Below, one piece after another: positions 1-64,000 of a stretch of 64,000 nt of DNA. The position numbers and the translations under genes were made by a program. Origin of the DNA: an uncultured Bacillaceae bacterium (GTDB taxonomy: Bacteria; Bacillota; Bacilli; Bacillales; DSM-1321); assembly GCA_963754185.1 (NCBI GenBank), contig CAVWEP010000002.1, positions 830,192 to 894,191 on the forward strand, read 5' to 3'. How positions within the stretch are numbered: position 1 is the stretch's first letter; each line of letters begins with the position of its first letter. The notes under the pieces are model-generated. The model did no database searches. It worked only from the letters and a program-made list of their open reading frames with translations, and was not told where the DNA came from.

Positions 1-27
1 CATTAATTTCTTACTATCCATCTTCAT
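1..27 (-). CDS. ytpQ: 5' end of probable YtpQ/DUF1444 protein (runs off window)
   Basis: Reads MKMDSKKLM directly after ytpP. Resembles the B. subtilis YtpQ N-terminus and fits synteny; only 9 codons are visible. Confidence 0.45.
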
Positions 28-35
28 ACGTTACA

Positions 36-347
36 TTACAACCCTTGAATAAAGTCTTCAATTTCTTGTTGCGTTTTACGATCTTTACTTACAAATCGAC
101 CTAGTTCTTTTCCGTTTTCATAGGCGATAAAGCTTGGAATTCCAAATACATCATTTGCCACACATACATCAATAAATTGATCACGATCTACCTTTACAAA
201 CGTAAACTCTGGGAATTTCGCTTCAATTTCAGGTAAAACTGGATCGATGAAACGGCAATCCCCACACCAATTAGCTGAAAAAAGAAAAAGATGCTTCTCT
301 TCATTTTTTAACGTTTCATATTGTTCTACTGATTGTAACTCTTGCAT
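36..347 (-). CDS. ytpP: Thioredoxin-like protein
   Basis: WCGDC active site and thioredoxin-length ORF. ATG at 347 is preceded by a GGAGGG RBS. Confidence 0.9.
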   Translation of the reverse strand: MQELQSVEQYETLKNEEKHLFLFSANWCGDCRFIDPVLPEIEAKFPEFTFVKVDRDQFIDVCVANDVFGIPSFIAYENGKELGRFVSKDRKTQQEIEDFIQGL

Positions 348-446
348 ACTAAATCCCTCCGTCATTATAGATTCATTTTTTCACATTCATCGTATCAAAC
401 TCTTTATCATTGGGCTATTTTTTTAATTGATGATCGACATTCTTCC

Positions 447-1520
447 TCAGCCATTATGTTTAATGGTTTCAAATGTAGTTTTATCACAAGCACGCACCAA
501 TTTACCAATCAATTCACGAGCTGCGGCATAATCATCTACATGCATAATGGAAGCATGTGTATGAATATAACGCGCACAAATTCCGATAACTGAACTTGGA
601 ATCCCTTCGTTAGCAATATGTACCTTCCCTGCATCCGTACCACCTTGCGATACATAGTATTGATACGGAATATGGTGAGTTTCCGCTGTATCCAAAATAA
701 ATTCTCTCATGCCGCGATGAGTAACCATCGAACGATCAAGAATACGAAGCAATGCTCCTTTGCCAAGTTGACCAAATTCTGTTTTCTTTCCTGAAGCGTC
801 ATTCGCAGGGCTTGCATCTAAAGCAAAGAAAAGATCCGGTTTAATCATGAACGATGCTGTTTGAGCGCCACGTAAACCTACTTCCTCTTGAACAGTAGCA
901 CCTGAATAAAGGATATTGGGTAATGTTTCTCCTTGTAAATCCTTTAACAATTCAATCGCTAACCCACAACCATAACGATTATCCCATGCTTTCGCCAATA
1001 TTTTTTTCTCATTAGCCATTGGTGTAAATGGACAAACAGGTACAATTTGCAGACCAGGCTTAACGCCAATTCGCTTTGCATCCTCTTCATCATCTGCACC
1101 AATATCAATAAGCATATTTTTAATATCCATCGGTTTTGAACGCAATGATTCGTCAAGTAAATGAGGAGGAATGGAGCCAATGACCCCAATAACAGGACCA
1201 TGATCCGTAATAATTTCTACCCGTTGCGCCATCAATACTTGACTCCACCAACCACCTAATGGTTGAAAACGAATCATGCCATTTTCAGTAATGGATGTGA
1301 CCATAAAGCCTACTTCGTCCATATGTCCAGCAACCATTACAGTAGGGCCTTCCTCGTTTCCTTTTTTCACACCAAATATACTTCCAAGACGATCTTGAAC
1401 CATTTCATCTGCATACTTTTCTAGCTCTGTACGCATAAAAGCACGAACAGCATGCTCATTCCCTGCCGTACCAGGCAGTTCTGTTAATGTTTTAAATAAC
1501 GACAGTGTATCTTCATTCAT
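447..1520 (-). CDS. ytoP: M42 family aminopeptidase
   Basis: [23 protein letters not shown] and GGTDAG motifs; fits synteny. Confidence 0.93.
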
Positions 1521-1684
1521 TTGTCATGCCCCCTAACTCAAAATTAACCGGCAGTTTCACTGATCTTCTTCTATATTTTACAGAAATATATTAAAACTTA
1601 CCATCAAGCAGGCTTTTCCTTTTGGATGAATAGGCAGGATATTGAATATTATGTATACTAAAAGAAAAGCATCGGGGGTAGATT

Positions 1685-2002
1685 ATGAATTGGAAAAGCT
1701 TTTTACTTGGTGCTGCTGTAGGATTTACTGCGGCCATTGTGACAAAAGAATTACTTGATCCATTAGGCAAGCCTTCTCCAGAGAAAGTATTAGCTGATGT
1801 AAAGGAATATGTTAAGAAAAATGGCAAGATTTCTGGTTCATGGATTGTTATGAAGCCGGAAGTATATGAAAAAAATGAATTAACCTATGAGGTGTATCGA
1901 GGTGGCGTTACGCGAAATTCCGACGGCAAACGCGAACAATTTGAATTTGTGGCTGATAGTAAAACAGGAGCCCTATTAGAATTAGATTTACACGATGCTT
2001 AA
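1685..2002 (+). CDS. ytzB: PepSY-domain protein YtzB-like
   Basis: N-terminal hydrophobic helix and EF(VA)D.KTG.(L)L C-terminal PepSY motif; divergent from ytoP as in B. subtilis. Confidence 0.8.
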   Translation: MNWKSFLLGAAVGFTAAIVTKELLDPLGKPSPEKVLADVKEYVKKNGKISGSWIVMKPEVYEKNELTYEVYRGGVTRNSDGKREQFEFVADSKTGALLELDLHDA

Positions 2003-2058
2003 TTGAGTTATTTTAAAAGGCTTTGATGTTATCTCATTTTATTTGGAGTGAAATTAGA

Positions 2059-2211
2059 ATGGATCAATATGTTGGTGGATGGGGAACGCTCGCACTCATT
2101 AATGCAGGATTAGCCCAAGGGAAAAATCGAACCGGACTAAATTGTTTTTTATTATCCCTACTCCTTGGACCACTTGCAACAGTACTTTTATTGTTTTCAG
2201 AAAAAAGATAG
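2059..2211 (+). CDS. Small (50 aa) two-helix membrane protein of unknown function
   Basis: GGAGTG RBS then ATG at 2059; sequence GWGTLALINAGLAQGKNR...FLLSLLLGPLATVLL. Confidence 0.7.
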   Translation: MDQYVGGWGTLALINAGLAQGKNRTGLNCFLLSLLLGPLATVLLLFSEKR

Positions 2212-2260
2212 CAAAAAAGCAGTGCCTCTCCCAAACAGATTAGCACTGCTTTTCCTATTA

Positions 2261-3109
2261 TTAACCTCTCACACACTTCACTTCAGCCACAATTTCTTTT
2301 CCTGTTTCATCCCACTGAATCGCACGGTAGTAAGCATCATGATAGAAGCTGTACCATACGCCGTTTTCCAATCCGTACTTCATCCATTTTTCTTTTGCAA
2401 AAATAGAGGTCATTGGATAATCGTCATACGCCATCACCCATAGTACATTGGAATGAGCATGGGTTGGCATAATGTCTGCCATATGAATTAGATGTTCACC
2501 ACCATTTTCAATGAGAATGATACAATGACCATCACTATGGCCACCTGTATGAATCATTTTTACACCTGCTGTTATTTCTTTTTCTCCTTCAAATGGACGA
2601 ACTTGATCTTGGATTGGCTCCCAGTTTTCGCGCCAATATGTACTTTTTGAACGAATATTAGGATTTCTCATTTCATCCCATTCAATTTGTGAAGTAATAA
2701 TTTCAGCGCGCTCAAATATAGACATCCGTTGATTATTGACAAGTTTCGTTAAGCCACTTACATGATCAAAATGCAAATGAGTCATTAAAATGTAATCGAT
2801 ATCATTTGGAGTTAGGTTCAGCTTGGCCAAATCTTCCACAAGCCTCGATTCTTCGGTAACGCCATAATTCCTCTTTTGTTTATCAGTGAATTTCCCACTC
2901 CCAATTCCTGAATCAATCAACATGTTCAGTCCATTTGCCTGAATGAGAATAGGATCATTTCGCATTTCAATTTGGTTATTTTCATTAGATGGATATTTTC
3001 GTGACCAAAGCGGTTTTGGTACAACACCAAACATCGCTCCGCCATCTAAACTAGTTCCCCCACCGTTTAACCATGTAAGCTTGATTTCGCCGATTTGTAA
3101 ATTTTCCAT
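2261..3109 (-). CDS. ytnP: Metallo-beta-lactamase-fold hydrolase, YtnP / AHL-lactonase-like
   Basis: THLHFDH (HxHxDH), GHSDGH and [15 protein letters not shown] motifs. Start MENLQ follows a GAGGAGG RBS. Confidence 0.9.
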
Positions 3110-3241
3110 TTTACCCCTCCTCATCAATAGTTTAACATTCACTTCCTCACTTGTAACCAGCTATCTTTTTTAGAAATTAGAGAATAAAAACACGATATTT
3201 TCCCCCATGATAAAGAGAACGAACAAAAGGAGGTGCTTGTT

Positions 3242-3397
3242 TTGAAGCGAAAAGCAAATGTCGATGGAGCAGTAAAGGCAAGTAAAACACCGAAACGCAA
3301 TCAAGCAGAAAATGAATTTGCTAATGAATTTGCAGCTGGAGAAAATGTAATGAAGGGCGCTAATCGAAATTCGAAAAAAGGACGTCAAGGAAATTAA
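3242..3397 (+). CDS. Unannotated 51-aa basic hydrophilic small protein
   Basis: AGGAGGTG RBS, TTG start, MKRKANVDGAVKASKTPKRNQAENEFANEFAAGENVMKGANRNSKKGRQGN*, then a terminator. Too short for the ORF track. Confidence 0.75.
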   Translation: MKRKANVDGAVKASKTPKRNQAENEFANEFAAGENVMKGANRNSKKGRQGN

Positions 3398-3432
3398 AAA
3401 AAGCGGAAGGCCCCAGTGCCTTCCGCTTTTCT
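3398..3432. terminator. Bidirectional intrinsic terminator between the small ORF and trmB
   Basis: AAAAAGCGGAAGGC-cccagt-GCCTTCCGCTTTT hairpin flanked by A and T runs. Confidence 0.85.
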
Positions 3433-4073
3433 CATGATTGGAATCTAGCTTCTAATCGATAAATTCGATTGCCTTGGCTTGAAAATTTCTCTTCGTATTC
3501 TGTCATAATATTTCCTTCAAAGTCACTGTTATGCAAGTCCAGACTGACATAAGTAAGAAGCATGCCATACTCCGAAATACTCATTAATGATGACTCAAAC
3601 AACCCTTGGTTATCCGTTTTAAAATGTACTTCGCCATGTTTTGGTAAAACATCTTCATACGTGCTAAGAAATGTTTTATAGGTTAAACGACGTTTGGCAT
3701 GCCGTTTTTTCGGCCATGGATCAGAAAAGTTCAAATATACACGATCCACTTCACCTTTTTCAAAATAATCTCGTAAATGAGCAGCATTAACATTCATTAG
3801 TTTTAAATTTGGTAAATCATTTTCAATTAACAAATCAAGCGCTACGACAATTACACTGTTAAATAACTCAATACCAATAAAGTTCACATCTGGATGGGCT
3901 TTAGCCATTTCAGTAATAAAACGACCTTTCCCTGTCCCTACTTCAATATATAGTGGATTATTATTTCCAAATACTTCTTCCCATTTTCCTTTGTGGCTTT
4001 CTGGTTGCCCAATCACATATTGTGGAAATTCTTTAAGGCGCTCTTCAGCCCAAGGTTTATGTCTTAAACGCAT
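3432..4073 (-). CDS. trmB: tRNA (guanine-N7)-methyltransferase
   Basis: MRLRHKPW start; [24 protein letters not shown] and FKTDN motifs. Confidence 0.97.
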
Positions 4074-4230
4074 GATGACACCCCTACTATTAAATTTCAT
4101 GACCTTTAAAAAACTGCCGGCAATCGTGCTGACAGTTGTAAAATTTTTTACGTATATAACCTTTCAAGAATACACAAGCTAATCAAGAAAAGCAAACTCT
4201 CTCAAAAACTAAAGAAAAGAAGGTGAAGGT

Positions 4231-4509
4231 ATGCCACTTTCCCACGAGCATCAAATTTCATTATTAAAGGATATTCTAAGCAACCAACAAACAGATTGTT
4301 GTGGCTCAGTTGCCGAATATGAACAAGTCGAACGACTCGTAAAATCTCTAATGGTTAACACAAATATCAATGATGATGTGAAAGATGTTTTAACTGAGGT
4401 ATACAATTACAGTCATACTGGCCTAAGCGCTAAAGATTTAGAAGCTCATATCACATCTCATCAAGACCACTTAACACAGTGGGTTGATGGTATCGATCAA
4501 TTCAGCTGA
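4231..4509 (+). CDS. ytzH: YtzH-like protein
   Basis: MPLSHEHQISLLKDILSNQQTDCCGSVAEYEQ matches the YtzH family; fits synteny. Confidence 0.88.
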   Translation: MPLSHEHQISLLKDILSNQQTDCCGSVAEYEQVERLVKSLMVNTNINDDVKDVLTEVYNYSHTGLSAKDLEAHITSHQDHLTQWVDGIDQFS

Positions 4510-5304
4510 TTAACTTGCTAATATTTTAGCAAGTTTTTCAATTAGCCGATTTCTTTCTTTTAAACGATTTTTCGAGTGATACCACTCAATTAGGCTTAAT
4601 TCTTGTGAAATAGCATGCCACTTCATTCTCATCTCAAGACCGGCATCTAGCTTTGTACCATAGCGTTCAAGCCATTTCGCCCATTCCTCACGAGGAACAT
4701 ATGAGTATAAAAGCATACCCAAGTCAATTGCTGGATCAGCAATAACAGCTCCGTCCCAATCAATTAAAAATAGTTCATTCTCATCGGTTATGAGCCAATT
4801 ATTATGATGTACATCACAATGACATACAACAGTTTCATCACATTTTATTAATAAAAAATTCTCTTTCAAAAAAAGAAGTGCTTGATTGATTGTGGGGATT
4901 CTAACTAACTCGGTAGATAGTCCTGCATCCACTTGTGTAAATATACTTTCAGGTCTTAAAGGAGATTTACCAAGCCTTTTTAACATGCTAAGCAACGGTT
5001 CCGATTGATGAATTTTTTTTAGCATTTTTGCTACTCGATCCTCATTCATCTCAGATTGAAATAATTCTCTCCCTGGATGCCAATGCTGAGCGGTAATTAC
5101 GTCACCATTTTCCATACGTCTTGTCCACATTAATTTTGGGACAATTCCTTCTGCTGAGAGTACAGCAAGAAACGGAGATGAATTACGTTTTAGAAAAAGC
5201 CTTTGATCACCATTGACAGCAATAAAAGCCTCTCCTGTCGCACCTCCAGCAGGAACTATTTCCCACTCCTGACCTAATAAATCTTCCAACTGGTTCACCT
5301 TCAT
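4510..5304 (-). CDS. ytmP: Phosphotransferase, APH/choline-kinase-like
   Basis: PAGGATGEAF, CHCDVHHNNW and LIDWD motifs; fits synteny. Exact start uncertain. Confidence 0.9.
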   Translation of the reverse strand: MKVNQLEDLLGQEWEIVPAGGATGEAFIAVNGDQRLFLKRNSSPFLAVLSAEGIVPKLMWTRRMENGDVITAQHWHPGRELFQSEMNEDRVAKMLKKIHQSEPLLSMLKRLGKSPLRPESIFTQVDAGLSTELVRIPTINQALLFLKENFLLIKCDETVVCHCDVHHNNWLITDENELFLIDWDGAVIADPAIDLGMLLYSYVPREEWAKWLERYGTKLDAGLEMRMKWHAISQELSLIEWYHSKNRLKERNRLIEKLAKILAS

Positions 5305-5581
5305 TTTCCTCGCTTAATAGAAAAGCATTCATGCAGTAGCCACCAAGCTAGCACTAGTCTCTATATGTGTATTCGTTGAACAGTATTATTTCTCTATATA
5401 AACCGTACATACCATTTTTATCACAACTAATAAAAAATAAAAAAATAGCTATTGAGCAATTTTACAATAGCCACCAATTAAATTTTAGTTGATACCTTGT
5501 TTCTTCGTCAAGTAGTATAAAAGATTACCATTAGAATCCATCTCATAAATAATCTAATTATTGATTCAACAATAGAAAAAT

Positions 5582-6573
5582 CTATGATTGTTCTTCTCCA
5601 TCTACCGCTGTTGTATTTTCTAATTCCCACTCAATTCTTCTAATCGATGTTGTTTGGCAATAATCTAACAAAGCCTGTGCACTCTTTAATTGCTGATGCT
5701 TTAATGGTGATGAATTTTTGCGCATCTTCTCAAACCAACTTGGAAATGTACGTTTATCTAAAAGTTCAATATCGTATGGAGCTAGTTGATAATCGATATA
5801 CCCATTACGTGAAAGAACGACTTTTTTGATAGGCAAAGTCACTTCGTATAAGTCAAACACTTGCTTTACAATGTTACCCATTCGGTTAACAGATAAAAAA
5901 GGACTCAATACTTTTTTATCCGGATATTTATGATGTCTACGTACCCAAAATTTCTCGCTTGAACCAATAAAGGCTGCGTCTTCTTCAGCCTCTAAAAATG
6001 TAATACACCAAGCATCCGTAGGCGTAATAACAATAACATCTACTTCAACCGGAGCATTTTTTAAGCGAAACACCGGCCTATACATCACTAGAAAGGTATC
6101 CGGAAAACGCTGTAAAAAGAAACGTAGCTTTTCATCCAAAAAGAAAGTATCATCTATAAAAGACTTTTCATGAATGGTTGAACTACCCCATTTCATTTGA
6201 AAGCGAAGCAATTGATTTAAAAAAGTATATTTTAACTCCTCCAAACTAGCCGTTTCTGATGGAATATGTAACGAAAAAATATTATCTTCCTTTTTAGGAG
6301 TCTCTATTTCGAGGAGCTTCTTCCTCGTGTTTTCTGTGAAAGATTCCCTTCACTTTTTTGAAGATGCCTCTTTTTTTCTTCTTTATATATAGATTCGTCA
6401 ATTAACTGAGTTTCGTAAGATTGACTAAATAATTGCTCTATTTCTCCACTGAGATAAGCAGCTTTTAGCTTATCCCATTGTTGCTTTTTTAATTTAATAA
6501 ATTGTGACGGATACCGATAAATATCCTGCTCATAACGCGAAACATAATCTTGTAGTTTTATGAGCTGTGCCAT
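5582..6573 (-). CDS. ytlQ: NERD-domain protein YtlQ, frameshifted near 6300-6375 in this sequence
   Basis: The fragments [15 protein letters not shown]... and ...[13 protein letters not shown]...FLQRFPDTF are consecutive halves of YtlQ. Confidence 0.85.
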
Positions 6574-6589
6574 CTGCCACACCACCAGA

Positions 6590-7144
6590 CTATTGTAATT
6601 TTATCGAAAAAATTGGTTCATACGACGGCGCTGCCCCAATATGTGTTTGATACATTGTAATGTGAGATGCCAGAAAACTCTTCTGTTTGAATGCTACAAA
6701 ATCAGCAGCTTTTTCAAAGGAAAAGTCGGACTCACCTATATATTTTCTAGCCATTGTAATATGAGGCTTAAACGGCTTAGGATCTAGCGTAAATCCTGCA
6801 TCTAGACAAGCTTGATATACTTTAGCTTGTACCTTAAAAAGTCTTTGCTGGAATGCCACACCTGCCCATAGTATGCGCGGTTGCTCCATTCTTCCAAAAA
6901 CACCTATTGTATCAAGAGATAGCTCGAATGCCGTTTCATTCTCCAGCGCTGTTTGAACCAATTTTACGGCTTTTTTTCGCATTGCTTCGGAAGCATCTCC
7001 TAAAAAAGCCATTGTAATATGATAATCGGCAGGATGTAGCCATTTCTTAAATGGAAAGGCAAATTTTAATTTTTCTATCCCAGCATGAAGTTCTTCTTTA
7101 ATTTCATCTGGCAACGTTAAAGCAAAGAAAAAATGAGTATTCAT
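6590..7144 (-). CDS. ytlP: 2H phosphoesterase / RNA 2',3'-cyclic phosphodiesterase
   Basis: Two HxT motifs (YHITMAF, PHITMAR). Confidence 0.9.
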
Positions 7145-7333
7145 TCATAAGCGCTTCCTTTCTACCTGTTCTATTTTAACATATATAGACAAATATCATA
7201 GGCGTTTTCACCCATTAGATATTGAATGGTACATCTATTCTTAGCTTAAACAAAAATGTTTATTTAGAAACTTTTTTGTACGTTAATCTAAAAGAACCCT
7301 CTGCCTAGTGACAGAAGATTCTTTTGATTAACC

Positions 7334-8185
7334 TTAAAGTTTACCGCATTGTCTTTCGATTTCTTCACGGAAAAGAGTTTGCAACTTCCTTGTGATAGAA
7401 CCAACTTCACCATTCGCAATGACCTTTCCATCAATTTTCAAAATTGGCGTCAATTCCACAGTAGTACTTGTATAAAATACTTCGTCTGCGGCAAGCATTT
7501 CTTCCACTGTAAAAGCTTCTTCTACGTAGGGAATACCATTTGCTTTACATAGCTGAAGCACTACTTGACGAGTTATACCATTTAAAATGAAATGATTTGC
7601 AGGATGAGTTTTCAACGTTCCACCAACAACGATGGCTACATTAGATGAACTACCTTCTGTCACTGTACCATTGCGATGCTGTATTGCTCCACTGCAACCT
7701 GCCTCAATCGCTTGCTGCTTAGCAAGAATATTACCAAGTAAATTTAAGCTTTTAATATTACAGCGTAACCACCTTACATCTTCAGTAGTGATGGCATTAG
7801 TACCAGGCTTCTCTTCACCGGCATAAGGCAATTCTTTCGTATAGGCGACGAGCACTGGATCTACTTCTTCAGTGGGAAAAGCATGATTGCGTATCGATAC
7901 CCCTCTCGTTAATTGCATATAAACGGTGCCGAATTTCAATTGATCTTTAGCAATAAGTTCTTCAACTTTAGCCTGTAGTTTTTTCACGGTAAAAGGCGTT
8001 TTGATTGCCAGTAACCTTGTGCTTTCTACCAATCGATTGAAATGCATCTCAGCCGTAAATAACTTACCATTATATACTCGAAACACTTCGTACACACCAT
8101 CACCAAATTGATAACCACGATCTTCTATATCAATATATATATCTGAACGATTCATAATTTCACCATTAAAAATGATGTTCCCCAT
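7334..8185 (-). CDS. dat: D-amino-acid aminotransferase
   Basis: EDRGYQFGDGVYEV, RWLRCNIKSLNLL (PLP lysine), EGSSSN and ILNGITR motifs. Confidence 0.93.
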   Translation of the reverse strand: MGNIIFNGEIMNRSDIYIDIEDRGYQFGDGVYEVFRVYNGKLFTAEMHFNRLVESTRLLAIKTPFTVKKLQAKVEELIAKDQLKFGTVYMQLTRGVSIRNHAFPTEEVDPVLVAYTKELPYAGEEKPGTNAITTEDVRWLRCNIKSLNLLGNILAKQQAIEAGCSGAIQHRNGTVTEGSSSNVAIVVGGTLKTHPANHFILNGITRQVVLQLCKANGIPYVEEAFTVEEMLAADEVFYTSTTVELTPILKIDGKVIANGEVGSITRKLQTLFREEIERQCGKL

Positions 8186-8275
8186 TTTCTTCCCTCCCTG
8201 CCATTTCAACAAACTGAATTGGATTTCTCTTTATCTCGATTTAAATAACTATCAGCGGTGGATGGAAGGTTCACT

Positions 8276-9686
8276 TTATCTAGCCAATTCATAAATCGCC
8301 TGTGCATAAATCGCAGCGGCCTTTAACAGATCCTCAATCTCCATATATTCATCTTTTTGATGGGCAATATCTTCTCTGCCTGGGAATAGTGGTCCAAATG
8401 CAACCCCTTCCTTCAACGAACGAGCATATGTGCCACCACCGATTGACAGCAATTCTGCTTTTTCACCTGTTGCTTCCTCATACACTTTTTGTAAGGTTTG
8501 AATTAAGAAGCTGTCCTTATCAACATGGTGAGGTGCAGAATTGGAGAAAGACTCTAATTGTAGCTGTAACTTCGCTACATTCGCTGTTAATGTTTCTTTC
8601 CCCTGCTCCCAATCATATGTAACAGGGTAGCGCATCGTAAATCCAACGCTGCTATCTGCTGGTTTAGCATAACGAAGCTTACCAGCATTTAAAGTTAACT
8701 CACCTGTAATCTCATCTTGATACGCTACACCTAATTTATTCCCTCGTGAATCCCCAAATAAATAATCACGAATGAATGTAAAGTATGTAGTTGCATGAGA
8801 GTCTAAATCCAAATCGGCTAAAAATGAACCCAAATAAAGTCCAGCATTGACTCCATTATTCGGCTCCATTCCGTGGGCAGATACCCCTTCAAGCTCCAAA
8901 ATAACCATCGTATGTGAGATTTCCGCTTTTCCTGTTAGCGAATGTTTTTGTAAAAATTGCTCATACGCCTCCGTTACTTCCGCTGCTTTTTCTGTTTCCA
9001 CTTTTGCTACCGCGTAATCAGGTACCATATTCATTCGACGCCCTGAAGAAAATTCCACCACATTCACCGCTGCCTGCTCAACTTGATTCTGCAGGAGCTT
9101 GAACAATTGCAAAATCCCAAATTCCTTTTTCGGCATTAATAATAGGAAAATCAGCATCGGGAGCAAAGCCTACTGTCGGCATTTCCTCTACTTCAAAATA
9201 ATGATTCACACAACGCCAATTTGATTCCTCGTCGGTTCCAATAATCATCCGCACGCGTTTATTGAGGGAGAGGCCTAACTCTTTGATTACCTTCATTGCA
9301 TAATAAGCAGCCATTGTTGGACCTTTATCGTCAATGGCTCCACGTGCGAAGATTTTTCCATCACGGATTTCGGCACCATATGGGTCTGAACTCCAGCCAT
9401 CTCCTTCCGGTACAACGTCAACATGACATAAAATGCCAAGCAATTCTTCGCCTTCCCCCATCTCAATATGCCCAGCTACATGATCTACATTTTTCACCGT
9501 AAAACCATCTTTTTCCCCTAAATTTAGCATATACTCTAATGCTTCCTTGACTCCAACGCCAAATGGAGCGGTATCTGTTTGATTTTCCTCATCAAGCACA
9601 CTTTTAATTTTCAATAAACTTTGTGTATCGGCAAGTAAATCTTGTTTACGATTTTCTATTTCCAATTGCCAATTGATTTTATTCAA
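8276..9686 (-). CDS. pepV: Dipeptidase PepV (M20), frameshifted near 9080-9165
   Basis: CHVDVVP, RGAIDDKGP, GTDEES, GGGTYAR and AHQKDEY motifs, split over two frames. Confidence 0.92.
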
Positions 9687-9808
9687 AGGTCTACACTCCT
9701 CACTTATATTCGCTTCTATTTTAGTTTAGCACAGCCTTTTAACCAATCCAAAAACTGCTCCCTTTTGTAAAGGCTATCCTATTACTTGCATAACGAACAT
9801 AAAATCAT

Positions 9809-9906
9809 GCATTAGAAAAACACGACTTATCGCCCCAATGGCGAAAGTCGATGTCGCATCTTTACTATCGTCCATTAGATATAAATTCTGATAGTATAAA
9901 AAAACA
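9809..9906. repeat. Dispersed two-hairpin intergenic repeat, copy 1
   Basis: Identical to 57515-57613 except for an 8-9 nt linker between the hairpins. Confidence 0.9.
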
Positions 9907-9928
9907 CTTCACCATAATGAAGTGTTTT
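9901..9928 (-). terminator. Intrinsic terminator of the signal peptidase gene
   Basis: AAAACACTTCA-ccataa-TGAAGTGTTTT hairpin with an adjoining A run (U tail on the minus strand). Confidence 0.8.
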
Positions 9929-9933
9929 CGAGC

Positions 9934-10482
9934 CTATTTTACAAATTTAATTTCATTTACTGGCCAGTATACAAAGTTTGCTTTTCCGACGATTTCTTCA
10001 ACAGGAATCGTACCAATTTCGCGGCTATCTAAACTATTTTGACGATTATCGCCCATTAAGAATAATTGGTTATCAGGAACTGTAGCGCTACCCGTTACCT
10101 CTTCAAGCGTAAAATCTCCGGTCAATGGCGCTCCACCCATCTCAGCCTTATACTCTTCTAAATAAGGTTCATCATATTTTTTCCCGTTAATATATAACGT
10201 ATCATTTTTGTATTCAATATGATCCCCAGGCAAACCAATTACACGTTTAATATAATCTCTTTCCTCCGTTGCATGAAAAACAACTACATCAAATCGGTCG
10301 ATACTATCAATATCCGTACCAAACTTATTTAAAATAATTCGCTCATGGTCCAACAAAGTCGGCATCATTGATTCGCCATCAACAACAATTGGCGTAAAAA
10401 TATATGTACGAATTAAGAAAGCCAAAATAACAGCAATAATAATTGCTTTCACCCACGAAAAAAATTCTTTAGATTTCTCCAA
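9934..10482 (-). CDS. lepB: Signal peptidase I (SipS/LepB family)
   Basis: GESMMPTL (catalytic Ser), YIKRVIGLPGD (Lys) and GDNRQNSLDSR motifs; single N-terminal TM helix. Confidence 0.95.
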   Translation of the reverse strand: MEKSKEFFSWVKAIIIAVILAFLIRTYIFTPIVVDGESMMPTLLDHERIILNKFGTDIDSIDRFDVVVFHATEERDYIKRVIGLPGDHIEYKNDTLYINGKKYDEPYLEEYKAEMGGAPLTGDFTLEEVTGSATVPDNQLFLMGDNRQNSLDSREIGTIPVEEIVGKANFVYWPVNEIKFVK

Positions 10483-10568
10483 GCCCTGTCCCTCTCTCTT
10501 CTTAAATTTCTTTAGTCATTATATCATATTTGTATACACTCAGTGATACTATGAATCATAAAGAAAAC

Positions 10569-10950
10569 GTGAATACTCCCCCACTTAAATTCTAACAAAT
10601 TTTGAAGCGAGGGCTTCTTTCCTGTTTCTACCTTCATTGCTCATTGTGACGTCACAAAAAGTCTTACAAAAAGTCCACAGGCGTATTTTTTATACTGGTT
10701 CGGAAAAGACCAATCCTACCAGTTTCCGTTTTTATTTAAACAGGGATAAACATTTGCTCGAGCCCTTTGTTTTTAATGTTGATAACGCTTTTCGACTCCA
10801 AATTGAGGAAATGTAATAGAGTGATAATCCTTTTATTTTTTAAGTTTCGGAAAACGATTTTGACCTTTAAAAAAGCGTTTATACGCATCCATCGGATAGA
10901 TGGCGGTTTTCTCGACTGAAATGATAAAAAGTTTATTCATCATCCTCGAC
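10569..10950 (-). mobile_element. Internally deleted IS200/IS605 element: tnpB fragment plus right end/omegaRNA scaffold
   Basis: 10803-10889 reads DAYKRFFKGQNRFPKLKK*KDYHSITFPQ, a TnpB-type motif with an in-frame stop. It is followed by GCCTGTGGA...GTAAGAC...GAAACAGGAAAGAAGCCCTCGCTTCAA...AAGTGGGGGAGTATTCAC, a typical right end. Left boundary uncertain. Confidence 0.8.
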
Positions 10951-10957
10951 TGTTTGA

Positions 10958-11264
10958 TCAACTTGATAATTGATCGATGGCAATGAACAGTAAAATTGCC
11001 ATCACATGCAAAAAGGCAGTAATTCCATAAATAGATGCTTCAAAAGTCTGGTACATACAGTGCTAGAGGTAATAGAATCCACGTTTCAATCCCTAAAGCT
11101 ATAACAATGGTTCCGATTCGTTTCGCTAACAATCGTTCATTTGTAGGGTAATAAAACTCACTATAACCAGCCACAAACGAAACTTCTTGTTTTTTCCAAA
11201 TACGCATCCCTGTCCCTATTAAAAATACACCTACTAAAAAAATAAAGAGTAATTTAAGTTCCAT
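10958..11264 (-). CDS. Small membrane protein (DUF3784-like), frameshifted at ~11040
   Basis: IWKKQ...VAGY N-terminus. Removing one T from the TTTT run extends the frame into a third helix EASIYGITAFLHVMAILLFIAIDQLSS*. Confidence 0.7.
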
Positions 11265-11356
11265 CCCCCAAAACTCCCTTTTTATTCCATTTTACCTTTC
11301 GGACGCAAAAAAAGCGAATTTCTTTTCACTTGAAATTCGCTTTTCCACTATTAGCT

Positions 11357-12058
11357 TTACATATTACAAGAACCATCCGTACAGTTATCAGCTTTTTCAG
11401 ACTCATTGACCATTTGTAGAGAATTCTCCTCAGTCCACACTTTTTGTAGGGTTTGTAAAAATACTTCTGTTGGTTGCGCTCCTGAAATGCCGTATTTACG
11501 ATCAATTACAAAAAACGGAACACCCCTCACACCGAGTAAGCTACCTTCTTGTTCGTCCGTTCTTACCTCAGCATTGTAAAGATTGCTCTCTAACATATCC
11601 TCTGTTTCCTTTTTATCCAACCCAACTTCTTCAGCCAATGTCACAAGTGTTTTACGGTCACCCAAATGCTTTGTTTCTGTGAAATGGGCATAAAACAGAC
11701 GCTCATTCATTTCTTTTCCCTTGCCCTTTGCTTCGGCAAATTGCGTTAAACGATGCGCATCAAACGTATTGGTTAAAATCGTTTTATCTAAATAATAGTC
11801 AAGACCTTCCGCTTTCGCCTGAGCCGTAAGATTATCATTTGAAGCCTTTACTTGTTCTGCACTCATATTATATTTTTTCATTAGCATTTCATCTTGACTC
11901 ATTTTAATATCCCGTTCAGCATCCGGCTGTAGTTCAAAGCTCTTAAATTCAACCTCCACTTGATTCCCTTGTGTAAACTGATTTAATGCTTTCTCCAACC
12001 GACGCTTTCCAATATAACAAAATGGGCATTGGTAATCTGACCAAATCTCAACCTTCAT
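11357..12058 (-). CDS. DsbA/FrnE-family dithiol oxidoreductase
   Basis: MKVEIWSDYQCPFCYIG, NTFDAHRL, GVPFF and ISGAQP motifs; C-terminal CTDGSC. Confidence 0.93.
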   Translation of the reverse strand: MKVEIWSDYQCPFCYIGKRRLEKALNQFTQGNQVEVEFKSFELQPDAERDIKMSQDEMLMKKYNMSAEQVKASNDNLTAQAKAEGLDYYLDKTILTNTFDAHRLTQFAEAKGKGKEMNERLFYAHFTETKHLGDRKTLVTLAEEVGLDKKETEDMLESNLYNAEVRTDEQEGSLLGVRGVPFFVIDRKYGISGAQPTEVFLQTLQKVWTEENSLQMVNESEKADNCTDGSCNM

Positions 12059-12437
12059 AAAAAACGCTCTCCTCTACTTACAAAATAACCTGCTAGTAAC
12101 ATCATAACGATAGGTATATTTAAAAACAAATAATTGATTTCACGGATAAAATAATGTCCATCTTACTTTTTTTAAAATTATGTATTAAATATAGGAGAAA
12201 GTCGCATATAATATTTGTAAAAAAGGCGAACACAAGTTTAATATTTCGATAATTTCCACTTTTCAGTAGAAATTATCGAAATATAGAGGTAAAATATGAC
12301 TAAGACATCTAAGGTTGACTTTGAGGAGTTATAGGGTGGGTTCTAGCAAGTACATAGTGACAGCAAATAGCTGTCCGACATATCGATTGTTTTCATTTGT
12401 TCACTAAAACTAATGAAAAATAATAAGGAGTGGTTTT

Positions 12438-12659
12438 TTGAAACCTTCAACAAATCGCATGTTAACCCGTATTAAATCCGTTTATATGTTTATCAATGAT
12501 AACGGTACGGTTTCTACTCAAGAGATTGTAGAAGAATTTGGCATCACTCCTCGCACAGTACAGCGCGATTTAAATGTCTTAGCTTATAATGACCTCGTTC
12601 AAAGCCCAAGCCGTGGATACTGGACAACAACAAACAAAAAAGTAAAGATGTCATCCTAA
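12438..12659 (+). CDS. ytzE: Small DeoR-HTH regulator
   Basis: MKPSTNRMLTRIKSVY...ITPRTVQRDLNVL; TTG start after AAGGAGTGG. Confidence 0.92.
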   Translation: MKPSTNRMLTRIKSVYMFINDNGTVSTQEIVEEFGITPRTVQRDLNVLAYNDLVQSPSRGYWTTTNKKVKMSS

Positions 12660-12754
12660 GTATAAAAAGATCCACCCAAAAATCGATGTGTTATCATATG
12701 GACTGAGGCCGGTACATCCGTCGCCTCATTTTTTTGCCCATACTCGAATTCAGC

Positions 12755-13470
12755 TTAATTCTCTTGCTTCAGAGCTTCCAATTCTTCATCCGTTAATTCA
12801 CGATACTCTCCAAGTTCAAGATCTTCATCCAACTGTAAACTTCCCATCGACAATCGCTTTAAATAAATGACTCGTTTATCAACAGCCTCAAACATCCGCT
12901 TCACTTGATGAAACTTTCCTTCTGTAATGGTTAATCTCAATATCTGATGTGGGCCCTGATTTTAGAATTACAAGCTCCCCAGGCTTTGTTACATAACCAT
13001 CATCCAACGTAACTCCCGCACGAAAAGCCTCAATATCACGCTCGGTTACTTCTCCTTCAATAACAGCAAAATACGTCTTCGGTACATGCTTTTTCGGCGA
13101 TAGCAATTGATGCGCTAGCTTTCCATCATTCGTAATCAGCAGCAATCCTTCCGTATCTTTATCCAAACGCCCTACTGGAAATGGTTCATATACTGAATCT
13201 TCCAGCTGTAGTAAATCAATGACCGTTTCTTGATAATTGTCTTCTGTGGCAGACAGGACACCTGGTGGCTTATTCATCATTAAGTACACGAATTCTTTAT
13301 ATTCGACTTGTTCCCCATGTACAGTCACTGTATCTGCAGTCAGGATCAACCTGTTGCTTCGCATCCTTAATCAGTTCTTCATTTACCTTCACTGCGCCTG
13401 ATTTCAGCAAACCCTTTACTTCTTTCCTGCTTCCATACCCAATATTAGCAAGTAACTTATCAATTCTCAT
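12755..13470 (-). CDS. rsuA: 16S rRNA pseudouridine synthase RsuA-like, two frameshifts
   Basis: MRIDKLL S4 domain, GRLDKDTEGLLL (catalytic Asp) and EGKFHQVKRMF motifs, spread over three frames. Confidence 0.9.
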
Positions 13471-13552
13471 ATCTATCTCCTTCTTTAAAAGCTCTGATAC
13501 CAAATACTTTCTTGTAAAAAAGCAGGGCAACATCAGAGGCCCTACTTTTTCA

Positions 13553-15167
13553 TTATTCCTTCAATTTTAATTTTCTTTGCAATGCCTCAATTCGACTACC
13601 AAATAAACGATGGGCTAGCTTGCTTTTTAACGAAATAGCAGTGTAAAAAAGACCTCCAACTACCACACAAATGCCAGTAATCAAAATTGCCTGCCACCTA
13701 TTTTCCGTACTAAGAAAGCAGTGACAATCCCACTTCTAGTGCCCATACAATGAAAGCCATAATCGCTGTAAAAATCGTAATAAGCGCTGTCCTGCGAATC
13801 ACTAGATTATACCGATACCCTGTAAAATAAGAAATGACAACAAAATTGATGAGAACAGCGGCTAAAAATCCAAGTGTTGTCGCATAAATCGATCCTTCTG
13901 TTTCAAACAAACGAATGAGTGGAATATTCAAGCTCAACTTAATCAAAAATCCAACAAGCAAGCTAAGCACCGTGAATTTTTGCTGATTGATCCCTTGTAA
14001 AACAGACGCCGTTACTGAAAACAGTGCAAATAAAATAGCGGTTGGTGCATACGCTTGAAGCACACTAGTGCCAAGTGGATTATGGCTGTAAAAGGCCGAA
14101 TAAACGGGATCAGCCAGAACAGACATCCCTACTACAGCTGGAATCGTTAAAAAGAGTAAAATTTGAAAGGCTTGGTCCAGCTGCTGCCGAAATAGCTTAT
14201 GATCTCCACTTACAAACGCCTTCGTCACCGATGGCAAAAGGGCCATCGAAAACCCAGTGGCAAGTGTCATCGGAATAAGCACAAGCTTTTGGGCAAATAC
14301 ATTCAAAACACCTAACGCATCTTCCGCAATGTCATCTAAACCAATCGAAACCATCGCCCGCGTAAATGTTAAGGAATCGACTTGTTGAAATAGCGGCATC
14401 GCGATCCCTACAAATATAAAAGGAATCGATGATATCAATATTTCCTTATAAATTTGTGGCAAGGAAATATGTACCGTACCTCTATCATGTAACAGCAACT
14501 CATTCAACATCGGCTTTCTTTTTTTCCAAGCTAATAGTAGAACAAGTAAGCCGCCCACCGCTCCAACTGTTGCTGCGAATGTAGAAATTGAAATGGCTGT
14601 TACTAGATCGCCATCCATCAACTTCAGAACAACAAACACGCCTCCTAAAAGAAAGGCAATACGGACAATTTGTTCCACCACCATTGAAATAGCTGACGGC
14701 TCCATCTCTTCATGGCCTTGTAAATACCCACGAATAATACTCATAAACGGAACGATAATTAAGGCAAAGCTAATAGCACGAATAACCGTCGTCACATCTT
14801 CAACAGGTAATGCATCCTTCCCTACACTTACAAAATCTGCGTAAACAGGAGCCACTAAATATAAAGCTAAAAAAGCTAAAAAACCCGTAATAAACATTAA
14901 CAGTAAACTAGATCGAAACAACTTTCGACCCACTGCATATTCTTCTAACGCATTATATTTAGAAATAAATTTCGAAACAGCAAGCGGCATCCCTGCTGTC
15001 GCAAAGCTAAGGACAATGGTATACGGCACATAACCGTATTGATACAAAGTTCCTCCCTTTGTACCGACCATTGCTTCAAACGGTATGACATAAAATAAAC
15101 CAAGAACCTTTGATAATACTGAGCCAAACGTTAAAATAAAAGCTCCTTTTAAGAACTTTGACGACAT
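13553..15167 (-). CDS. murJ: Lipid II flippase MurJ/YtgP, frameshifted near 13710
   Basis: MSSKFLKGAFILT...YGYVPY...GMPLAVSKFISKYN. The C-terminal helix ILITGICVVVGGLFY...KLKLKE* lies in another frame ending at 13553. Confidence 0.88.
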
Positions 15168-15453
15168 ATAATCCCTTCCTGCCTGTTACTCGAAAAACAC
15201 TAACCCTCTCGTGTAGAGTGCTAGAGCTTAACAACTATACTCATTACATTTCATAATCAAAACTATCTTTCAGTTTACTCGTTTTCTCCTCTAATACTCA
15301 AATTAATTTTTCCTGAAATTTAGACATTCGCCAACCTTCTTTAAGTTGCTATATAATAGAAGAACTGTTAGAAAAACAAAACTGATTTCCGCTGTTACGT
15401 CTTATCCTTGAAATCGTGTAAGAAACGAAAATTATAGTAAAAAAGAAGTGGTG

Positions 15454-16729
15454 ATGAATGTGAAATATAACGTAGTAGTAATTGGTGGTGGACCTTCTGG
15501 ATTAATGGCGGCGATTGCTGCGGGAGAAAAAGGCGCCAAAGTATTGTTAGTTGATAAAGGAGAAAAGCTTGGACGCAAACTAGCCATTTCTGGAGGCGGG
15601 CGTTGCAATGTTACAAATCGTAAATCGATTGATGAAATTATCCAGAATATACCTGGAAATGGTCGTTTCCTTTACAGTGCCTTCTCAGAATTTAATAATG
15701 AAGATATTATTCAATTTTTCGAAAAACTAGATGTGAAGCTAAAAGAAGAAGATCACGGCCGGATGTTCCCGATCAACGATCAAGCCCAAAGTGTTGTTGA
15801 TGCCCTATTAACTCGCCTTGAACAATTAAAGGTTACTATTTATAAAAATGCCCCTGTTGCTGACGTTCTCTATGACAACGGACAGACAGTCGGCATCAAA
15901 TTAAAAGATGGACAAACCTTCAGTACCGATGCAGTGGTAATTGCTGTTGGCGGAAAATCTGTTCCCCACACAGGCTCAACAGGCGACGGCTACGCCTGGG
16001 CCAAAAAAGCGGGGCATACGATTACCGAATTATTTCCGACTGAAGTACCGGTCCTAAGCAATGAAAAGTTTATAAAAGAGAAAACATTGCAAGGTCTCTC
16101 GTTACGGGATATTTCACTAAGTGTGCTCAATCCTAAAGGAAAGTCAATGATTACCCATCGAATGGATATGATCTTCACACACTTTGGCATCTCTGGTCCA
16201 GCCGTTCTTCGCTGTAGCCAATTCGTTGTCAAAGCAATGAAAAAGTGGAATTTGACCCAAGTCACGATGCAATTAGATGTTCTACCTGACCAAAATAAAG
16301 AAGAAGTCTTCCAAACACTTATGAAAGAAATTAAAGCCGAACCAAAAAAAGCGATTAAAAACACGTTAAAAGGTCTCGTTCCTGAACGATACTTGCACTT
16401 CTTATTAGAGAGAAGCGGCATTGACCTTCAAGAACAAGGTGCGATGATTTCTCATGAGAAAATCCGACGTTTAACCGAGTTCTGTAAAGACTTCCGCTTT
16501 TCCGTTCATGGCACTCAGCCGCTCGAAAAAGCCTTCGTCACAGGCGGAGGAGTATCGGTAAAAGAAATTCATCCAAAAGAAATGGCCTCGAAACTAATGA
16601 ACGGTCTCTACTTTTGTGGAGAAATATTAGACATTCATGGCTACACAGGAGGGTACAACATTACCTCTGCACTTGATCACGGGCAGACTCGCTGGTATGA
16701 ATGCGGCATTATGTGCTAGTAGACATTAA
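15454..16729 (+). CDS. ytfP: HI0933/BaiN-family flavoprotein YtfP, +1 insertion near 16678
   Basis: [28 protein letters not shown] and [11 protein letters not shown] motifs. Removing one base restores LVTGRLAG. Confidence 0.92.
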
Positions 16730-16801
16730 AGGAGCATTAGCAGGACTTCCTCTTGATTTGGTCGGTTAATCTTAAATATGCAACTGGATTAGTAAGGAAA
16801 T

Positions 16802-16859
16802 AAGGGAGGATTGCTATACATTTCTAAGGAAGAAAGTATAGCAATCCCCTTATTTTTTT
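16802..16859 (+). terminator. Intrinsic terminator after ytfP
   Basis: GGATTGCTATAC...GTATAGCAATCC stem followed by a T run. Confidence 0.8.
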
Positions 16860-16861
16860 GT

Positions 16862-16972
16862 TTCTTAAAGAAGGAAGCATGGAAAAAAGAGAAGGCATTA
16901 GCTTTGATCCAGGAACAAAAGGGAATTCATTTTGACCCACATGTTACAGATGCATTCTTATCGTTATTTTAA
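16862..16972 (+). pseudogene. C-terminal stump of an HD-GYP phosphodiesterase gene
   Basis: Reads KEAWKKEKALALIQEQKGIHFDPHVTDAFLSLF*, the HD-GYP terminal W...AL..I....G.HFDP..V.AF motif. No start codon or upstream body. Confidence 0.7.
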
Positions 16973-17048
16973 TTTTAATCTATACTCATAATTCACAGTA
17001 AAATGGTTAAATTACTAAGGTACCTTATATCTCTAAGGAGGCTTACTC

Positions 17049-17171
17049 ATGGTAAATTCTAATGATTTTGTCGAAAAGATTAATGAGCAGCAGCAAAAGC
17101 AAGCCAAAAATAAACAGTTACATGGTCATGGAAATCCAGGTAAGAAAAAGCCAAATAAAACGCATAAATAA
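17049..17171 (+). CDS. 40-aa DUF4023-like small protein
   Basis: TAAGGAGG RBS then MVNSNDFVEKINEQQQKQAKNKQLHGHGNPGKKKPNKTHK*. Family name is from recall. Confidence 0.8.
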   Translation: MVNSNDFVEKINEQQQKQAKNKQLHGHGNPGKKKPNKTHK

Positions 17172-17255
17172 GAAAAGCATGTGACACCTGTTGCGCGCAA
17201 AGAAACACCTCTTTATACTTGGAGGTGTTTCTCTTTTATCTTCTAGTACCACACT

Positions 17256-17588
17256 CTATTTTTCATCTACATTCATTATATGTAATACAGGATGATAACG
17301 ATATCTCTCAAGATCAATGACATCTCCAGAAAACTTGATTCCTTCGCTTTCTAATGACATCTTCTGTACATTATGTAACTCCTCATCCTTCATACCAATT
17401 TCCCCTTTAGCATTGACGACTCGATGCCAAGGAAGTTGATACTTTTCACTGCTGGAATGGAGAATTCGAACAACTTGCCTTGCCCCTCTTGGACTTCCTG
17501 CTAACTTGGCAATCTGACCATACGTCATAACTTTTCCTGCTGGGATTTGCTGAATAAGATATATAACAATATCAGTAAACTTCTCCAT
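17256..17588 (-). CDS. Alkyltransferase-like protein (MGMT/ATL family)
   Basis: IPAGKVMTYGQIA...ARQV and PWHRV (Trp in place of the catalytic Cys). Confidence 0.9.
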   Translation of the reverse strand: MEKFTDIVIYLIQQIPAGKVMTYGQIAKLAGSPRGARQVVRILHSSSEKYQLPWHRVVNAKGEIGMKDEELHNVQKMSLESEGIKFSGDVIDLERYRYHPVLHIMNVDEK

Positions 17589-17638
17589 ACCCTTCTCCTT
17601 TACATAATAAGGAGCTGCCCCATATAGGTCAGCTCCTC

Positions 17639-17824
17639 TCATTTCTTCTTATATATAATCATTGAGCTAAAGCAATAAATCTGATCATCCAACTCTTCTA
17701 CTGATGTTGAGACATTATACTTAATGTCAATAATCTGGCTCTCCGAAACACCCTTTAAAAACGCATTCATTTCCTCTTCTAGATCCTTTTCATGTTCACA
17801 ATCAAACAACTTTACTTGAATCAT
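17639..17824 (-). CDS. cse60: Sporulation protein Cse60 (DUF2758)
   Basis: MIQVKLFDCEHEKDLEEEMNAFL...IDIKYNV...YCFSSMIIY. Confidence 0.88.
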   Translation of the reverse strand: MIQVKLFDCEHEKDLEEEMNAFLKGVSESQIIDIKYNVSTSVEELDDQIYCFSSMIIYKKK

Positions 17825-17848
17825 CGGCACTCCCCTGCCTTTTTCCAA

Positions 17849-17920
17849 CTACAGCGCCTAGCCCTCGAGTCACGTCTAGCCAGCCACTTGTTTGGGCTGA
17901 ACAAGGCGCTTTCGCTTTTA
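17849..17920. repeat. Short Bacillaceae-type palindromic intergenic element
   Basis: Minus strand reads AAAAGCGAAAGCGCCTTGTTCAGCCC...CTCGAGGGCTAGGCGCTGTAG; the arms pair (AGCGCC/GGCGCT, AGCCC/GGGCT). Confidence 0.7.
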
Positions 17921-17971
17921 TTTTTACAAACAGAGTGCCCCAATTAGAAGAAATTTATACATCTATTGTAC

Positions 17972-18283
17972 TTACTTTACAATGACTTCCCCTGTCCAAT
18001 CAAGCATACCACCAACCATATTTACCACTTTAAAGCCTTGTTGCTGCAGATAGTGACATACATTGCCACTACGCCCACCTGAACGACAAATGAAAATATA
18101 CTCTTTTTCTTTATCAAATTCATCAAGACGAGCTGGAATTTCACCCATTGGGATATGCTTTGCACCTTCGACCATTCCAGCTTGAACTTCCTCATGTTCA
18201 CGTACATCTACAATTTCAAGTTTTTCCCCTGCTTCAAGCTTTGCTTCTAATTCCTTTGGAGTGATGATTTTCATTTCTGCCAT
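17972..18283 (-). CDS. ytwF: Rhodanese-like protein
   Basis: IVDVRE, HIPMG, ICRSGGRS and NMVGGMLDW motifs. Confidence 0.88.
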   Translation of the reverse strand: MAEMKIITPKELEAKLEAGEKLEIVDVREHEEVQAGMVEGAKHIPMGEIPARLDEFDKEKEYIFICRSGGRSGNVCHYLQQQGFKVVNMVGGMLDWTGEVIVK

Positions 18284-18411
18284 CCTAGCACCTCATTTTT
18301 CTTAATATAACAATTTATATTATACCAAGAACCATCAGTAAAAATATAATTTAACGATTATTTTTGATCCGCATGCAACATATATTTCAAATAGAAAAGG
18401 AGGTGTACAAC

Positions 18412-18786
18412 ATGGGTATTACCTTTTTAAAAATCTCAGTCATTTACTTCATCATTGGAATTGGTTTTGGAATGTTTATGTCCATCACCCATAATTTCGA
18501 ATACACGTCTATCCATGCACATATTAATCTAGCAGGTTGGGCATCATTCGCACTTGCAGGTCTCATTTATCATCTATTCCCCTCTCTATCAGAAAATGCT
18601 CTTGGCAAACTTCACTTTTGGCTCGCAAATATCGCATTACCGATTATGTTAATTAGTCTCATCATCTTCGTAGCAGGAAATCCCTCAGCTGAACCGTTCA
18701 TTGCAATTGGAGCTAGTATCCTGACACTTGGTATTCTAAGTTTTGTAATTAATGTGCTGAAAAACCTCAAAGCTGAAAATAGATAG
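18412..18786 (+). CDS. Small 4-TM membrane protein resembling a heme-copper oxidase subunit I segment
   Basis: AAGGAGG RBS; HAHINLAGW and LHFWL motifs within hydrophobic helices. Confidence 0.75.
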   Translation: MGITFLKISVIYFIIGIGFGMFMSITHNFEYTSIHAHINLAGWASFALAGLIYHLFPSLSENALGKLHFWLANIALPIMLISLIIFVAGNPSAEPFIAIGASILTLGILSFVINVLKNLKAENR

Positions 18787-18884
18787 TGAAATACGCCAAC
18801 CTTTATTTCTTTCATTCGCTCTTATCTAACTCCTTAAAAGAAACGTCCCATAAGTCTATTCTTCTGACCTATGGGACAATTCCA

Positions 18885-19049
18885 TTAAAAACTCTGCTCC
18901 CTTACCTCACTCTCAATTTTTTTATTGTTTATTCCTTCTTCATTCACCTTGGCTTGAATGGTTTTAGGCGAGCCTTCGAAAGACCATTTCATATCACTTG
19001 CTTTATTATTATTATTCGGTGCAGCTTGTCCATTCCATTTGTCATCCAT
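18885..19049 (-). CDS. Unannotated 54-aa hydrophilic small protein
   Basis: AAAGGAGTGA RBS, ATG, MDDKWNGQAAPNNNNKASDMKWSFEGSPKTIQAKVNEEGINNKKIESEVREQSF*, then a GTCCCATA...TATGGGAC hairpin. Confidence 0.65.
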   Translation of the reverse strand: MDDKWNGQAAPNNNNKASDMKWSFEGSPKTIQAKVNEEGINNKKIESEVREQSF

Positions 19050-19120
19050 TTGGATTCACTCCTTTTTTTCTTATTGTTTTCCAAATACATAAATTTATGA
19101 CTATATCGTTTGTTACACGA

Positions 19121-19162
19121 AAAAGCCGAGCATTCCAACTATGCAGTGGATGCTCGGCTTTT
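19121..19162 (-). terminator. Terminator of the MCP gene
   Basis: AAAAGCCGAGCAT...ATGCTCGGCTTTT inverted repeat. Confidence 0.85.
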
Positions 19163-19171
19163 CAGAATAAA

Positions 19172-20911
19172 TTATAGTTTAAACTTACCAATGAGTTCTT
19201 GTAATTCCATAGCCAAATTTGACAAGGAGTTAGATGAAGCTGTAATTTCTTGCATAGCAGCTAGTTGTTCTTCCGTTGTTCCGGCTACCATTTTTGTATA
19301 TCCAGCCATTTCTTTTGTAACGTTACTATTATTCATCACAGTTGCAGATATTTCTTGTGTACTCGCTGACATTTGTTCGACTGTCGCAGCCATTTCGGTT
19401 ACTTTTTCTTTCATGCCTTCTAACATTAAGACAATTTCTTGGAAACTGCTTTCCGTTTTCTCAACAATCTCCAAACCTTCTTTTACTTCTACTGTCACTT
19501 GATGGATGGATTGTGTTGAACGAGACATATTTTTTTGAATATCTTGAATTAAGTCTGAAATTTGATGAGCGGAAGACTGAGATTGCTCCGCTAATTTACG
19601 AACTTCATCAGCAACAATCGCAAAGCCTTTTCCATGTTCACCAGCTCTTGCTGCTTCAATCGCTGCATTTAAAGCTAATAAATTAGTTTGATTAGCAATC
19701 GCCGTAATTACTTTAGTAATTTCGCCAATTTCATTAGAACTTGAATCAAGCAATTCCAATACTTCTCCACTTTCATTTACTTTTTGATGAATCGAATTCA
19801 TTTGCTGTACAGTCTGCTCTACATATACATTTCCTTGTTGAGCATGCTCTGTAATCGTTGCTCCAACTACAGACATTTCAGTGGAAGCCTCAGCGAGATT
19901 TTGAATCGCTACAGATACTTCTTCTAGTGACTGAGAACTTTCCATTAAGCCCACACTATTCGTTTCCGCAGCAGATGCGAGTTCTTGGATAGAATTTGTG
20001 ATTTCCTCTGTTGCTCTGTTTGTTTGTTCTGCACTTGCAGATAGTTGTTCGGCAGAAGATGCTACGTGCTGGGTTGAACGATTCACATGCGTTAATAGTT
20101 CTTTCATATTACCTTTCATCGTATTATAATCTTTCACTAAATCTCCAATTTCATCTCGAGAAGTGACTGTTACATTTCCACCTGAAAAATCACCTTGGGC
20201 CGCATGGTTCAATTCTTCTTTTATCAGCATAATAGGGTTTGTTATTCGAACCGCCATAAGATAAGAAAGAATTGTTCCAAAAATGATTGCTACGACTGTT
20301 ATAACAGTTATAGTAACGGAGATTTTTGCTGCACCAGCATTAAATTCTTCTTCGTAGGCACTTGAAGCGATTGTCCACCCCCAATTGGGATCTCTTTCAA
20401 CATAGGCCATTTTCACAGCAACTTTCTGCGTATTTAAATCCTTCCATTCATAGTAAAAAACTCCCCCTGTTTTTCCTAGCTCTATGGAATCTGGACCAAC
20501 CCTAACACCGTCTTCTGATACAGTATTGGCAATACTCTCCCCTTCGTTTAAAGGGTGCATGACAAAAGTAGACTGATCATCCACAGCCCAAACATAACCG
20601 GTTTTTCCAAATGCATATTCTTCTTTTATATGACGCTTACCCTCAGCATCTTTTTCACCAAATAACTCCTGTCGCAGCTGTTCTTGAGCTTCTTCCTTAG
20701 TGATGTTTCCTGCTTCGACCTCCTTATTCAATAACTCAATCATCCCAATGACTAATTTTGTGCTTTTTTTCAGTTGGGTTTCCCCCGTTTGAGTTAATTC
20801 ACCTTTAGTAATATTGTGACCGCTTACACTAATTGCTAAAGTTGGAATAATCAGAATAGAAAGACACAAAATAATTAATTTTTTCTTGATGGATACCCCT
20901 TTTTTTCTCAT
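19172..20911 (-). CDS. Methyl-accepting chemotaxis protein (Cache-HAMP-MCP)
   Basis: Two TM helices, an extracellular Cache-like domain, HAMP (DEIGDL), and signalling tip [40 protein letters not shown]. Confidence 0.96.
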
Positions 20912-21106
20912 GTCGTGTTTTCTCCTCACTCCTAGGTTTTTTGACCTATTCCTTCAAAAACTCCACCTTTCCCCCTTGAAAAAACCATACTATTTACTCA
21001 GTATAACTTATATTAAATTAATTTATTGAAAATTTCAATAATTCTTTACACTCCTAGTATTCATTTTAACATACCTATTTTCTAGTCATTTCTGTACATA
21101 TTTATA

Positions 21107-21171
21107 TTGACAATTAGGGAAACTAAGATATATAATTTATCTTGAATTAAAGATATCTTAACTTTAAAATA
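21107..21171 (+). promoter_or_regulatory. SigmaA promoter with a downstream palindromic operator (MhqR-like)
   Basis: TTGACA-18-TATAAT at 21107-21136; TATCTTGAATTAAAGATA at 21138-21155 and a second degenerate copy at 21154-21171. Confidence 0.65.
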
Positions 21172-21246
21172 CTTGAACTAAAATCAAATAGCAACATCCA
21201 TCATTTATATTCATCACATTCTAGATATTGAAAAGGGGAAGAATAT

Positions 21247-21945
21247 ATGTTAAGAAAAATTGAGAATAAAAACATGGGTAGAAGTAACCTTGGTTGGCTT
21301 AATAGTATATTTCACTTCTCATTTGCAGAGTACTATAATCCACAAAATATCAACTTTGGCGTTTTACGCGTCATCAATGATGATTTAGTGGCTCCTCAAA
21401 CTGGGTTCAGTACACATCCACATCAAAACATGGAGATTATCTCATACTTAGTAAATGGTGAGCTAACGCATGGAGATAGCATGGGAAATAAAAGTACCAT
21501 TACTCGTGGACATGTTCAGTATATGAGTGCAGGAACTGGTGTTTACCACAGTGAACAAAACTTTGGAAATGAAACATTGCGATTTTTGCAAATTTGGATC
21601 ATTCCTGACAGAGCTGGACATACACCTAATTATGGGGATTATCGCTTTAATATGGAAGATCGTCATAACAAATGGAACCATATGGTTTCAAGTAAAGAAG
21701 GCAATGCGCCAATTAAAATTAATCAGGATGCTAACATTTACTCCTTAGAGCTTGATAAGGGCAAAGCAATTAGCTTCCCTGTAGCAGAGGGAAGACAAGC
21801 CTATTTAGTTCAAATCGAAGGAAGTTCTACGATTAATGATATTGCTCTAGACATGAGAGATGCAATGGAAATTGTTGAGGAAGATATTCAAATTAAAGCA
21901 GATGAAGCCTCACATATATTAGTTGTCGAAATGAAAGAACAATAA
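21247..21945 (+). CDS. Pirin family protein
   Basis: GWLNSIFHFSFAEYY, GFSTHPHQNMEI, HGDSMGN, MSAGTGVYHSE and LQIW motifs. Confidence 0.95.
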   Translation: MLRKIENKNMGRSNLGWLNSIFHFSFAEYYNPQNINFGVLRVINDDLVAPQTGFSTHPHQNMEIISYLVNGELTHGDSMGNKSTITRGHVQYMSAGTGVYHSEQNFGNETLRFLQIWIIPDRAGHTPNYGDYRFNMEDRHNKWNHMVSSKEGNAPIKINQDANIYSLELDKGKAISFPVAEGRQAYLVQIEGSSTINDIALDMRDAMEIVEEDIQIKADEASHILVVEMKEQ

Positions 21946-22009
21946 ATTTTATGTAAAAAGGCAAATTCACATGCGAATTTGCTTTTTTACATAGACCATA
22001 AATACTTTT

Positions 22010-22663
22010 TTATTCTAAAATCCCCAATAACATATACTCACGCTTAGTAATCCCCCCGGTTACAGGCAAATGGTGTATTTTTTGAAATCTTTTTACTGCC
22101 TTTTCAGTCTCTTCATCATAAATTCCATCTACTGTTCCATAAAACAATCCCACTGCTTTTAATCGATTTTGAACAAGCTGCACTAAGTTTCCTTTTGATC
22201 CCAATGCTAAATTTTTAAACTCCCCTTTGCCTGTACCTGTAACAGGACCATATATATGAACAGTAGTCCCAATTGGAATGATTTCAAACAACGCTTCTAC
22301 ATCTTCATTACGCATCCGAATACAACCGCTGCTTACATTTTTTCCAATTAAATGAGGTTTATTGGTCCCATGTATGCCATACTGTCCCCAAGGAACGTTA
22401 AGTCCTAACCACCTCGTCCCAAATCCGCCTCCCCATGCCTTGGACTTCTGCTCTACTTTAAATGTTCCAATTGGTGTTGGAGTTTTTTCAATTCCTTGTG
22501 AAATAGGATAACGTCTTATCACTTCATTATTTTTCACAACCAAAAGCTCACTTGACCATAGATTAATCTTGATATAAAGGGAATCTTGCCCTTTCACATG
22601 CATTGGTGCAAATGCCATCATAAACAATAACATGATACTAGCAATCCACTGATGTGTTTTCAT
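22010..22663 (-). CDS. L,D-transpeptidase (YkuD) with C-terminal PG-binding domain
   Basis: Signal peptide, TPIGTF, YGIHGT...SSGCIRM, and VDGIYDEETEKAVKRFQ PG_binding_1 motif. Confidence 0.92.
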   Translation of the reverse strand: MKTHQWIASIMLLFMMAFAPMHVKGQDSLYIKINLWSSELLVVKNNEVIRRYPISQGIEKTPTPIGTFKVEQKSKAWGGGFGTRWLGLNVPWGQYGIHGTNKPHLIGKNVSSGCIRMRNEDVEALFEIIPIGTTVHIYGPVTGTGKGEFKNLALGSKGNLVQLVQNRLKAVGLFYGTVDGIYDEETEKAVKRFQKIHHLPVTGGITKREYMLLGILE

Positions 22664-22679
22664 ACATGGTTACATCTCC

Positions 22680-23534
22680 TTATCGTAACTCTTCAACAAG
22701 CGAGTCCTGATCAATAAACCATCGATGAGTCAACCCTTCTCTCCAAATCGTAAATATAACCATCCTTTTTTCTCTCCCTTTCCCCTTCTTATAAATATCT
22801 ACTTGAACAGGAATATCGACGAGTAAGCTTTCATTCACATCTTTAATTGATTGTTTCGAAAAACTCCGAATCCCAAAGGATGTCATATCCTGAACACGTT
22901 TATGTAACCGATTTGGATGTTTAGAATGAGACAAAGTTAATGCTAAGATTTTAGGATCCTCTTGAGTGATGGCAATCGAAAAAATCTTAATTAATTCATG
23001 TGGATTTACTGTAGCCATATATTCATCAAGCTTACCAGCTGCCTTTAAAATCATTAACTTATGCGAAAGATCTTCGTTTTTCAAACGATGTGTAATACTA
23101 CCAGAAAAGTGAACACAAAAATGCCCTGGGAATCCATTTGGGAGAGCTCCAGCACCATGTGGCATTCCATGCATAGAGGCAGCAATCATTTGCTGATCAA
23201 TAAAAACCAAAATGGCCCTTCTCTTCCAGCTCCATTGATCATGATAAATTTTCTTCATGATTTGAGTATCTTTCTTAGTCAATGGTTGAACATCCGCATG
23301 CTGTGAACCTGCTCTTCGTTGAACCTGAAAGGATAACCCAGTTTCAACATCGATAATCGTGAACACAGTTTTATTTGGAATAATCTCATTCACTTTCTCC
23401 CATGGCAGCATCTCAATTTTAAAGTTAATAGGTCCATCTTTATCCTCCCACTCATTAGCATAGGCTGGATGATTGGTTATTAAGGCAACTATAAACATAA
23501 CAATAAGCACTCTATAAATTGTTTTACTGTTCAT
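22680..23534 (-). CDS. Exported protein of unknown function with a MHGMPHG...GHFCVHF motif
   Basis: Signal-like N-terminus and an intact 284-aa ORF 16 bp upstream of the L,D-transpeptidase. Confidence 0.8.
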   Translation of the reverse strand: MNSKTIYRVLIVMFIVALITNHPAYANEWEDKDGPINFKIEMLPWEKVNEIIPNKTVFTIIDVETGLSFQVQRRAGSQHADVQPLTKKDTQIMKKIYHDQWSWKRRAILVFIDQQMIAASMHGMPHGAGALPNGFPGHFCVHFSGSITHRLKNEDLSHKLMILKAAGKLDEYMATVNPHELIKIFSIAITQEDPKILALTLSHSKHPNRLHKRVQDMTSFGIRSFSKQSIKDVNESLLVDIPVQVDIYKKGKGREKRMVIFTIWREGLTHRWFIDQDSLVEELR

Positions 23535-23569
23535 TTTCCATTACTCCTGCTCCTATTTTTTCTTTTCTT

Positions 23570-23599
23570 AATGTATGAAGTAAAAACTAAAAAATACGA
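23570..23599 (-). promoter_or_regulatory. SigmaE-like (mother-cell) promoter
   Basis: TCGTATT-15 nt-CATACATT, close to the B. subtilis sigmaE consensus (TCATATT...CATACAnT). Confidence 0.55.
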
Positions 23600-23612
23600 T
23601 AAGGGTGCTCTC

Positions 23613-24347
23613 TCATTCTCCTCCAACTATCTTTGCAAACTCATCTAGGGTCGTTGAGTACTTAATATAGATTCGTGGTAAAAGATAAAGTTCATCTTTG
23701 ATGCCCTTCTTAACAAATGGTTGAGGAGTTGTTGTGAGCCCAAACAAATAGTACTTCTTTGCTTCTGCTACAACCTTGTCATTGAAATTTCCATACGGAT
23801 ACGCAAGAGCAATAACTTGTTTACCCGTTATTTGTTGAATTTTATTTTTAGATTCCTGCAATTCAAATTCATAATTGTGAATCTTCGTTAAATCAGAATG
23901 TGTAGCCGTATGTGACTGGATGGAGATTATCCCTGAATCTGTCATCTTTTTTAAATCTGCTATTGATAGTCGATTAGAACGACCAATAAAGTCAGAAATA
24001 ACAAAAATCGTTCCAGTTGGTTTAAAACGTTCACTTTTCAATTTTTGAAAAACCTCAAATGCATGTAGATTATTTTTATATCCATCATCAAAAGTAATGA
24101 AGATAGGCTTCTCTACTCGGTCAAGATCTTGCCATCGCTCAAACGTTAATAATGTATAACCATGATCGCGTAAATACGTCATTTGTTTCTCAAAATTCTT
24201 CGGGGTTACATATAACTCTTTTGAACCGTGGCCCGTAAATTCGTTGATGGAATGATAAATCAAGATAGGAATTTTTTGTTGCGCCAAAGCTGGCTCCGGA
24301 AGACACAAAGTAATCAAACATAATAAAAAAATCACCGTCTTTTTCAT
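23613..24347 (-). CDS. Polysaccharide deacetylase (CE4/NodB, YxkH-like)
   Basis: Signal peptide; IPILIYH, ITFDDGY, QSHTATH and LAYPYG motifs. Confidence 0.92.
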   Translation of the reverse strand: MKKTVIFLLCLITLCLPEPALAQQKIPILIYHSINEFTGHGSKELYVTPKNFEKQMTYLRDHGYTLLTFERWQDLDRVEKPIFITFDDGYKNNLHAFEVFQKLKSERFKPTGTIFVISDFIGRSNRLSIADLKKMTDSGIISIQSHTATHSDLTKIHNYEFELQESKNKIQQITGKQVIALAYPYGNFNDKVVAEAKKYYLFGLTTTPQPFVKKGIKDELYLLPRIYIKYSTTLDEFAKIVGGE

Positions 24348-24620
24348 AAAACGCCTCACTTTTTCCCTTTGTCATATCTTGCTCACTTATTATTCCTCAG
24401 GTAACTTCCTTCTATAAAAATAATTCTGCTCATTTAAAATAAAAAAACTTTCTCCTATACGAGAAAGCATGCTAACGCCTCCAATCTTGGAAGCTCATTC
24501 TGATGTTGGTACCAGGTAGAGGGAAATGTTTGTGCGGATAAAGCAAAGTATATATCTTTCTGATGTATTGTATGCTAAACGAAGTTAGATGGTTTGGATA
24601 TCCCTCTAGAAAGAGAATGC

Positions 24621-25043
24621 CTATTGATTCGGATACGTTTCTTTCAAAAACTTGATAGATTGATTAATTAACGCTTTTAACACATCAATATCAATATCTG
24701 CTACTTTATTAATATAAACACACGCTTTACCTGTCGTATGTTTTCCAAAAGCCTTTAACAACTCCTCTCGCTCCGTATCACCCGTTGCAAAATACAAACT
24801 GATTTTCGCTTTACGAGGGGAAAAGCCAACTAGTGGTGCATCGCCTTCGTGACTAGATTCATATTTGTAATGATACGAACCGAATCCAATAATACTTGTT
24901 CCCCACATCTTGGCTTGAAAACCTGTCGTTTCAGTAAAAATATCTAATAATTGATAGGCATCTTCACGTTTTTTCAGGCTTTCAACTTTTTCTATAAACT
25001 CAATAACACTGCTATCATTTTCTTTTGTTTTTAATTCGTACAT
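24621..25043 (-). CDS. DUF1801-family protein
   Basis: KMWGTSIIGFGSYHYKY...GFSPRKAKISLY...LGKH-like TTGKACVYI motifs. Confidence 0.85.
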   Translation of the reverse strand: MYELKTKENDSSVIEFIEKVESLKKREDAYQLLDIFTETTGFQAKMWGTSIIGFGSYHYKYESSHEGDAPLVGFSPRKAKISLYFATGDTEREELLKAFGKHTTGKACVYINKVADIDIDVLKALINQSIKFLKETYPNQ

Positions 25044-25365
25044 ATATGAAAATCCTCCTTTTCTTCAGTATAAATCAAATCTTTAAAAAATCAGAGCTTT
25101 AAAAAGCATAACGATATAGACCGTAGTATAAAGGACCAACAAAGATAACTAATATTACTTTACAACCATAACCATTTTCCTCTTTCTTTTTTTCCTTCTA
25201 TTATAAAACTAATCATTTGATAAAGATATCAATCAAATGTAGGTAACTAACGATGACATACATAGCAAAATATATTTGTCAAAATTTTTGTAAGCTGAAT
25301 AATTGAAATCATAACAAGAGACAGTTCATAGGTCCATTTATGTGACCTAGGAGCTGTCTCTTCCC

Positions 25366-26385
25366 TTAGCTTCTATAGCATTGAATCACTCTGTTATAAA
25401 TCGCTCTCGCTCTTGAAGTTTCATGGGTACCATGAATAATCGCGCGACCATCTTTAAATAACACCATTCGATAATCTTCGAAAGAACAAGAAAGTAAATA
25501 GGGATTGACCATTACATTTGTCACTACTCCGCTCACATCTTGTGCTAAGCGATCAAGCGAAATCGATATAGACGTGGCTGGACGGATTTGAATGGCGTCT
25601 CTCCCGCATAACACGTCAGCTTTGGTTTGGTTTTCAAATGCTAAGTGTGGAAATGTTGGATGCTCACCACATGTAGGACAATGTCTATTCTTCAATTTAG
25701 AAATATTAATTTCTGATTTTTCATCCTTCCAAATATCAAAAGATTGAATAATCGGTGAAAGCTCGTGTCCTGTTAAAAGCTTTAATGTATGTGTCACTTG
25801 ATAGGCCGTTACCATTTGAACAATCGGACTGATAACGCCGACTGTATCACAGGTTATACCATCCAAAGGCAAATGAGCCATTAAGCAATGTAGACAAGGT
25901 GTCTTTCCTGGAATAATTGAAAAAGTAAGTCCATAGCTTGCAACACATGCTCCAAACAAGAAAGGAACTCCATGCTTAACCGCTGCGTCGTTTACAATCA
26001 TTCTCGTTTCAAAATTATCCGTAGCATCTAAAATAACCGATTTTCCTTTTACAAGTCCTTCTATATTAGTGGCATTAATATCCATAATTAGACTATCAAT
26101 GGTAATTCCACTATTAATTTGCTGCAGACGATTTTTAGCAGCAATCGCTTTTGGAAGCTTGTTAATAGCATCTTCTTCCGTATAAAGTTGTTGCCTTTGT
26201 AAATTACTCCATTCCACGTAATCTCGATCGACAATCGTTATATTGCCAACTCCAGCTCTTGCAAGCATTTCAGAGCTTGCCGACCCAAGTGCTCCTGCTC
26301 CTATAATAAGAACGTGAGCATTTTTTAACGATTCTTGCTCACTCTTCCCTAAAAATAACTCTTGCTTGGCATAACGGTTAATCAA
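25366..26385 (-). CDS. thiF: ThiS adenylyltransferase
   Basis: [27 protein letters not shown] and CxxC pairs; last gene of the TPP-controlled operon. Confidence 0.92.
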
Positions 26386-27148
26386 GAGGTCACCATCCCC
26401 GATAATGGGCTGCTTGCTACACCATAGTTTTTCTCTTCAATTCTTCCTGCTTCAAATCCAAGGCGTCCTGCCTCAATTGCCAGCTTCATCGCAAGCGCCA
26501 TCTTCACAGGATCCTTCGCATTGGAAACAGCCGTATTAAGTAAAACACCGTCAGCCCCAAGTTCCATAGCATAGGCTGCATCCTTTGGAGAACCAATGCC
26601 CGCATCAATAATGATAGGAACTGATGATTGCTCAATAATAAATTGTAGATTTAACGGATTAAGAATTCCTTTCCCTGAACCTATTGGTGAAGCCCCAGGC
26701 ATGATGGCATGGACGCCAAGCTGTTCGAGACGTTTCGCTAATACAACATCATCAGACGTATACGGCAAAACAATAAATCCTTCCTCTAATAGCATTTCGG
26801 ATGCCTTTAACGTTTCCACCGGATCAGGCAAGAGTGATTTGTCACACCGATGACTTCTACTTTAATCATGTCGCATAAGCCAGAAGCTTTCGCTAGTTTT
26901 GCTATTCTAACTGCTTCCTCTGCCGTTTTTGCTCCAGCCGTATTAGGAAGAAGCGTATATTTTGATAAATCGAGTTGTTCAAGGAAGTTTGGTTGAGACT
27001 CCTCAAATATATTCATTCTTCTAACGGCAAACGTTAAGATTTCAGCTTCCGATACTTCCACTGCTTTTTTTTGAATCTCAAATGACGAATATTTTCCTGT
27101 TCCTAATAAAAGTCTTGAGTTAAATGTTTTGTTTGCAATTTTTAACAT
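26382..27148 (-). CDS. thiG: Thiazole synthase, frameshifted near 26820
   Basis: [24 protein letters not shown], and [15 protein letters not shown] motifs split over two frames. Confidence 0.93.
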
Positions 27149-27150
27149 GA

Positions 27151-27354
27151 TTATCCTCCTCCTACAAAATGAATAATTTCAATACGATCTTTGTCTGATA
27201 GAATCGTAGAATCATATTGTTCTTTATACGTAATTTCTTGATTTACTTCAACTACAACAATCCGATTTTCTAAGTTATAGTGACGAAGCAATTCTGAAAT
27301 CGACTTAATTTCCTCAGGTAATTCAATACTTTTTCCATTTAATATAATAGCCAT
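27151..27354 (-). CDS. thiS: Sulfur carrier ThiS
   Basis: 67 aa with C-terminal HFVGGG. Confidence 0.95.
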
Positions 27355-27366
27355 CCTTTTCCACCC

Positions 27367-28481
27367 CTAGACTAACTGCTTCTGTTTTCGGTCTATTTTA
27401 AAGGCTTCTATCCACTCGCTTCTCATTTCCTTCTGCAAAATAAAATCTCGGATCATTTGTCCTGTCGCAGGAGCAAGCAGAATGCCATTTCGATAATGCC
27501 CCGTTGCAAATAAAATCGATTCATCCTCAGGATGCTGCCCAATAAACGGTTTTCGATCAAATGTATCTGGACGGAGCCCTGCCCAAAAGGAACGGATCTT
27601 CATGTCACGAATCGCTGGTAACATCGTTTTTGCTTTCGCAATGACAGATTCTATCCCACCAATCGTTTAGTTTCACTCCAATCATTTTCTACCATCGTTG
27701 CTCCAATCACAAACGAGCCATCATTTCGCGGAACGATATAGCTCTGTTCATGATATAACGTGTGTGTAAGCGTAATGCTTTTCATCATAAACAGATACAC
27801 ATTCCCCTTTTACCGGAGTAAGAGCATGCTGTAAGCCGAGCTGTTGAAAAAATGGGGAGCTCCAAACTCCACTTGCAATCACCACATATTTCGCTTGAAA
27901 AAGACCCTTCGCTGTTTGAAGCATATAACTGCCATCCTTTTTTTGAATGCAGTAAACAGGTGTATATTCTAAAATATCGGCACCTAATCTTTGAGCACTT
28001 TTTCCAAACCCGCGACAAACGGAAATAGGTAACACATTCACATCATCCTCAATATAAGCGGCACCTAGTAATATGGGGTGTAACATGAGGTTCTACTTTT
28101 TCTTACTTCATCTGCCTCCATACCATTGAACAGTAGGTAACGAAAGGGTAGAACGTAATGCCTCTTTTTCTGCCTCGCTATAAGCGAATTGGAAAATGCC
28201 CTCTTTTCTCATCTCGATATCAATGCCACTTAGCTCTTTTATTTCTTCTTTAACCACTGAATAAGCTAATTGACTGCTTCTAGCAAAAGGATAAAAGACA
28301 TCCAGTTCAATCCCCTCTGAATGAGCACCAAGCATCCCAGCAGCTGCACTCGTTGATTTACCCTCCTAATTTTTGCTCCCTCAAAAATAGCCACATCGAT
28401 GTTTTCTTTTGCTAAATAATAAGCAATAGAGCAACCAATAATCCCACCGCCAATAACGGCTACTTCATAATGATGTTTCAC
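27367..28481 (-). CDS. thiO: Glycine oxidase ThiO, multiple frameshifts
   Basis: VIGGGIIG, AAGMLGAHSE, WAGLRP and GHYRNGILLAP motifs over at least four frames. Confidence 0.88.
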
Positions 28482-29087
28482 TGATTTCCCCTCGCCATTT
28501 CGTCAAAAATTGTAATGCTGATTCCCTTGGATCTTTGCTGAAAAAATCCCTGACATAACAGCTATTCCGTCTGCTCCTACTTCCTTTAAGAAGTTCCACT
28601 CTAGCTGGTGTAATACCCCCTATAGCGTATACAGGTATGCTTAGCTCTTTTTTCATTGCAGAGATTGTATCGATTCCATTTGGAGACAATCCTTTTTTAC
28701 TATTGGTTTCAAAGCAATGACCATATAACACATAATGTACTCCATCTCGTTCCGCTTGTATCGCTTCGTCTAAAACATGAACAGAACGCCCCACTCGCAG
28801 ATGTGGAAACCTACTCTTCACTTCTGATACAGGCAAAGTCCATGTGACGGTAAGTGAATGTTTGGAATACTCGTCTAAGCAACGCCATGTCCAAGCGATC
28901 ATTCAAGACGATTTTTTCCTTTTTCATCCCGCCTTTTTCTAAAAGCTGCAGTAAGAGAAGGATTTCTTTGGAGTTTTTGATTTTTCACGAATATGTACAT
29001 AATCAACAACATCTTTTATTTGAAGTAATTTTGACGGCTAACTCCGTCACGGAATGGGAATCATCTGTTCACTGCAAGAAGTTTCAT
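28465..29087 (-). CDS. tenI: Thiazole tautomerase TenI, multiple frameshifts
   Basis: MKLLAV start, HIREKSK, VGRSVH, YGHCFETNSKKG and PVYAIGGI motifs. Confidence 0.85.
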
Positions 29088-29177
29088 TCTCTTCTTCTCC
29101 CTCCTCCCTAAGAAAAATAGAAAATAAAAAAACCACTCTCCTAACAGGAAAGTGGTTTGGTTTTGTATGCAAAGAAT

Positions 29178-29223
29178 CATTAGGAAAACACGACTTATTG
29201 TCCTTATAATGAAAGTCCATGTC
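29178..29223. repeat. Diverged single-hairpin module of the 9809/57515 repeat
   Basis: CATTAGGAAAACACGACTTAT...GAAAGTCCATGTC versus CATTAGAAAAACACGACTTAT...GAAAGTCGATGTC in the full copies. Confidence 0.7.
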
Positions 29224-29249
29224 ATTCCTTTAACGAATACAAAAAACGC

Positions 29250-29348
29250 CGCACACTTCCCTACGCAGGTTCGAACCTGTTCAGGTTTTGAGGGTTTAAA
29301 AGTAGCTACTTTATTCTCAGCCCTTATCAAGGGATCCCCTAGTGAATA
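29250..29348 (-). promoter_or_regulatory. TPP riboswitch (thi-box), with terminator at ~29140-29165
   Basis: CTAGGGG...GGGCTGAGA...ACCC...CTGAACAGGTTCGAACCTGCGTAGGGAAG upstream of thiamine genes; terminator AAACCACTTTCCT...AGGAGAGTGGTTTTTT. Confidence 0.95.
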
Positions 29349-29427
29349 TATTTAATTTTTCAACATCCACATTCAAAATAACATGAAAATTTAGTAAATT
29401 CAAGTTTAATTTCCGAAAATTTTCATA

Positions 29428-30327
29428 TCATTCATGCTCTCTCTTTATACCATTCTCTATCTCATCTACGTCCCTTAAATAATCAAGGATTTCGTCCCGT
29501 ATCTCGTCCCTTTGTAAGGCAAAATCTAATGTTGCTTTAATAAATCCTATTTTATCCCCTATATCATAACGGGTTCCTTCAAAGTTATACGCTAACACAA
29601 CCTGCTGCTTATTTAACTCATTGATGGCATCTGTCAACTGAAGTTCATCACCTTGTCCAATAGGAATCCTTTCGAGAATATCAAAAATTTCTGGTCTTAA
29701 TACATAGCGCCCCATAATGGCATAGTTGGACGGTGCCTCCTCTTTACGTGGCTTTTCTACTAACGTATCAATATACAAAAGATTAGACTCAATAATGGAT
29801 CCTTTTGGCTTAATAATGCCATATTTATGGACTTCCTTTTCTGGAACGCTTTGAACCCCTACTACAGAACTGTTGTAATACTCGAAAACATTAATAATTT
29901 GCTTTAGACAAGGTGTATCTGACATCACAATGTCGTCTCCTAATAAAATCGCAAAGGGCTCATTGCCAATAAAACTTTTGGCACAAAGAATAGCATGTCC
30001 AAGCCCTTTCGGTTCCTTTTGGCGAACATAATAAATATTAACTAAGTTTGATATTTTTTGAACTTCCTCTAACATGACGAGCTGATTTTTCTTTAATAAC
30101 GCCTCCTCCAGTTCAAAGGATTTGTCAAAGTGATCCTCTATTGACCGTTTCCCTCTGCCGATAATAATCACGATTTCCTCTATTCCCGAAGCCACCGCTT
30201 CTTCCACAATATATTGAATCGTTGGTTTATCCACAATTGGTAGCATTTCCTTTGGTTGAGCTTTTGTTGCAGGCAAAAAGCGAGTTCCTAGGCCGGCTGC
30301 GGGTATGATTGCTTTTCGAATTTTCAT
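29428..30327 (-). CDS. galU: UTP--glucose-1-phosphate uridylyltransferase
   Basis: [40 protein letters not shown] and VEKP motifs. Confidence 0.96.
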
Positions 30328-30434
30328 ATGCGGCCTCCCTTCTTCATTCCTTATAATTATGCAGTGAGACAGGCAATGGTCACGTTAACCGCCTATCTTT
30401 GTACAAAAACTCCTGTACCCTAATTGGCAAGGAG

Positions 30435-31211
30435 CTATTTTCGGTCAATATGCAAAGGGCGATATATTTTTTTTATAAATTCCCTTATAACTTCAGGAAG
30501 GATTTTCCTTCCCCGTTCAACTAGTGTATTCACTATTTCCTTTTTTTCTTCCTTCGAAACCAGCCAATCATCAGGAATCATAGATAGAATTTCTTCTATA
30601 AAAAAAATGGGAACCTTCTGAATAAGTTCCAATTGTTCAGTAAAACATTTCTCGTCTTCAATAAAAGATGCCATTAATTGATGTGTAGCACTTTTTATTA
30701 ATTCGACTGGTAGCTTCTCTAAATCAGATTGAAGCCAATTGTACGTTCCAAATACCTCCGCATGATCAATGGACCACAAGTGATAGAAATTTTCATGTTC
30801 TTTTTGCAAAAGGATATTTTTACGCGTTCGATCTCCATTATAGAGCCAGTAATCAAAAACAATAATACTTGCTAATGACTGATGATTGATAATACGAGGA
30901 ATCGTAGAAACTTGATGACCATCTAGACAATCGGGGATGTACAACGAAGCAAATTGATACTGGGTAACGCTCATTTGGGCTAGTTCGGGTATTTGCGAAG
31001 TGAAGTCTGGAGGAATTTCAACAATTCTAGCGAATGGAATAGGAAGTCCTAGATAACGAGCCAAACAATAAGAAATCCATTCATTTGGTAAGGTTTTCTC
31101 AAAACCAGGCTGAAAATATTTCACGACATAGTCTCGTCCATCATTAAACGTAATCAAATGGGCATTTGATTTCCCTTCTAGCTTCTTACGATAAGCAATA
31201 GGTTGAATCAT
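30435..31211 (-). CDS. HipA-like (HipA_2, PI3/4-kinase fold) kinase
   Basis: YVVK (ATP Lys), LPNEW, LGLPIP, FDYWLYNGDRTRKNIL and IDH motifs. Overlaps the GT4 stop by 4 nt. Confidence 0.85.
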   Translation of the reverse strand: MIQPIAYRKKLEGKSNAHLITFNDGRDYVVKYFQPGFEKTLPNEWISYCLARYLGLPIPFARIVEIPPDFTSQIPELAQMSVTQYQFASLYIPDCLDGHQVSTIPRIINHQSLASIIVFDYWLYNGDRTRKNILLQKEHENFYHLWSIDHAEVFGTYNWLQSDLEKLPVELIKSATHQLMASFIEDEKCFTEQLELIQKVPIFFIEEILSMIPDDWLVSKEEKKEIVNTLVERGRKILPEVIREFIKKIYRPLHIDRK

Positions 31212-32323
31212 GATCCATTCACCTCATCATGATTTCCTTCATCCATTTGGATCAGTTCTTTCAACAAATCAACATATTGGGCCGCTACTACTTCAATGGA
31301 AAAATGGTCTTGAATATGCTCAATTGCTGCTTTCGACATCTGCTGATAGAGATTCGGATGATCTACTATACGATAAATTTGCTTCACTGCAGATTCCACA
31401 TTTTGTCCACGATAAAGCATTCCTGTCTCCCCTTGAACAACCAATTCTGTAACAGGCATCATGTTTGAAGCAACCACCGGTACGCCACAACTCATCGACT
31501 CAATAAACGTATTACCAAATGATTCTGATTTTGTGGTAGCAAGCGTGCATCCGCCCGATTGTCGAATTTTCGCATAGATATGTGGCATTTGCTGATAGGG
31601 AATGACTGGAAACCATTTAATGATATCGGTGAGTTTTTCCTCTTGCCATTTTGCTGCAAATTCCTCACGCTGTATACTTTGTGCTCCACCAATGACCCAA
31701 ATTTCAAGATCATCGCGCTCAGCTTTCATTTTTTTAGCTATATCTAGCAGCATTGGCCAGTTTTTACGTTTGTCCAATCTGCCAATCCAACCAATAATTT
31801 TTTTATCTTTCGGTAGTATGGGAACACTGTCGAAATCTATTTCCTCAGTCAATAAAGGCCGGAAAAAGGAGGTATCCACACCATTGTAGATGATGTTAAT
31901 GGGGTTTGCCTCTGTCAGAATGGAAACTAAACGTTTTTGATACTGCGAAGGAACAATAATCGATAACGGCTCAATCCCTTGAAATGATTTCAAATGAGGC
32001 TCGAGCTTTATAAGCTCTGGTGTACGCGCTTCTACAATAACAGGTCCTTGATAATTTGCTTTTCGAATCCATTTATAGGCAGCTCCAGTATCCACAACAA
32101 TAATGACATCATAGGCGTTATCTTTAATAATATTGACAATTTCTTTTTTATCCTTGGTTAAATAAACAGGCGCTACATCTTCCATAATATGAAGCCCGCC
32201 ATGGTCGGTCGTATACAGAAATTCTGTATAAATTCCATATTTTTTAAAATAGATTGCGCGATTTCGCCAGCCAGCATTTACTCCGCCAACTGTGAGCAAT
32301 CGCCATATTACAAGCACTTTCAT
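31208..32323 (-). CDS. Glycosyltransferase family 4 (GT-B)
   Basis: IYNGVD, WIGRLDKRKNW and ESFGNTFIESMSCGVPVV (EX7E) motifs. Confidence 0.92.
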   Translation of the reverse strand: MKVLVIWRLLTVGGVNAGWRNRAIYFKKYGIYTEFLYTTDHGGLHIMEDVAPVYLTKDKKEIVNIIKDNAYDVIIVVDTGAAYKWIRKANYQGPVIVEARTPELIKLEPHLKSFQGIEPLSIIVPSQYQKRLVSILTEANPINIIYNGVDTSFFRPLLTEEIDFDSVPILPKDKKIIGWIGRLDKRKNWPMLLDIAKKMKAERDDLEIWVIGGAQSIQREEFAAKWQEEKLTDIIKWFPVIPYQQMPHIYAKIRQSGGCTLATTKSESFGNTFIESMSCGVPVVASNMMPVTELVVQGETGMLYRGQNVESAVKQIYRIVDHPNLYQQMSKAAIEHIQDHFSIEVVAAQYVDLLKELIQMDEGNHDEVNGS

Positions 32324-32424
32324 TTGACTGCTCCTCTCTTCAAACTTGGAATCCCCCTTACTTCTTTTAATCTTTAGCTTGTCTACTCTCTAGCCATTGA
32401 ACTACTATTTTTTTATCTACATCC

Positions 32425-33537
32425 CTATCTACCTTTACGAGGGTTTCCACCATCTCCACGATTTTTGCCATCTCTTTTGTTTTTACCATTATCATTCTTT
32501 TTGTTGTTTCCTTGCTGTTTACCTTTTTCTTGATGTTTATCTTTTTCTTGATGTCTACCTTTTTCTTGTTGTTTATCTTTTTCTCGATGTCTACCTTTTT
32601 CTTGCTGTTTATCTTTTTCTCGATGTCTACCTTTTTCTTGTTGTTTATCTTTTTCTCGATGTCTACCTTTCCCATGATGTCCGCCAGCTCCATGCTGATT
32701 AGCATTTTCACGATTGTCCCAGTATTGATCAATTAATTGCATAACCGATTCTGGGTCTTCTCCCAGTGCAAGCATCGTTTTAACCCATTCTTCTTTAAAT
32801 ACTTTGTGCAGCAAGCCTTCTAGTAAAATCACATAGTTTGCCTCATCTTTTGTCGTCAGCAGCCTTTTGCTTAGCGTTTTCACTACATTGGTCTCTTTCT
32901 TTTCATTAATGAGTACATGATATACTTGACGAGATATTTCTTCCATGCGGATATAGTGCTGCCATTCTTGATACAGCTCTGGAGCCAATTCTTGTACATG
33001 GGATAAAAACATTTCTTTATACTCTTCACCTAAGGAGGTTAATAGCTTGTGTGGATAAGGATATACACGGTCACGCCAAACAGCCCTTGCCACATCAATT
33101 ACTTTTAGACTACCATCCGGCTGCAAATAAATTTGCCGCTTATGGTGGTCAATCCGGTCAAAGCCAACCTCCTTAAACGTAACTAACATCTGAATCAATT
33201 TATAGGAAAGTTCTTTTGTTAGCGGCTGTGATTGCAAGTATTCACGCACATCAACACCTTCAACAAATTCCATCGCAATATAGAGAGAGCCTTTCGCATA
33301 GACTTTCGGGAAGAGACTACTTTTTTGCCCTAGCGAAAGAGCATAATATTCTCGCTCACAATCTTCGGAATTACCAAATACCTTCACACATATATCATTA
33401 GTAAAAGAAAACACTGCCCCTTGTCTCCCTTTACCAATCATCGTTAGCGGGGATTTATTAACGACCTCTACATCTGCATTGATCATATTTTTAACTTGTA
33501 TCTTCTGTACACATTTGTTTAGATATTGAATATCCAT
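32425..33537 (-). CDS. Atypical Ser/Thr kinase (YrzF/RIO-like) with basic repeat tail
   Basis: IGKGRQGAVF G-loop, CVKVF, EREY, RIDHHKRQI catalytic loop and IDVA. AAAGGATGAGG RBS before ATG at 33537. Confidence 0.82.
   Translation of the reverse strand: MDIQYLNKCVQKIQVKNMINADVEVVNKSPLTMIGKGRQGAVFSFTNDICVKVFGNSEDCEREYYALSLGQKSSLFPKVYAKGSLYIAMEFVEGVDVREYLQSQPLTKELSYKLIQMLVTFKEVGFDRIDHHKRQIYLQPDGSLKVIDVARAVWRDRVYPYPHKLLTSLGEEYKEMFLSHVQELAPELYQEWQHYIRMEEISRQVYHVLINEKKETNVVKTLSKRLLTTKDEANYVILLEGLLHKVFKEEWVKTMLALGEDPESVMQLIDQYWDNRENANQHGAGGHHGKGRHREKDKQQEKGRHREKDKQQEKGRHREKDKQQEKGRHQEKDKHQEKGKQQGNNKKNDNGKNKRDGKNRGDGGNPRKGR
32509..32670 (-). repeat. Coding tandem repeat: 9 x 18-bp units alternating as a 36-bp higher-order unit
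   Basis: Encodes KGRHRE-KDKQQE x3, then KGRHQE-KDKHQE-KGKQQG. Confidence 0.95.
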
Positions 33538-33802
33538 ATACCTCATCCTTTCTTGTAATAGGTATCCATCTCTTTTAACTCTACTTCCAAAAACACCACC
33601 TCTTCCTATATTTGATTCAAGAATGCCTGAAAGTGTACATGCTATGGCATAGATAAATGGAATTTTTTTTATTTTAATGCACTTTTTTGCACTAAAAAAA
33701 GCAACCTTCATAGAAAGTTGCTTACTTGTCGCTCTTCTTTTTAAATTATTGGATTTTTGCTAGATATTCAGCGAGTTGGTCGAAAGTTCCGATAAAAGAT
33801 TT

Positions 33803-34471
33803 TTATCCTAGATTTATCAGTTTCTCTAAGCGTTTCCCCAATGATTCACGCCATTCGTTTGCCAATTCTTGAACGTCTAACACTTTTTGTATTCCTTCAA
33901 TATTCTTGTGCTGATGAAAGTAAATCTCATTTCCGAAAAGAATCGATACTTGTTTTGGATGTGGCTCTAATAATGTAATATTAGAGTCGCTTCTAGCCAT
34001 TCCTTCCTCTAAAACACGACACAAGTAACCAGTATAGCCGGTTTCTATCATCCTTTTTAGAAGAGAAGGCATATTGGTTCTTTTCGTAATCGTACTACAT
34101 GGAATCCTACCTTGCGTTATTTGGATAACAGCATCTCCTAGACGAAAGATGTCTCCGATACACACATCTTGCTCCACCATGTTTGTAACGGTTATATTTT
34201 CTCCGAAAGCTGACGGAGGTAAACTACTCCCAAACTCTTGCTCCCAAAGTCCATAATGCTCATGTGGATATACACAAACTGCACGATCAGGACCTCCATG
34301 GTACCGTAAATCGGCTACTCCATCTCCTCGAAACCCTTCTTTTGTTAAGAAAGCCTCCTGGATCGTTTCTTTACATATTCCCGTATCTATTTCTTGATCA
34401 TGACCATACTTCATTTTTTTTGGTAACCCTATCGCAAAATTCACTAGTTCAACAACATTGTGTTTGTCCAT
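33803..34471 (-). CDS. MOSC-domain protein (YiiM-like)
   Basis: HGGPDRAVC, FGENIT, CIGDIF, QGRIPC and GYTGYLCRVLEEG motifs. Confidence 0.92.
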   Translation of the reverse strand: MDKHNVVELVNFAIGLPKKMKYGHDQEIDTGICKETIQEAFLTKEGFRGDGVADLRYHGGPDRAVCVYPHEHYGLWEQEFGSSLPPSAFGENITVTNMVEQDVCIGDIFRLGDAVIQITQGRIPCSTITKRTNMPSLLKRMIETGYTGYLCRVLEEGMARSDSNITLLEPHPKQVSILFGNEIYFHQHKNIEGIQKVLDVQELANEWRESLGKRLEKLINLG

Positions 34472-34659
34472 TTTACGTATGTACTCGCTTTCTATTAGTA
34501 ATAATGGCTTATTCTCGAAATTTTATCACAAAATAGATGCATTCTGCACTTGGGAGATAAAATCCTTTTTCAACCTAACTGCTTATAGTAATAAAAACTG
34601 AAAATCAACCATATAACACATAAGGGAAAGGTTAAATTTCAATAAAGGAGATGATTTTT

Positions 34660-35313
34660 ATGAAAAAACAGCTCTTAAACATAATGATATTATTTATGGC
34701 ATTGGCCTTATTCTTTTCTCCCCTAAATACTGAGGCAAAAGGAGAAAGGGATCAGCAAAATCCGTGTAGTAATCAAGCCTCCGTACAACTAAAAACAGCG
34801 TTACAAAAGCTTTGGATTGATCATACTATATGGACAAGAAGCTATATTGTAAGTGCTATATCGGGTCTAGAGGATCAAGAAAAGGTACTTGCAAGGTTAT
34901 TAAAAAATCAGGATGATATAGGAAATGCAATAAAGCCCTATTATGGGGATGCGGCTGGCAACAGGCTAGCTGAACTGTTAAGAGAGCATATCCTTATTGG
35001 AGGAAAAGTGGTAGATGCAGCAAAAAGCGGAAACCAGGATACTCTAAAAAAATATAACACGGAATGGTATAAAAACGCTGACGATATTGCTCTGTTTCTC
35101 AGCAAAGCCAATCCGAATTGGAGCAATGCTGAATTGAAAGACATGTTACACATGCATTTAAAACTAGTTACAGACCAAGTTGTAACGCGACTTGAAAAAG
35201 ATTGGGATGCTGAAATTTTAGCTTATGATGAAGGTGAAGATCATATGATTGAATTCGCAGACATACTAACAAAAGGGATTATAAAGCAATTCCCAAATAA
35301 GTTTCAGCAATAA
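34660..35313 (+). CDS. Secreted helical protein of unknown function with His-bearing repeats
   Basis: Signal peptide ending TEA; LWIDH, LREH and LHMH helices; KNQDDI/KNADDI repeat. Confidence 0.8.
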   Translation: MKKQLLNIMILFMALALFFSPLNTEAKGERDQQNPCSNQASVQLKTALQKLWIDHTIWTRSYIVSAISGLEDQEKVLARLLKNQDDIGNAIKPYYGDAAGNRLAELLREHILIGGKVVDAAKSGNQDTLKKYNTEWYKNADDIALFLSKANPNWSNAELKDMLHMHLKLVTDQVVTRLEKDWDAEILAYDEGEDHMIEFADILTKGIIKQFPNKFQQ

Positions 35314-35497
35314 TTACTATTATGACCAATCCCATGGCTAAAGCTGATGGGATTCTTTTTTGCAATCCCCCTACCTGCACTTTTTCCTAAAAAGAGGAGC
35401 ATATATGATAAGATAACTGAAACAAAAATAAGAGAGTTGACTAAACATTTGAGTTCACTCTCTTATTTTTGTGAAACAGACATAAATGACTAGCTGA

Positions 35498-35605
35498 CTA
35501 TTGATAGCTTATCTCAAAATGAAGTTGTACAAATTCTCCAAAACGATGCGTTTGTTTAAGTTTCAATTTACTTTCAGGATTATCCGCTTTGAATAGAAGT
35601 ATTCC
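35498..35605 (-). pseudogene. C-terminal stump of a RibD_C/DHFR-like reductase gene
   Basis: GILLFKADNPESKLKLKQTHRFGEFVQLHFEISYQ* resembles the G(I)PLF...L.L.....F...VQL.Y end of that family. No start. Confidence 0.5.
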
Positions 35606-35609
35606 TTAT

Positions 35610-36135
35610 TCATTTTTTATAAACAACGACAGTACCAGCAATCAAATCGTGCAACGATTGTTTCTTTTTCGTAAATGCTGCCATTATATAACCAATGTAG
35701 AGGATGCTCGATAGGATGGTGGCAAAAAAACGGCCTAGGGAACGTCCAAAGGAAATTCGCTTTCCATGTACATCGGTTACTTTGATTCCCACAATCATTT
35801 TCCCCAATGTTCCTTGCCATTTCGATGCGTGCATGCCCGCATAATACAGCGTGGAAATCATGAGTGAACCCAAATAAAGGAATATATTTAGAATTAAAAG
35901 GGATTCCTCGTAAACATCGGTATTCACCTCAGTAGAAGAGAACATTGAGAAGATTCCTAATATAAATGCTATGATAAATATCGGAATCCCAATAATAATT
36001 CCATCAATGAAAGAGGCCGCAAAACGAATCCAAAATCCCGCATATCTTCTATTTGCAGTGTCAACCAGACTTGCTCCGCAGTTTGAACAAAAATCTCCTG
36101 CTACCTACTTCATAACCACATTCTTTACAATACAT
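35610..36135 (-). CDS. Zinc-ribbon plus RDD-family membrane protein, frameshifted near 36100
   Basis: MYCKECG...FCSNCG; YAGFWIRFAASFIDG, QGTLGKMIVGIKV and QSLHDLIAGTVVV motifs. Confidence 0.85.
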
Positions 36136-36214
36136 TTTTATCCCCCCTTATTTCTAATTATCCCATATATCATGAATGGGAAGAAACTTATTTTAGAAAT
36201 ACTGAGATTTCTCA

Positions 36215-36311
36215 TTGCATGATTTTCCTATACATTCGCATGATTATGATAAGAATCCGCACGATTTTTACGCAACTTCGAATGATTACGAAAGAAATTC
36301 GCATGATTTCG
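36215..36311. repeat. Five-copy array with exact 21-bp period and core G(C/A)A(T/C)GATT
   Basis: Cores begin at 36217, 36238, 36259, 36280 and 36301; the intervening bases vary. Confidence 0.85.
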
Positions 36312-36386
36312 GGTAGTTAGGATGCTGATCGCCCCATCGTGTAACGCAAAAAGCCCCCAGATAAGAGAGCTTTTCTGCACATTCAT

Positions 36387-38802
36387 TTAGTTCGCTACGA
36401 TATTCACCAGTTTGCCTGGTACAGCAATGACTTTACGCATTGTTTTGCCATCGATTTGTTCTTTAATGCTTTCTTCGCCCATTGCAATTTCTTGTAGTTG
36501 TTCTTTTGTTGTATCAGTTGGAACCATTAATTTTGTTTTCACTTTACCATTGATTTGGACAACGATTTCGATTTCATCATCGACAAGTTTTGCTTCGTCA
36601 AATGCTGGCCATGTTTCATACGTGATACTCTCAGTATGGCCTAAATGTGCCCATAAGTTCTTCAGCAATGTGTGGTGCAACTGGTGACAATAGTTTCACA
36701 AAGCCTTCAATATATTCTTTTGGAAGCTCTTCTGCTTTGTAGCAATCATTGATGAACACCATCAATTGTGAAATCGCTGTGTTAAACTTCAATTCCTCAT
36801 AGTTTTCCGTTACTTTTTTCACAGTTTGGTGATACACTTTCTCCAATTTACCACTATGATCTGAATCGACAAGCTTAGATGTTACTTGATCGTTATCATC
36901 AACAAGTAGACGCCATACGCGATCTAGGAAGCGACGTGCTCCGTCTAATCCATTTGTAGACCAAGCAATTGATGCGTCTAGTGGGCCCATGAACATTTCG
37001 TATAAGCGAAGTGTATCCGCACCATGGCTTTCCACGATATCATCTGGATTCACAACGTTTCCTTTTGATTTACTCATTTTTTCATTATTTTCACCAAGAA
37101 TCATCCCTTGGTTAAATAGGTTTTGGAATGGTTCTTTCGTTGGAACTACGCCGATATCATATAAGAATTTATGCCAGAAGCGTGCGTATAGCAAGTGAAG
37201 AACAGCATGCTCTGCTCCACCGATATAAATATCGACTGGCATCCATTCTTTTAATTTGTCAAAATCAGCAAGTGCTTCTTTATTATTCGGATCGATATAA
37301 CGTAAGAAGTACCAGCTGCTGCCTGCCCATTGTGGCATTGTGTTTGTTTCACGACGACCTTTACGTCCATTTTCATCGGTTACATTTACCCAATCCGTAA
37401 TATTCGCAAGTGGTGATTCACCTGTTCCAGATGGCTTAATATCTGTAGCTTTTGGTAAAAGTAATGGAAGCTCTTCTTCTTTTACTGCTTCAACAGAGCC
37501 ATCTTCCCAATGGATAATTGGAATTGGTTCCCCCCAGTAACGTTGACGACTAAATAACCAATCGCGTAGGCGGAAGGTTACTTTTTTCGTACCAATTCCT
37601 TTTTCTTCTAACCATTCGATCATCGTTTTAATTCCGTCTTCTTTATTTAAACCATTTAAGAAGTCTGAGTTTACATGCTCACCGTCTCCAGTGTACGCTT
37701 CTTTCGTTACATCACCGCCAGCCACAACTTCAATAATTGGTAAGTCAAATTTAACGGCAAATTCATAGTCACGCTCATCATGTGCTGGAACGGCCATAAT
37801 TGCTCCTGTTCCATAGCTAATTAACACATAGTCAGCAATCCAAATTGGCATTTTCGCTCCATTAACTGGGTTGATGGCATATGCCCCTGTGAAGACACCT
37901 GTTTTATCTTTGGCTAAATCCGTTCTTTCCAGGTCACTTTTATGTTTAACGACATCTAAGTAAGCGTCAACCGCTGCTTGTTGCTCAGGAGTTGTGATTT
38001 TTTCAACAAATGGATGTTCTGGTGCTAATACGGCATACGTTGCTCCGAATAATGTATCTGGACGAGTTGTAAATACCGTAAAGGTTTCATCATGTCCGTC
38101 GATACCGAATGTCACTTCCGCTCCTTCAGAACGTCCAATCCAATTGCGTTGCATGTCTTTAATATTTTCTGGCCAATCAACTGTTTCTAAATCATCAAGT
38201 AAACGGTCAGCATACGCTGTAATACGAAGCATCCATTGTTTCATTGGACGACGTTCAACTGGGTGTCCTCCACGCTCACTTAATCCGTCAATAACCTCTT
38301 CATTTGCAAGTACTGTCCCAAGTGCTGGACACCAGTTCACAGCCACTTCATCAATATAAGCAAGACCTTTTTCATATAGCTTTAAGAAAATCCATTGTGT
38401 CCATTTATAGTATTCTGGGTCTGTTGTATTAATTTCGCGATCCCAGTCATATGAGAAACCAAGTGATTTGATTTGGCGACGGAATGTATTAATATTATGT
38501 TCCGTGAATTCTGCTGGATCATTTCCGGTATCAATCGCATATTGTTCTGCAGGAAGACCGAATGCATCCCAACCAATTGGATGAAGTACATTATAGCCCT
38601 GCATTCGCTTCATACGTGCTAAAATATCACTTGCTGTATATCCTTCTGGATGACCTACATGCAGTCCTGCACCTGATGGATACGGGAACATATCAAGTGC
38701 ATAGAACTTACCCTTTCCACTTTCTTCACCTGTTTTAAACGTTTTATTTTCTTCCCAATATTGTTGCCATTTCGTTTCAATACGTTTATGATCAAAACTC
38801 AT
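36387..38802 (-). CDS. leuS: Leucine--tRNA ligase, frameshifted near 36650
   Basis: [19 protein letters not shown] and C-terminal VPGKLVNIV motifs; Leu T-box upstream. Confidence 0.98.
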
Positions 38803-38903
38803 TTTTAGCTTCCTCCTATTTCCTATATAAAGCCATAAAACCAACACAAGATAAGATCTTCACCCCATGTATGGAAAATAACGATTTATTTCAAATTTCA
38901 TAA

Positions 38904-39150
38904 TAAAAAACCCCTCATCCCAAATAGGGACGAGAGGATTATGTATATCTTCCCGCGGTACCACCCACATTGGCAACTTACATAACGTTGCCCAGCTCAG
39001 ACATCCGTAACGTGGACTAGCACGCCAGGTGTTACTTGATTTCACACCTGAAACTCAAAAGGCGAGTTCACAATCAATCCAGGTTGACTTGCACCATCCG
39101 TCAACTCTCTACACTGGCTCTAATTGCTACTACTCCTCATCATAGTCTTT
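38904..39150 (-). promoter_or_regulatory. T-box riboswitch, Leu (CUC specifier)
   Basis: T-box AATGTGGGTGGTACCGCG at 38954-38971; specifier GAA-CTC-GCC (CUC at 39064-39066); terminator at ~38904-38945. Confidence 0.95.
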
Positions 39151-39662
39151 ATAAAAGTATTTTAATCTACTTTATTCTAGTAAATTTTTTCAACAATTGC
39201 AATAGCTACTCGCAAAAACATTATAACCATGTTTTTGATTATATATGCATTTACATGGATTTTTGTGCTGGAGAATGGATGAATGTTGTTCAGCTTCTTC
39301 ATTGGCTATACAAGCCAGATTAGCTATGTACTCAGTATCATTATCGCTTTAATCGAAATAGTCCCTCCATCATCGAAAAAGTAAAGCGAGCGGTGGCAAA
39401 TATTTCGTAAAATTTAGGGTATCGTAACAATAAATTATAGTAAACAGCTTTGTTACCCAGCTTCATAAAAAATTCACTTTATACACTCCCCTAAATTAGT
39501 TATAATTAAAAATTGGATTTATTACATATAAAGTCATCTATTTTATGGATTGATTTAACTTCTATACCAAAAGGTAACGTGAACATGGCTAAACTTATTA
39601 GACTAAATATTAAGTTTGCTTGCTCTATTCCTTGTTAAAAAAAGAAAGAAGGACATTATTCT

Positions 39663-41615
39663 ATGAGTAAATCTACACAACCAATTAGATTCTCTAAATC
39701 TGCATCTGCTGGAGCAGCTTCCTTTTCACAAACTTTTAAACAGGCCTTTGTGGTAAAAAAGAATCCATTTCCATGGCTGAAAGCTTTTTGTGCTGCATTA
39801 AGTGCCGCATTGCCTGTTTTCATTGGATTACTATTAGGGAGTTTTGAATACGGCTTAACAGCTGGAATCGGTGCTTTTACCTTTCTATACATGTTCAATC
39901 AACCGTTTGCACAAAGAGCAAAAAAACTGTTTTTTGTCATGATAGGCCTATCTTTATGTATGGGCTTAGGTACTATTTTGGCTCCCTATCCAACTATAGC
40001 CGCCATCATGATGGGGATTATTGGAGCTATAGTCATCTTTATCTTTGGCGCTTTAAATATCACCGGCCCTTCCGCTGTATTTTTTATTTTATGTTACGCA
40101 ATGGCTACAGGAATGCCTGTCGACCCATCACTTGCTCCGCTCCGTTCCGGTCTCGTTTTTCTCGGAGGGGCTTTATCTTGGGTGATTGCTATGCTTGGCT
40201 GGTTTGTCAATCCTCACAGACCAGAAAGAAACGCCGTACATAAAGTATATGTAGAGTTAGCTCAACTCTTAGATTCAATCGGTACAAAGAATTTTAATGC
40301 AACTAGGCATCAAGCCGTCATGACCCTAAAACGAGCAGATAATACCCTCATGGGTGGATATACCTCTTGGCATGTTTCAGATAAGTTTAAGCGATTATAT
40401 CTATTAAATGAACATGCTAACCTTCTCTTTTTAGAGATCCTTGAAATATCTTTAAATAGGAAAGAAAAACTACCACAGGAATTAGGAGATTCTGTCCGGG
40501 CCCTTGCCACATCCATTAAGGAGAAAAAGCAGAATATCACGAAAATCCTGCAGCCTATACAAATTGATGAAACAGCGGAACAGTTATTTGCAAAAGTTTA
40601 CAACGCGGATGCCATTATGAATGAACCTATTTCCAAAATTCATCGAGACGTTCACATTGTAAAACCATCATTAAAGACGATTTTTTTAGGAGCATTTGAT
40701 AAAAACTCGATTGTGTTTCTTTCCTCCATTAAATATGGAATCGTTCTGATTGTTGCTGCTCTTTTAGCCCATTATCTTAATTTTGAACGATCATATTGGG
40801 TTCCACTTTCCTGTGCAGCAGTCATGTCTGGGTCGACCATTATCGCTACATTGCATCGCGCAGTTCAGCGAACATTCGGAACCATGATTGGCATTCTAGT
40901 AGCAAGCCTCATTCTGATAACGGTGCATAATGGGTATATCATTGCCTTAATCATTCTAGGCTTGACGTTCCTAACAGAGCTTTTTATCGTGCGCAATTAC
41001 GGTGTTGCCGCCATGTTCTTTACGCCATCCGCTTTAATCATGGCTGAATATGCAACTGGCGTACACGACTTCTCTTTTTATGCTACTGTAAGACTAACGG
41101 ATATCCTAGTAGGAAGTCTCATTGGTTTGATTGGGGCTTTAATCGTAGGCAGACGTTCTGCATCCAGTCTTCTGCCCCATTTCATCTCTAAAACGATTCG
41201 AAGCCAGGGACAATTTTTACTGATGCTGTTTTCTGAAAACAATAGCAGCATTAGATTTGAAAAAAGCAACGAACGAAGCAAAATGCAAACAAATCTCATC
41301 AATTTAACAACGGTATATAATACAGCATTAGGTGAACTCTTTAGCAATAAGGCAAAGTTAGAATCCCTTTGGCCGCTTATCTTCTCTATCCAACAGCTAG
41401 GATATTTACTTAATTCTAGTTTGAAATATTATGAACGACCTGTACTTTCTGATCAAAGTCTTGCCCAATTGCTTTACGTTTTTGAAACGATGGCACTTTC
41501 TGCAGACCAAAATCAACGACATATAGAAAAAGTTGTACCTGAAATTGAAGGGTTTGCCAAAATTCAAAAAGAAATTCTCTCTCTTCAAGATGCCATGATT
41601 GTTAGTCAAAGTTAA
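39663..41615 (+). CDS. FUSC-family (YccS/YhfK-like) membrane exporter
   Basis: Two multi-TM blocks; RSYWVPLS and RAVQRTFGTMIG FUSC motifs; RLTDILVG. Confidence 0.88.
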   Translation: MSKSTQPIRFSKSASAGAASFSQTFKQAFVVKKNPFPWLKAFCAALSAALPVFIGLLLGSFEYGLTAGIGAFTFLYMFNQPFAQRAKKLFFVMIGLSLCMGLGTILAPYPTIAAIMMGIIGAIVIFIFGALNITGPSAVFFILCYAMATGMPVDPSLAPLRSGLVFLGGALSWVIAMLGWFVNPHRPERNAVHKVYVELAQLLDSIGTKNFNATRHQAVMTLKRADNTLMGGYTSWHVSDKFKRLYLLNEHANLLFLEILEISLNRKEKLPQELGDSVRALATSIKEKKQNITKILQPIQIDETAEQLFAKVYNADAIMNEPISKIHRDVHIVKPSLKTIFLGAFDKNSIVFLSSIKYGIVLIVAALLAHYLNFERSYWVPLSCAAVMSGSTIIATLHRAVQRTFGTMIGILVASLILITVHNGYIIALIILGLTFLTELFIVRNYGVAAMFFTPSALIMAEYATGVHDFSFYATVRLTDILVGSLIGLIGALIVGRRSASSLLPHFISKTIRSQGQFLLMLFSENNSSIRFEKSNERSKMQTNLINLTTVYNTALGELFSNKAKLESLWPLIFSIQQLGYLLNSSLKYYERPVLSDQSLAQLLYVFETMALSADQNQRHIEKVVPEIEGFAKIQKEILSLQDAMIVSQS

Positions 41616-41734
41616 GAAAAGCCAGAAGCAAAAAAGAAGAAGACCTTTTTGCTTCTGGCTTCTTTTGTAGGCTCTGCATAACAATAAGAAATAGAATTTA
41701 TTTCAATTATAGCCTAGTTTAGCTAAAAAAAATG

Positions 41735-41926
41735 TTAACGTCCTAGCTCCTTCATCGTCTTTCCACCTACAGACCAGCGTGTTTTCGGAACTTCTGTCAC
41801 AATCACACGGATATTTCCCTCTGGTGTATCTAGCGTTTCAGAAACCGTTGCTGTTACATTTTTTATTAAAGTCATTATTCTTTCTTCAGATCTTCCTTCA
41901 AGAATGGAAATATTAATAAGGGGCAT
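41735..41926 (-). CDS. 4-oxalocrotonate tautomerase family protein
   Basis: Pro-1 (MPLINISILEGRS) and WSVGGK; 63 aa. Confidence 0.93.
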   Translation of the reverse strand: MPLINISILEGRSEERIMTLIKNVTATVSETLDTPEGNIRVIVTEVPKTRWSVGGKTMKELGR

Positions 41927-41937
41927 TGTAAAACCTC

Positions 41938-42078
41938 CTAGTCTATTACTCGAAATGAAACATCACCTAAACCATCAAGCTTGGCCGTTACCGTATCACC
42001 AGAAGCAATCATAACAGCTCCGGTAACCCCACCTGATGAGATAACTTCGTCCGCTTTAATGTTATCCCCTTTATTTGA
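41938..42078 (-). pseudogene. C-terminal stump of 2-keto-4-pentenoate hydratase / 4-oxalocrotonate decarboxylase
   Basis: GDNIKADEVISSGGVTGAVMIASGDTVTAKLDGLGDVSFRVID*; its stop overlaps the tautomerase RBS. Confidence 0.72.
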
Positions 42079-42137
42079 TTAAACTCTCCTCACTATTAAA
42101 ACAGCCGCCCGAAATCACTTTCGAGCAGCTACATTCG

Positions 42138-42401
42138 TTAATGTCGTAATGTAATCATGTCATGCTTCATTAAATCAAGCTGAGCCTTCACCCGCTGAAG
42201 CTGTTCCTTCTGTTCACCATTCGCACTTTTATAAATTGGGTCCATCTCCCTCAGTGCTTCTTCTAAATAAGATTGAGCTTTTTGAAAGTTTTCATCATCC
42301 CAATGTTCTTGTTTAGAAGCCTCAGTATATTCAAAATCTGCAAAACGGAGAGCTCCATTACACTGCTCTAAAAAATGGTCCATTGATTGTCTTGTTCCCA
42401 T
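42138..42401 (-). CDS. ytzC: YtzC family protein
   Basis: TRQSMDHF...ASKQEH...KAQ..LE...SAN.EQKEQL.R pattern; fits synteny next to ytqA. Confidence 0.85.
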   Translation of the reverse strand: MGTRQSMDHFLEQCNGALRFADFEYTEASKQEHWDDENFQKAQSYLEEALREMDPIYKSANGEQKEQLQRVKAQLDLMKHDMITLRH

Positions 42402-42525
42402 TCTTAACCCTCCCCTTAAGCATTATGGATTGATGACGAATCATCAAGGTTAGTTTGAGCTAAAAAACGTTATTTATTCGATTACTTCGTACATTTCCCT
42501 ATAGTCAATGTGCACAATAAAAACG

Positions 42526-42573
42526 AATTGACATAAATCCAAAATAGAGGCATATTTAATGAGTAATCACTCA
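42526..42573 (+). promoter_or_regulatory. Promoter and putative TetR operator of the ABC operon
   Basis: TTGACA -35 hexamer; palindrome TGAGT-AATC-ACTCA at 42560-42573 just before the RBS; a TetR gene lies in the operon. Confidence 0.55.
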
Positions 42574-42600
42574 CTTTCCCTAAAATAGGAGGTATGCTTT

Positions 42601-43326
42601 ATGAATCATAGTATATCCATCAAACAAGTTAGTAAGAGCTTTGGAAAGAAAATTGTGCTGCATGACGTTACTTTACATATCACAGAAGGCCAGATTTATG
42701 GATTAATTGGTCCTTCAGGTGCTGGAAAAACCGTACTAGTCAAAATGATTATGGGAATGGCTAAACCTGATGACGGTACGATTTATATTTTAAATAAAAA
42801 AGTTCCCAATCTGCAATTATTACAGGAAATTGGGTATATGGCGCAATCTGATGCCCTTTATTCCGAATTAACAGGTGAAGAGAATCTTACATTCTTTGCT
42901 TCCCTTTACAAATTGAAAAAGTCAGAAATAAAAGATCGAATTGCTTATGCAGCAGACCTTGTTCGGCTAACGAACGAATTAACAAAAAAAGTATCGGTTT
43001 ATTCAGGGGGAATGAAACGCCGATTATCTCTAGCCATCGCCTTAATTCAAAATCCCAAAATTTTAATCTTAGATGAACCAACGGTCGGTATTGATCCTGA
43101 ACTAAGGATAACCATTTGGAATGAATTATTACGCTTAAAAAACGAAGAGGGTAAAACCATTATCGTGACAACACATGTGATGGATGAAGCAGAACGCTGT
43201 GATTATATTGCGATGGTAAGGGATGGTAGCATCCTAACAAGTGGGACACCGCAGGATTTAAAAGCACAATATGGAGTAAACACTTTTGATGAGGTATTCA
43301 TTCAAGCAGGGAGGCACTCGTTATGA
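42601..43326 (+). CDS. ABC exporter ATP-binding subunit
   Basis: GPSGAGKT, YSGGMKRR and LDEPT motifs. Confidence 0.95.
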   Translation: MNHSISIKQVSKSFGKKIVLHDVTLHITEGQIYGLIGPSGAGKTVLVKMIMGMAKPDDGTIYILNKKVPNLQLLQEIGYMAQSDALYSELTGEENLTFFASLYKLKKSEIKDRIAYAADLVRLTNELTKKVSVYSGGMKRRLSLAIALIQNPKILILDEPTVGIDPELRITIWNELLRLKNEEGKTIIVTTHVMDEAERCDYIAMVRDGSILTSGTPQDLKAQYGVNTFDEVFIQAGRHSL

Positions 43327-44378
43327 GGATATTGGCACTAATCAAAAGAATTTGTCAACAAATGCTGCGTGATAAACGAACATTGGCCTTATTGTTTCTT
43401 GCCCCCTTATTGATTTTGACTCTCATGTATTTCATATTTAACGGGAATACCGTTCATCCGAAACTAGCGGTAGTAAATGTAGACCACACCCTTATAAACG
43501 TATTAGAGAAAGCTGATGTAGACATCATCGAATATGACTCAGCAAATAAAGAAACAATGATAGCTGACGACCTTGATGGCTTATTGCAATTAAAAAACAA
43601 AGAGTTTGATTTAACTTTGCTAAATAGTAACCCATCAACAGCAAAAGTATTACTCATGAAAGTGAATCAAGCCGTTGCCTCACAAGCTCAATCACAGCTG
43701 ATAAAACAAAATATAGGACCCGTTGATGTGAGAAATCAAAGTGTGGATACACATTATGTATATGGGAATAGCGAAACAGAGTACTTTGATGTATTAAGTC
43801 CTATTCTCGTTGGATTCTTTGTTTTCTTTTTTGTCTTTCTCATTTCCGGAATTGGTTTACTGAAAGAGAGAACAACGGGCACATTAGAACGGTTGATGGC
43901 AACACCTATTCGTCGCGGAGAAATCGTCACTGCCTATTTAATCGGTTTTGGTATATTCGCCGTCATTCAAACCATTATTGTCGTGCTTTATTCAATTACA
44001 GTTCTAGATATGGTAATGGTCGGTTCTGTTTGGAATGTAATTCTAATTAATTTACTGCTCGCTTTAGTTGCTCTTTCTTTAGGCACACTGTTATCTACCT
44101 TTGCAGCTTCAGAGTTTCAAATGGTACAATTTATACCAATAGCAGTTGTTCCGCAAATATTCTTTACTGGTATTTTTCCACTTGAAGGGATGGCCCATTG
44201 GTTACAAGCAATTGGAAAAGTCATGCCTATGTACTATGCAGCAGATGCTTTAAAGGGCGTTATGTATCAAGGAAAAAGGATAGGTGAAATTGGCGGTGAT
44301 CTCCTTGCATTAGCTATATTTGCTATAATCTTTATTATCCTAAACTTATTCGCCCTGAAGAAGTATCGTAAATTATAA
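43323..44378 (+). CDS. ABC-2 type permease
   Basis: LRDKRTL, ERTTGTLERL and PMYYAADAL motifs; overlaps the ATPase by 4 nt. Confidence 0.93.
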   Translation: MRILALIKRICQQMLRDKRTLALLFLAPLLILTLMYFIFNGNTVHPKLAVVNVDHTLINVLEKADVDIIEYDSANKETMIADDLDGLLQLKNKEFDLTLLNSNPSTAKVLLMKVNQAVASQAQSQLIKQNIGPVDVRNQSVDTHYVYGNSETEYFDVLSPILVGFFVFFFVFLISGIGLLKERTTGTLERLMATPIRRGEIVTAYLIGFGIFAVIQTIIVVLYSITVLDMVMVGSVWNVILINLLLALVALSLGTLLSTFAASEFQMVQFIPIAVVPQIFFTGIFPLEGMAHWLQAIGKVMPMYYAADALKGVMYQGKRIGEIGGDLLALAIFAIIFIILNLFALKKYRKL

Positions 44379-44393
44379 AGGAAGTGGTCTTAA

Positions 44394-45050
44394 ATGTCCG
44401 AAGACAATTTCTTGGATACCATTATTACTCAAACTAAGCTATCTAAAAAACAAACCAATAAACAACAAAAAATAGTAGAGACCGCTATTAAAATGTTTGC
44501 GGAAAAAGGATATGCTAACACCCCAACGAGTGAAATAGCTAAAACAGCTGGGGTTGCTGAAGGTACGATATTCCGTCATTATGGAACGAAAGATAATCTG
44601 CTGCTTTCTGTTATTCTTCCATTTCTAAAAGAATCCATACCGGACGTAGCGGAAGAAATCTTCAATGAAGTGCTATCTGAAAATATTCAATGCTTCGAAG
44701 ACTTTTTAAGAGCCTTTATGAAAAATCGAATTGGGTTTCTTCATGAAAATAAAGAGATTTTTCGTGTCGTTGTGAAAGAACTCTTTTATAGTGAAGAATT
44801 AAGAAAAGAAATTCTACCGTTCTTTTCTAAAAGTATCTTACAACATTTGAATAAAGTAATTGATTTGTATAAAGAGCGCGGGGAACTAATGGACCTGCCA
44901 AACGAAACTTTAATTAGAATGACCTTAACGTTTATCGGAGGCTATTTCGTATCACGCTTTGTATTCTGGCCCGATTATTCGGTTGAAAATGAAGAGGAAG
45001 AAGTCGAACATATCGTAAGGTTTGTTATGGATGGCGTAAGAAAAAAATAG
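44394..45050 (+). CDS. TetR/AcrR regulator
   Basis: FAEKGY...SEIAKTAGVAEGTIFRHY HTH. Confidence 0.95.
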   Translation: MSEDNFLDTIITQTKLSKKQTNKQQKIVETAIKMFAEKGYANTPTSEIAKTAGVAEGTIFRHYGTKDNLLLSVILPFLKESIPDVAEEIFNEVLSENIQCFEDFLRAFMKNRIGFLHENKEIFRVVVKELFYSEELRKEILPFFSKSILQHLNKVIDLYKERGELMDLPNETLIRMTLTFIGGYFVSRFVFWPDYSVENEEEEVEHIVRFVMDGVRKK

Positions 45051-45219
45051 GAGCTAAAAAATCACATCATTCAACGATGTGATTTCTTTTCTTTTACAAT
45101 TTCCAGTTGCAAAAGCAATCTAAAACTTTCTTCCAACTACATTTCCTTATTTCCAAACAAAAATCATGTATAATATTATGTGGCATTGCGCTAAATTTTC
45201 AATATAGGAGGTTGCTGAA

Positions 45220-46191
45220 TTGAATCAGACAAACCCATTTATATATGCAAGTGACAACAAACGATATCACACATGGAATTACCACTTACGTAACCAGTTT
45301 GGTCATAAAGTATTTAAGGTCGCACTAGATGGCGGTTTTGATTGCCCAAATCGAGATGGCACAGTAGCTCACGGGGGTTGTACATTTTGTAGTGCCGCTG
45401 GATCGGGTGATTTTGCGGGAAATCGTGTAGAACCACTTGACGTTCAATTTAAAGAAATTAGTGAAAAAATGCATCATAAATGGAAGGATGGCAAATATAT
45501 CGCTTATTTCCAAGCGTTTACGAATACACATGCACCAGTTGAAGTATTAAGAGAAAAATACGAAACGGTGCTCGAGCAAGAAGGTGTTGTGGGTCTTTCC
45601 ATTGCAACGCGTCCCGATTGTTTACCTGATGATGTTGTCGAATATTTAGCAGAATTAAATGAGCGTACCTATTTATGGGTCGAGTTAGGATTACAAACAG
45701 TTCATGAAAGAACAGCAAACCTTATCAATCGTGCCCATGATTACGAATGCTATAAAGAGGGCGTAGAAAAATTGCGTAAGCACGGCATTCGCATTTGCTC
45801 ACATATCATCAATGGTCTTCCTCAAGAGGACTACGACATGATGATGACAACAGCGCGTGAAGTGGCAAAACTTGATGTACAAGGAATTAAAATTCATTTA
45901 TTACATCTATTAAAAGGAACACCCATGGTCAAGCAATATGAAAAAGGGATGCTCCAATTCCTTAATCAAGAAGATTATGTAAATCTTGTTTGTGATCAAC
46001 TTGAAATCATTCCACCCGAAATGATTGTACACCGCATCACTGGTGATGGACCGATTGACTTAATGGTTGGACCAATGTGGAGCGTTAATAAATGGGAAGT
46101 ATTAAATGCCATTGATGACGAGTTAATCCGTCGCAATAGCTGGCAAGGGAAATTTTATGTACCCATGGAGACACCACATCATGAAGCTTGA
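45220..46191 (+). CDS. ytqA: Radical SAM protein YtqA (TIGR01212-type; MnmL)
   Basis: CPNRDG...GCTFC, YFQAFTNT, TRPDCL and ELGLQT motifs. Confidence 0.95.
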   Translation: MNQTNPFIYASDNKRYHTWNYHLRNQFGHKVFKVALDGGFDCPNRDGTVAHGGCTFCSAAGSGDFAGNRVEPLDVQFKEISEKMHHKWKDGKYIAYFQAFTNTHAPVEVLREKYETVLEQEGVVGLSIATRPDCLPDDVVEYLAELNERTYLWVELGLQTVHERTANLINRAHDYECYKEGVEKLRKHGIRICSHIINGLPQEDYDMMMTTAREVAKLDVQGIKIHLLHLLKGTPMVKQYEKGMLQFLNQEDYVNLVCDQLEIIPPEMIVHRITGDGPIDLMVGPMWSVNKWEVLNAIDDELIRRNSWQGKFYVPMETPHHEA

Positions 46192-46756
46192 TCGCATCCT
46201 GCCATTTGCCAGAATTTTATTACAAAAATCCGTTCAACCTGGTGATATCACCGTCGACGGAACAATGGGCAATGGCTTTGATACCGCCTTTTTAGCCGAT
46301 TTAGTCGGAGAAACGGGACATGTCTATGCCTTTGATATTCAAAGCGAAGCGATTCATAACACCACAGCCAAGCTAGAGGAGAAACAATTATTAGATCGCT
46401 GCACCTTATTTCACGCGGGGCATGAGCAACTGAACTCCCTTATTCCCGCTAATGAAACACGCAAATTGACAGGCGCAATTTTTAACCTTGGCTATCTGCC
46501 TGGTGGTGATAAATCCATTACAACCCAAGCGAGCACAACGATTTCGGCAATCGAACAATTGCTAGATGTAATGGTACCAGAAGGCATTATCGTACTCGTT
46601 ATTTATCACGGACATCCAGAAGGAGAAATGGAACGTGACAAATTGCTGGAGTATGTGAAAAACATCCCGCAAAAGGTGGCGCATGTGCTTCATTATGGAT
46701 TTATGAATCAAGTGAATCATCCCCCTTTTATTGTCGCGATTGAAAAAAGAATCTGA
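46181..46756 (+). CDS. ytqB: SAM-dependent methyltransferase YtqB (MnmM)
   Basis: DGTMGNGFDT, FDIQ, FNLGYLPGGDK and YHGH motifs. Confidence 0.93.
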   Translation: MKLDRILPFARILLQKSVQPGDITVDGTMGNGFDTAFLADLVGETGHVYAFDIQSEAIHNTTAKLEEKQLLDRCTLFHAGHEQLNSLIPANETRKLTGAIFNLGYLPGGDKSITTQASTTISAIEQLLDVMVPEGIIVLVIYHGHPEGEMERDKLLEYVKNIPQKVAHVLHYGFMNQVNHPPFIVAIEKRI

Positions 46757-46829
46757 AATTTGAGCCAAACATCAGTTTTCCATTCCAAAAGAAAACACCG
46801 TCCCCACGAAGGGTACGGTGTTGCATGAA

Positions 46830-48392
46830 TCAGTGTGACACGTCAGAAACAGAGATACCTGTGTTCGCTTTGACGCGGATTTCGTTGTAGATTTTTTCAT
46901 TTTTCGCTTCGTTCGCTTTATTCTGTGTCAAGATTGTGCCAAGCCATCCTGCAAGGAATCCAAGCGGAACACTGATGATGGCAGGGTTAGACAAAGCAAT
47001 AAGTGGCGTACCGACGAAAATTGCTTTACCGGCTTCTGGGTTCCAAACATTCGGGCCCAGTGCGCCAAGAATAAGACAAGAAATCAAGCCAGTTGCCATC
47101 GCGATGATAGCGCCATTGGAATTGAACTTTTTCCAGTAAATTGTGTAAAGAATAACTGGTAAGTTCGCTGATGCTCCAATACAGAAAGCAAATGATACAA
47201 GGAATGATACGTTCAATGTCTGCGCGCCAAGAGCAAGCAGAATAGAAAGAACCGCAATCGAGATAGATCCTGTACGTGCTGCTACAAGTTGTTGCTTAGG
47301 AGTCAATTTACCATTTTTCATGATTTCACCGTAAATATCGTGCGAAATTGCAGAAGCTCCTGTTAATACAAGACCAGATACTACTGCAAGAATCGTTGCA
47401 AAAGCAACTGCCGAAATGAATGACAGAAGTACGTTGCCGCCAAGGAATTCAGCAAGAAGCGGCGCAGCTAAGTTTCCACCTGGGTTAGCAGCTAAGATGT
47501 TTGCTTGGCCGACGAATGCAGCGGCACCGAAGCCAAGGAAGATTGTCAATGAGAAGAAAATCGCTGTAATCCAAGTTGTCCATGTGATAGATTTACGAGC
47601 TGTTTTTGCATCTTTAACTGTAAAGAAACGCATTAAAATGTGTGGAAGACCAGCTGTACCAAGTACAAGTGCAATCATCATAGATACTGAGTCAATCGTG
47701 CTTGTATATTTGATACCAGGAATCAAAAAGTTTTCACCATGGTCCGTAACAGTTGCAGCTGTATCAAACATTTTCATAATGCTAAAATCGAATTTCGCAA
47801 AAACAAGGAATGAGATAAGAACTGTACCAAATAAAAGCAGACATGCCTTGATAATCTGAACCCATGAAGTAGCGGTCATACCACCGAATAATACGTATAC
47901 TGTCATCATCACACCAACGATTAGAACGGCTACCCAATACGGAATACCGAATAGCATCTGGATTAATGCACCGGCTCCTACAAGCTGGGCAATCATATAT
48001 AGAATGACGATTGTGATCGTTGATGTTGCAGCTATACCGCGAATGCGCTTTTCGTTAAAACGAGCTGTCAACATATCTGCAAGTGTATATTTACCAAGGT
48101 TACGCATTGGCTCTGCGACAATGTATAAAAGAACAAGGTTAGCTACAACATAGCCGACCGAGAAGAAGAAACCGTCAAAACCAGTCAGGGCAATCGCACC
48201 GGATACCCCAAGGAATGCTGCCGCTGATAAGTAGTCACCGGCGATAGCCAAACCATTTTGCCAGCCTGTTAAGCCGCCGCCTGCTGTGTAGAAGTCACTC
48301 GCAGAAGACGTACGCTTAGCTGCGACATAAGTAACAAGTAATGTTAAACCAACAATTCCAAGGAAAAAACCAATAGTTACTAAATTCATCAT
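46830..48392 (-). CDS. actP: Cation/acetate symporter, ActP-type SSS transporter
   Basis: QNGLAIAGDYLSAAAFLG, GGMTATSWVQIIKA and GTAGLPHILMRF motifs. Confidence 0.92.
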   Translation of the reverse strand: MMNLVTIGFFLGIVGLTLLVTYVAAKRTSSASDFYTAGGGLTGWQNGLAIAGDYLSAAAFLGVSGAIALTGFDGFFFSVGYVVANLVLLYIVAEPMRNLGKYTLADMLTARFNEKRIRGIAATSTITIVILYMIAQLVGAGALIQMLFGIPYWVAVLIVGVMMTVYVLFGGMTATSWVQIIKACLLLFGTVLISFLVFAKFDFSIMKMFDTAATVTDHGENFLIPGIKYTSTIDSVSMMIALVLGTAGLPHILMRFFTVKDAKTARKSITWTTWITAIFFSLTIFLGFGAAAFVGQANILAANPGGNLAAPLLAEFLGGNVLLSFISAVAFATILAVVSGLVLTGASAISHDIYGEIMKNGKLTPKQQLVAARTGSISIAVLSILLALGAQTLNVSFLVSFAFCIGASANLPVILYTIYWKKFNSNGAIIAMATGLISCLILGALGPNVWNPEAGKAIFVGTPLIALSNPAIISVPLGFLAGWLGTILTQNKANEAKNEKIYNEIRVKANTGISVSDVSH

Positions 48393-48742
48393 CTGCCGCC
48401 TTTCTTTTGCTGATACTCGGCGATTACTGCCTCAGCCTGTTTGTCAAATTTGTGTGCACGGCTAACATAAAGCGTACAAAGAATAATGGTCATTAAGAAT
48501 AAAGATAAAGAATAAATCCAGACCCAAGTAATGTTTCCAATTGCTTTTGCTTGCAAAGCGTCCGTGAACGCTAGAATCGGCAATAAAATATAAGCAGTTA
48601 AAAACAAGAATGCTATTGTGAATACGAATCCCCTTTTTTGTCTGACAAGTTTGTTAAACGAATCCATTTCCACAAATGCATCGTAGTCGACTTCCGGAGT
48701 TTTCACTTTATCTTCTACATGTGCTCTGGCTGCGTTTGCCAT
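48389..48742 (-). CDS. DUF485 membrane protein (YjcH-like partner of ActP)
   Basis: F.KLV..KR.F, two TM helices and YV.RA..FD motif; overlaps actP. Confidence 0.88.
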   Translation of the reverse strand: MANAARAHVEDKVKTPEVDYDAFVEMDSFNKLVRQKRGFVFTIAFLFLTAYILLPILAFTDALQAKAIGNITWVWIYSLSLFLMTIILCTLYVSRAHKFDKQAEAVIAEYQQKKGGR

Positions 48743-48790
48743 ATAAAACCCCTCCTTTTAAATTAGATTCCCATTTACGGAATCTATAAT

Positions 48791-48804
48791 TGTAAGCGTT
48801 TCCT
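48791..48804. promoter_or_regulatory. Possible CcpA cre site
   Basis: TGTAAGCGTTTCCT, imperfect match to TGWNANCGNTNWCA, upstream of DUF485-actP. Confidence 0.45.
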
Positions 48805-49012
48805 TCATCCGGCGTACTTTAGGGAGCCAGGAAATAGAAAGCTATACAAACACCCGAAACTGTTATAGTAAAGATATCTTCTTTTTCAAATTGTACTATA
48901 TTACAAATAAGGATACCTTACAGAAATTTGTGTTAAAAATACAAAAATTTGCACTTTTATTGTCGGAACATAGTATAATTTGTAAAAGAATTCATGGTTG
49001 GGGGGAGATCTA

Positions 49013-50239
49013 ATGTCGTATCGTGTTCAATTGTTAATAGAAGATGATCAAGAAAAAGCAAAAATTGAAACGTGGTTAGCTCATCACAGCTTTCAAAACT
49101 TACTCATTCAAAATGGAGGGCCAATTCTTCCGAATAATATTATTTTCGTGGAAATTACCTCTCTTTTTGATTGGGTAAAAGTACGCAGAATGATGAAGCA
49201 GTATCACGATATCATTGTCATTCCAATTCTTGATCAATCGGTGGCTAAAACATCGCCTATTGCGATTGAGCTTCAACTACCTTCACTATTGATTAAGCCT
49301 TTAAAAAGTAGATCCTTTTATCGGAATTTTAAAAAAACCCTTTCTCTCCTTGCTGAAATGCCTGCTATAGAAAAGATAGAGGATGAATCTTACCGGGATA
49401 TGTTTTGGAGAAAGGTGTTGAAAGGAGACATAACGAGTGAATTAGAGATGTCTCACTCTCTTTCACTAATGCCTTCCGCGATGGTTCCTAATTTGGTTTG
49501 TTATATTCAAGGGTTTCTCAGCAGTCCAGAGAGGGAGAAAAATGAGGGTTGGGAAGCTTCGTCTGTTGTTCAAAAAACGATTTTGAAAGCATTCTCTACT
49601 ATTGGGCATGAAGCGTATTTTGTTCCATTTCATAAAAATGCCGCTCTGCTGTTAAAGAGTCCATCAGATGTGGCAACACCGTCCTTTTGGGCGGAGGGAC
49701 AACGGGTGATGTTTTCTGCTATTGAAACACTTAGAGAAGAATATGGTATTCAACTATATATTGGCATTGGAGCGATTTGTCGAGAGGTCATGCAACTGAA
49801 GGATTCTTATGAAAATGCGAAGATTGCAAGAATGGCTGTTGCTAAGCATGAACTTTGGCTGCGCTATTTTGATGAAATTCCAACAAACGTTTCTGTTCAA
49901 AAAAGCATTGATTATATACGAGCTCACTATACAGAAAATATTTCGATGAATGAAGTAGCAGCAAAAGTGAATTTCAGTCCAACTTACTTTAGTCGGTTAT
50001 TTAAAAAAGAAACAGGGCATAGTTTTGTTTCATATGTTACGTTAGTTAAACTTCAACGCTCAATTTGGCTGCTGCGGCGAACGAATCAAACAATTGAACA
50101 AATCGCGATGGATTTAGGCTTTAATACGCCTAATTATTTTAGTTCGACTTTTAAAAAAGAAATAAGCTTGTCACCTAGTCAGTATCGTTTAACAAAAGAA
50201 ATCTTTTTTTCACATACTTGGGAAGAAGATGATTTTTGA
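49013..50239 (+). CDS. AraC regulator with degenerate receiver and CdaR/GGDEF-like middle domain
   Basis: C-terminal FSPTYFSRLFKKETG and GFNTPNYFSSTFKK AraC motifs; the receiver-like N-terminus has FVEI where the phospho-Asp is expected. Confidence 0.85.
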   Translation: MSYRVQLLIEDDQEKAKIETWLAHHSFQNLLIQNGGPILPNNIIFVEITSLFDWVKVRRMMKQYHDIIVIPILDQSVAKTSPIAIELQLPSLLIKPLKSRSFYRNFKKTLSLLAEMPAIEKIEDESYRDMFWRKVLKGDITSELEMSHSLSLMPSAMVPNLVCYIQGFLSSPEREKNEGWEASSVVQKTILKAFSTIGHEAYFVPFHKNAALLLKSPSDVATPSFWAEGQRVMFSAIETLREEYGIQLYIGIGAICREVMQLKDSYENAKIARMAVAKHELWLRYFDEIPTNVSVQKSIDYIRAHYTENISMNEVAAKVNFSPTYFSRLFKKETGHSFVSYVTLVKLQRSIWLLRRTNQTIEQIAMDLGFNTPNYFSSTFKKEISLSPSQYRLTKEIFFSHTWEEDDF

Positions 50240-50341
50240 TATTTAGTCTTATTTTATCTTGTTCAACAGTAAGTACCCAATTTAAACGGGGATGACTCAT
50301 AACAAAGTGTCAGCCCCTCTTGAGTCATCTCCATTTGCTAT

Positions 50342-51145
50342 TCAAACAACATATCCTAATATTCTTAATCGTGTTTCAACAAAGCTAAGTGCATAGCGGA
50401 ATACATCTTCCCGCTCTGGTTCATTAAAAATTTCGTGATACAAATTAGGCCATTCCTTAAATTGTTTTTCACTTAATAAACTATAGTTGAACCATTCACG
50501 AACTGCTTTTTTATCAACAACGAGATCCTCCCCACCTTGCATGACTAATAACGGTACGTCCTGCATCTCAGGAATCTCTTCAAAAGCCTCCTTTATCGCT
50601 TCTACAAGTTCACGATACCATCGAACAGAAACCTTTGTTACATAGAGTGAATCATTCTCATCACTCTCACGTACTTCCTTATTCCTCGTTATCAATTCCG
50701 TGCTCAATCCTGAGTCCACCTTAAACTTCGGATGAATTAGATTCAATCCATGTGAAAGGAAATTCAAGACTTTAGGGGGCTGCCGTTTTAGTCCTAAACA
50801 TGGTGAGGATAAAATGACTCCTGCAATATCCCACTCTTCTTCCTGAAGGAGACGAATCGCAATTAAACCTCCCATACTGTGCCCTAATAGAAAAACAGGC
50901 AAAGAATATTCATACGCTGCCTCTAGCCAAAGTTTCACTGCATCTAAGTATTCATCGAAGGAATCAATATGACCTCGAAAAGCACGGGTTGTAGTTCCTT
51001 GACCTGGAAGATCCCCCATCACAACATGGTAGCCAGATGACTTCCACATTTGCGCAAGCCACTTATAACGACCGTGATGCTCCATCGATCCATGAACCAT
51101 GACAATCACTGCTTTTGCAGTACCCTCTGCTTCCCATTTCCACAT
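50342..51145 (-). CDS. ytpA: Alpha/beta hydrolase (lysophospholipase) YtpA
   Basis: MWKWEAE, VHGSMEHHGRY, GHSMGG and YHEIFNE motifs. Confidence 0.93.
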   Translation of the reverse strand: MWKWEAEGTAKAVIVMVHGSMEHHGRYKWLAQMWKSSGYHVVMGDLPGQGTTTRAFRGHIDSFDEYLDAVKLWLEAAYEYSLPVFLLGHSMGGLIAIRLLQEEEWDIAGVILSSPCLGLKRQPPKVLNFLSHGLNLIHPKFKVDSGLSTELITRNKEVRESDENDSLYVTKVSVRWYRELVEAIKEAFEEIPEMQDVPLLVMQGGEDLVVDKKAVREWFNYSLLSEKQFKEWPNLYHEIFNEPEREDVFRYALSFVETRLRILGYVV

Positions 51146-51363
51146 CTGAAATCCTCCTCTTTTTTCTCCCTAAAATCTAACAACTATGTAATGCTTGTAC
51201 TAGTTTTTTTTATTATATCAAGCTTTTATCCTTCTTCGAATCATTTATATAAAAAACAATAGAAAATTTTGTATAATAAACGTATTCTTAACAAGTAAGC
51301 TTTTTTTACTATATAGTAGAATAATACCGGAAAATACTAGATACGGAAAGGAATTGATTCAAA

Positions 51364-51885
51364 ATGATTATTTATCCTTATAAAGACCAGACGCCTGAGA
51401 TTGCTAAAAGCGCTTATATTGCGGAAAATGCCGTTGTAACGGGTGATGTGAAAATTGGTGAGGAAACAACCATCTGGTTCAACACAGTGATTCGTGGGGA
51501 TGTGGCACCTACTATTATCGGGAACAAAGTAAGTGTTCAAGATAATAGTGTACTACACCAAAGCCCCAATAATCCTCTTATAATAGAAGACGACGTAACA
51601 ATTGGACACCAAGTCATTTTACATAGCTGCAAAGTGCGGAAAGGGGCACTTATTGGGATGGGTTCTATTATCTTAGACGAAGCAGAAATCGGAGAAGGTG
51701 CGTTCATCGGCGCTGGCAGCCTTGTGCCCCAAGGCAAAGTAATCCCGCCTAACACCCTAGCATTTGGTCGTCCAGCTAAAGTCGTTCGCGAATTAAATGA
51801 CGACGACCGTAAAGATATGGAACGCATTGTACGGGAATATGCGGAAAAAGGACAATATTACAAACATGCAAAAAGAATTAATTGA
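51364..51885 (+). CDS. ytoA: Gamma-carbonic-anhydrase-like protein
   Basis: Hexapeptide repeats; IRGDV, QDNSVLH and TIGHQVILHSC motifs. Confidence 0.93.
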   Translation: MIIYPYKDQTPEIAKSAYIAENAVVTGDVKIGEETTIWFNTVIRGDVAPTIIGNKVSVQDNSVLHQSPNNPLIIEDDVTIGHQVILHSCKVRKGALIGMGSIILDEAEIGEGAFIGAGSLVPQGKVIPPNTLAFGRPAKVVRELNDDDRKDMERIVREYAEKGQYYKHAKRIN

Positions 51886-51952
51886 ACTACCCCCACTTAC
51901 CCTTCGCTCGCTAACGTATCGCTCTAGTTTGAAGATGAGGATCTTCTTGGCT
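51882..51952 (-). mobile_element. Orphan IS200/IS605 right-end hairpin
   Basis: AAGAAGATCCTCATCTTCAA...GAGCGAAGGGTAAGTGGGGGTAGTTCAA, ending in TTCAA. Confidence 0.72.
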
Positions 51953-52002
51953 AAAATAATAAAAAGAGAACTAACCCCAATAAGTTAGTTCTCTTCCATT
52001 CC

Positions 52003-53196
52003 TTACGCTTGTGCTTTTAAAGCCTCTGCTTTATCTGTACGCTCCCAAGGAAGATCCACATCTGTACGGCCAAAATGTCCATAAGCAGCTGTTTGATTGT
52101 AGATAGGACGACGAAGATCAAGCATTTTGATAATTCCAGCTGGACGAAGATCAAAGTTATTGCGAATTAATTCAACTAATTTTTCTTCACTTACTTTACC
52201 TGTACCAAAAGTATCAACAGCAATCGATACTGGTTTTGCTACACCAATTGCATAAGCCAAGTTGAACTTCAGCTTTATCAGCAAGGCCAGCTGCTACGAT
52301 ATTTTTCGCTACATAACGAGCAGCATAAGCAGCTGAACGGTCTACTTTCGTTGGATCTTTACCAGAGAATGCACCGCCGCCATGACGAGCATAACCGCCG
52401 TACGTATCAACGATAATTTTACGTCCTGTAAGACCAGCATCCCCTTGAGGTCCGCCAATAACGAAACGGCCAGTTGGGTTAATGAAATATTTTGTTTCGC
52501 ATCTAATAATTCAGCAGGAACGACTGCATTAATAACATGTTCTTTAATATCTGCTTGAATTTGCTCAAGTGTTACTTCCGCATCATGCTGAGTAGAAATA
52601 ACAATTGTATCAACACGAACAGGTTTATTGTTTTCATCATATTCAACCGTTACTTGTGTTTTACCATCAGGACGTAGGTATGTAAGAGTTCCATTTTTAC
52701 GAACTTCTGTCAAACGACGAGCAAAGTTGGTGAGCTAATGAGATTGGAAGAGGCATAAGCTCTGCTGTTTCGTTACAAGCAAAACCAAACATTAACCCTT
52801 GGTCCCCTGCACCGATTGCTTCAATTTCTTCATCAGACATTGTTCCTTCACGTGCTTCAAATGCTTTGTTTACACCTTGTGCAATATCAGCTGATTGTTC
52901 ATTGAAAGAGCTTAGAACAGCACAAGTTTCGGAATCAAAACCATATTTCGCACGAGTGTAACCAATTTCTTTAATCGTTTCACGAACAATACTTGGAATA
53001 TCACATATGCAGAAGTTGTAATTTCTCCCGCTACTAGTACAAGACCTGTTGTTACACTTGTTTCACAAGCAACACGAGCATTCGGATCCTTTGCTAGAAA
53101 TGCATCAAAAATCGAATCTGAAATCTGATCACAAATTTTATCCGGATGACCTTCTGTTACAGATTCGGAAGTAAATAGACGGCGTTTCTTTAACAT
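52003..53196 (-). CDS. metK: S-adenosylmethionine synthetase, several frameshifts
   Basis: [34 protein letters not shown] and AAYGHFGR motifs; SAM riboswitch upstream. Confidence 0.97.
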
Positions 53197-53349
53197 ATTA
53201 TTTCCCCCTTGGAAGTTAATTATGTTCTAGGCATTAGCCTGATTTTTTTTACGGAGTTCAATCCCTTATTAGTTTCTATCATAGTGAAAAAAATAAACAA
53301 AAACCTTCCCTAATGAGGAAAGGTTTATCATTTGCCAACTATCCTTTCA

Positions 53350-53515
53350 CTCTTATCGTTCAAGGGTTCTTTACCTTGCTCAGGTTAGCACCAACACCAC
53401 AATTCCTTGAAAAAATGACTGGCTTTATTTTCGACCTTCATTTTCAATTCAAGTTCAAATATGGCAGGTTGCTGGGTTTCATCGGGCCTGTCCCTCCACC
53501 AACTCAGGATAAGAG
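53350..53515 (-). promoter_or_regulatory. SAM-I riboswitch with long P3; terminator at ~53300-53330
   Basis: CTCTTATC...GAG...GGAGGGACAGGCCCGATGAAACCCAGCAACC...GGTGCTAA...GATAAGAG. Confidence 0.95.
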
Positions 53516-53532
53516 AATCCGTATAGTTTTAG

Positions 53533-53562
53533 ATGATACCGTAACAATTTGAATGTTGTCAA
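53533..53562 (-). promoter_or_regulatory. SigmaA promoter of metK
   Basis: TTGACA-18-TATCAT just upstream of the aptamer. Confidence 0.7.
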
Positions 53563-53584
53563 TATTTTTGAACTAGAGTGAACA

Positions 53585-53800
53585 ATTTCCATCATCGCAT
53601 GACTTTTGAAGTGATTAAGTGTAACTCTTTTCTTAATTCTTTCTTATTTTAATATAAATACTATTCGGCCTCTTCTCATAATTTTGCAAAGAAACCCACT
53701 CCACTCGTTTGAACCAATCAAGCCACATCATCCTCTTTTTAGATAACCGACAGAGCGAGCACGACTGATCGTATAAAGCCCAAGCTTTCAATCTCATCAT
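53585..53800 (-). pseudogene. Truncated DCC1/DUF393 thiol-disulfide oxidoreductase
   Basis: ALYDQSCSLC...MMWLDW...V.WVSLQ N-terminus, then LRKELHLIT in another frame. There is no room for the rest of the gene before the metK promoter. Confidence 0.65.
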
Positions 53801-53941
53801 TCCTTCCCTGTACCTATTTATAGAATATGAGAAAATGAAAAAAAGTGCATTTGGCAATTTTGTAACAAATCAAAAAAAGGCAAAAAAAAAGTAAAAAAAA
53901 AATCACAAAAAAATGCAATTAGTATAGATTATTTATATAAA

Positions 53942-53952
53942 TGTGTTATACT
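53942..53952 (+). promoter_or_regulatory. Extended -10 overlapping a CcpN-like box at pckA
   Basis: TGTGTTATACT matches the CcpN consensus TRTGHYATAYW; CcpN repression of pckA is established in B. subtilis. Confidence 0.6.
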
Positions 53953-53996
53953 AATTACATCAAATAAAACTCCAAACAAAGGAAGGTATTTTATCC

Positions 53997-55583
53997 ATGA
54001 ATTCTGTAGATGTTACGAATGAGTTACATCAATTACTAGCTAGTAAAAGCGCTCAAATACAACTTTCTGTTCCTCAATTAGTCGAAAAAGTACTAAGTCG
54101 TAACGAAGGCGAGCTTACAGCAAGTGGTGCAGTTAAAGCGGTAACGGGAAAATATACAGGTCGTTCTCCTAAAGACAAATATATTGTTGAAGAAGCTTCA
54201 GTAAAAGATAAAGTAGACTGGAACAATAATCAACCAATTTCACAAGAAGTCTTTGATAAATTATATAGTAAAGTAACTGAATATTTAAAACAAAAAGATG
54301 AGTTTTTCGTATTTAAAGGTTTTGCAGGTGCTGATAAATCATCTCGCCTTCCAATTCAAGTTGTCAATGAATTTGCTTGGCACAACCTATTTGCACACCA
54401 GTTATTCATCCGTCCTACAGAAGAAGAATTGGCTAATCACAGTACTGAATTCACTATTTTATCTGCTCCAAGCTTCAAAGCAGATCCAGCTGTAGATGGT
54501 ACAAAAACAGAAACATTTATCATTATCTCTTTTGAACGCCGCACCGTTCTTATTGGTGGTACAGAATATGCTGGAGAAATGAAAAAATCTATCTTCTCTA
54601 TCATGAACTATTTACTTCCTGAGGCAGGAACACTTTCTATGCACTGCTCAGCAAACGTAGGTCGTGAAGGTGATGTAGCTTTATTCTTCGGATTATCAGG
54701 AACAGGTAAAACAACTTTATCTGCAGATGCAAATCGTAAATTAATTGGTGATGACGAGCACGGCTGGTCTTCAAATGGTGTCTTCAATATTGAAGGTGGC
54801 TGCTATGCCAAAACGATTAACCTTTCTCGTGAAAAAGAACCACAAATTTATGATGCAATTCGTTTTGGAACCGTTTTAGAAAACGTGGTATTAGACCCTG
54901 AAACACGTATTCCTAACTATGACGATAACACATTAACAGAAAACACACGTGCAGCATACCCAATGACTGCTATTGACAACATTGTCCTACCAAGTGTAGC
55001 TGGACATCCAAATACGATTGTATTCTTAACAGCTGATGCTTATGGCGTATTGCCTCCAATCAGCAAATTAACGAAAGAACAAGCTATGTTCCATTTCTTA
55101 AGTGGGTTCACTAGTAAACTAGCAGGTACAGAACGCGGTGTTACATCACCAGAAGCAACTTTCTCTACATGTTTCGGTGCTCCATTCTTACCACTTCCTG
55201 CACAACGCTATGCGGAAATGCTTGGTGATAAAATTGATGAGCACAGCGCAAAAGTATTCCTTGTGAACACTGGCTGGACTGGTGGTAAATATGGAACTGG
55301 TAGCCGTATGAAACTTGCTTATACTCGTGCAATGGTTCAAGCTGCTCTTGAAGGTGAATTAACAAACGTGGAAACAGTAAAAGACGAAATCTTTGGTCTA
55401 AACATTCCACTTCATGTACCTGGTGTACCTGACGAAGTTCTTCAACCAAACAAAACTTGGGCTGACCAAGAAGAATACAAAACAACAGCGACTGAGCTAG
55501 CTCGTAAATTCCATGAAAACATTAAAAAATTCGGTAATATTTCTAATGAAATCATTGAGCTTGGCGGACCAATTGTAAAATAA
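53997..55583 (+). CDS. pckA: Phosphoenolpyruvate carboxykinase (ATP)
   Basis: [33 protein letters not shown] and EGGCYAK motifs. Confidence 0.98.
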
Positions 55584-55600
55584 TCATAGTTAAATAGTTT

Positions 55601-55636
55601 AACCCCCATAATGATTTTCCATTATGGGGGTTTTTT
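55601..55636 (+). terminator. pckA terminator
   Basis: AACCCCCATAATG...CATTATGGGGGTTTTTT. Confidence 0.9.
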
Positions 55637-55707
55637 ACTTTTAATATGTTATACTATTTCTTCAATCACTTGAAAAATATTCCAACATTTTTAATAGCAT
55701 ATACAGT

Positions 55708-55800
55708 TTAACGAATTTTTTCTTGATTGTAGCCACGCTCTCCATATGGCTGAAGATGATGTAACCATTTTTCTTCAAGCTTTTCTAACGCCTCTTTTTC
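55708..55800 (-). pseudogene. C-terminal stump of a Bacillus GIY-YIG-family gene
   Basis: EKEALEKLEEKWLHHLQPYGERGYNQEKIR*, recognised from recall; it begins right at the IS right end. Confidence 0.62.
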
Positions 55801-55801
55801 G

Positions 55802-55955
55802 ATGAACCTCCCCCCACCTATCGCGTTCGCGCTTGAGGAGGGGGTTTCTTGTTGTAAGGAATAACCTAGAAGAAACGAAGCGGATGCTTCTAGGTGTACA
55901 CGACACCCTCAACCGTAGTTCTCCTCTAACAAAGTGTATTGTTTAATACACTACT
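55802..55955 (-). mobile_element. Orphan IS200/IS605 right end / TnpB omegaRNA-like scaffold
   Basis: GAACTACGGTTG...CCTAGAAG...CTTCTAGG...CAAGAAACCCCCTCCTCAAGCGCGAACGCGATAGGTGGGGGGAGGTTCAT. Confidence 0.7.
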
Positions 55956-55967
55956 TATTTCACCACT

Positions 55968-57365
55968 TTAAACATCAATTAAAAATAAATAAATTGGTAA
56001 AATAATAATTAAAACTAGGCTGTATACATAATTCACTTTAATTAAGTCAAACACCCTTCTCTTTAATAGTGAAGAAAGTAAACTATTGACAGCCGTCGCT
56101 GGCGAAATCAGATTTGAAATACTCCATCCCGTAAGTAGCAGTATCCCTAAAAATAAGGGTGTTATCCCGACACTAGCTGGGTCTACTGTTGTAGCTAAAA
56201 TCGTTATAAGAATGATCGGATGTGAGCCTATCATTGATGTTAATACGATAAGCAACAAGGTACAAATGGTAAAGGCAATTGGTAGTGGTATTGGCAATGT
56301 AGAAACCAAAGATGGAATCCATTCTCCCAAATCCGTCTGACTCACAGCTCCACTAAAAAAACCAGCTGTTAGAAATAGGACAATTTCTTTTTTTAAAGCC
56401 GGAATACTTTTAGTCACATGGTCTTTTACACCTTGCTTATAGAAGGAAAAAGAACGACTGATTAAGCACCAGAGCATCGGATAGAATATGGCCGTCAGAG
56501 AAATAATAAGGACCATTGACATAGCAACCAATTTCTCCAAAGCTAGAATAAAAGCCATGGCCAAAAGTAAATACCCTACAAGAGGTAGTAATTTCTTAAA
56601 AGAATTCACTTCGTCCTGCTCATGTATTTCTTCATCTTCTTCGAACGCTGCTGCCTCCTCCCTAATTTCGTTATAACGTAAATGCGGAAAATCAATCAAT
56701 ATGCTTACAAAAACGGAAATGACATAAAACCCTATTAAATAGGGCAAAAGCTCTATCCAATTTACATGCAATGAATTTGTAACGACTGCCATCGCTGCAA
56801 AATAAGGTGACCATAAAATAGCAGATGCAAATCCTCGGTTTAATGCATTATTTAAAATTCTCCAAGATCGTGAACTGCGATGAATAGACGCTAAATGGTG
56901 GACAACTGAAACAGATCCAACATTTAAAAACACAGCTAAAATAGTCATTAAAAATTGAGTTATAATAAAAAAGGGCATACTTCCTTTTATTGAGGTACGA
57001 TAGAATTTCTTTAATGCTGAAACATAAACAGGTAATCGGACAGGAATTCCGAACATTGGTGCAAACACAAATAAAGTAACCAGCGTAACATTTAATGTAG
57101 CAGCTTGTTGCCAGCCAGAAAAGGACACTTTTTGATAGAGCATCAATGCCATTCCTAATACGAGAAAGCAGATTGATAGAACTTGGACTGTTCCCCGGAT
57201 TTTCGGTAAACTAACAAGAATAATTACGAGAACCAAAAGACTAAGCACTGAGCGTAACCAAATAAAACCTGTTAATTGCTGCACTACAAACCCGAATGCT
57301 AAACCTAAAATAAGAAATTTATCTAAATAAAATGAGCATACATTCAATACTTGTTTTCTTTTCAT
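55968..57365 (-). CDS. Polytopic membrane protein (~12 TM), possible ion-transporter-superfamily permease
   Basis: 465-aa hydrophobic ORF with a central acidic loop; no motif I can name securely. Confidence 0.75.
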   Translation of the reverse strand: MKRKQVLNVCSFYLDKFLILGLAFGFVVQQLTGFIWLRSVLSLLVLVIILVSLPKIRGTVQVLSICFLVLGMALMLYQKVSFSGWQQAATLNVTLVTLFVFAPMFGIPVRLPVYVSALKKFYRTSIKGSMPFFIITQFLMTILAVFLNVGSVSVVHHLASIHRSSRSWRILNNALNRGFASAILWSPYFAAMAVVTNSLHVNWIELLPYLIGFYVISVFVSILIDFPHLRYNEIREEAAAFEEDEEIHEQDEVNSFKKLLPLVGYLLLAMAFILALEKLVAMSMVLIISLTAIFYPMLWCLISRSFSFYKQGVKDHVTKSIPALKKEIVLFLTAGFFSGAVSQTDLGEWIPSLVSTLPIPLPIAFTICTLLLIVLTSMIGSHPIILITILATTVDPASVGITPLFLGILLLTGWSISNLISPATAVNSLLSSLLKRRVFDLIKVNYVYSLVLIIILPIYLFLIDV

Positions 57366-57514
57366 CTTCTAACTTCTTTACCTTTCTTTTCAGAGATTAT
57401 TTTCTTTCAAAAGTGTATACATACTTTTTCGTCTACTTTGCATAAATCCCTCTTTTTGTACGAAGTCGACTATGTAATAGTTTAACACTAATTACACGTT
57501 TCAAAGTATTAAGA

Positions 57515-57613
57515 GCATTAGAAAAACACGACTTATCGCCCCAATGGCGAAAGTCGATGTCTTTTCTTATACTATCGTCCATTAGATATAAATTCTGATA
57601 GTATAAAAAAACA
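57515..57613. repeat. Dispersed two-hairpin intergenic repeat, copy 2
   Basis: Near-identical to 9809-9906 and in the same orientation. Confidence 0.9.
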
Positions 57614-57667
57614 GACACATGTCAAGTTTAGCGATGTGCTGGTAGGAACCCGCCTAATACGAACAAA

Positions 57668-57712
57668 TCAAAAAGACGATCCTCCACCAATGTCGGAGAA
57701 TCGCCTTAAAAT
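57668..57712 (-). terminator. Terminator after the two small membrane-protein genes
   Basis: AGGCGATTCTCC...GGAGGATCGTCTTTTT on the minus strand. Confidence 0.8.
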
Positions 57713-57735
57713 TAAATGAACTTAACGACCTTATA

Positions 57736-57855
57736 TCATAAACCATTTTTTTTAAAAAAGTTTAAAAACGCATGGAAAATTTCAATCCCTTGATATAAAA
57801 GAAAACTAGATGCTGTAATTGAAAATAAACTAATCATTAGAAAACGAACCCACAT
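57736..57855 (-). CDS. Unannotated 39-aa single-pass membrane peptide
   Basis: AAGGGGG RBS then MWVRFLMISLFSITASSFLLYQGIEIFHAFLNFFKKNGL*, followed by a terminator. Confidence 0.7.
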   Translation of the reverse strand: MWVRFLMISLFSITASSFLLYQGIEIFHAFLNFFKKNGL

Positions 57856-57889
57856 ACATTTTCCCCCCTTGTATTTTTCTTTTGAAAAA

Positions 57890-58213
57890 TCAAGGGATTT
57901 TTATCACATAATTCGCCTGATAAAAAATAGGCGTAAAGAAGATAAGTTTACTGCGGGCCTGGAAAAACAGGGAACTGAATAAGGTAAAAATAAGAGATAA
58001 ACAGACAAAGAATTGTAGAACGTCTGTTGGAATAAAGGGATGTTTCTTAATGTCATCTTTTAAAGGAAAGTCTTGATCGGCTTCATTAAAGGCAGTTACT
58101 GCTTTATTTTCATGCAAATTTAAAGCTTTCGTATTTTCACCAGTAGATTGGGTATATAAGAAAGACAAAAAAGCAAATAGCAATACGAAGGACAAAATTT
58201 TTGTCTTTTTCAT
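57890..58213 (-). CDS. Hypothetical 107-aa protein with N- and C-terminal hydrophobic helices
   Basis: AAAGGGG RBS; MKKTKILSFVLLFAF... and ...FFTPIFYQANYVIKIP. Confidence 0.7.
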   Translation of the reverse strand: MKKTKILSFVLLFAFLSFLYTQSTGENTKALNLHENKAVTAFNEADQDFPLKDDIKKHPFIPTDVLQFFVCLSLIFTLFSSLFFQARSKLIFFTPIFYQANYVIKIP

Positions 58214-58428
58214 CTTCCCATCCCCTTTCGAAAAATATGTATTCATCATAACTACTATTTATATATTAGTAAACAATAAAATGGAAGAAATTTCAAGCAG
58301 GAAGAATAGAACCTCAATATTCCTGAACAAAAAACTCATGACAGAAAAATATATATTTACTAAAAAAAGATGGAAGTATTCTAAATATCACAGCTCCAAC
58401 AAAAAACAGGCACATGGCCTGCTTTTTA

Positions 58429-58671
58429 CTAATTCGTTGAGTTTAATGACGTAAGAAGATAGGTAATCATCGTTTTTTCACTCTCCCATTCGACTCTACG
58501 AATGACAGCTGTACCACTAGACTCAGAATCAATCGTTTTACGAACTTCAATCGGAATATCAATTGGATACAGACGATAGCCTTCTTTCGTTAAATGAAAA
58601 ATATTTTCTTCCTCACGGATTTCATTTCCTTTCGTGACAATCATCGTATTTAATTCAAACGGAACCCCCAT
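58429..58671 (-). CDS. ytmB: DUF2584 family protein
   Basis: MGVPFELNTMIVTKG...GYRLYPIDIP...SLNSTN; fits synteny. Confidence 0.9.
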   Translation of the reverse strand: MGVPFELNTMIVTKGNEIREEENIFHLTKEGYRLYPIDIPIEVRKTIDSESSGTAVIRRVEWESEKTMITYLLTSLNSTN

Positions 58672-58703
58672 GTCATCATCTCCTTAAATTAATTATAGTT
58701 CCA

Positions 58704-59492
58704 TTATTCCACTCTACTTTTCACCCAAGAGGCTAATCGTTCAACAATTTTCCGATTAATCGCTGGCGGGAAATAATGAGTATACTCTGAAAAATACCAG
58801 CACTCCACTTGTTTGTTATTCGCTCGCATCTCTTTTTCTAGTCGATACGCATGCTCTACTGAAACATTTTGATCCTGCACACCATGAATGATTAACACAG
58901 GCATTTGCAGCCCACTGACTGCTGAAAGCGGTGTTCGCCTTTCGTACTGTTCCGGACATCTCGTTGGTGAACCTCCAATGACACGTTTCATCATTCTACG
59001 CATGTCCACTCTTTCTTCATATGTTAAAAACATATCAGATACTCCGCCCCAAGTAACCAATGAGGTCGCTGTCGGACATTCAAGTGCCGTCCAAAGCGCC
59101 ATAATCCCGCCTCGCGAAAAGCCAAAAATATGAATGCTCTCTTTTTTCACTCGAGGATGATTCACTAACAGTGTAAAACCAGAAATCGCATCATAACGGT
59201 CATCCCCTGCAAAATCCTCATCCCCTTCTCCACCTTGATTCCCACGATAAAACGGGGCGAATACGATAAACCCTTCCGCTGCAAATTGTACAATACGCGA
59301 TGGTCGAACTTTACCGACGTTTTTTATTCCGCCACGTAAATATAAAAAACCATCATGCACCTCTCCATCATTTGGCTCAGCTAACAATCCCTTTACCTCT
59401 AACCCTTGCGATATGTATGTCACAGAATACAAATGAATATTTGGATGCGGTGATGGAAACCGTTGTTTTGAAATGATCTTGCCGTCTTGCAT
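58704..59492 (-). CDS. ytmA: S9/prolyl-oligopeptidase-like hydrolase
   Basis: YLRGGIKNVG, GFSRGG (nucleophile Ser), IIHG.QD and HYF motifs. Confidence 0.9.
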   Translation of the reverse strand: MQDGKIISKQRFPSPHPNIHLYSVTYISQGLEVKGLLAEPNDGEVHDGFLYLRGGIKNVGKVRPSRIVQFAAEGFIVFAPFYRGNQGGEGDEDFAGDDRYDAISGFTLLVNHPRVKKESIHIFGFSRGGIMALWTALECPTATSLVTWGGVSDMFLTYEERVDMRRMMKRVIGGSPTRCPEQYERRTPLSAVSGLQMPVLIIHGVQDQNVSVEHAYRLEKEMRANNKQVECWYFSEYTHYFPPAINRKIVERLASWVKSRVE

Positions 59493-59608
59493 GAAACCGC
59501 TCCTTTCTTCTTCTAGTGTAAAGCATTTTGTGCAATTTATCCCTTATTGAGCACAATTAGAGCCTAGAGTTCATAAGATATTTATAGAACACAAAGGAGG
59601 AAAAAATT

Positions 59609-60604
59609 ATGAAAAAGTGGGTAAAAGCAACCTTTCTTTTCGTATTGGCTTGTTTGTTATTAATTCCTCTGGCAGCCTGTGGAACTCAAGAGGTCACAAA
59701 AGTCCGCGTAGCCGAAGTAACACGTTCTCTTTTTTATACCCCGCAATATGTAGCAATTGAAAGAGGCTTTTTTGAAGAACAAGGCTTGGAAATTGATTTA
59801 AAAACAACCGCTGGTGGAGATAAAACGATGACAGCACTACTATCTGATGGTGCAGATGTGGCGCTTGTTGGTTCTGAAACGTCGATTTACGTGACTGCTC
59901 AAGGCACGAGTGATCCCATCATCAACTTTGCACAGCTTACTCAAACAGATGGTACGTTCCTTGTTTCTCGAAAACCCATTACAAACTTTGAGTGGGATAT
60001 GCTAAAAGACTCGACCTTCCTTGGTCAACGAAAAGGCGGCATGCCACAAATGGCTGGTGAATTTGTCTTGAAAAAACACGGCATTGATCCGCATCAAGAT
60101 TTGACTCTAATCCAAAATGTAGACTTCGCTAACATTGCTACAGCTTTTGCTTCTGGAACAGGCGATTTTGTTCAGCTATTTGAACCGACAGCGAGCATTT
60201 TTGAAAAAGAAGGGAAAGGCCATATCGTTGCTTCTTTCGGTACAGAATCTGGTCATCTTCCGTATACCGTATTCATGGCAAAAGAAAGCTATTTGAAAGA
60301 ACATAAGGATACAGCTGAAAAATTCACCTTTGCACTACAAAAAGCTCAAAAATGGGTTCAAGAAACAGATTCAAAGGAAATTGCCAAAGTAATTGCGCCA
60401 TATTTTGAGGATACCGACCTAGACATTATGGTAACTGTTATTGATCGCTACAAAGCACAAGGATCATTTGCCACGGATCCAATTTTAGATGAAGAAGAAT
60501 GGAATAACTTGCAGGATATTATGGATGAAGCCGGTGAATTGCCAGCACGAATGAAATACGAAGATTTAGTAAATACCGAATTTGCCGAAAAAGTAGCGGA
60601 GTAA
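59609..60604 (+). CDS. ytlA: ABC substrate-binding lipoprotein (NMT1/SsuA-like)
   Basis: Lipobox LAAC; EVTRSLFYTPQYVA and GQRKGGMPQM motifs. Confidence 0.9.
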   Translation: MKKWVKATFLFVLACLLLIPLAACGTQEVTKVRVAEVTRSLFYTPQYVAIERGFFEEQGLEIDLKTTAGGDKTMTALLSDGADVALVGSETSIYVTAQGTSDPIINFAQLTQTDGTFLVSRKPITNFEWDMLKDSTFLGQRKGGMPQMAGEFVLKKHGIDPHQDLTLIQNVDFANIATAFASGTGDFVQLFEPTASIFEKEGKGHIVASFGTESGHLPYTVFMAKESYLKEHKDTAEKFTFALQKAQKWVQETDSKEIAKVIAPYFEDTDLDIMVTVIDRYKAQGSFATDPILDEEEWNNLQDIMDEAGELPARMKYEDLVNTEFAEKVAE

Positions 60605-60608
60605 GGCA

Positions 60609-61373
60609 ATGGTATTTTTAAAAATTAACTCTATCCACCATACGTATTTTACGAAAGATACCGCAACAACCGCACTTGAAAATGTCAACCTTACTATTGA
60701 AAAAGGAGAATTTATTTCCTTTCTTGGTCCGAGTGGTTGTGGAAAAACGACCTTGCTCTCCATTATTGCTGGACTCTTCCCGCCTACTTCGGGAGAAATC
60801 CTATTAGAAGGAAAACGGCTGAAAGCTGGGCAGGATACATCCATCGGCTATATGCTGCAGCAGGATTATTTGTTTCCGTGGAAAACGATTGAGGAAAATG
60901 TCATTTTAGGGTTAAGACTATTGAACATAAAGAACATCGAAGGAAAAGCGTCACAATTGTTAAACGAAGTCGGGTTAACTGGTGTCGAAAAACAATATCC
61001 AAAGCAATTGTCGGGTGGGATGAGACAGCGTGTCGCTCTCGCCCGCACGCTTGCTGTGGATCCCAAAATTCTCCTATTAGATGAACCCTTCTCTGCACTT
61101 GATTACCAATCGAAGCTCAAGCTTGAGGATCTTGTCTCTGAAACATTGAAAGCATTTGGAAAAACAACTATTCTCGTGACCCATGACATCGGTGAAGCCA
61201 TTGCCATGAGCGACCGAATTTATTTATTCTCAGCCAAACCAGGTCGTGTTTATCGAACGTTTGACGTACCTGCTGATTTACGAATAGTAAAGCCCTTCGT
61301 TGCTCGGAATCACCCACTATATCCCTCTCTCTTTCAAACCATTTGGAAGGAGCTTGAAAGTCTTGAACATTAA
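60609..61373 (+). CDS. ytlC: ABC ATP-binding subunit (TauB/SsuB-like)
   Basis: [17 protein letters not shown] and LDEPFSALD motifs. Confidence 0.92.
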
Positions 61374-62154
61374 CCAACTTCATCATGAATTTAAAGCTTC
61401 TTTGGTCAGAGAAAAACGCTGGGTCGGATTTTATCAAGCTTTGATTTTCATTATCTTTTTCAGTGGCTGGGAAATCGCATCAAGAATGCAATGGATTGAT
61501 CCACTCATCTTCAGCTCTCCTACCAAGGTATGGCAGCTATTTATCACAAAAATAAATGATGGTACACTTATGTCTCATATCGGCGTCACCGTCTTTGAAA
61601 CCATTCTCGGATTTATCATCGGCACTTTGCTTGGCACCTTACTTGCATCCGCTCTCTGGTGGTCTCCGATGTTATCAAAGATTCTCGATCCATATCTAGT
61701 AATTTTAAATGCCATGCCAAAAGTAGCACTTGGTCCAATTTTAATTGTAGCGATGGGTCCTGGATTTACCTCCATTATTGCGATGGGCGCTATCATTTCC
61801 ATCATCATTACCACGATTGTTATCTATAATGCCTTTAATGAAGTAGATTCAAATTATTTGAAAGTACTGCAAACATTTGGAGCCACACGTGCACAATCAT
61901 TTATGGAGGCCGTTTTACCATCTTCTTTTTCAACGATTATTTCCACATTGAAAGTAAATGTAGGGCTATCTTGGGTGGGTGTCATTGTCGGCGAATTTCT
62001 TGTATCTGCAAAAGGTCTTGGATACCTCATTATTTATGGCTTCCAAGTATTCAATTTCACCCTCGTTATGCTCTCACTCATGATTATCGCTGTCTTTGCG
62101 ACCATTATGTATCAGCTTGTAGAATGGTTAGAAAAAAAATTAATCAAGCATTGA
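61363..62154 (+). CDS. ytlD: ABC permease
   Basis: [14 protein letters not shown]-like loop and GVIVGEFL motifs; TTG start after AAGGAG. Confidence 0.9.

Positions 62155-64000: not shown

What the first reader, a model, noticed from the sequence alone, without database searches (positions are those of the whole stretch)
10569..10950. Decayed tnpB element that retains its omegaRNA scaffold
Between the DUF3784-like gene and the signal peptidase gene, the minus strand carries a 29-codon TnpB-type fragment with an in-frame stop. About 120 nt later come the motifs typical of IS200/IS605 right ends and TnpB omegaRNAs, ending TTCAC. Most of tnpB is deleted, but the ~120-nt scaffold looks coherent. 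If transcribed, its guide would be the flank (GTTTTCTTTATGATTCATAG...), which is the signal peptidase promoter region, and a TnpB or TldR protein encoded elsewhere could use it in trans.
Basis: partly seen in the sequence, partly recalled or inferred. Interest (0 to 1): 0.72.

Follow-up and report, generated by a model that had tools for sequence, protein, structure and literature searches.

The report
Gutted TnpB transposon with intact guide-RNA scaffold
A 355-base leftover of a TnpB-type insertion sequence sits just upstream of the signal peptidase promoter; it has lost almost all of its nuclease gene but keeps a complete guide-RNA scaffold, which is a common and most likely inert kind of transposon debris.

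Summary
Window 10569-10923 (minus strand) is a lineage-specific 355-nt insert. Three related genomes carry the same DUF3784-like/sipS gene pair with a short spacer and an empty site, TTTAT|GTGTTCTTTATG.

The insert is collinear with intact TnpB-only IS200/IS605 elements such as B. mycoides plasmid p162. It holds:
- a ~20-nt left-end tip;
- tnpB codons ~85-117, with an in-frame TAA;
- the last ~19 codons plus the stop;
- a full 164-nt omegaRNA scaffold ending TTCAC.

A covariance model built from 57 scaffolds of other genomes hits it at 70.7 bits (E 1e-15, full length). It keeps 34 of 36 invariant columns, and the two changed columns are one flipped base pair. 19 of 21 consensus pairs are standard.

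The trans-acting or TldR-like idea is not supported. The guide is simply the flank, as in every such element. The matching DNA is preceded by the transposon's own TTCAC, not the family's TTTAA/TTTAT motif. No tnpB or tldR lies in the 64 kb, no close parent was found, and no RNA data exist.

About 45% of family scaffolds in other genomes also lack an intact tnpB. Protein-less derivatives that carry omegaRNAs are already described. This is an ordinary relic of low interest.

The parts
10924..10928 (-). TTTAT: flanking target motif (TAM-like) immediately 5' of the insert; not part of the element
   Evidence: The empty site in L119 reads ...ATATTTTTTAT|GTGTTCTTTATG. The window reads ...AAACTTTTTAT|CATTTCAG...TTCAC|GTTTTCTTTATG. 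Intact family copies sit 3' of TTTAA. TTTAT is the TAM of ISGst2 TnpB2 (PMC10055086).
10569..10923 (-). Whole 355-nt insert: remnant of a TnpB-only IS200/IS605-family element
   Evidence: Absent from the orthologous DUF3784-like/sipS spacer in L119, L120 and L137. Homology with these relatives breaks exactly at 10568/10569. Identical in the sister assemblies L015-L023.
10904..10923 (-). Probable left-end tip (CATTTCAGTCGAGAAAACCG); the left-end hairpin is not recognisable after it
   Evidence: Resembles the first ~20 nt of the L118 and L202-type left ends (CGAACTTCAGCCAGAATTC / CATATTTCCAAAAGAATTC). The following hairpin, CCATC-TATCC-GATGG, does not resemble the right-end hairpin, unlike in intact copies (by eye).
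10788..10886 (-). tnpB 5' fragment (about codons 85-117 of a 382-aa TnpB) with an in-frame TAA at 10833-10835
   Evidence: tblastn with L118 TnpB: E 2.7e-5 against the whole window, 55% identity. NCBIfam IS200_TnpB E 0.014. Plasmid tblastn: most listed hits lie in genes annotated as TnpB.
10736..10807 (-). tnpB 3' fragment (last ~19 codons, ..LNLESKSVINIKNKGLEQMFIPV, stop TAA 10736-10738); the internal deletion junction is near 10800
   Evidence: Collinear DNA alignment with L118 3335-3400. Weak protein match to aa 358-376, LDRDHNAAINIEKAGLTQI. About 740 nt, including the RuvC and zinc-finger parts, are missing.
10569..10732 (-). omegaRNA scaffold (right end), complete
   Evidence: R1 covariance model: 70.7 bits, E 1.3e-15, positions 1-142 of 142. 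34 of 36 invariant columns kept and 19 of 21 consensus pairs standard. The MFE fold reproduces the family helices, z = -2.35.
10661..10685 (-). Conserved scaffold core TACGCCTGTGGA-N5-TGTAAGAC
   Evidence: The same motif has more than 120 exact matches across Bacillota, Chloroflexota, Halomonas and others in genome contigs. 30 of 70 unique TTCAC-ending copies directly follow an ORF of at least 300 aa.
10578..10613 (-). Terminal hairpin CCCTCGCTT / AAGTGGGGG (9 pairs, 2 of them G-U), followed by AGTATTCAC, the element end
   Evidence: Matches the right ends of TnpB elements on Bacillus and Alkalihalophilus plasmids. The pairs covary across the family.
10553..10568 (-). Would-be 16-nt guide (GTTTTCTTTATGATTC): simply the right flank
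   Evidence: Only perfect match in the window. The near-matches at 29174 and 63511 are not preceded by TTTAA/TTTAT. The DNA 5' of the match is TTCAC, not a TAM (sequence).
10518..10526 (-). Predicted extended -10 box (TGATATAAT) of the signal peptidase promoter, 45 nt downstream of the insert end
   Evidence: Read from the sequence. TGnTATAAT is conserved in L119, L120 and L137. The consensus scan did not call it because the -35 is poor. Inferred, not shown.

Best explanation
This is the in-situ wreck of a TnpB-only (IS1341-type) IS200/IS605-family insertion sequence.

A full element of about 1.4-1.5 kb inserted 3' of a TTTAT, about 45 nt upstream of the signal peptidase -10 box. This happened in this lineage only. 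Two internal deletions then removed:
- the left-end hairpin plus the first ~84 codons;
- codons ~118-363, which hold the RuvC nuclease and zinc-finger parts.

What remains is a left-end tip, two short tnpB fragments (one with a stop codon), and the whole right end. The right end is the omegaRNA scaffold.

The scaffold looks intact because it lies almost entirely downstream of the tnpB stop, so the deletions missed it, and because too little time has passed for point mutations to break it. Its divergence from known relatives is largely compensatory, so that divergence arose while the parent element was still active.

The remnant can neither move (no left-end hairpin, no TnpA) nor cut (no TnpB). 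The 'guide' is the flank by construction. Its own locus is not a legitimate target because TTCAC stands where the TAM should be.

Most likely it has no function. At most it is carried on read-through transcripts from the upstream DUF3784-like gene.

Shown: identity, anatomy, insertion site, structural integrity. Inferred: order of events, lack of function.
For: - Empty site in three relatives, with the homology break exactly at the TTCAC end.
- Collinearity with the intact element L118, whose TnpB carries Pfam OrfB_IS605, Cas12f1-like_TNB and HTH_OrfB_IS605 domains.
- TnpB fragment: E 2.7e-5 against the window, E 3e-5 against plasmids, NCBIfam IS200_TnpB.
- Scaffold: 70.7 bits, E 1.3e-15, full length. 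34 of 36 invariant columns are kept, and the two changed ones (62 A>T, 111 T>A) pair with each other. 19 of 21 pairs are standard.
- The family structure has 11 of 21 pairs with compensatory changes.
- The family's left ends sit 3' of TTTAA, and the window's left tip resembles them.
- No intact tnpB in the 64 kb.
- 34 of 76 family scaffolds elsewhere lack an ORF of at least 330 aa, so such wrecks are common.
- A second solo right-end-like stretch lies in the same window.
- No extra sequence conservation: the zero differences in the remnant are part of a 3.5-kb low-divergence block.
Against: - Expression could not be tested: no RNA run holds the region.
- The rest of the source genome could not be scanned for a cognate TnpB.
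- There is no terminator-like site between the DUF3784-like gene and the scaffold on the minus strand, so the scaffold may well be transcribed.
- The exact TTTAT-adjacent left edge plus a hairpin 18 nt inside could also be read as a surviving left end.
- The near-perfect scaffold, next to a tnpB fragment that already carries a stop, is what selection on the RNA would also produce.
Confidence: 0.8

Rival explanations
1. Orphan but working omegaRNA. The scaffold is transcribed, for example by read-through from the DUF3784-like gene, and loaded by a TnpB encoded elsewhere in the genome. The complex would cut TTTAT-flanked empty alleles, keeping the remnant in the population. Alternatively it would act as a decoy for that TnpB.
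For: - The scaffold is structurally complete.
- No minus-strand terminator lies upstream of it.
- The literature already proposes that protein-less derivatives with omegaRNAs are served in trans by TnpB (PMC10055086).
- The empty site in L119 has TTTAT followed by the target with one mismatch.
Against: - No tnpB in the 64 kb.
- No close relative of the TnpB fragment among 5.8 billion proteins.
- No copy of this scaffold subtype in JGI metagenomes.
- No RNA evidence.
- No conservation beyond the surrounding low-divergence block.
- The closest known scaffolds are only ~70% identical, so a compatible protein is not assured.
Confidence: 0.1
2. A mobile miniature element (PATE-like). The 355-nt unit, already lacking tnpB, was inserted as such by a TnpA acting in trans.
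For: - The left edge lies exactly 3' of TTTAT, with an LE-like tip.
- A 5-8-bp hairpin (10888-10905) starts 18 nt inside the left edge, the position of left-end hairpins in intact copies.
- PATE-like IS200/IS605 derivatives are known (PMC10055086).
Against: - That hairpin does not resemble the element's own right-end hairpin, whereas the LE and RE hairpins of intact family copies resemble each other (by eye).
- There is a single copy in the window.
- The junction-specific 31-mer and the subtype core are absent from JGI metagenomes.
- Soil-metagenome contigs show it only in this context.
- It still carries two out-of-frame tnpB fragments, as expected of random deletions.
Confidence: 0.08
3. TldR-like, RNA-guided or otherwise cis-regulatory control of the signal peptidase promoter by the remnant.
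For: The remnant ends 45 nt upstream of the predicted -10 box, and the would-be guide covers about -57 to -42 of the promoter (sequence).
Against: - TldRs work with adjacently encoded guide RNAs on targets flanked by a TAM (PMC10705468).
- Here there is no adjacent TnpB-like gene.
- The target is preceded by TTCAC, not TTTAA/TTTAT.
- The guide is the unmodified insertion flank, which is also present in relatives without the element.
Confidence: 0.02

Closest known systems
TnpB-only IS200/IS605-family elements (IS1341 type). The copy compared here is on Bacillus mycoides plasmid p162 (NZ_CP036135.1, L118 2093-3564, TnpB WP_002130461.1). Characterised relatives are ISGst2 of Geobacillus stearothermophilus (TAM TTTAT; PMC10055086) and ISDra2 (own knowledge).
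   Same: Insertion 3' of a TTTAA/TTTAT motif; a left-end tip; a TnpB coding frame; an omegaRNA scaffold after the stop with the same helices and the core TACGCCTGTGGA-N5-TGTAAGAC; the end TTCAC; the guide equal to the right flank.
   Different: About 1.1 kb is missing: the left-end hairpin, codons 1-84 and codons ~118-363. A stop codon sits in the surviving fragment. The scaffold is only ~70% identical to the nearest copies. The element cannot cut or move.
PATEs (palindrome-associated transposable elements): protein-less IS200/IS605 derivatives that often encode omegaRNAs (PMC10055086)
   Same: Small, with no protein, carrying an omegaRNA that could only be used by a TnpB supplied in trans.
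   Different: PATEs keep both TnpA-recognised ends and occur in several copies. Here the left-end hairpin is not recognisable, there is one copy, and tnpB coding debris is still present.
TldR (TnpB-like nuclease-dead repressor) guide-RNA systems (PMC10705468)
   Same: A TnpB-type scaffold whose guide would pair with promoter-proximal DNA. Relatives of the oppF-type TldRs use the same TTTAA/TTTAT motifs.
   Different: No TldR gene next to it, no TAM at the matching DNA, and a guide that is just the insertion flank. Nothing indicates domestication.

Membership tests
IS200/IS605-family TnpB element (as a remnant) | Sequence similarity to TnpB protein | tested here: met
   aa 85-115 of an intact TnpB match 10886-10794 (E 2.7e-5). 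NCBIfam IS200_TnpB E 0.014. In a tblastn against plasmids most listed hits lie in annotated TnpB genes, best E 3e-5.
IS200/IS605-family TnpB element (as a remnant) | Right end with an omegaRNA scaffold of a family that follows intact tnpB genes | tested here: met
   R1, built from 57 scaffolds of other genomes, scores 70.7 bits, E 1.3e-15, full length. 42 of 76 family copies follow an ORF of at least 330 aa.
IS200/IS605-family TnpB element (as a remnant) | Insertion 3' of a short target motif without target duplication, with an empty site in relatives | tested here: met
   The L119 empty site is TTTAT|GTGTTC; the window has TTTAT|insert|GTTTTC. The family's left flank is TTTAA.
IS200/IS605-family TnpB element (functional, mobile) | Left-end subterminal hairpin resembling the right-end hairpin | tested here: not met
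   Only a ~20-nt left tip is recognisable. The hairpin at 10888-10905 is unlike the right-end hairpin. This was a comparison by eye, so it is of moderate strength.
IS200/IS605-family TnpB element (functional, mobile) | Intact TnpB with RuvC and zinc-finger domains | tested here: not met
   Only ~33 plus ~19 codons remain, with an in-frame stop. The OrfB_IS605 and TNB regions of L118 (aa 188-368) have almost no counterpart; only the last few codons (about aa 358-368) survive in the 3' fragment.
Functional omegaRNA | Stable transcript with a defined 3' end 16-20 nt into the flank | not testable with these tools
   No RNA run holds the region; only soil and air DNA metagenomes do.
Functional omegaRNA | Cognate TnpB encoded in the same genome | tested here: inconclusive
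   None in the 64-kb window. There is no close parent in the protein collection or in JGI metagenomes.
TldR-type RNA-guided repressor system | Nuclease-dead TnpB homologue encoded next to the guide RNA | tested here: not met
   The neighbours are a DUF3784-like gene and a signal peptidase gene; no TnpB-like ORF is present.
TldR-type RNA-guided repressor system | Guide complementary to a promoter target flanked by the cognate TAM | tested here: not met
   The only perfect match is the element's own flank, preceded by TTCAC. The near-matches lack TTTAA/TTTAT.
PATE / miniature IS200/IS605 derivative | Several copies in different contexts | tested here: not met
   One copy in the window. No match to the junction 31-mer or to the subtype core in JGI metagenomes. 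Metagenome contigs show only this context.

The most novel reading that the evidence does not exclude
The scaffold is a living orphan guide RNA. It would be transcribed by read-through from the DUF3784-like gene and loaded by a TnpB (or a nuclease-dead relative) encoded elsewhere in this uncultured Bacillaceae genome. Either the complex cuts TTTAT-flanked empty alleles, so that a dead transposon is still maintained by homing, or it titrates the protein.
Probability: 0.07. Interest if true: 0.55.

Novelty: new member of a known kind. Interest (0 to 1): 0.18.

Why it matters
It matters little for biology. Decayed TnpB elements are abundant, and here 45% of the scaffolds of this one family already lack an intact tnpB. 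The idea that protein-less derivatives carry omegaRNAs served in trans is already in the literature (PMC10055086).

The useful by-products are three:
- a clean example with a defined empty site, which fixes the element's edges and its TTTAT target;
- a covariance model for a widespread omegaRNA family (core TACGCCTGTGGA-N5-TGTAAGAC, found from Bacillota to Chloroflexota and Halomonas) that matched no Rfam 15 family;
- a caution for annotation: a guide that 'targets' a neighbouring promoter is the default for any IS200/IS605 right end and is not evidence of regulation.

Tried and rejected
- **Rfam.** Gathering threshold on the whole window and E up to 10 on 10400-11100 gave no relevant family, only chance hits.
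- **Pfam on the 42-aa ORF.** Nothing.
- **tblastn with large (~480 aa) TnpBs.** These share only the terminal 18-mer with the window. There was no similarity, so that family is not the parent. R1 does not hit their loci.
- **The search for homologous proteins with the read-through fragment.** No candidate.
- **Two metagenome scans.** The deletion-junction 31-mer and the subtype-specific core both gave zero matches.
- **RNA runs.** None.
- **Laying soil-metagenome contigs on the region.** Low depth, no excision joints and no alternative contexts. One contig joins the terminal hairpin to a different (B. cereus-type) right end, so it comes from another element in another organism.
- **Conservation as a sign of selection.** Rejected: the zero differences in the remnant belong to a 3.5-kb block at 0.2% divergence.
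- **Shared 'TATCATTTC' at the left edge and inside L118 tnpB.** Rejected as chance, because register and frame differ.
- **Other guide targets in the window.** Only matches with 2-3 mismatches, without a TAM.

Full report
**Setting.** On the minus strand, a DUF3784-like gene is followed by a 476-nt spacer and then a type I signal peptidase gene.
- The DUF3784-like gene starts at 11264 and ends near 10959. It is 101 aa in the sister assemblies. The window has one extra A at 11049 that breaks the frame. Its Pfam DUF3784 match is weak: E 0.0011, 19.6 bits, below the family cut-off.
- The signal peptidase gene is 9934-10482 (Peptidase_S26, E 4.5e-62).
- The organism is an uncultured soil Bacillaceae close to Peribacillus. 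The best genome match is MAG MFD05674.bin.4.38 (SipS 98% identical), then MFD07841.bin.3.76 (89%) and Peribacillus species (~80%).

**The insert and its edges.** The three relatives that share the DUF3784-like/sipS gene pair (L119, L120, and L137 = P. asahii) have a short spacer.
- Homology with the window runs to about 10945-10964 on one side and resumes at 10568 (L119), 10537 (L120) or 10556 (L137) on the other.
- The alignment with L119 shows the empty site ...GAGGATTATGAATATATTTTTTAT|GTGTTCTTTATGATTCATAG.
- The window reads ...GAGGATGATGAATAAACTTTTTAT|CATTTCAGTCGAG...AGTATTCAC|GTTTTCTTTATGATTCATAG.
- The insert is therefore window 10569-10923, 355 nt. It lies 3' of TTTAT and has no target duplication. 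This is the signature of IS200/IS605 insertion.
- It is present and identical in all nine sister metagenome contigs.

**What the insert is made of.** The terminal 50 nt match the right ends of TnpB elements on Bacillus and Alkalihalophilus plasmids. In pBpOF4-01 the match lies 110 nt after a tnpB stop.

The key comparison is with an intact 382-aa TnpB element on B. mycoides plasmid p162 (L118). That TnpB carries the Pfam domains HTH_OrfB_IS605, OrfB_IS605 and Cas12f1-like_TNB.
- Window 10851-10798 aligns with L118 2536-2589, inside tnpB.
- Window ~10800-10569 aligns with L118 ~3335-3564, which covers the last codons, the stop, and 165 nt up to GTTCAC.
- At the protein level, L118 aa 85-115 match 10886-10794 (55% identity, E 2.7e-5 against the whole window), through a TAA at 10835-10833. 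This is the only TnpB-like stretch in the 64 kb.
- A tblastn against all plasmids returns mostly TnpB genes; the two best hits (E 3e-5, 2e-4) lie in decayed or unannotated tnpB loci.
- The last ~19 codons (..INIKNKGLEQMFIPV*) also survive, in another frame.
- The first ~20 nt of the insert (CATTTCAGTCGAGAAAAC) resemble the left-end tips of intact family copies. Those tips all sit 3' of TTTAA. The left-end hairpin that follows in those copies, which resembles their right-end hairpin, is not recognisable here.

The anatomy is therefore: left tip, a deletion, codons ~85-117, a deletion of ~740 nt, the last ~19 codons plus stop, and a complete right end.

**The scaffold.** The core TACGCCTGTGGA-N5-TGTAAGAC (10685-10661) has more than 120 exact matches in representative genomes of Bacillota, Chloroflexota, Halomonas and others. 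30 of 70 unique TTCAC-ending copies directly follow an ORF of at least 300 aa.
- An alignment of 57 such scaffolds, without the window, gives a consensus of 21 pairs. Eleven of them have compensatory changes.
- The covariance model built from that alignment finds window 10569-10732 at 70.7 bits, E 1.3e-15, over the whole model.
- For comparison, an untrained copy next to a decayed tnpB in B. pseudomycoides scores 92.6 bits. A neighbouring right-end family scores 35-51 bits.
- The window keeps 34 of 36 invariant columns. The two that differ (62 A>T and 111 T>A) are the two sides of one pair.
- 19 of 21 consensus pairs are standard. Most of helix P2 is rebuilt with different bases than in L118.
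- The thermodynamic fold of the single sequence reproduces the same helices. It adds a 5' stem (CUGGU/ACCAG) that is one pair longer than CUGU/ACAG in its Bacillus relatives (z = -2.35).
- Rfam 15 has no matching family.

The scaffold is thus intact. Its divergence (~70% identity to the nearest copies) is of the kind that accumulates under structural constraint, that is, in the active parent.

**Does it do anything?** The would-be guide (10568-10553, GTTTTCTTTATGATTC) is simply the right flank. The same bases, with one difference, are present in relatives that lack the element.
- The predicted signal peptidase promoter is an extended -10 box, TGATATAAT at 10526-10518. It is conserved in the relatives. 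The element landed 45 nt upstream of it and left it untouched (inferred, because the consensus scan does not call it).
- TnpB and TldR need their motif 5' of the target. Published values are TTTAT for ISGst2 TnpB2, with strong sensitivity to changes, and TTTAA/TTTAT for relatives of the oppF-type TldRs (PMC10055086; PMC10705468).
- At this locus the matching DNA is preceded by the element's own TTCAC. The locus is therefore immune by design.
- The proper target would be an empty allele, which is the ordinary homing role.
- No other TAM-flanked match exists in the window.
- No tnpB or tldR is in the 64 kb. No close relative of the fragment is in the protein collection. This scaffold subtype and the deletion junction are absent from JGI metagenomes.
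- Only DNA metagenomes hold the region, so transcription cannot be judged.
- No minus-strand terminator-like site separates the DUF3784-like gene from the scaffold. Read-through transcription is therefore possible, but it is not evidence of use.
- There is no conservation signal. The absence of differences in the remnant is part of a 3.5-kb block at 0.2% divergence that begins at the insert.

**Context.** Among 76 family scaffolds with enough upstream sequence, 34 (45%) lack an ORF of at least 330 aa. The closest TnpB-fragment matches (L116, L117) are themselves wrecks. The same window holds a second solo right-end-like stretch. Protein-less IS200/IS605 derivatives with omegaRNAs that would depend on TnpB in trans are already described (PMC10055086).

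**Verdict.** The 'decayed element with retained scaffold' reading is right. The regulatory or trans-guide reading fails the tests that could be run and otherwise remains untested. This is a new member of a known kind, of low interest.

Noticed in passing
window 55802-55952 (-): A second solo right-end/omegaRNA-like stretch lies directly after the stop of a 465-aa membrane-protein gene (55968-57365, -). R1 scores it 16.9 bits, E 0.021. Its terminal hairpin (ACCCCCTCC...GGTGGGGGGAGGTTCAT) is 84% identical to the 49 nt just downstream of a 492-aa 'transposase' on B. pseudomycoides plasmid NZ_CP064267.1.
   Followed up: partly
window 11049; 8276-9686; 12755-13364: The window carries indels that split genes which are intact in the sister assemblies: the DUF3784-like gene (extra A at 11049), an M20 peptidase (202 + 296 aa here, 469 aa in L016) and a pseudouridine synthase (158 + 61 aa here, 237 aa in L016). 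These are either long-read assembly errors or real pseudogenes.
   Followed up: partly
window 6934-13369 versus L016: Divergence from the sister assembly changes at the insert. There are 35 differences in 10963-13369 (1.5%), 8 in 6934-10483 (0.2%), and none in 10484-10962. This suggests a recombination boundary near the left edge of the insert.
   Followed up: no
L199-L318 (genome-contig loci): The scaffold core TACGCCTGTGGA-N5-TGTAAGAC defines an omegaRNA family spread over Bacillota, Chloroflexota (Ktedonospora), Halomonas/Vreelandella and Desulfocucumaceae. Subfamilies differ in their 3' ends (TTCAC versus GGAGGATGT or GGATAACGG). The window's copy matched no Rfam 15 family.
   Followed up: partly
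L001, L002, L005, L007-L009, L013, L014: A neighbouring right-end family in the B. cereus group and Paenibacillus shares the terminal hairpin. In the loci fetched it occurs mostly without an adjacent long ORF (solo copies). R1 scores these copies 35-51 bits.
   Followed up: no
window 10549-10557 (-) and L119, L120, L137: The block ATTCATAGT, 26 nt upstream of the sipS -10 box, is invariant in all four genomes although the surrounding spacer is not. It may be a regulator binding site. The insert landed just upstream of it.
   Followed up: no
window 38923-39152 (-), 29241-29350 (-), 53350-53515 (-): A T-box leader, a TPP riboswitch and a SAM riboswitch all score above the Rfam gathering thresholds.
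   Followed up: no

Follow-up and report, generated by a model that had tools for sequence, protein, structure and literature searches.

A conserved kinase–glycosyltransferase gene cluster with an adjacent galU unit in endospore-forming Bacillales, and its possible role at the spore surface

Organization of the locus

The locus lies in a 64-kb window (the whole stretch of DNA that was analysed) and comprises four intact open reading frames on the minus strand, spanning positions 29428-33537. In the direction of transcription, these encode (i) K1 (32425..33537), a kinase-like protein of 370 aa with a basic tail of 12-residue repeats, (ii) GT4 (31208..32323), a soluble glycosyltransferase of the retaining GT-B type, (iii) HipA_2 (30435..31211), an atypical kinase of 258 aa, and (iv) GalU (29428..30327), a UTP-glucose-1-phosphate uridylyltransferase. 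The upstream boundary is formed by the terminator of a MOSC/YiiM gene (33699..33723, minus strand), found in a terminator scan, and the downstream boundary by a TPP riboswitch (29241..29350, minus strand; Rfam RF00059, 70.1 bits), with which the tenI-thiOSGF operon, unrelated to the cluster, begins. The chromosomal setting is stable, with thi genes on one side and housekeeping genes on the other, and no signs of mobile elements were seen. Frameshifted housekeeping genes are present elsewhere in the window. All four cluster proteins are 100% identical to those encoded by independent metagenome contigs, and they are therefore intact despite the frameshifts in other genes.

The longest K1 reading frame opens at 33711, inside the terminator of the MOSC gene (33723..33699), and the K1 orthologues start at a MD..YL sequence equivalent to 33537; for these two reasons the start was placed at 33537. 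The GT4 and HipA_2 genes share 4 nt, the ATG of the latter overlapping the TGA of the former as ATGA, and HipA_2 is thus predicted to be translationally coupled to GT4.

GT4 matches the Pfam domain Glycos_transf_1 (PF00534) with 91.6 bits (cutoff 26.4), has a legible EX7E motif (ESFGNTFIE) and lacks a transmembrane segment. Its best solved relatives are sucrose-phosphate synthase (6kih, 55.8 bits), BshA and TarM, but matches to families with small acceptors (sucrose-phosphate synthase, BshA, TreT, BH4 glucosyltransferase) fall far below the family cutoffs. HipA_2 matches PF20613 (89.7 bits; cutoff 27) and, with 35 bits, PI3_PI4_kinase. GalU scores 399.6 bits against TIGR01099, above the equivalog cutoff of 326.8, and 370 bits against YngB of B. 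subtilis (7b1r). A preliminary description of this DNA had listed four intact, co-oriented genes at these positions, had named GT4, a HipA-like kinase with a 4-nt overlap at the GT4 stop, and GalU, and had proposed that the cluster supplies its own UDP-glucose. All of this agrees with the present results, a true GalU being present.

The cluster encodes no flippase, polyprenyl-phosphate transferase, transmembrane segment or signal peptide. Given the lack of the first three, the acceptor must be reachable from the cytoplasm.

The two kinase-like proteins

K1 consists of a minimal protein-kinase-like domain (about 33480..33058), a helical C-domain (33060..32725) and a basic disordered tail (32724..32428), all encoded on the minus strand. 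It has no Pfam match at E <= 0.01, no NCBIfam match and no PF06293 match, and its sequence similarity to StkP is local only (70 residues, E = 4.5e-4). Its AlphaFold2 model (pLDDT 80) has a protein-kinase fold, with 370 kinase matches in the PDB at E <= 1e-3 (Foldseek), the best target-normalised TM of 0.66 being to the 172-aa RNA kinase Ark1. Lys52, Glu63 and Asp130 are invariant, and Asp148 is kept in at least 90% of the sequences, even in paralogues of 28–39% identity. With a modelled bilobal fold and the Lys/Glu/Asp/Asp set, K1 is assigned at the fold level to the protein-kinase-like superfamily. Its catalytic loop reads RIDHHKRQ, with Gln in place of Asn, and K1 might therefore be a pseudokinase.

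Two narrower assignments of K1 were considered and rejected. For a Hanks-type Ser/Thr protein kinase (PF00069), there was no Pkinase match and the loop departs from the HRD...N pattern; for a RIO/Bud32-type minimal kinase, there was no match to the RIO1 (PF01163) or Bud32 profile. Some tandem K1 paralogues have faint precomputed RIO1, ABC1 and Pkinase matches, and a few homologues are labelled 'RIO2 family protein' by NCBI.

The tail of K1 contains a tandem repeat encoding GRHREKDKQQEK (32516..32670, minus strand), for which TRF reported a period of 36 nt (12 aa), 4.3 copies and 95% matches. The 96 residues of the tail include 20 Lys, 12 Arg and 8 His; since Ser, Thr and Tyr are absent from the tail of the window's K1, this region is presumably not a conserved phospho-acceptor. 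Tails occur in all 120 K1 homologues listed; they cannot be aligned and range from 35 to 172 residues, with a pooled composition (percent) of K19, R14, G11, D10 and E9.

In HipA_2, Lys31, the catalytic loop D127-R-T-R-K-N132 and Asp149 (within IDH) are invariant. The model resembles actin-fragmin kinase, Fam20C, PI4KIIalpha and HipT, and HipA_2 is predicted to have a PI4K/Fam20/HipA-like fold. Pfam clan CL0016 includes PF20613 (bioRxiv 10.64898/2026.09.18.752743). Membership in the CotH kinase family was rejected for the cluster, none of the four proteins matching the CotH Pfam domain.

These results revise the preliminary description in two respects. It had called K1 a Ser/Thr kinase, a label that is not upheld by a protein with no Pfam match and Gln at the position of the catalytic-loop Asn. 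It had also spoken of two unrelated kinase folds; K1 is protein-kinase-like and HipA_2 PI3/4K/HipA-like, and both fall within one superfamily.

Conservation and gene neighbourhood

In 77 of 80 species-representative loci, spread over about a dozen genera of Bacillales, the genes for K1, GT4 and HipA_2 point the same way with no other gene between them, a recurrence that puts the arrangement far beyond chance. The median gap between GT4 and HipA_2 is -4 nt (78 loci). GalU lies directly downstream of the trio in 53 of the 80 loci. UDP-glucose dehydrogenase (Ugd), which was not found in the 64-kb window, occurs in 47/80 loci and follows GalU in 38. The synteny search proposed in the preliminary description thus bears out a conserved functional neighbourhood. 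About 80 related species share the conserved cluster, of which no description was found in the literature searched.

Every carrier with a name belongs to the endospore-forming Bacillales; neither B. subtilis nor B. cereus is represented among the 80 loci that were kept or the homologues that were listed. Related arrangements also occur. In Peribacillus simplex, a rearranged, non-orthologous locus brings a HipA_2 kinase, K1-like kinases and GT4s together with a GalU of 84% identity, Ugd, an epimerase and a phosphoglucomutase. In Mesobacillus jeotgali, the genes next to a GT4 and a tandem K1-like kinase encode one protein with collagen repeats and one PKD protein. Charged low-complexity tails are also found on the GT4-like proteins of the paralogous module, and two loci (L019, L077) carry solitary K1 paralogues without GT4.

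Predicted transcription units

A promoter-like element conserved in relatives is located upstream of K1 (33601..33643, minus strand). It consists of AC (33636-33635), a spacer of 17 nt and AATCAAATA (33617-33609), the consensus in relatives being tGCCtTTACAtTTT-N10-TTGAATTaAcTATAgtAGG. In about 65 of the 80 loci the element precedes K1 by 85–220 nt; it occurs once in the 64-kb window and nowhere else in 1.36 Mb of related loci. The layout is of the sigma-K type (AC-17-CATAnnnTA), but at K1 AAT[T/C] takes the place of CATA, the tetramer that sigma-E and sigma-K promoters have in common.

No terminator was found by scanning the interval between K1 and GT4. HipA_2 is followed by a hairpin with a U5 run (30403..30436, minus strand; -12.9 kcal/mol, z = -2.0), the Neobacillus equivalent of which is more stable (-19.6 kcal/mol, z = -4.9) and also precedes a U-run. 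This hairpin is probably the intrinsic terminator of a K1-GT4-HipA_2 unit.

The predicted GalU promoter (30353..30398, minus strand) comprises a TAGGC box (30395-30391), GTGAC (30383-30379), a spacer of 17 nt and CATAATTAT (30361-30353). Its consensus across genera is aTAGGyTaCTAACGTGAC-N17-CATATAAAgGA; the strict pattern was found in 33 of 64 loci, compared to 7% of shuffles, and AC-17-CATA is invariant. Alternatively, the sequence fits a weak sigma-A site (GTGACC-16-CATAAT, 9/12). In two loci (L085 and L086) CATA is kept and a TATAAT-like hexamer is absent. AC at -35 has been described as the mark of sigma-K promoters and ATA as that of sigma-E promoters (PMC3789822).

The motifs thus outline two adjacent predicted transcription units, K1-GT4-HipA_2 and galU (galU-ugd in most relatives). 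A single four-gene operon does not stand, given the hairpin after HipA_2, the conserved promoter of GalU and its adjacency in only 53 of the 80 loci. A search of RNA runs turned up none that contain this locus or a related one. Boxes resembling GerE and SpoIIID sites at the locus were assigned by what we take to be the consensus sequences of these regulators.

Possible function of the cluster

We give about an even chance to the reading that the cluster is a conserved module, produced in the mother cell by some soil Bacillaceae and related bacteria, which modifies an outer layer of the spore. A role at the spore surface is suggested by the sigma-K-type motif of GalU, the restriction to endospore formers, the soluble enzymes with no export genes and the charged tails; the link to sporulation itself is drawn from promoter motifs, taxonomy and analogy.

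In such a module, the galU unit would supply UDP-glucose and, where ugd is present, also UDP-glucuronate. The soluble GT4 would move the sugar onto an acceptor reachable from the mother-cell cytoplasm, either a protein of the coat, crust or exosporium or a nascent glycan. HipA_2 and K1 would then phosphorylate the sugar, as WaaP/WaaY do with LPS heptose or Fam20B/POMK with xylose/mannose, or else the acceptor, as CotH does with CotG/CotB. Rather than serving as a phospho-acceptor, the K1 tail, basic and hypervariable, would more likely dock the enzyme in the charged spore-surface matrix, or join that matrix.

A bolder version, which we consider rather unlikely, is that K1 and HipA_2 are glycan kinases which, together with GT4, build a phosphorylated glucose/glucuronate polymer, i.e. 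a teichoic-acid-like phosphoglycan, directly on the developing spore; they would do so from the cytoplasm of the mother cell and need neither a lipid carrier nor an exporter. If this were true, K1 would found a new protein-kinase-like family, and its tail would bind the anionic product electrostatically, tuning the surface charge of spores between species.

Four other explanations were weighed against modification of the spore surface, and each is unlikely. The cluster might encode a cytoplasmic small-molecule pathway, in which GT4 glucosylates a metabolite, the kinases add phosphate to this glycoside or to its precursor, and the end product is a solute, a natural product or a cofactor of the thiol-like kind; the models for GT4 would be BshA, MshA, sucrose-phosphate synthase, TreT and pterin glucosyltransferases. 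This would fit the small acceptors used by the closest solved or curated GT4 relatives (6kih at 55.8 bits, BshA, TreT, BH4 glucosyltransferase), the solubility of all four proteins and the absence of export genes. However, these GT4 matches are the ones far below the family cutoffs, and basic disordered tails of 35–172 residues in K1 and low-complexity tails in GT4 paralogues are atypical of metabolic enzymes. The sigma-K-type promoter of GalU also makes such a pathway improbable, as do two related loci in which a collagen-repeat protein or GT4s with tails are encoded nearby.

There is similarly little probability that the module acts on the envelope or matrix of cells in vegetative growth or stationary phase (teichoic acid, a surface protein or the biofilm matrix) and is unrelated to sporulation. 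Precedents exist in the GT4 enzymes TarM and SdgA, whose glycosylation of wall teichoic acid and of serine-rich adhesins proceeds from the cytoplasmic side, and in GalU paralogues that can be condition-specific, such as YngB (PMC7961091); the K1 promoter, too, is not of the canonical mother-cell type. Nevertheless, flippase, lipid-carrier enzyme and signal peptide are missing, the carriers are endospore formers only, and the GalU promoter conserves AC-17-CATA rather than TTGACA/TATAAT, two loci having no TATAAT-like hexamer.

HipA-family members are protein Ser/Thr kinases, and the nearest matches to the K1 sequence are protein kinases (StkP, E = 4.5e-4). K1 and/or HipA_2 might thus be regulators that phosphorylate GT4, each other or another protein and so switch glycosylation, with or without a connection to sporulation, and the coupling of HipA_2 to GT4 suggests a stoichiometric complex. 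Such a role is also doubtful: a pair of constitutively linked kinases that lacks any sensor domain, receiver or phosphatase would be a strange kind of switch, K1 paralogues are also found on their own at loci that have no GT4 (L019, L077), and WaaP, Fam20B and POMK show that the fold does not predict the class of substrate.

A HipA-type toxin or anti-phage defence element, to which the domain name, the intact catalytic loop of the HipA_2 kinase domain and PADLOC matches (HipA_2 to the candidate family PDC-M66A, 46.6 bits; K1 to PD-T4-6, 22.5 bits) would point, is highly improbable, as these scores mirror generic kinase similarity, HipA_2, with only 258 aa, lacks the HipA N-terminal domain and is not accompanied by HipB, HipS or any HTH protein, its gene has GT4 upstream (coupled to it in 78 loci) and GalU downstream, and the chromosomal context is stable with no mobile-element signs.

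Comparison with known systems

In B. subtilis, the kinases of cotS/cotI cluster with the GT4 genes cotSA/ytcC, with ytdA and with ytcA-B (PMC2860764). The preliminary description had drawn a parallel with this locus of BSKs, GT4s, YtdA and YtcA, and the parts lists do match (PMC2860764); the likeness is in fact closer than it had stated, because most relatives carry Ugd, as in ytcA. The cluster shares with cotS-cotSA-cotI(ytaA)-ytxO / ytcA-ytcB-ytcC / ytdA the kinase-superfamily proteins, one or more GT4s, a dedicated GalU paralogue and, in most relatives, Ugd. In both cases the proteins are soluble, the genes are clustered yet divided among several transcription units, and the distribution is restricted to spore formers. 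As in the B. subtilis locus, GT4 has a kinase as its neighbour, and in 77 of 80 loci of the cluster it adjoins both kinases. The GalU paralogue gene ytdA is sigma-K dependent and linked to spore polysaccharide (PMC7961091), and the GalU gene of the cluster bears a sigma-K-type motif. In contrast, the B. subtilis kinases are of the CotS/APH type (COG2334), whereas those of the cluster are K1, for which there is no Pfam model, and HipA_2 of PF20613. The BSKs, which are of the APH type, also belong to clan CL0016. Unlike the B. subtilis locus, the cluster has a basic repeat tail on K1, a GT4 gene coupled to a kinase gene, and no epimerase in the window.

The best mechanistic analogy for a glycosyltransferase acting with two kinases is found in the LPS inner core of E. 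coli, where WaaG, a UDP-glucose-dependent GT4 glucosyltransferase, works with WaaP and WaaY, which are protein-kinase-like sugar kinases of the Kdo/WaaP family, on the same glycan. Their substrate is, however, a lipid-linked Gram-negative glycolipid at the membrane; organisms and compartment differ, and no sequence family is shared, K1 giving no match to PF06293.

CotH of B. subtilis is an atypical, Fam20-like coat kinase with the basic repeat substrates CotG/CotB. Both systems combine an atypical kinase with highly basic, repetitive and fast-evolving low-complexity sequence, but the substrates of CotH are separate proteins, whereas the basic repeats of the cluster are fused to K1 and in the window contain no Ser, Thr or Tyr.

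Among HipA/HipT toxin kinases, the Pfam clan and the catalytic loop are those of HipA_2, and the folds match with a TM of about 0.5; HipA_2 differs in having neither antitoxin nor N-terminal subdomain and in lying inside a sugar-metabolism cluster. In eukaryotes, Fam20B and POMK are glycan kinases that act between glycosyltransferase steps, and Fam20C, a paralogue of Fam20B, is a protein kinase. The modelled HipA_2 matches Fam20C with a TM of about 0.5, a likeness at the fold level only (12–15% identity), and the cluster differs from the Fam20B/POMK systems in that no secretory pathway is involved.

Organization and integrity of the gene cluster

ORF calling in the window identified four head-to-tail ORFs on the minus strand (33537 to 29428). 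The first, K1 (start 33537), encodes a 370-aa kinase-like protein with a basic repeat tail. The longest ORF at this position opens at 33711, a start that was rejected, since its ATG lies inside the intrinsic terminator (33723..33699, minus strand) of the MOSC/YiiM gene, the upstream boundary of the cluster, and since the orthologues begin at the Met corresponding to 33537, which follows a Shine-Dalgarno sequence. The length assumed in the preliminary description therefore holds. K1 is followed on the same strand by a glycosyltransferase gene, GT4 (32323..31208; Pfam Glycos_transf_1, 91.6 bits; EX7E motif), the kinase gene HipA_2 (31211..30435; PF20613 at 89.7 bits, PI3_PI4_kinase at 35 bits), whose ATG lies on the GT4 stop codon (ATGA overlap), and GalU (30327..29428). 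The product of the last gene, a UTP-glucose-1-phosphate uridylyltransferase, scored above the TIGR01099 equivalog cutoff and gave 370 bits against B. subtilis YngB. The four genes reported earlier and the GT4/HipA_2 overlap were borne out.

Upstream of the cluster lie the MOSC gene, genes for a small secreted protein and an RDD protein, and leuS, which is preceded by a T-box leader (38923-39152, minus strand). Downstream, a TPP riboswitch (29350..29241, minus strand) opens the tenI-thiOSGF operon, unrelated to the cluster. Both elements, as well as a SAM riboswitch preceding metK (53350-53515, minus strand), exceeded the Rfam gathering threshold, and the Rfam search returned nothing beyond these. 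The ORF between the MOSC and RDD genes (34651-35313, plus strand) codes for 220 aa, with an N-terminus resembling a signal peptide; the protein matched no Pfam or NCBIfam model and is not kept beside the cluster in other genomes. The gene order of the window corresponds to that of the 'yt' region of B. subtilis, where the position of a 264-aa ORF (4510-5304, minus strand) would be that of ytmP. This putative YtmP-like (APH-type) gene is the third kinase-superfamily gene in the window and appears unrelated to the cluster.

The source organism is an uncultured Bacillaceae from soil. Frameshifts split thiG, thiO, tenI, leuS, metK and a pepV-like gene (26382-28902, 36387-38847, 52003-53196, 8276-9686). 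In L002, a further contig of this organism, thiO, thiG and leuS are unbroken, and in contig L001 leuS is split differently than in the window, which points to assembly indel errors rather than pseudogenes. K1, GT4, HipA_2 and GalU are identical across six independent contigs.

Conservation of the cluster and paralogous modules

A scan using one genome per GTDB species yielded 80 loci, in which gene occurrence was counted from tblastn and ORF clustering. K1, GT4 and HipA_2 are contiguous and in the same orientation in 77/80, with a median GT4/HipA_2 gap of -4 nt, so that the synteny that had been proposed as a check was indeed found. Among the other loci, one ends with its contig, the GT4 start still being readable, and two (L019:8001-9101 and L077:7965-9044) are solitary second copies of K1 in genomes that carry the full cluster elsewhere (L029 and L011). 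These copies, without GT4 or HipA_2, retain the promoter element and the basic tail, and K1 may thus have a role that needs no neighbouring enzymes.

GalU lies immediately downstream of HipA_2 in 53/80 loci and at a distance of up to 8 kb in 63/80. A gene for UDP-glucose 6-dehydrogenase (Ugd) abuts GalU in 38/80 loci and occurs at any place in the locus in 47/80; it was not found in the window. Given these lower counts, the invariant core is kinase-glycosyltransferase-kinase, and the UDP-sugar genes are its frequent, separable companion.

The K1 family is small: a search of 1.84 billion representatives at E ≤ 1e-3 gave no more than 194 clusters at 50% identity. All of the named carriers are endospore-forming Bacillales: Neobacillus, Peribacillus, Schinkia, Mesobacillus, Niallia, Robertmurraya, Calidifontibacillus, Virgibacillus, Aneurinibacillus, Paenibacillus and Effusibacillus. 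Some Neobacillus K1 proteins (P0002 and P0004; L063:8001-9143 and L073:8001-9143) are extended to 466-470 aa by an additional partial kinase N-lobe at the N-terminus; P0126, P0129 and a family of 386-435 aa are full tandem kinases related to K1.

In Peribacillus acanthi, P. simplex and Mesobacillus jeotgali, such tandem kinases (386-435 aa) adjoin GT4-like enzymes and an epimerase. The P. simplex module has in its vicinity GalU (84% identical to that of the window), Ugd, phosphoglucomutase, another GT4, a K1-like kinase of one domain and a HipA_2 that is divergent (33% identical). Rearrangement has therefore not separated these families, and the paralogous module strengthens the link. The GT4-like enzymes of both Peribacillus species carry long low-complexity tails, which are N-terminal and K/E-rich in P. 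acanthi, and C-terminal, with QL repeats or ETEK/KSKS runs, in P. simplex; matrix-like tails on enzymes seem to be a theme of the paralogous loci. Examples of tailed enzymes (L087:8416-10014, L087:13369-15015 and L065:5305-6522) show K-rich sequence after about 20 QL repeats, runs of ETETEK/KSKSKS up to a final KKKKKK, or an N-terminal KKEKKEKKEKKK stretch. The GT4/tandem-kinase/epimerase module of M. jeotgali has, at a distance of about 2-4 kb (L089:4476-7196), genes for a protein with collagen repeats (216 aa) and for one with a PKD domain (680 aa); their products may be exosporium-type glycoprotein substrates.

The two kinases

K1 matched no Pfam or NCBIfam model, and the sole match in a PDB sequence search was a 70-residue local alignment with the Hanks kinase StkP (E = 4.5e-4), spanning the hinge and the sequence up to the DFG-equivalent motif. 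Foldseek assigned the AlphaFold2 model (pLDDT 80) to the protein kinases, with 370 matches in the PDB at E ≤ 1e-3 and a top target-normalised TM-score of 0.66 to the archaeal RNA kinase Ark1 (172 residues). On the basis of these matches, K1 is predicted to consist of a minimal protein-kinase-like domain with a helical domain after it. In the alignment, the Gly-rich loop (GKGRQGAVF), Lys52, Glu63 and Asp130 (in RIDHHKRQ) are invariant, and Asp148 (in KVIDV) is nearly so, also in paralogues at 28-39% identity; the position of the catalytic-loop Asn is occupied by Gln in orthologues and by His in most paralogues. Kinase activity of K1 is plausible. Of the earlier designation "Ser/Thr kinase", the kinase fold is upheld by Foldseek, and "Ser/Thr" serves as a label.

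The K1 tail in the window consists of 4.3 copies of a 12-residue repeat (36-nt period, 95% match). A basic tail of 35-172 residues is present in all of the 120 K1 homologues listed; these tails are not alignable, and their pooled composition is 19% K, 14% R, 11% G, 10% D and 9% E. The window tail contains no Ser, Thr or Tyr, which excludes it as a conserved O-phospho or O-glycosyl acceptor. A PF01391 match on homologue P0096 was due to a GEK/GKH/GDK/DRH pseudo-repeat and does not represent a collagen domain.

The HipA_2 model (pLDDT 74) gave TM-scores of about 0.5 to actin-fragmin kinase, Fam20C, CtkA, PI4KIIalpha and HipT/HipA, and the alignment shows no variation at Lys31, in the D127-R-T-R-K-N132 loop or at Asp149. 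In the window, HipA_2 is accompanied by neither an antitoxin gene nor a HipA N-domain, and a reading as a defence system was dismissed, the PADLOC matches being weak and generic to kinases. Pfam clan CL0016 includes PF20613 (bioRxiv 10.64898/2026.09.18.752743). Together with the protein-kinase fold of K1, this makes K1 and HipA_2 distant relatives, and the claim of "two unrelated kinase folds" was abandoned.

Transcription units and promoters

A terminator scan and folding revealed neither a terminator nor a stable structure in the K1-GT4 interval. At the 3' end of HipA_2 there is a hairpin followed by U5 (30436..30403, -12.9 kcal/mol), whose Neobacillus equivalent is stronger (-19.6 kcal/mol, z = -4.9). 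K1, GT4 and HipA_2 are read as one transcription unit, and the hairpin and a conserved promoter of its own speak against co-transcription of GalU.

The motif upstream of GalU, aTAGGyTaCTAACGTGAC-N17-CATATAAAgGA, is kept across genera and is represented in the window by GTGAC (30383..30379) and, after 17 nt, CATAATTAT (30361..30353), both on the minus strand. The strict pattern occurs in 33/64 loci, compared to 7% of shuffles. The TAGG[C/T] box directly upstream of the -35 agrees with TRGGY, the core of the consensus for GerE, and is a candidate GerE site. Read as a sigma-A site, the promoter matches at 9 of 12 positions, a weak but possible alternative. AC and CATA are the bases common to every locus showing the motif, and the remotest loci retain CATA and lack a TATAAT-like hexamer. 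Sigma-K promoters are marked by AC at -35 together with a -10 of CATA type, those of sigma-E by ATA at -35 (PMC3789822). The GalU promoter is accordingly typed, from its sequence, as a putative sigma-K promoter.

In about 65 loci, K1 is preceded by a common element of 45 nt, tGCCtTTACAtTTT-N10-TTGAATTaAcTATAgtAGG (33643..33601 in the window). In the sigma-K register it reads AC-17 nt-AAT[T/C]nnnTA, the CATA tetramer having two invariant substitutions; the remotest orthologues have CATT at this position. Compared by eye with the consensuses of sigma-A, B, D, H, E, F, G, K and ECF factors, the element fits the sigma-K layout only (AC-17-xATxnnnTA), except for CATA. A scan of the window and of 1.36 Mb from related loci, using either the full or the reduced element, gave no further genuine site, and therefore no regulon could be defined. 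A search for RNA-seq runs covering the window or the Schinkia locus returned none.

Seventeen loci (e.g. L016:7919, L033:7926) have the 8-mer AGACAAGC in their K1 leader, 25-45 nt downstream of the promoter element in Neobacillus-type loci; the window copy (32377-32384, minus strand) lies between K1 and GT4. The 8-mer agrees with the SpoIIID consensus, WWRRACARNY. Its overall frequency equals chance, which indicates orthologous conservation and no proof of a SpoIIID site. A structured 5' leader or riboswitch in the Neobacillus K1 leaders was also rejected: for the GGCGGU/GCUGCC pairing RNAalifold gave zero pairs, and the Rfam matches were limited to the TPP, T-box and SAM elements.

Proposed function and comparison with known systems

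The adhesion, dispersal, hydrophobicity and resistance of spores depend on the chemistry of their surface, which is known mainly from the B. cereus group and B. subtilis. The features of the cluster are best fitted by a mother-cell module that would glycosylate and phosphorylate an outer spore layer. This reading draws on the soluble enzymes without lipid-carrier or export genes, the private supply of UDP-Glc (usually with UDP-GlcA) under a sigma-K-type promoter, the restriction of carriers to endospore formers, the charged, fast-evolving tails on enzymes, and a parts list equal to that of the B. subtilis cotS/cotSA/cotI/ytc/ytdA locus. The coupling of GT4 to HipA_2 favours consecutive steps on one substrate. 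The original interpretation is supported in part: the functional neighbourhood is conserved and includes its own source of UDP-glucose, and the kinase folds are related.

K1 represents a compact kinase family outside Pfam and NCBIfam models with a clear genomic partner, so that it can be tested directly whether its members act on protein or on sugar. No description of the cluster was found in the literature searched. If the reading is true, other soil bacilli draw on different kinase-superfamily members for the same task, the pairing of a glycosyltransferase and a private UDP-sugar supply with kinases. The value lies in a well-defined candidate system and not in a new principle.

The B. subtilis cotS/cotSA/cotI/ytc/ytdA locus combines kinase, glycosyltransferase and NDP-sugar genes (PMC2860764), and its ytdA is sigma-K dependent (PMC7961091). 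The design principle is therefore known already; the window cluster has the same parts list but uses other kinase families, and what would be new is a spore-type kinase/glycosyltransferase/NDP-sugar locus built from them. If the kinases of the cluster phosphorylate sugar, it would resemble WaaG/WaaP/WaaY and Fam20B/POMK; if they phosphorylate protein, the likeness would be to CotH.

Follow-up and report, generated by a model that had tools for sequence, protein, structure and literature searches.

Insertion sequences (ISs) of the IS1341 type, which carry tnpB only and include ISDra2 of Deinococcus radiodurans and ISGst of Geobacillus stearothermophilus, are among the closest described relatives of the feature studied here. 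In these elements a hairpin lies just inside the right end, the stretch between the end of tnpB and the terminus specifies a structured RNA, the flanking DNA supplies the guide, and insertion takes place 3′ of a 5-nt TAM without target duplication (PMC10097598; PMC10055086). In ISDra2, bases −5 to −3 pair with −105 to −103 to form a pseudoknot, and the 5′ half of the primary ωRNA, that is, everything upstream of −116, is dispensable, the 116-nt scaffold being enough (PMC10097598). The structure paper describes such a pseudoknot as conserved among all Cas12 guide RNAs (PMC10097598). A second point of comparison is provided by palindrome-associated transposable elements (PATEs), protein-less IS200/IS605 derivatives with an ωRNA-like sequence that would need TnpB in trans (PMC10055086). 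A third is ISAam1 of Anoxybacillus amylolyticus, whose TnpB has been used experimentally and has the TAM 5′-TTTAA (PMC12908284).

The locus described here lies in a 64-kb stretch of Bacillaceae DNA, which we call the window. It resembles ISDra2 and ISGst in its sub-terminal right-end hairpin, in the structured RNA leading to the terminus, in having flanking DNA where the guide would be, and in its position 3′ of a 5-nt TAM with no target duplication. Unlike them, it consists of the last 150 nt only, the left end, tnpB and the 5′ part of the RNA all being absent. It is PATE-like in being a protein-less IS200/IS605 derivative with an ωRNA-like sequence that would need TnpB in trans. In contrast to PATEs, which keep both ends flanking a protein-less core and are mobilisable, only a right end is found here, next to a truncated RNA region. 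We conclude that the feature is very probably a dead relic of transposition and not a working system. It is a known kind of feature, an ordinary genomic scar. Decayed insertion-sequence ends are common, and its biological weight is therefore low.

The relic sits in the 385-nt spacer between two convergent genes, pckA (53997-55583, plus strand) and a gene for a 465-aa membrane protein (55968-57365, minus strand). In minus-strand order the spacer comprises 15 nt of filler, a 151-nt structured stretch, a start-less frame and the pckA terminator hairpin. The features referred to below are as follows, with L030 and L061 denoting loci from a sister genome.

57481 to 57486, plus strand: empty target site TTTAA/C; the sister's 1,637-nt IS lies between 57485 and 57486, in plus orientation
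55968 to 57365, minus strand: gene for the 465-aa multi-pass membrane protein, the open reading frame directly upstream of the relic on the same strand
55953 to 55967, minus strand: 15-nt filler AGTGGTGAAATAAGT at the junction, separating the stop codon of the membrane-protein gene from the IS fragment
55802 to 55952, minus strand: 5′-truncated right end of a tnpB-only IS of the IS200/IS605 family, with 147/152 identity to L030:1809-1959
55933 to 55952, minus strand: first retained hairpin AGTGTATT-AAAC-AATACACT (helix 5), homologous to L030:1809-1828
55861 to 55934, minus strand: long-range helix 6, enclosing hairpins 9 (GGGTGT/ACACCT) and 10 (GAAGC/GCTTC), mapped from the consensus structure
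55810 to 55844, minus strand: sub-terminal right-end hairpin CCCCCTCC...GGTGGGGGG (helices 11 and 12), conserved in all family members
55802 to 55808, minus strand: right-end terminus GGTTCAT, of which GGTTC is the 3′ partner of a pseudoknot-like pairing
55782 to 55801, minus strand: 20-nt would-be guide CGAAAAAGAGGCGTTAGAAA, identical with the start of the gene stump
55708 to 55801, minus strand: GIY-YIG stump (last base of codon 88, codons 89-118 and the stop), from alignment to the intact 118-aa gene
55601 to 55632, no strand assigned: pckA terminator, a strong hairpin with a 13-bp stem, conserved in L061

On the minus strand, the structured stretch (55952-55802) folds at −54.3 kcal/mol with a z score of −3.3, and none of 200 shuffled sequences folded equally well; the plus strand gives a weaker fold (z −2.1). 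Its last bases, ...GGTGGGGGGAGGTTCAT at 55818-55802, are followed directly by CGAAAAAGAGGCGTTAG..., the start of the stump. The stretch occurs once in the window. The first-pass annotation, made from the letters alone, had described a multi-hairpin element of ~150 nt abutting the last 30 codons of a GIY-YIG gene, and that is what we observe at these positions; the relic can thus be recognized by a reader from raw sequence alone.

The relic corresponds to nt 1,488-1,637 of the 1,637-nt L030 element, with 97% identity over the last 150 nt, and its terminus is the right-end terminus of the IS family (...GGAGGTTCAT). The sub-terminal hairpin was first found by blastn beside a TnpB gene on a Bacillus pseudomycoides plasmid. 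In a permissive search against plasmids, 55850-55802 matched 49 nt there at 84% identity, 10 nt downstream of the gene for a 492-aa protein and in the same orientation. This protein is a TnpB, with Pfam OrfB_IS605 and Cas12f1-like TNB domains and a match to NCBIfam guided_TnpB (2e-43). Downstream of five more plasmid tnpB genes the motif GAAACCCC-loop-GGGGGAG(T)RTTCAT recurs, and the same terminus follows tnpB in L004, L006-L010, L060 and L066.

We scanned 185,579 species genomes with the pattern AAGAAACCCCC-N22-32-GGGAGGTTCAT and obtained 49 loci, spread over many Bacillaceae and one Clostridia MAG. All 49 end in ...GGTTCAT, beyond which the flanks are unrelated; the pattern had no matches in viral contigs. 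A near-complete tnpB lies upstream in 16 of the 21 loci with enough DNA to assess, a partial one in four and none in one, so that truncated copies make up about a quarter (5/21). Other solo truncated right ends occur in Priestia abyssalis (L020 and L045, ~360 and ~440 nt) and in an Ectobacillus MAG (L051, ~85 nt), and lengths varying in this way are as random decay predicts. The tnpB of L035 is interrupted.

These sequence comparisons support assignment of the structured stretch to the right end of a tnpB-carrying IS200/IS605-family element in the same orientation. Upstream of 55952, where the flank is the membrane-protein gene, neither left-end sequence nor a sub-terminal left-end hairpin was found, and tblastn with six TnpB proteins detected no tnpB in the 64-kb window. 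No Rfam model matched the relic at E ≤ 10, whether gathering or permissive thresholds were applied to the window, and the full-length element likewise had no match at E ≤ 1. Two candidate functions for parts of the stretch were rejected. The hairpin at 55952-55933 is homologous to IS-internal sequence, which speaks against a terminator of the upstream gene, and the IS homology is likewise clear for the terminal hairpin, which had been considered, together with a short ATG frame (~55766), as an SD-sequestering leader or a type I toxin.

The full-length relative L030 comes from an uncultured soil Bacillaceae MAG that is colinear with the window at 93-95% identity; L061 is the same contig around pckA. 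L030 1-321 corresponds to window positions 57165-57486 (about), L030 from 1959 onward to the window from 57486 onward, and L030 1992-8000 to 57604-63595. The sister genome thus carries a complete element of 1,637 nt, encoding a 390-aa TnpB (NCBIfam guided_TnpB, 193 bits), 1.6 kb from the position of the relic and on the opposite strand. As the L030 flanks match both sides of 57485/57486, the window represents the empty site for this insertion. The sister MAG has a second intact copy (L066), and a copy in Peribacillus asahii (L060) encodes a TnpB that is 92% identical.

The two sisters therefore differ reciprocally: the window has a relic where the relative has an intact gene, and the relative has a full element where the window has an empty TTTAA. 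These filled and empty sites fix the element's ends and its TAM, TTTAA, within one base. The same pentamer is the TAM of ISAam1; a link to that element found no support, the A. amylolyticus plasmid TnpB compared being only 21% identical to the L030 TnpB and from the other clade. The clade of the 390-aa TnpB is uncharacterized, and its ~235-nt guide-RNA region, with clear covariation, is not in Rfam. A cleanly delimited TTTAA-specific TnpB element should be useful for mining compact RNA-guided nucleases.

TTTAA lies 5′ of the left end in 10/10 full-length copies examined (the L030 element, L060, L066 and seven of the B. fengqiuensis type). The intact allele of the GIY-YIG gene reads TTTAA/CGAAAAAG and the window ...GGTTCAT/CGAAAAAG. 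Aligned allele to allele, the intact ...TACTTTAA/CGAAAAAGAAG stands against ...GGTTCAT/CGAAAAAGAGG in the window, and the longer junction reads are ...GATGCTTACTTTAA/CGAAAAAGAAGAG and ...GGGGGGAGGTTCAT/CGAAAAAGAGGCG, respectively. Since all ten copies follow TTTAA, the insertion into the GIY-YIG gene was a normal, TAM-directed and base-exact event.

The history has two steps, the first of which is shown by comparison of the alleles. An IS200/IS605-family element of ~1.64 kb, with tnpB as its only gene, inserted on the minus strand of the window, immediately 3′ of TTTAA and inside codon 88 of the 118-aa GIY-YIG gene, without target duplication, as is usual for this family. One or more deletions, ~2 kb in all, then followed; their outcome can be read from the alleles, and the mechanism given here is our reconstruction. 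Relative to the inferred intermediate, the window has lost nt 1-1,487 of the IS (the left end, the whole of tnpB and the first ~127 nt of the 277-nt RNA region) and ~502 nt of chromosome (the first 263 nt of the GIY-YIG gene and a remnant of a DUF2087 gene), and the break was rejoined 15 nt after the membrane-protein stop codon. The remainder is the last 150 nt of the element, with three structural modules and the terminal hairpin, abutting the last 30 codons of the gene. An insertion followed by a deletion is also what the first-pass annotation had proposed, with the 5′ part of the GIY-YIG gene and the IS body both gone. The intact and window alleles and the TTTAA agree with that proposal: the insertion point follows the family TAM, the stump consists of residues 89-118 only, and tnpB and the left end are absent.

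The left junction lies at another TTTAA (55972-55968, minus strand), which overlaps the membrane-protein stop codon and is followed by the 15-nt filler; this may be coincidental, or it may reflect an aberrant event mediated by transposase. The filler, AGTGGTGAAATAAGT, aligns neither to the MAG allele (L061) nor to the IS. A metagenome scan for the exact junction did not reveal the intermediate, with the complete IS inside the GIY-YIG gene; its single hit was a chance match to unrelated coding sequence. Lacking both a left end and a TAM to its left, the relic cannot transpose. From 53500 on, every contig with the orphan, L001 and L002 included, is identical to the window; these contigs thus represent one lineage, which gives no information on selection, decay or conservation of the relic.

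The stump frame (EKEALEKLEEKWLHHLQPYGERGYNQEKIR and a stop codon at 55710-55708) has 30 codons; it lacks a start codon as well as both the GIY and the YIG motif. The 118-aa gene is intact after pckA in four relatives (L061-L064), the allele that the first-pass annotation had expected close relatives to have. In L061 it lies between pckA and the membrane-protein gene and scores 29.9 bits against Pfam GIY-YIG. The intact orthologs, of 114-118 aa, score 29.9-34.6 bits against PF01541 (cut-off 22.6) and 38.6 bits against TIGR01453, below its cut-off of 56. They have GIY...(F)IG motifs, and GERGYN where the conserved C-terminal residues of the domain lie, and they resemble small stand-alone GIY-YIG proteins (PF01541), close to the N-terminal catalytic domain of group I intron endonucleases. 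Unlike such proteins, the window keeps residues 89-118 only, and the DUF2087 partner has also been lost.

The stump codons match L061 residues 89-118 at 28/30 positions; the value of 83% obtained against L061 refers to a 36-aa query that includes six translated IS-side residues. At the DNA level, identity to L061 is 93%, beginning with the base next to GGTTCAT and reaching into the pckA terminator, and 4/94 positions of the stump differ from the relative's gene, approximately the genomic background level. The 36-aa stump alone has no Pfam match, and its orthologs pass the threshold; it is thus a remnant of a PF01541 member and not itself a member. A word-indexed search with the stump protein gave no candidate, and neither did tblastn against plasmids. 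A weak blastn match of the stump led to L005:3990-4090 on plasmid p2 of B. paramycoides, a decayed tail of the same GIY-YIG gene that is interrupted by in-frame stops (IEK*ALLALEEK*LEKLQPYGERRYSQKKS*) and lies a short way upstream of a condensation-domain gene.

In the more distant relatives L062-L064, the GIY-YIG gene is paired with a DUF2087 gene and the membrane-protein gene is absent. The DUF2087 partner, of 246-251 aa, lies with the GIY-YIG gene directly after pckA (L062:6777-7894, L063:6706-7830), and a 53-codon DUF2087 tail is kept at L061:7707-8300. The 465-aa membrane-protein gene occurs only in the window and the L061 lineage, where it replaces most of the DUF2087 gene. Its L061 copy (8419-9702) is frameshifted near the 3′ end, giving 427 versus 465 aa, with 98% identical DNA beyond, and this could be either an assembly indel or a real lesion. 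The 465-aa protein matches no family in Pfam or NCBIfam, leaving the earlier label of transporter without family support.

In the L030 clade the tnpB stop codon lies 277 nt before the terminus, so the whole RNA region is non-coding. An alignment of the last 275 nt of 21 family members (A1) is strongly conserved from ~235 nt upstream of the terminus onward, a length to be compared with the 116-nt minimal scaffold of ISDra2. Its consensus has 63 pairs in 12 helices, with 96.5% of cells paired, and 24 compensatory pairs versus 5.6 ± 2.1 in shuffles and 5-11 in slid controls. The 275-position covariance model R1, derived from A1, matches the window at 55802-56001 on the minus strand (80.8 bits, E 2.5e-24). 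Real counterparts are present only at model positions ~126-275, the upstream part of the match consisting of large deletions over coding sequence. The right-end similarity to an IS that the first-pass annotation anticipated is thereby found, in 97% identity to a full element, in the 80.8-bit match and in a terminus common to 49 copies.

Mapping of the consensus shows that helices 5, 6, 9, 10, 11 and 12 are retained in the relic, among them helix 5, which has compensatory changes at all five pairs in the family. The relic lacks helices 2, 3 and 4 together with the 5′ strand of helix 1 and the whole 5′ hairpin. In intact copies, the 5′ partner of the terminal GGTTC is a hairpin loop, GAACC, ~235 nt upstream, which is deleted in the relic. 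This hairpin is the first conserved element after tnpB and has a 4-bp stem with six covarying variants. After adding five more divergent plasmid copies, we compared 14 variants. The 6-nt loop is complementary to terminus positions −7 to −3 in 10 of them, one variant being changed on both sides (GAATC with GATTC), and is not complementary in the other four (GTTCC class). Within the 21-sequence set the pairing never varies on both sides, the two changes seen being one-sided, to G-U. With 4/14 failures and no two-sided variation in that set, the role of the loop-tail pairing is therefore putative. It is like the ISDra2 pseudoknot in that guide-adjacent bases pair with an upstream segment, and by analogy it resembles the pseudoknot recognized by TnpB and Cas12 proteins.

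Having lost helices 2-4 as well as the 5′ hairpin with its loop partner for the bases next to the guide, the remaining scaffold is most likely not competent as a guide RNA. Length alone does not exclude activity of the 150-nt remnant, given that ISDra2 needs only a 116-nt scaffold. In the minimum free energy fold, the junction sequence GGUGAA could pair with UUCAUC as a surrogate closing helix, probably by chance according to a rough count. The first-pass annotation had called the element a stand-alone scaffold, which is right insofar as it is the right end of an ωRNA region and wrong insofar as only the 3′ ~55% of the conserved RNA region is present. The same annotation had pointed to a match between the putative guide and a nuclease-family gene; this match is automatic, the guide being simply the flanking DNA. 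Within the window the 20-nt would-be guide has no second occurrence. A TAM-bearing target exists only in relatives, and the one in L061, TTTAA followed by CGAAAAAGAAGAGTTAGAAA, has two mismatches to it.

The organism carrying the orphan is found in soil and air metagenomes only. One soil metatranscriptome touches the region, with a contig that covers 55842-55952 and runs on into full-length IS sequence (...TTGGGAAACATCTAACGCAAGCACCACTAA) instead of the orphan's flank. The RNA region of the family is thus transcribed in soil, and the contig says nothing on the orphan. From the membrane-protein stop codon to the pckA terminator, the only terminator-like feature is a weak hairpin at 55890-55877. 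With no strong terminator ahead of the relic, passive read-through is therefore plausible, and the membrane-protein gene would be its only plausible source. The relic is probably carried passively in the 3′ UTR of the membrane-protein mRNA up to the shared pckA terminator, which probably also stops minus-strand transcripts that pass through relic and stump.

The alternative that survives best, although improbable, is a working orphan guide RNA, made as a read-through transcript, that uses TnpB in trans to cleave an intact GIY-YIG allele or that serves as a decoy. The relic has kept the 150 nt nearest the guide, with the terminal hairpin and the exact terminus, and it shares the strand of the upstream gene, from which no strong terminator separates it. 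A 116-nt scaffold suffices in ISDra2 (PMC10097598), and protein-less PATEs are thought to supply ωRNAs to TnpB in trans (PMC10055086). The sister MAG sample contains at least two intact IS copies, and a soil metatranscriptome holds RNA from the family's ωRNA region. Against this, helices 2-4 are absent together with the 5′ hairpin whose loop pairs with the guide-adjacent tail; no tnpB lies within the 64-kb window; the sole transcript contig continues into a full-length IS; the target is absent from the organism's own genome as far as the window extends; and remnants of ~85, 360 and 440 nt elsewhere are expected from random decay. We give very little credence to the more specific proposal that the truncated RNA is still made in the membrane-protein transcript and accepted by TnpB from intact copies elsewhere. 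If true, a guide RNA would have outlived its own transposon in a natural setting, as a fossil guide that keeps targeting TTTAA plus CGAAAAAGAGGCGTTAG in any intact GIY-YIG copy arriving by recombination or transfer, or as a TnpB decoy.

Quite improbable, too, is a co-opted 3′-UTR element whose hairpins stabilize or terminate the membrane-protein mRNA. The relic is strongly structured and starts 15 nt beyond the stop codon, and a single weak terminator-like hairpin lies within it (55890-55877), but that site has a 5-bp stem and an interrupted U tract, the sister genome has the same gene without the relic, and the orphan is confined to one near-clonal lineage.

It is exceedingly improbable that the locus is a mobile non-autonomous mini-element, PATE- or MITE-like, inserted as a 165-nt unit. 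Its proper right end and the TTTAA (55972-55968) at the left junction fit such a unit, but it has no left-end hairpin or sequence, its IS similarity begins in the middle of the RNA region, and no second copy exists in the window or in 67 loci. The right flank, moreover, differs from the empty-allele sequence after that TTTAA, so a 500-nt deletion would still be needed.

An assembly chimera joining an IS end to an unrelated flank, which might be suspected from consensus problems elsewhere in the window (metK) and a possible homopolymer error in the relic, has a negligible chance of being correct, as the relic/stump junction is base-for-base identical in three further assemblies from different samples (L001-L003), and therefore no artifact of one assembly, recurs in many soil runs and has a flank colinear with the relatives' gene. 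The suspected error concerns the six-G run in GGTGGGGGG, which has one G more than all related elements and could be a homopolymer error.

Several other features of the window were recorded alongside the dead relic. The metK gene (52003-53196, minus strand) is split into four open reading frames and differs from L002 by 4 single-base indels and 79 substitutions in ~1.2 kb, with identical flanks; this points either to a consensus made chimeric by assembly of mixed strains or to a genuine pseudogene. Upstream of metK, the SAM riboswitch (53350-53515) is intact. At 10564-10620 on the minus strand there is a second right-end-like hairpin, GAAGCCCTCGCTTCAAAATTTGTTAGAATTTAAGTGGGGGAGTATTCAC, of the other TnpB clade (R1 13 bits, E 0.004), ~80 nt upstream of a signal-peptidase-I-like gene (9934-10482) and with no tnpB nearby; it is probably another, shorter IS scar.

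A repeat of ~100 nt is present in full at 9809-9906 and 57515-57613 (95-100% identical) and in part at 29177-29230. Its minus strand has a promoter-like TTGACA-16-TACTAT as well as a pair of hairpins, of which the second is terminator-like (fold z −4.3). The repeat lies upstream of a dipeptidase-like gene and of the membrane-protein gene and has no Rfam match. Soil metatranscriptome contigs match it with foreign flanks, indicating that it is dispersed and transcribed, and the relative's IS is inserted 30 nt from one of its copies. Finally, an 18-nt unit (TACCTTTTTCTTGATGTT-like) occurs eleven times in tandem at 32448-32716, in what is presumably a repetitive coding segment.
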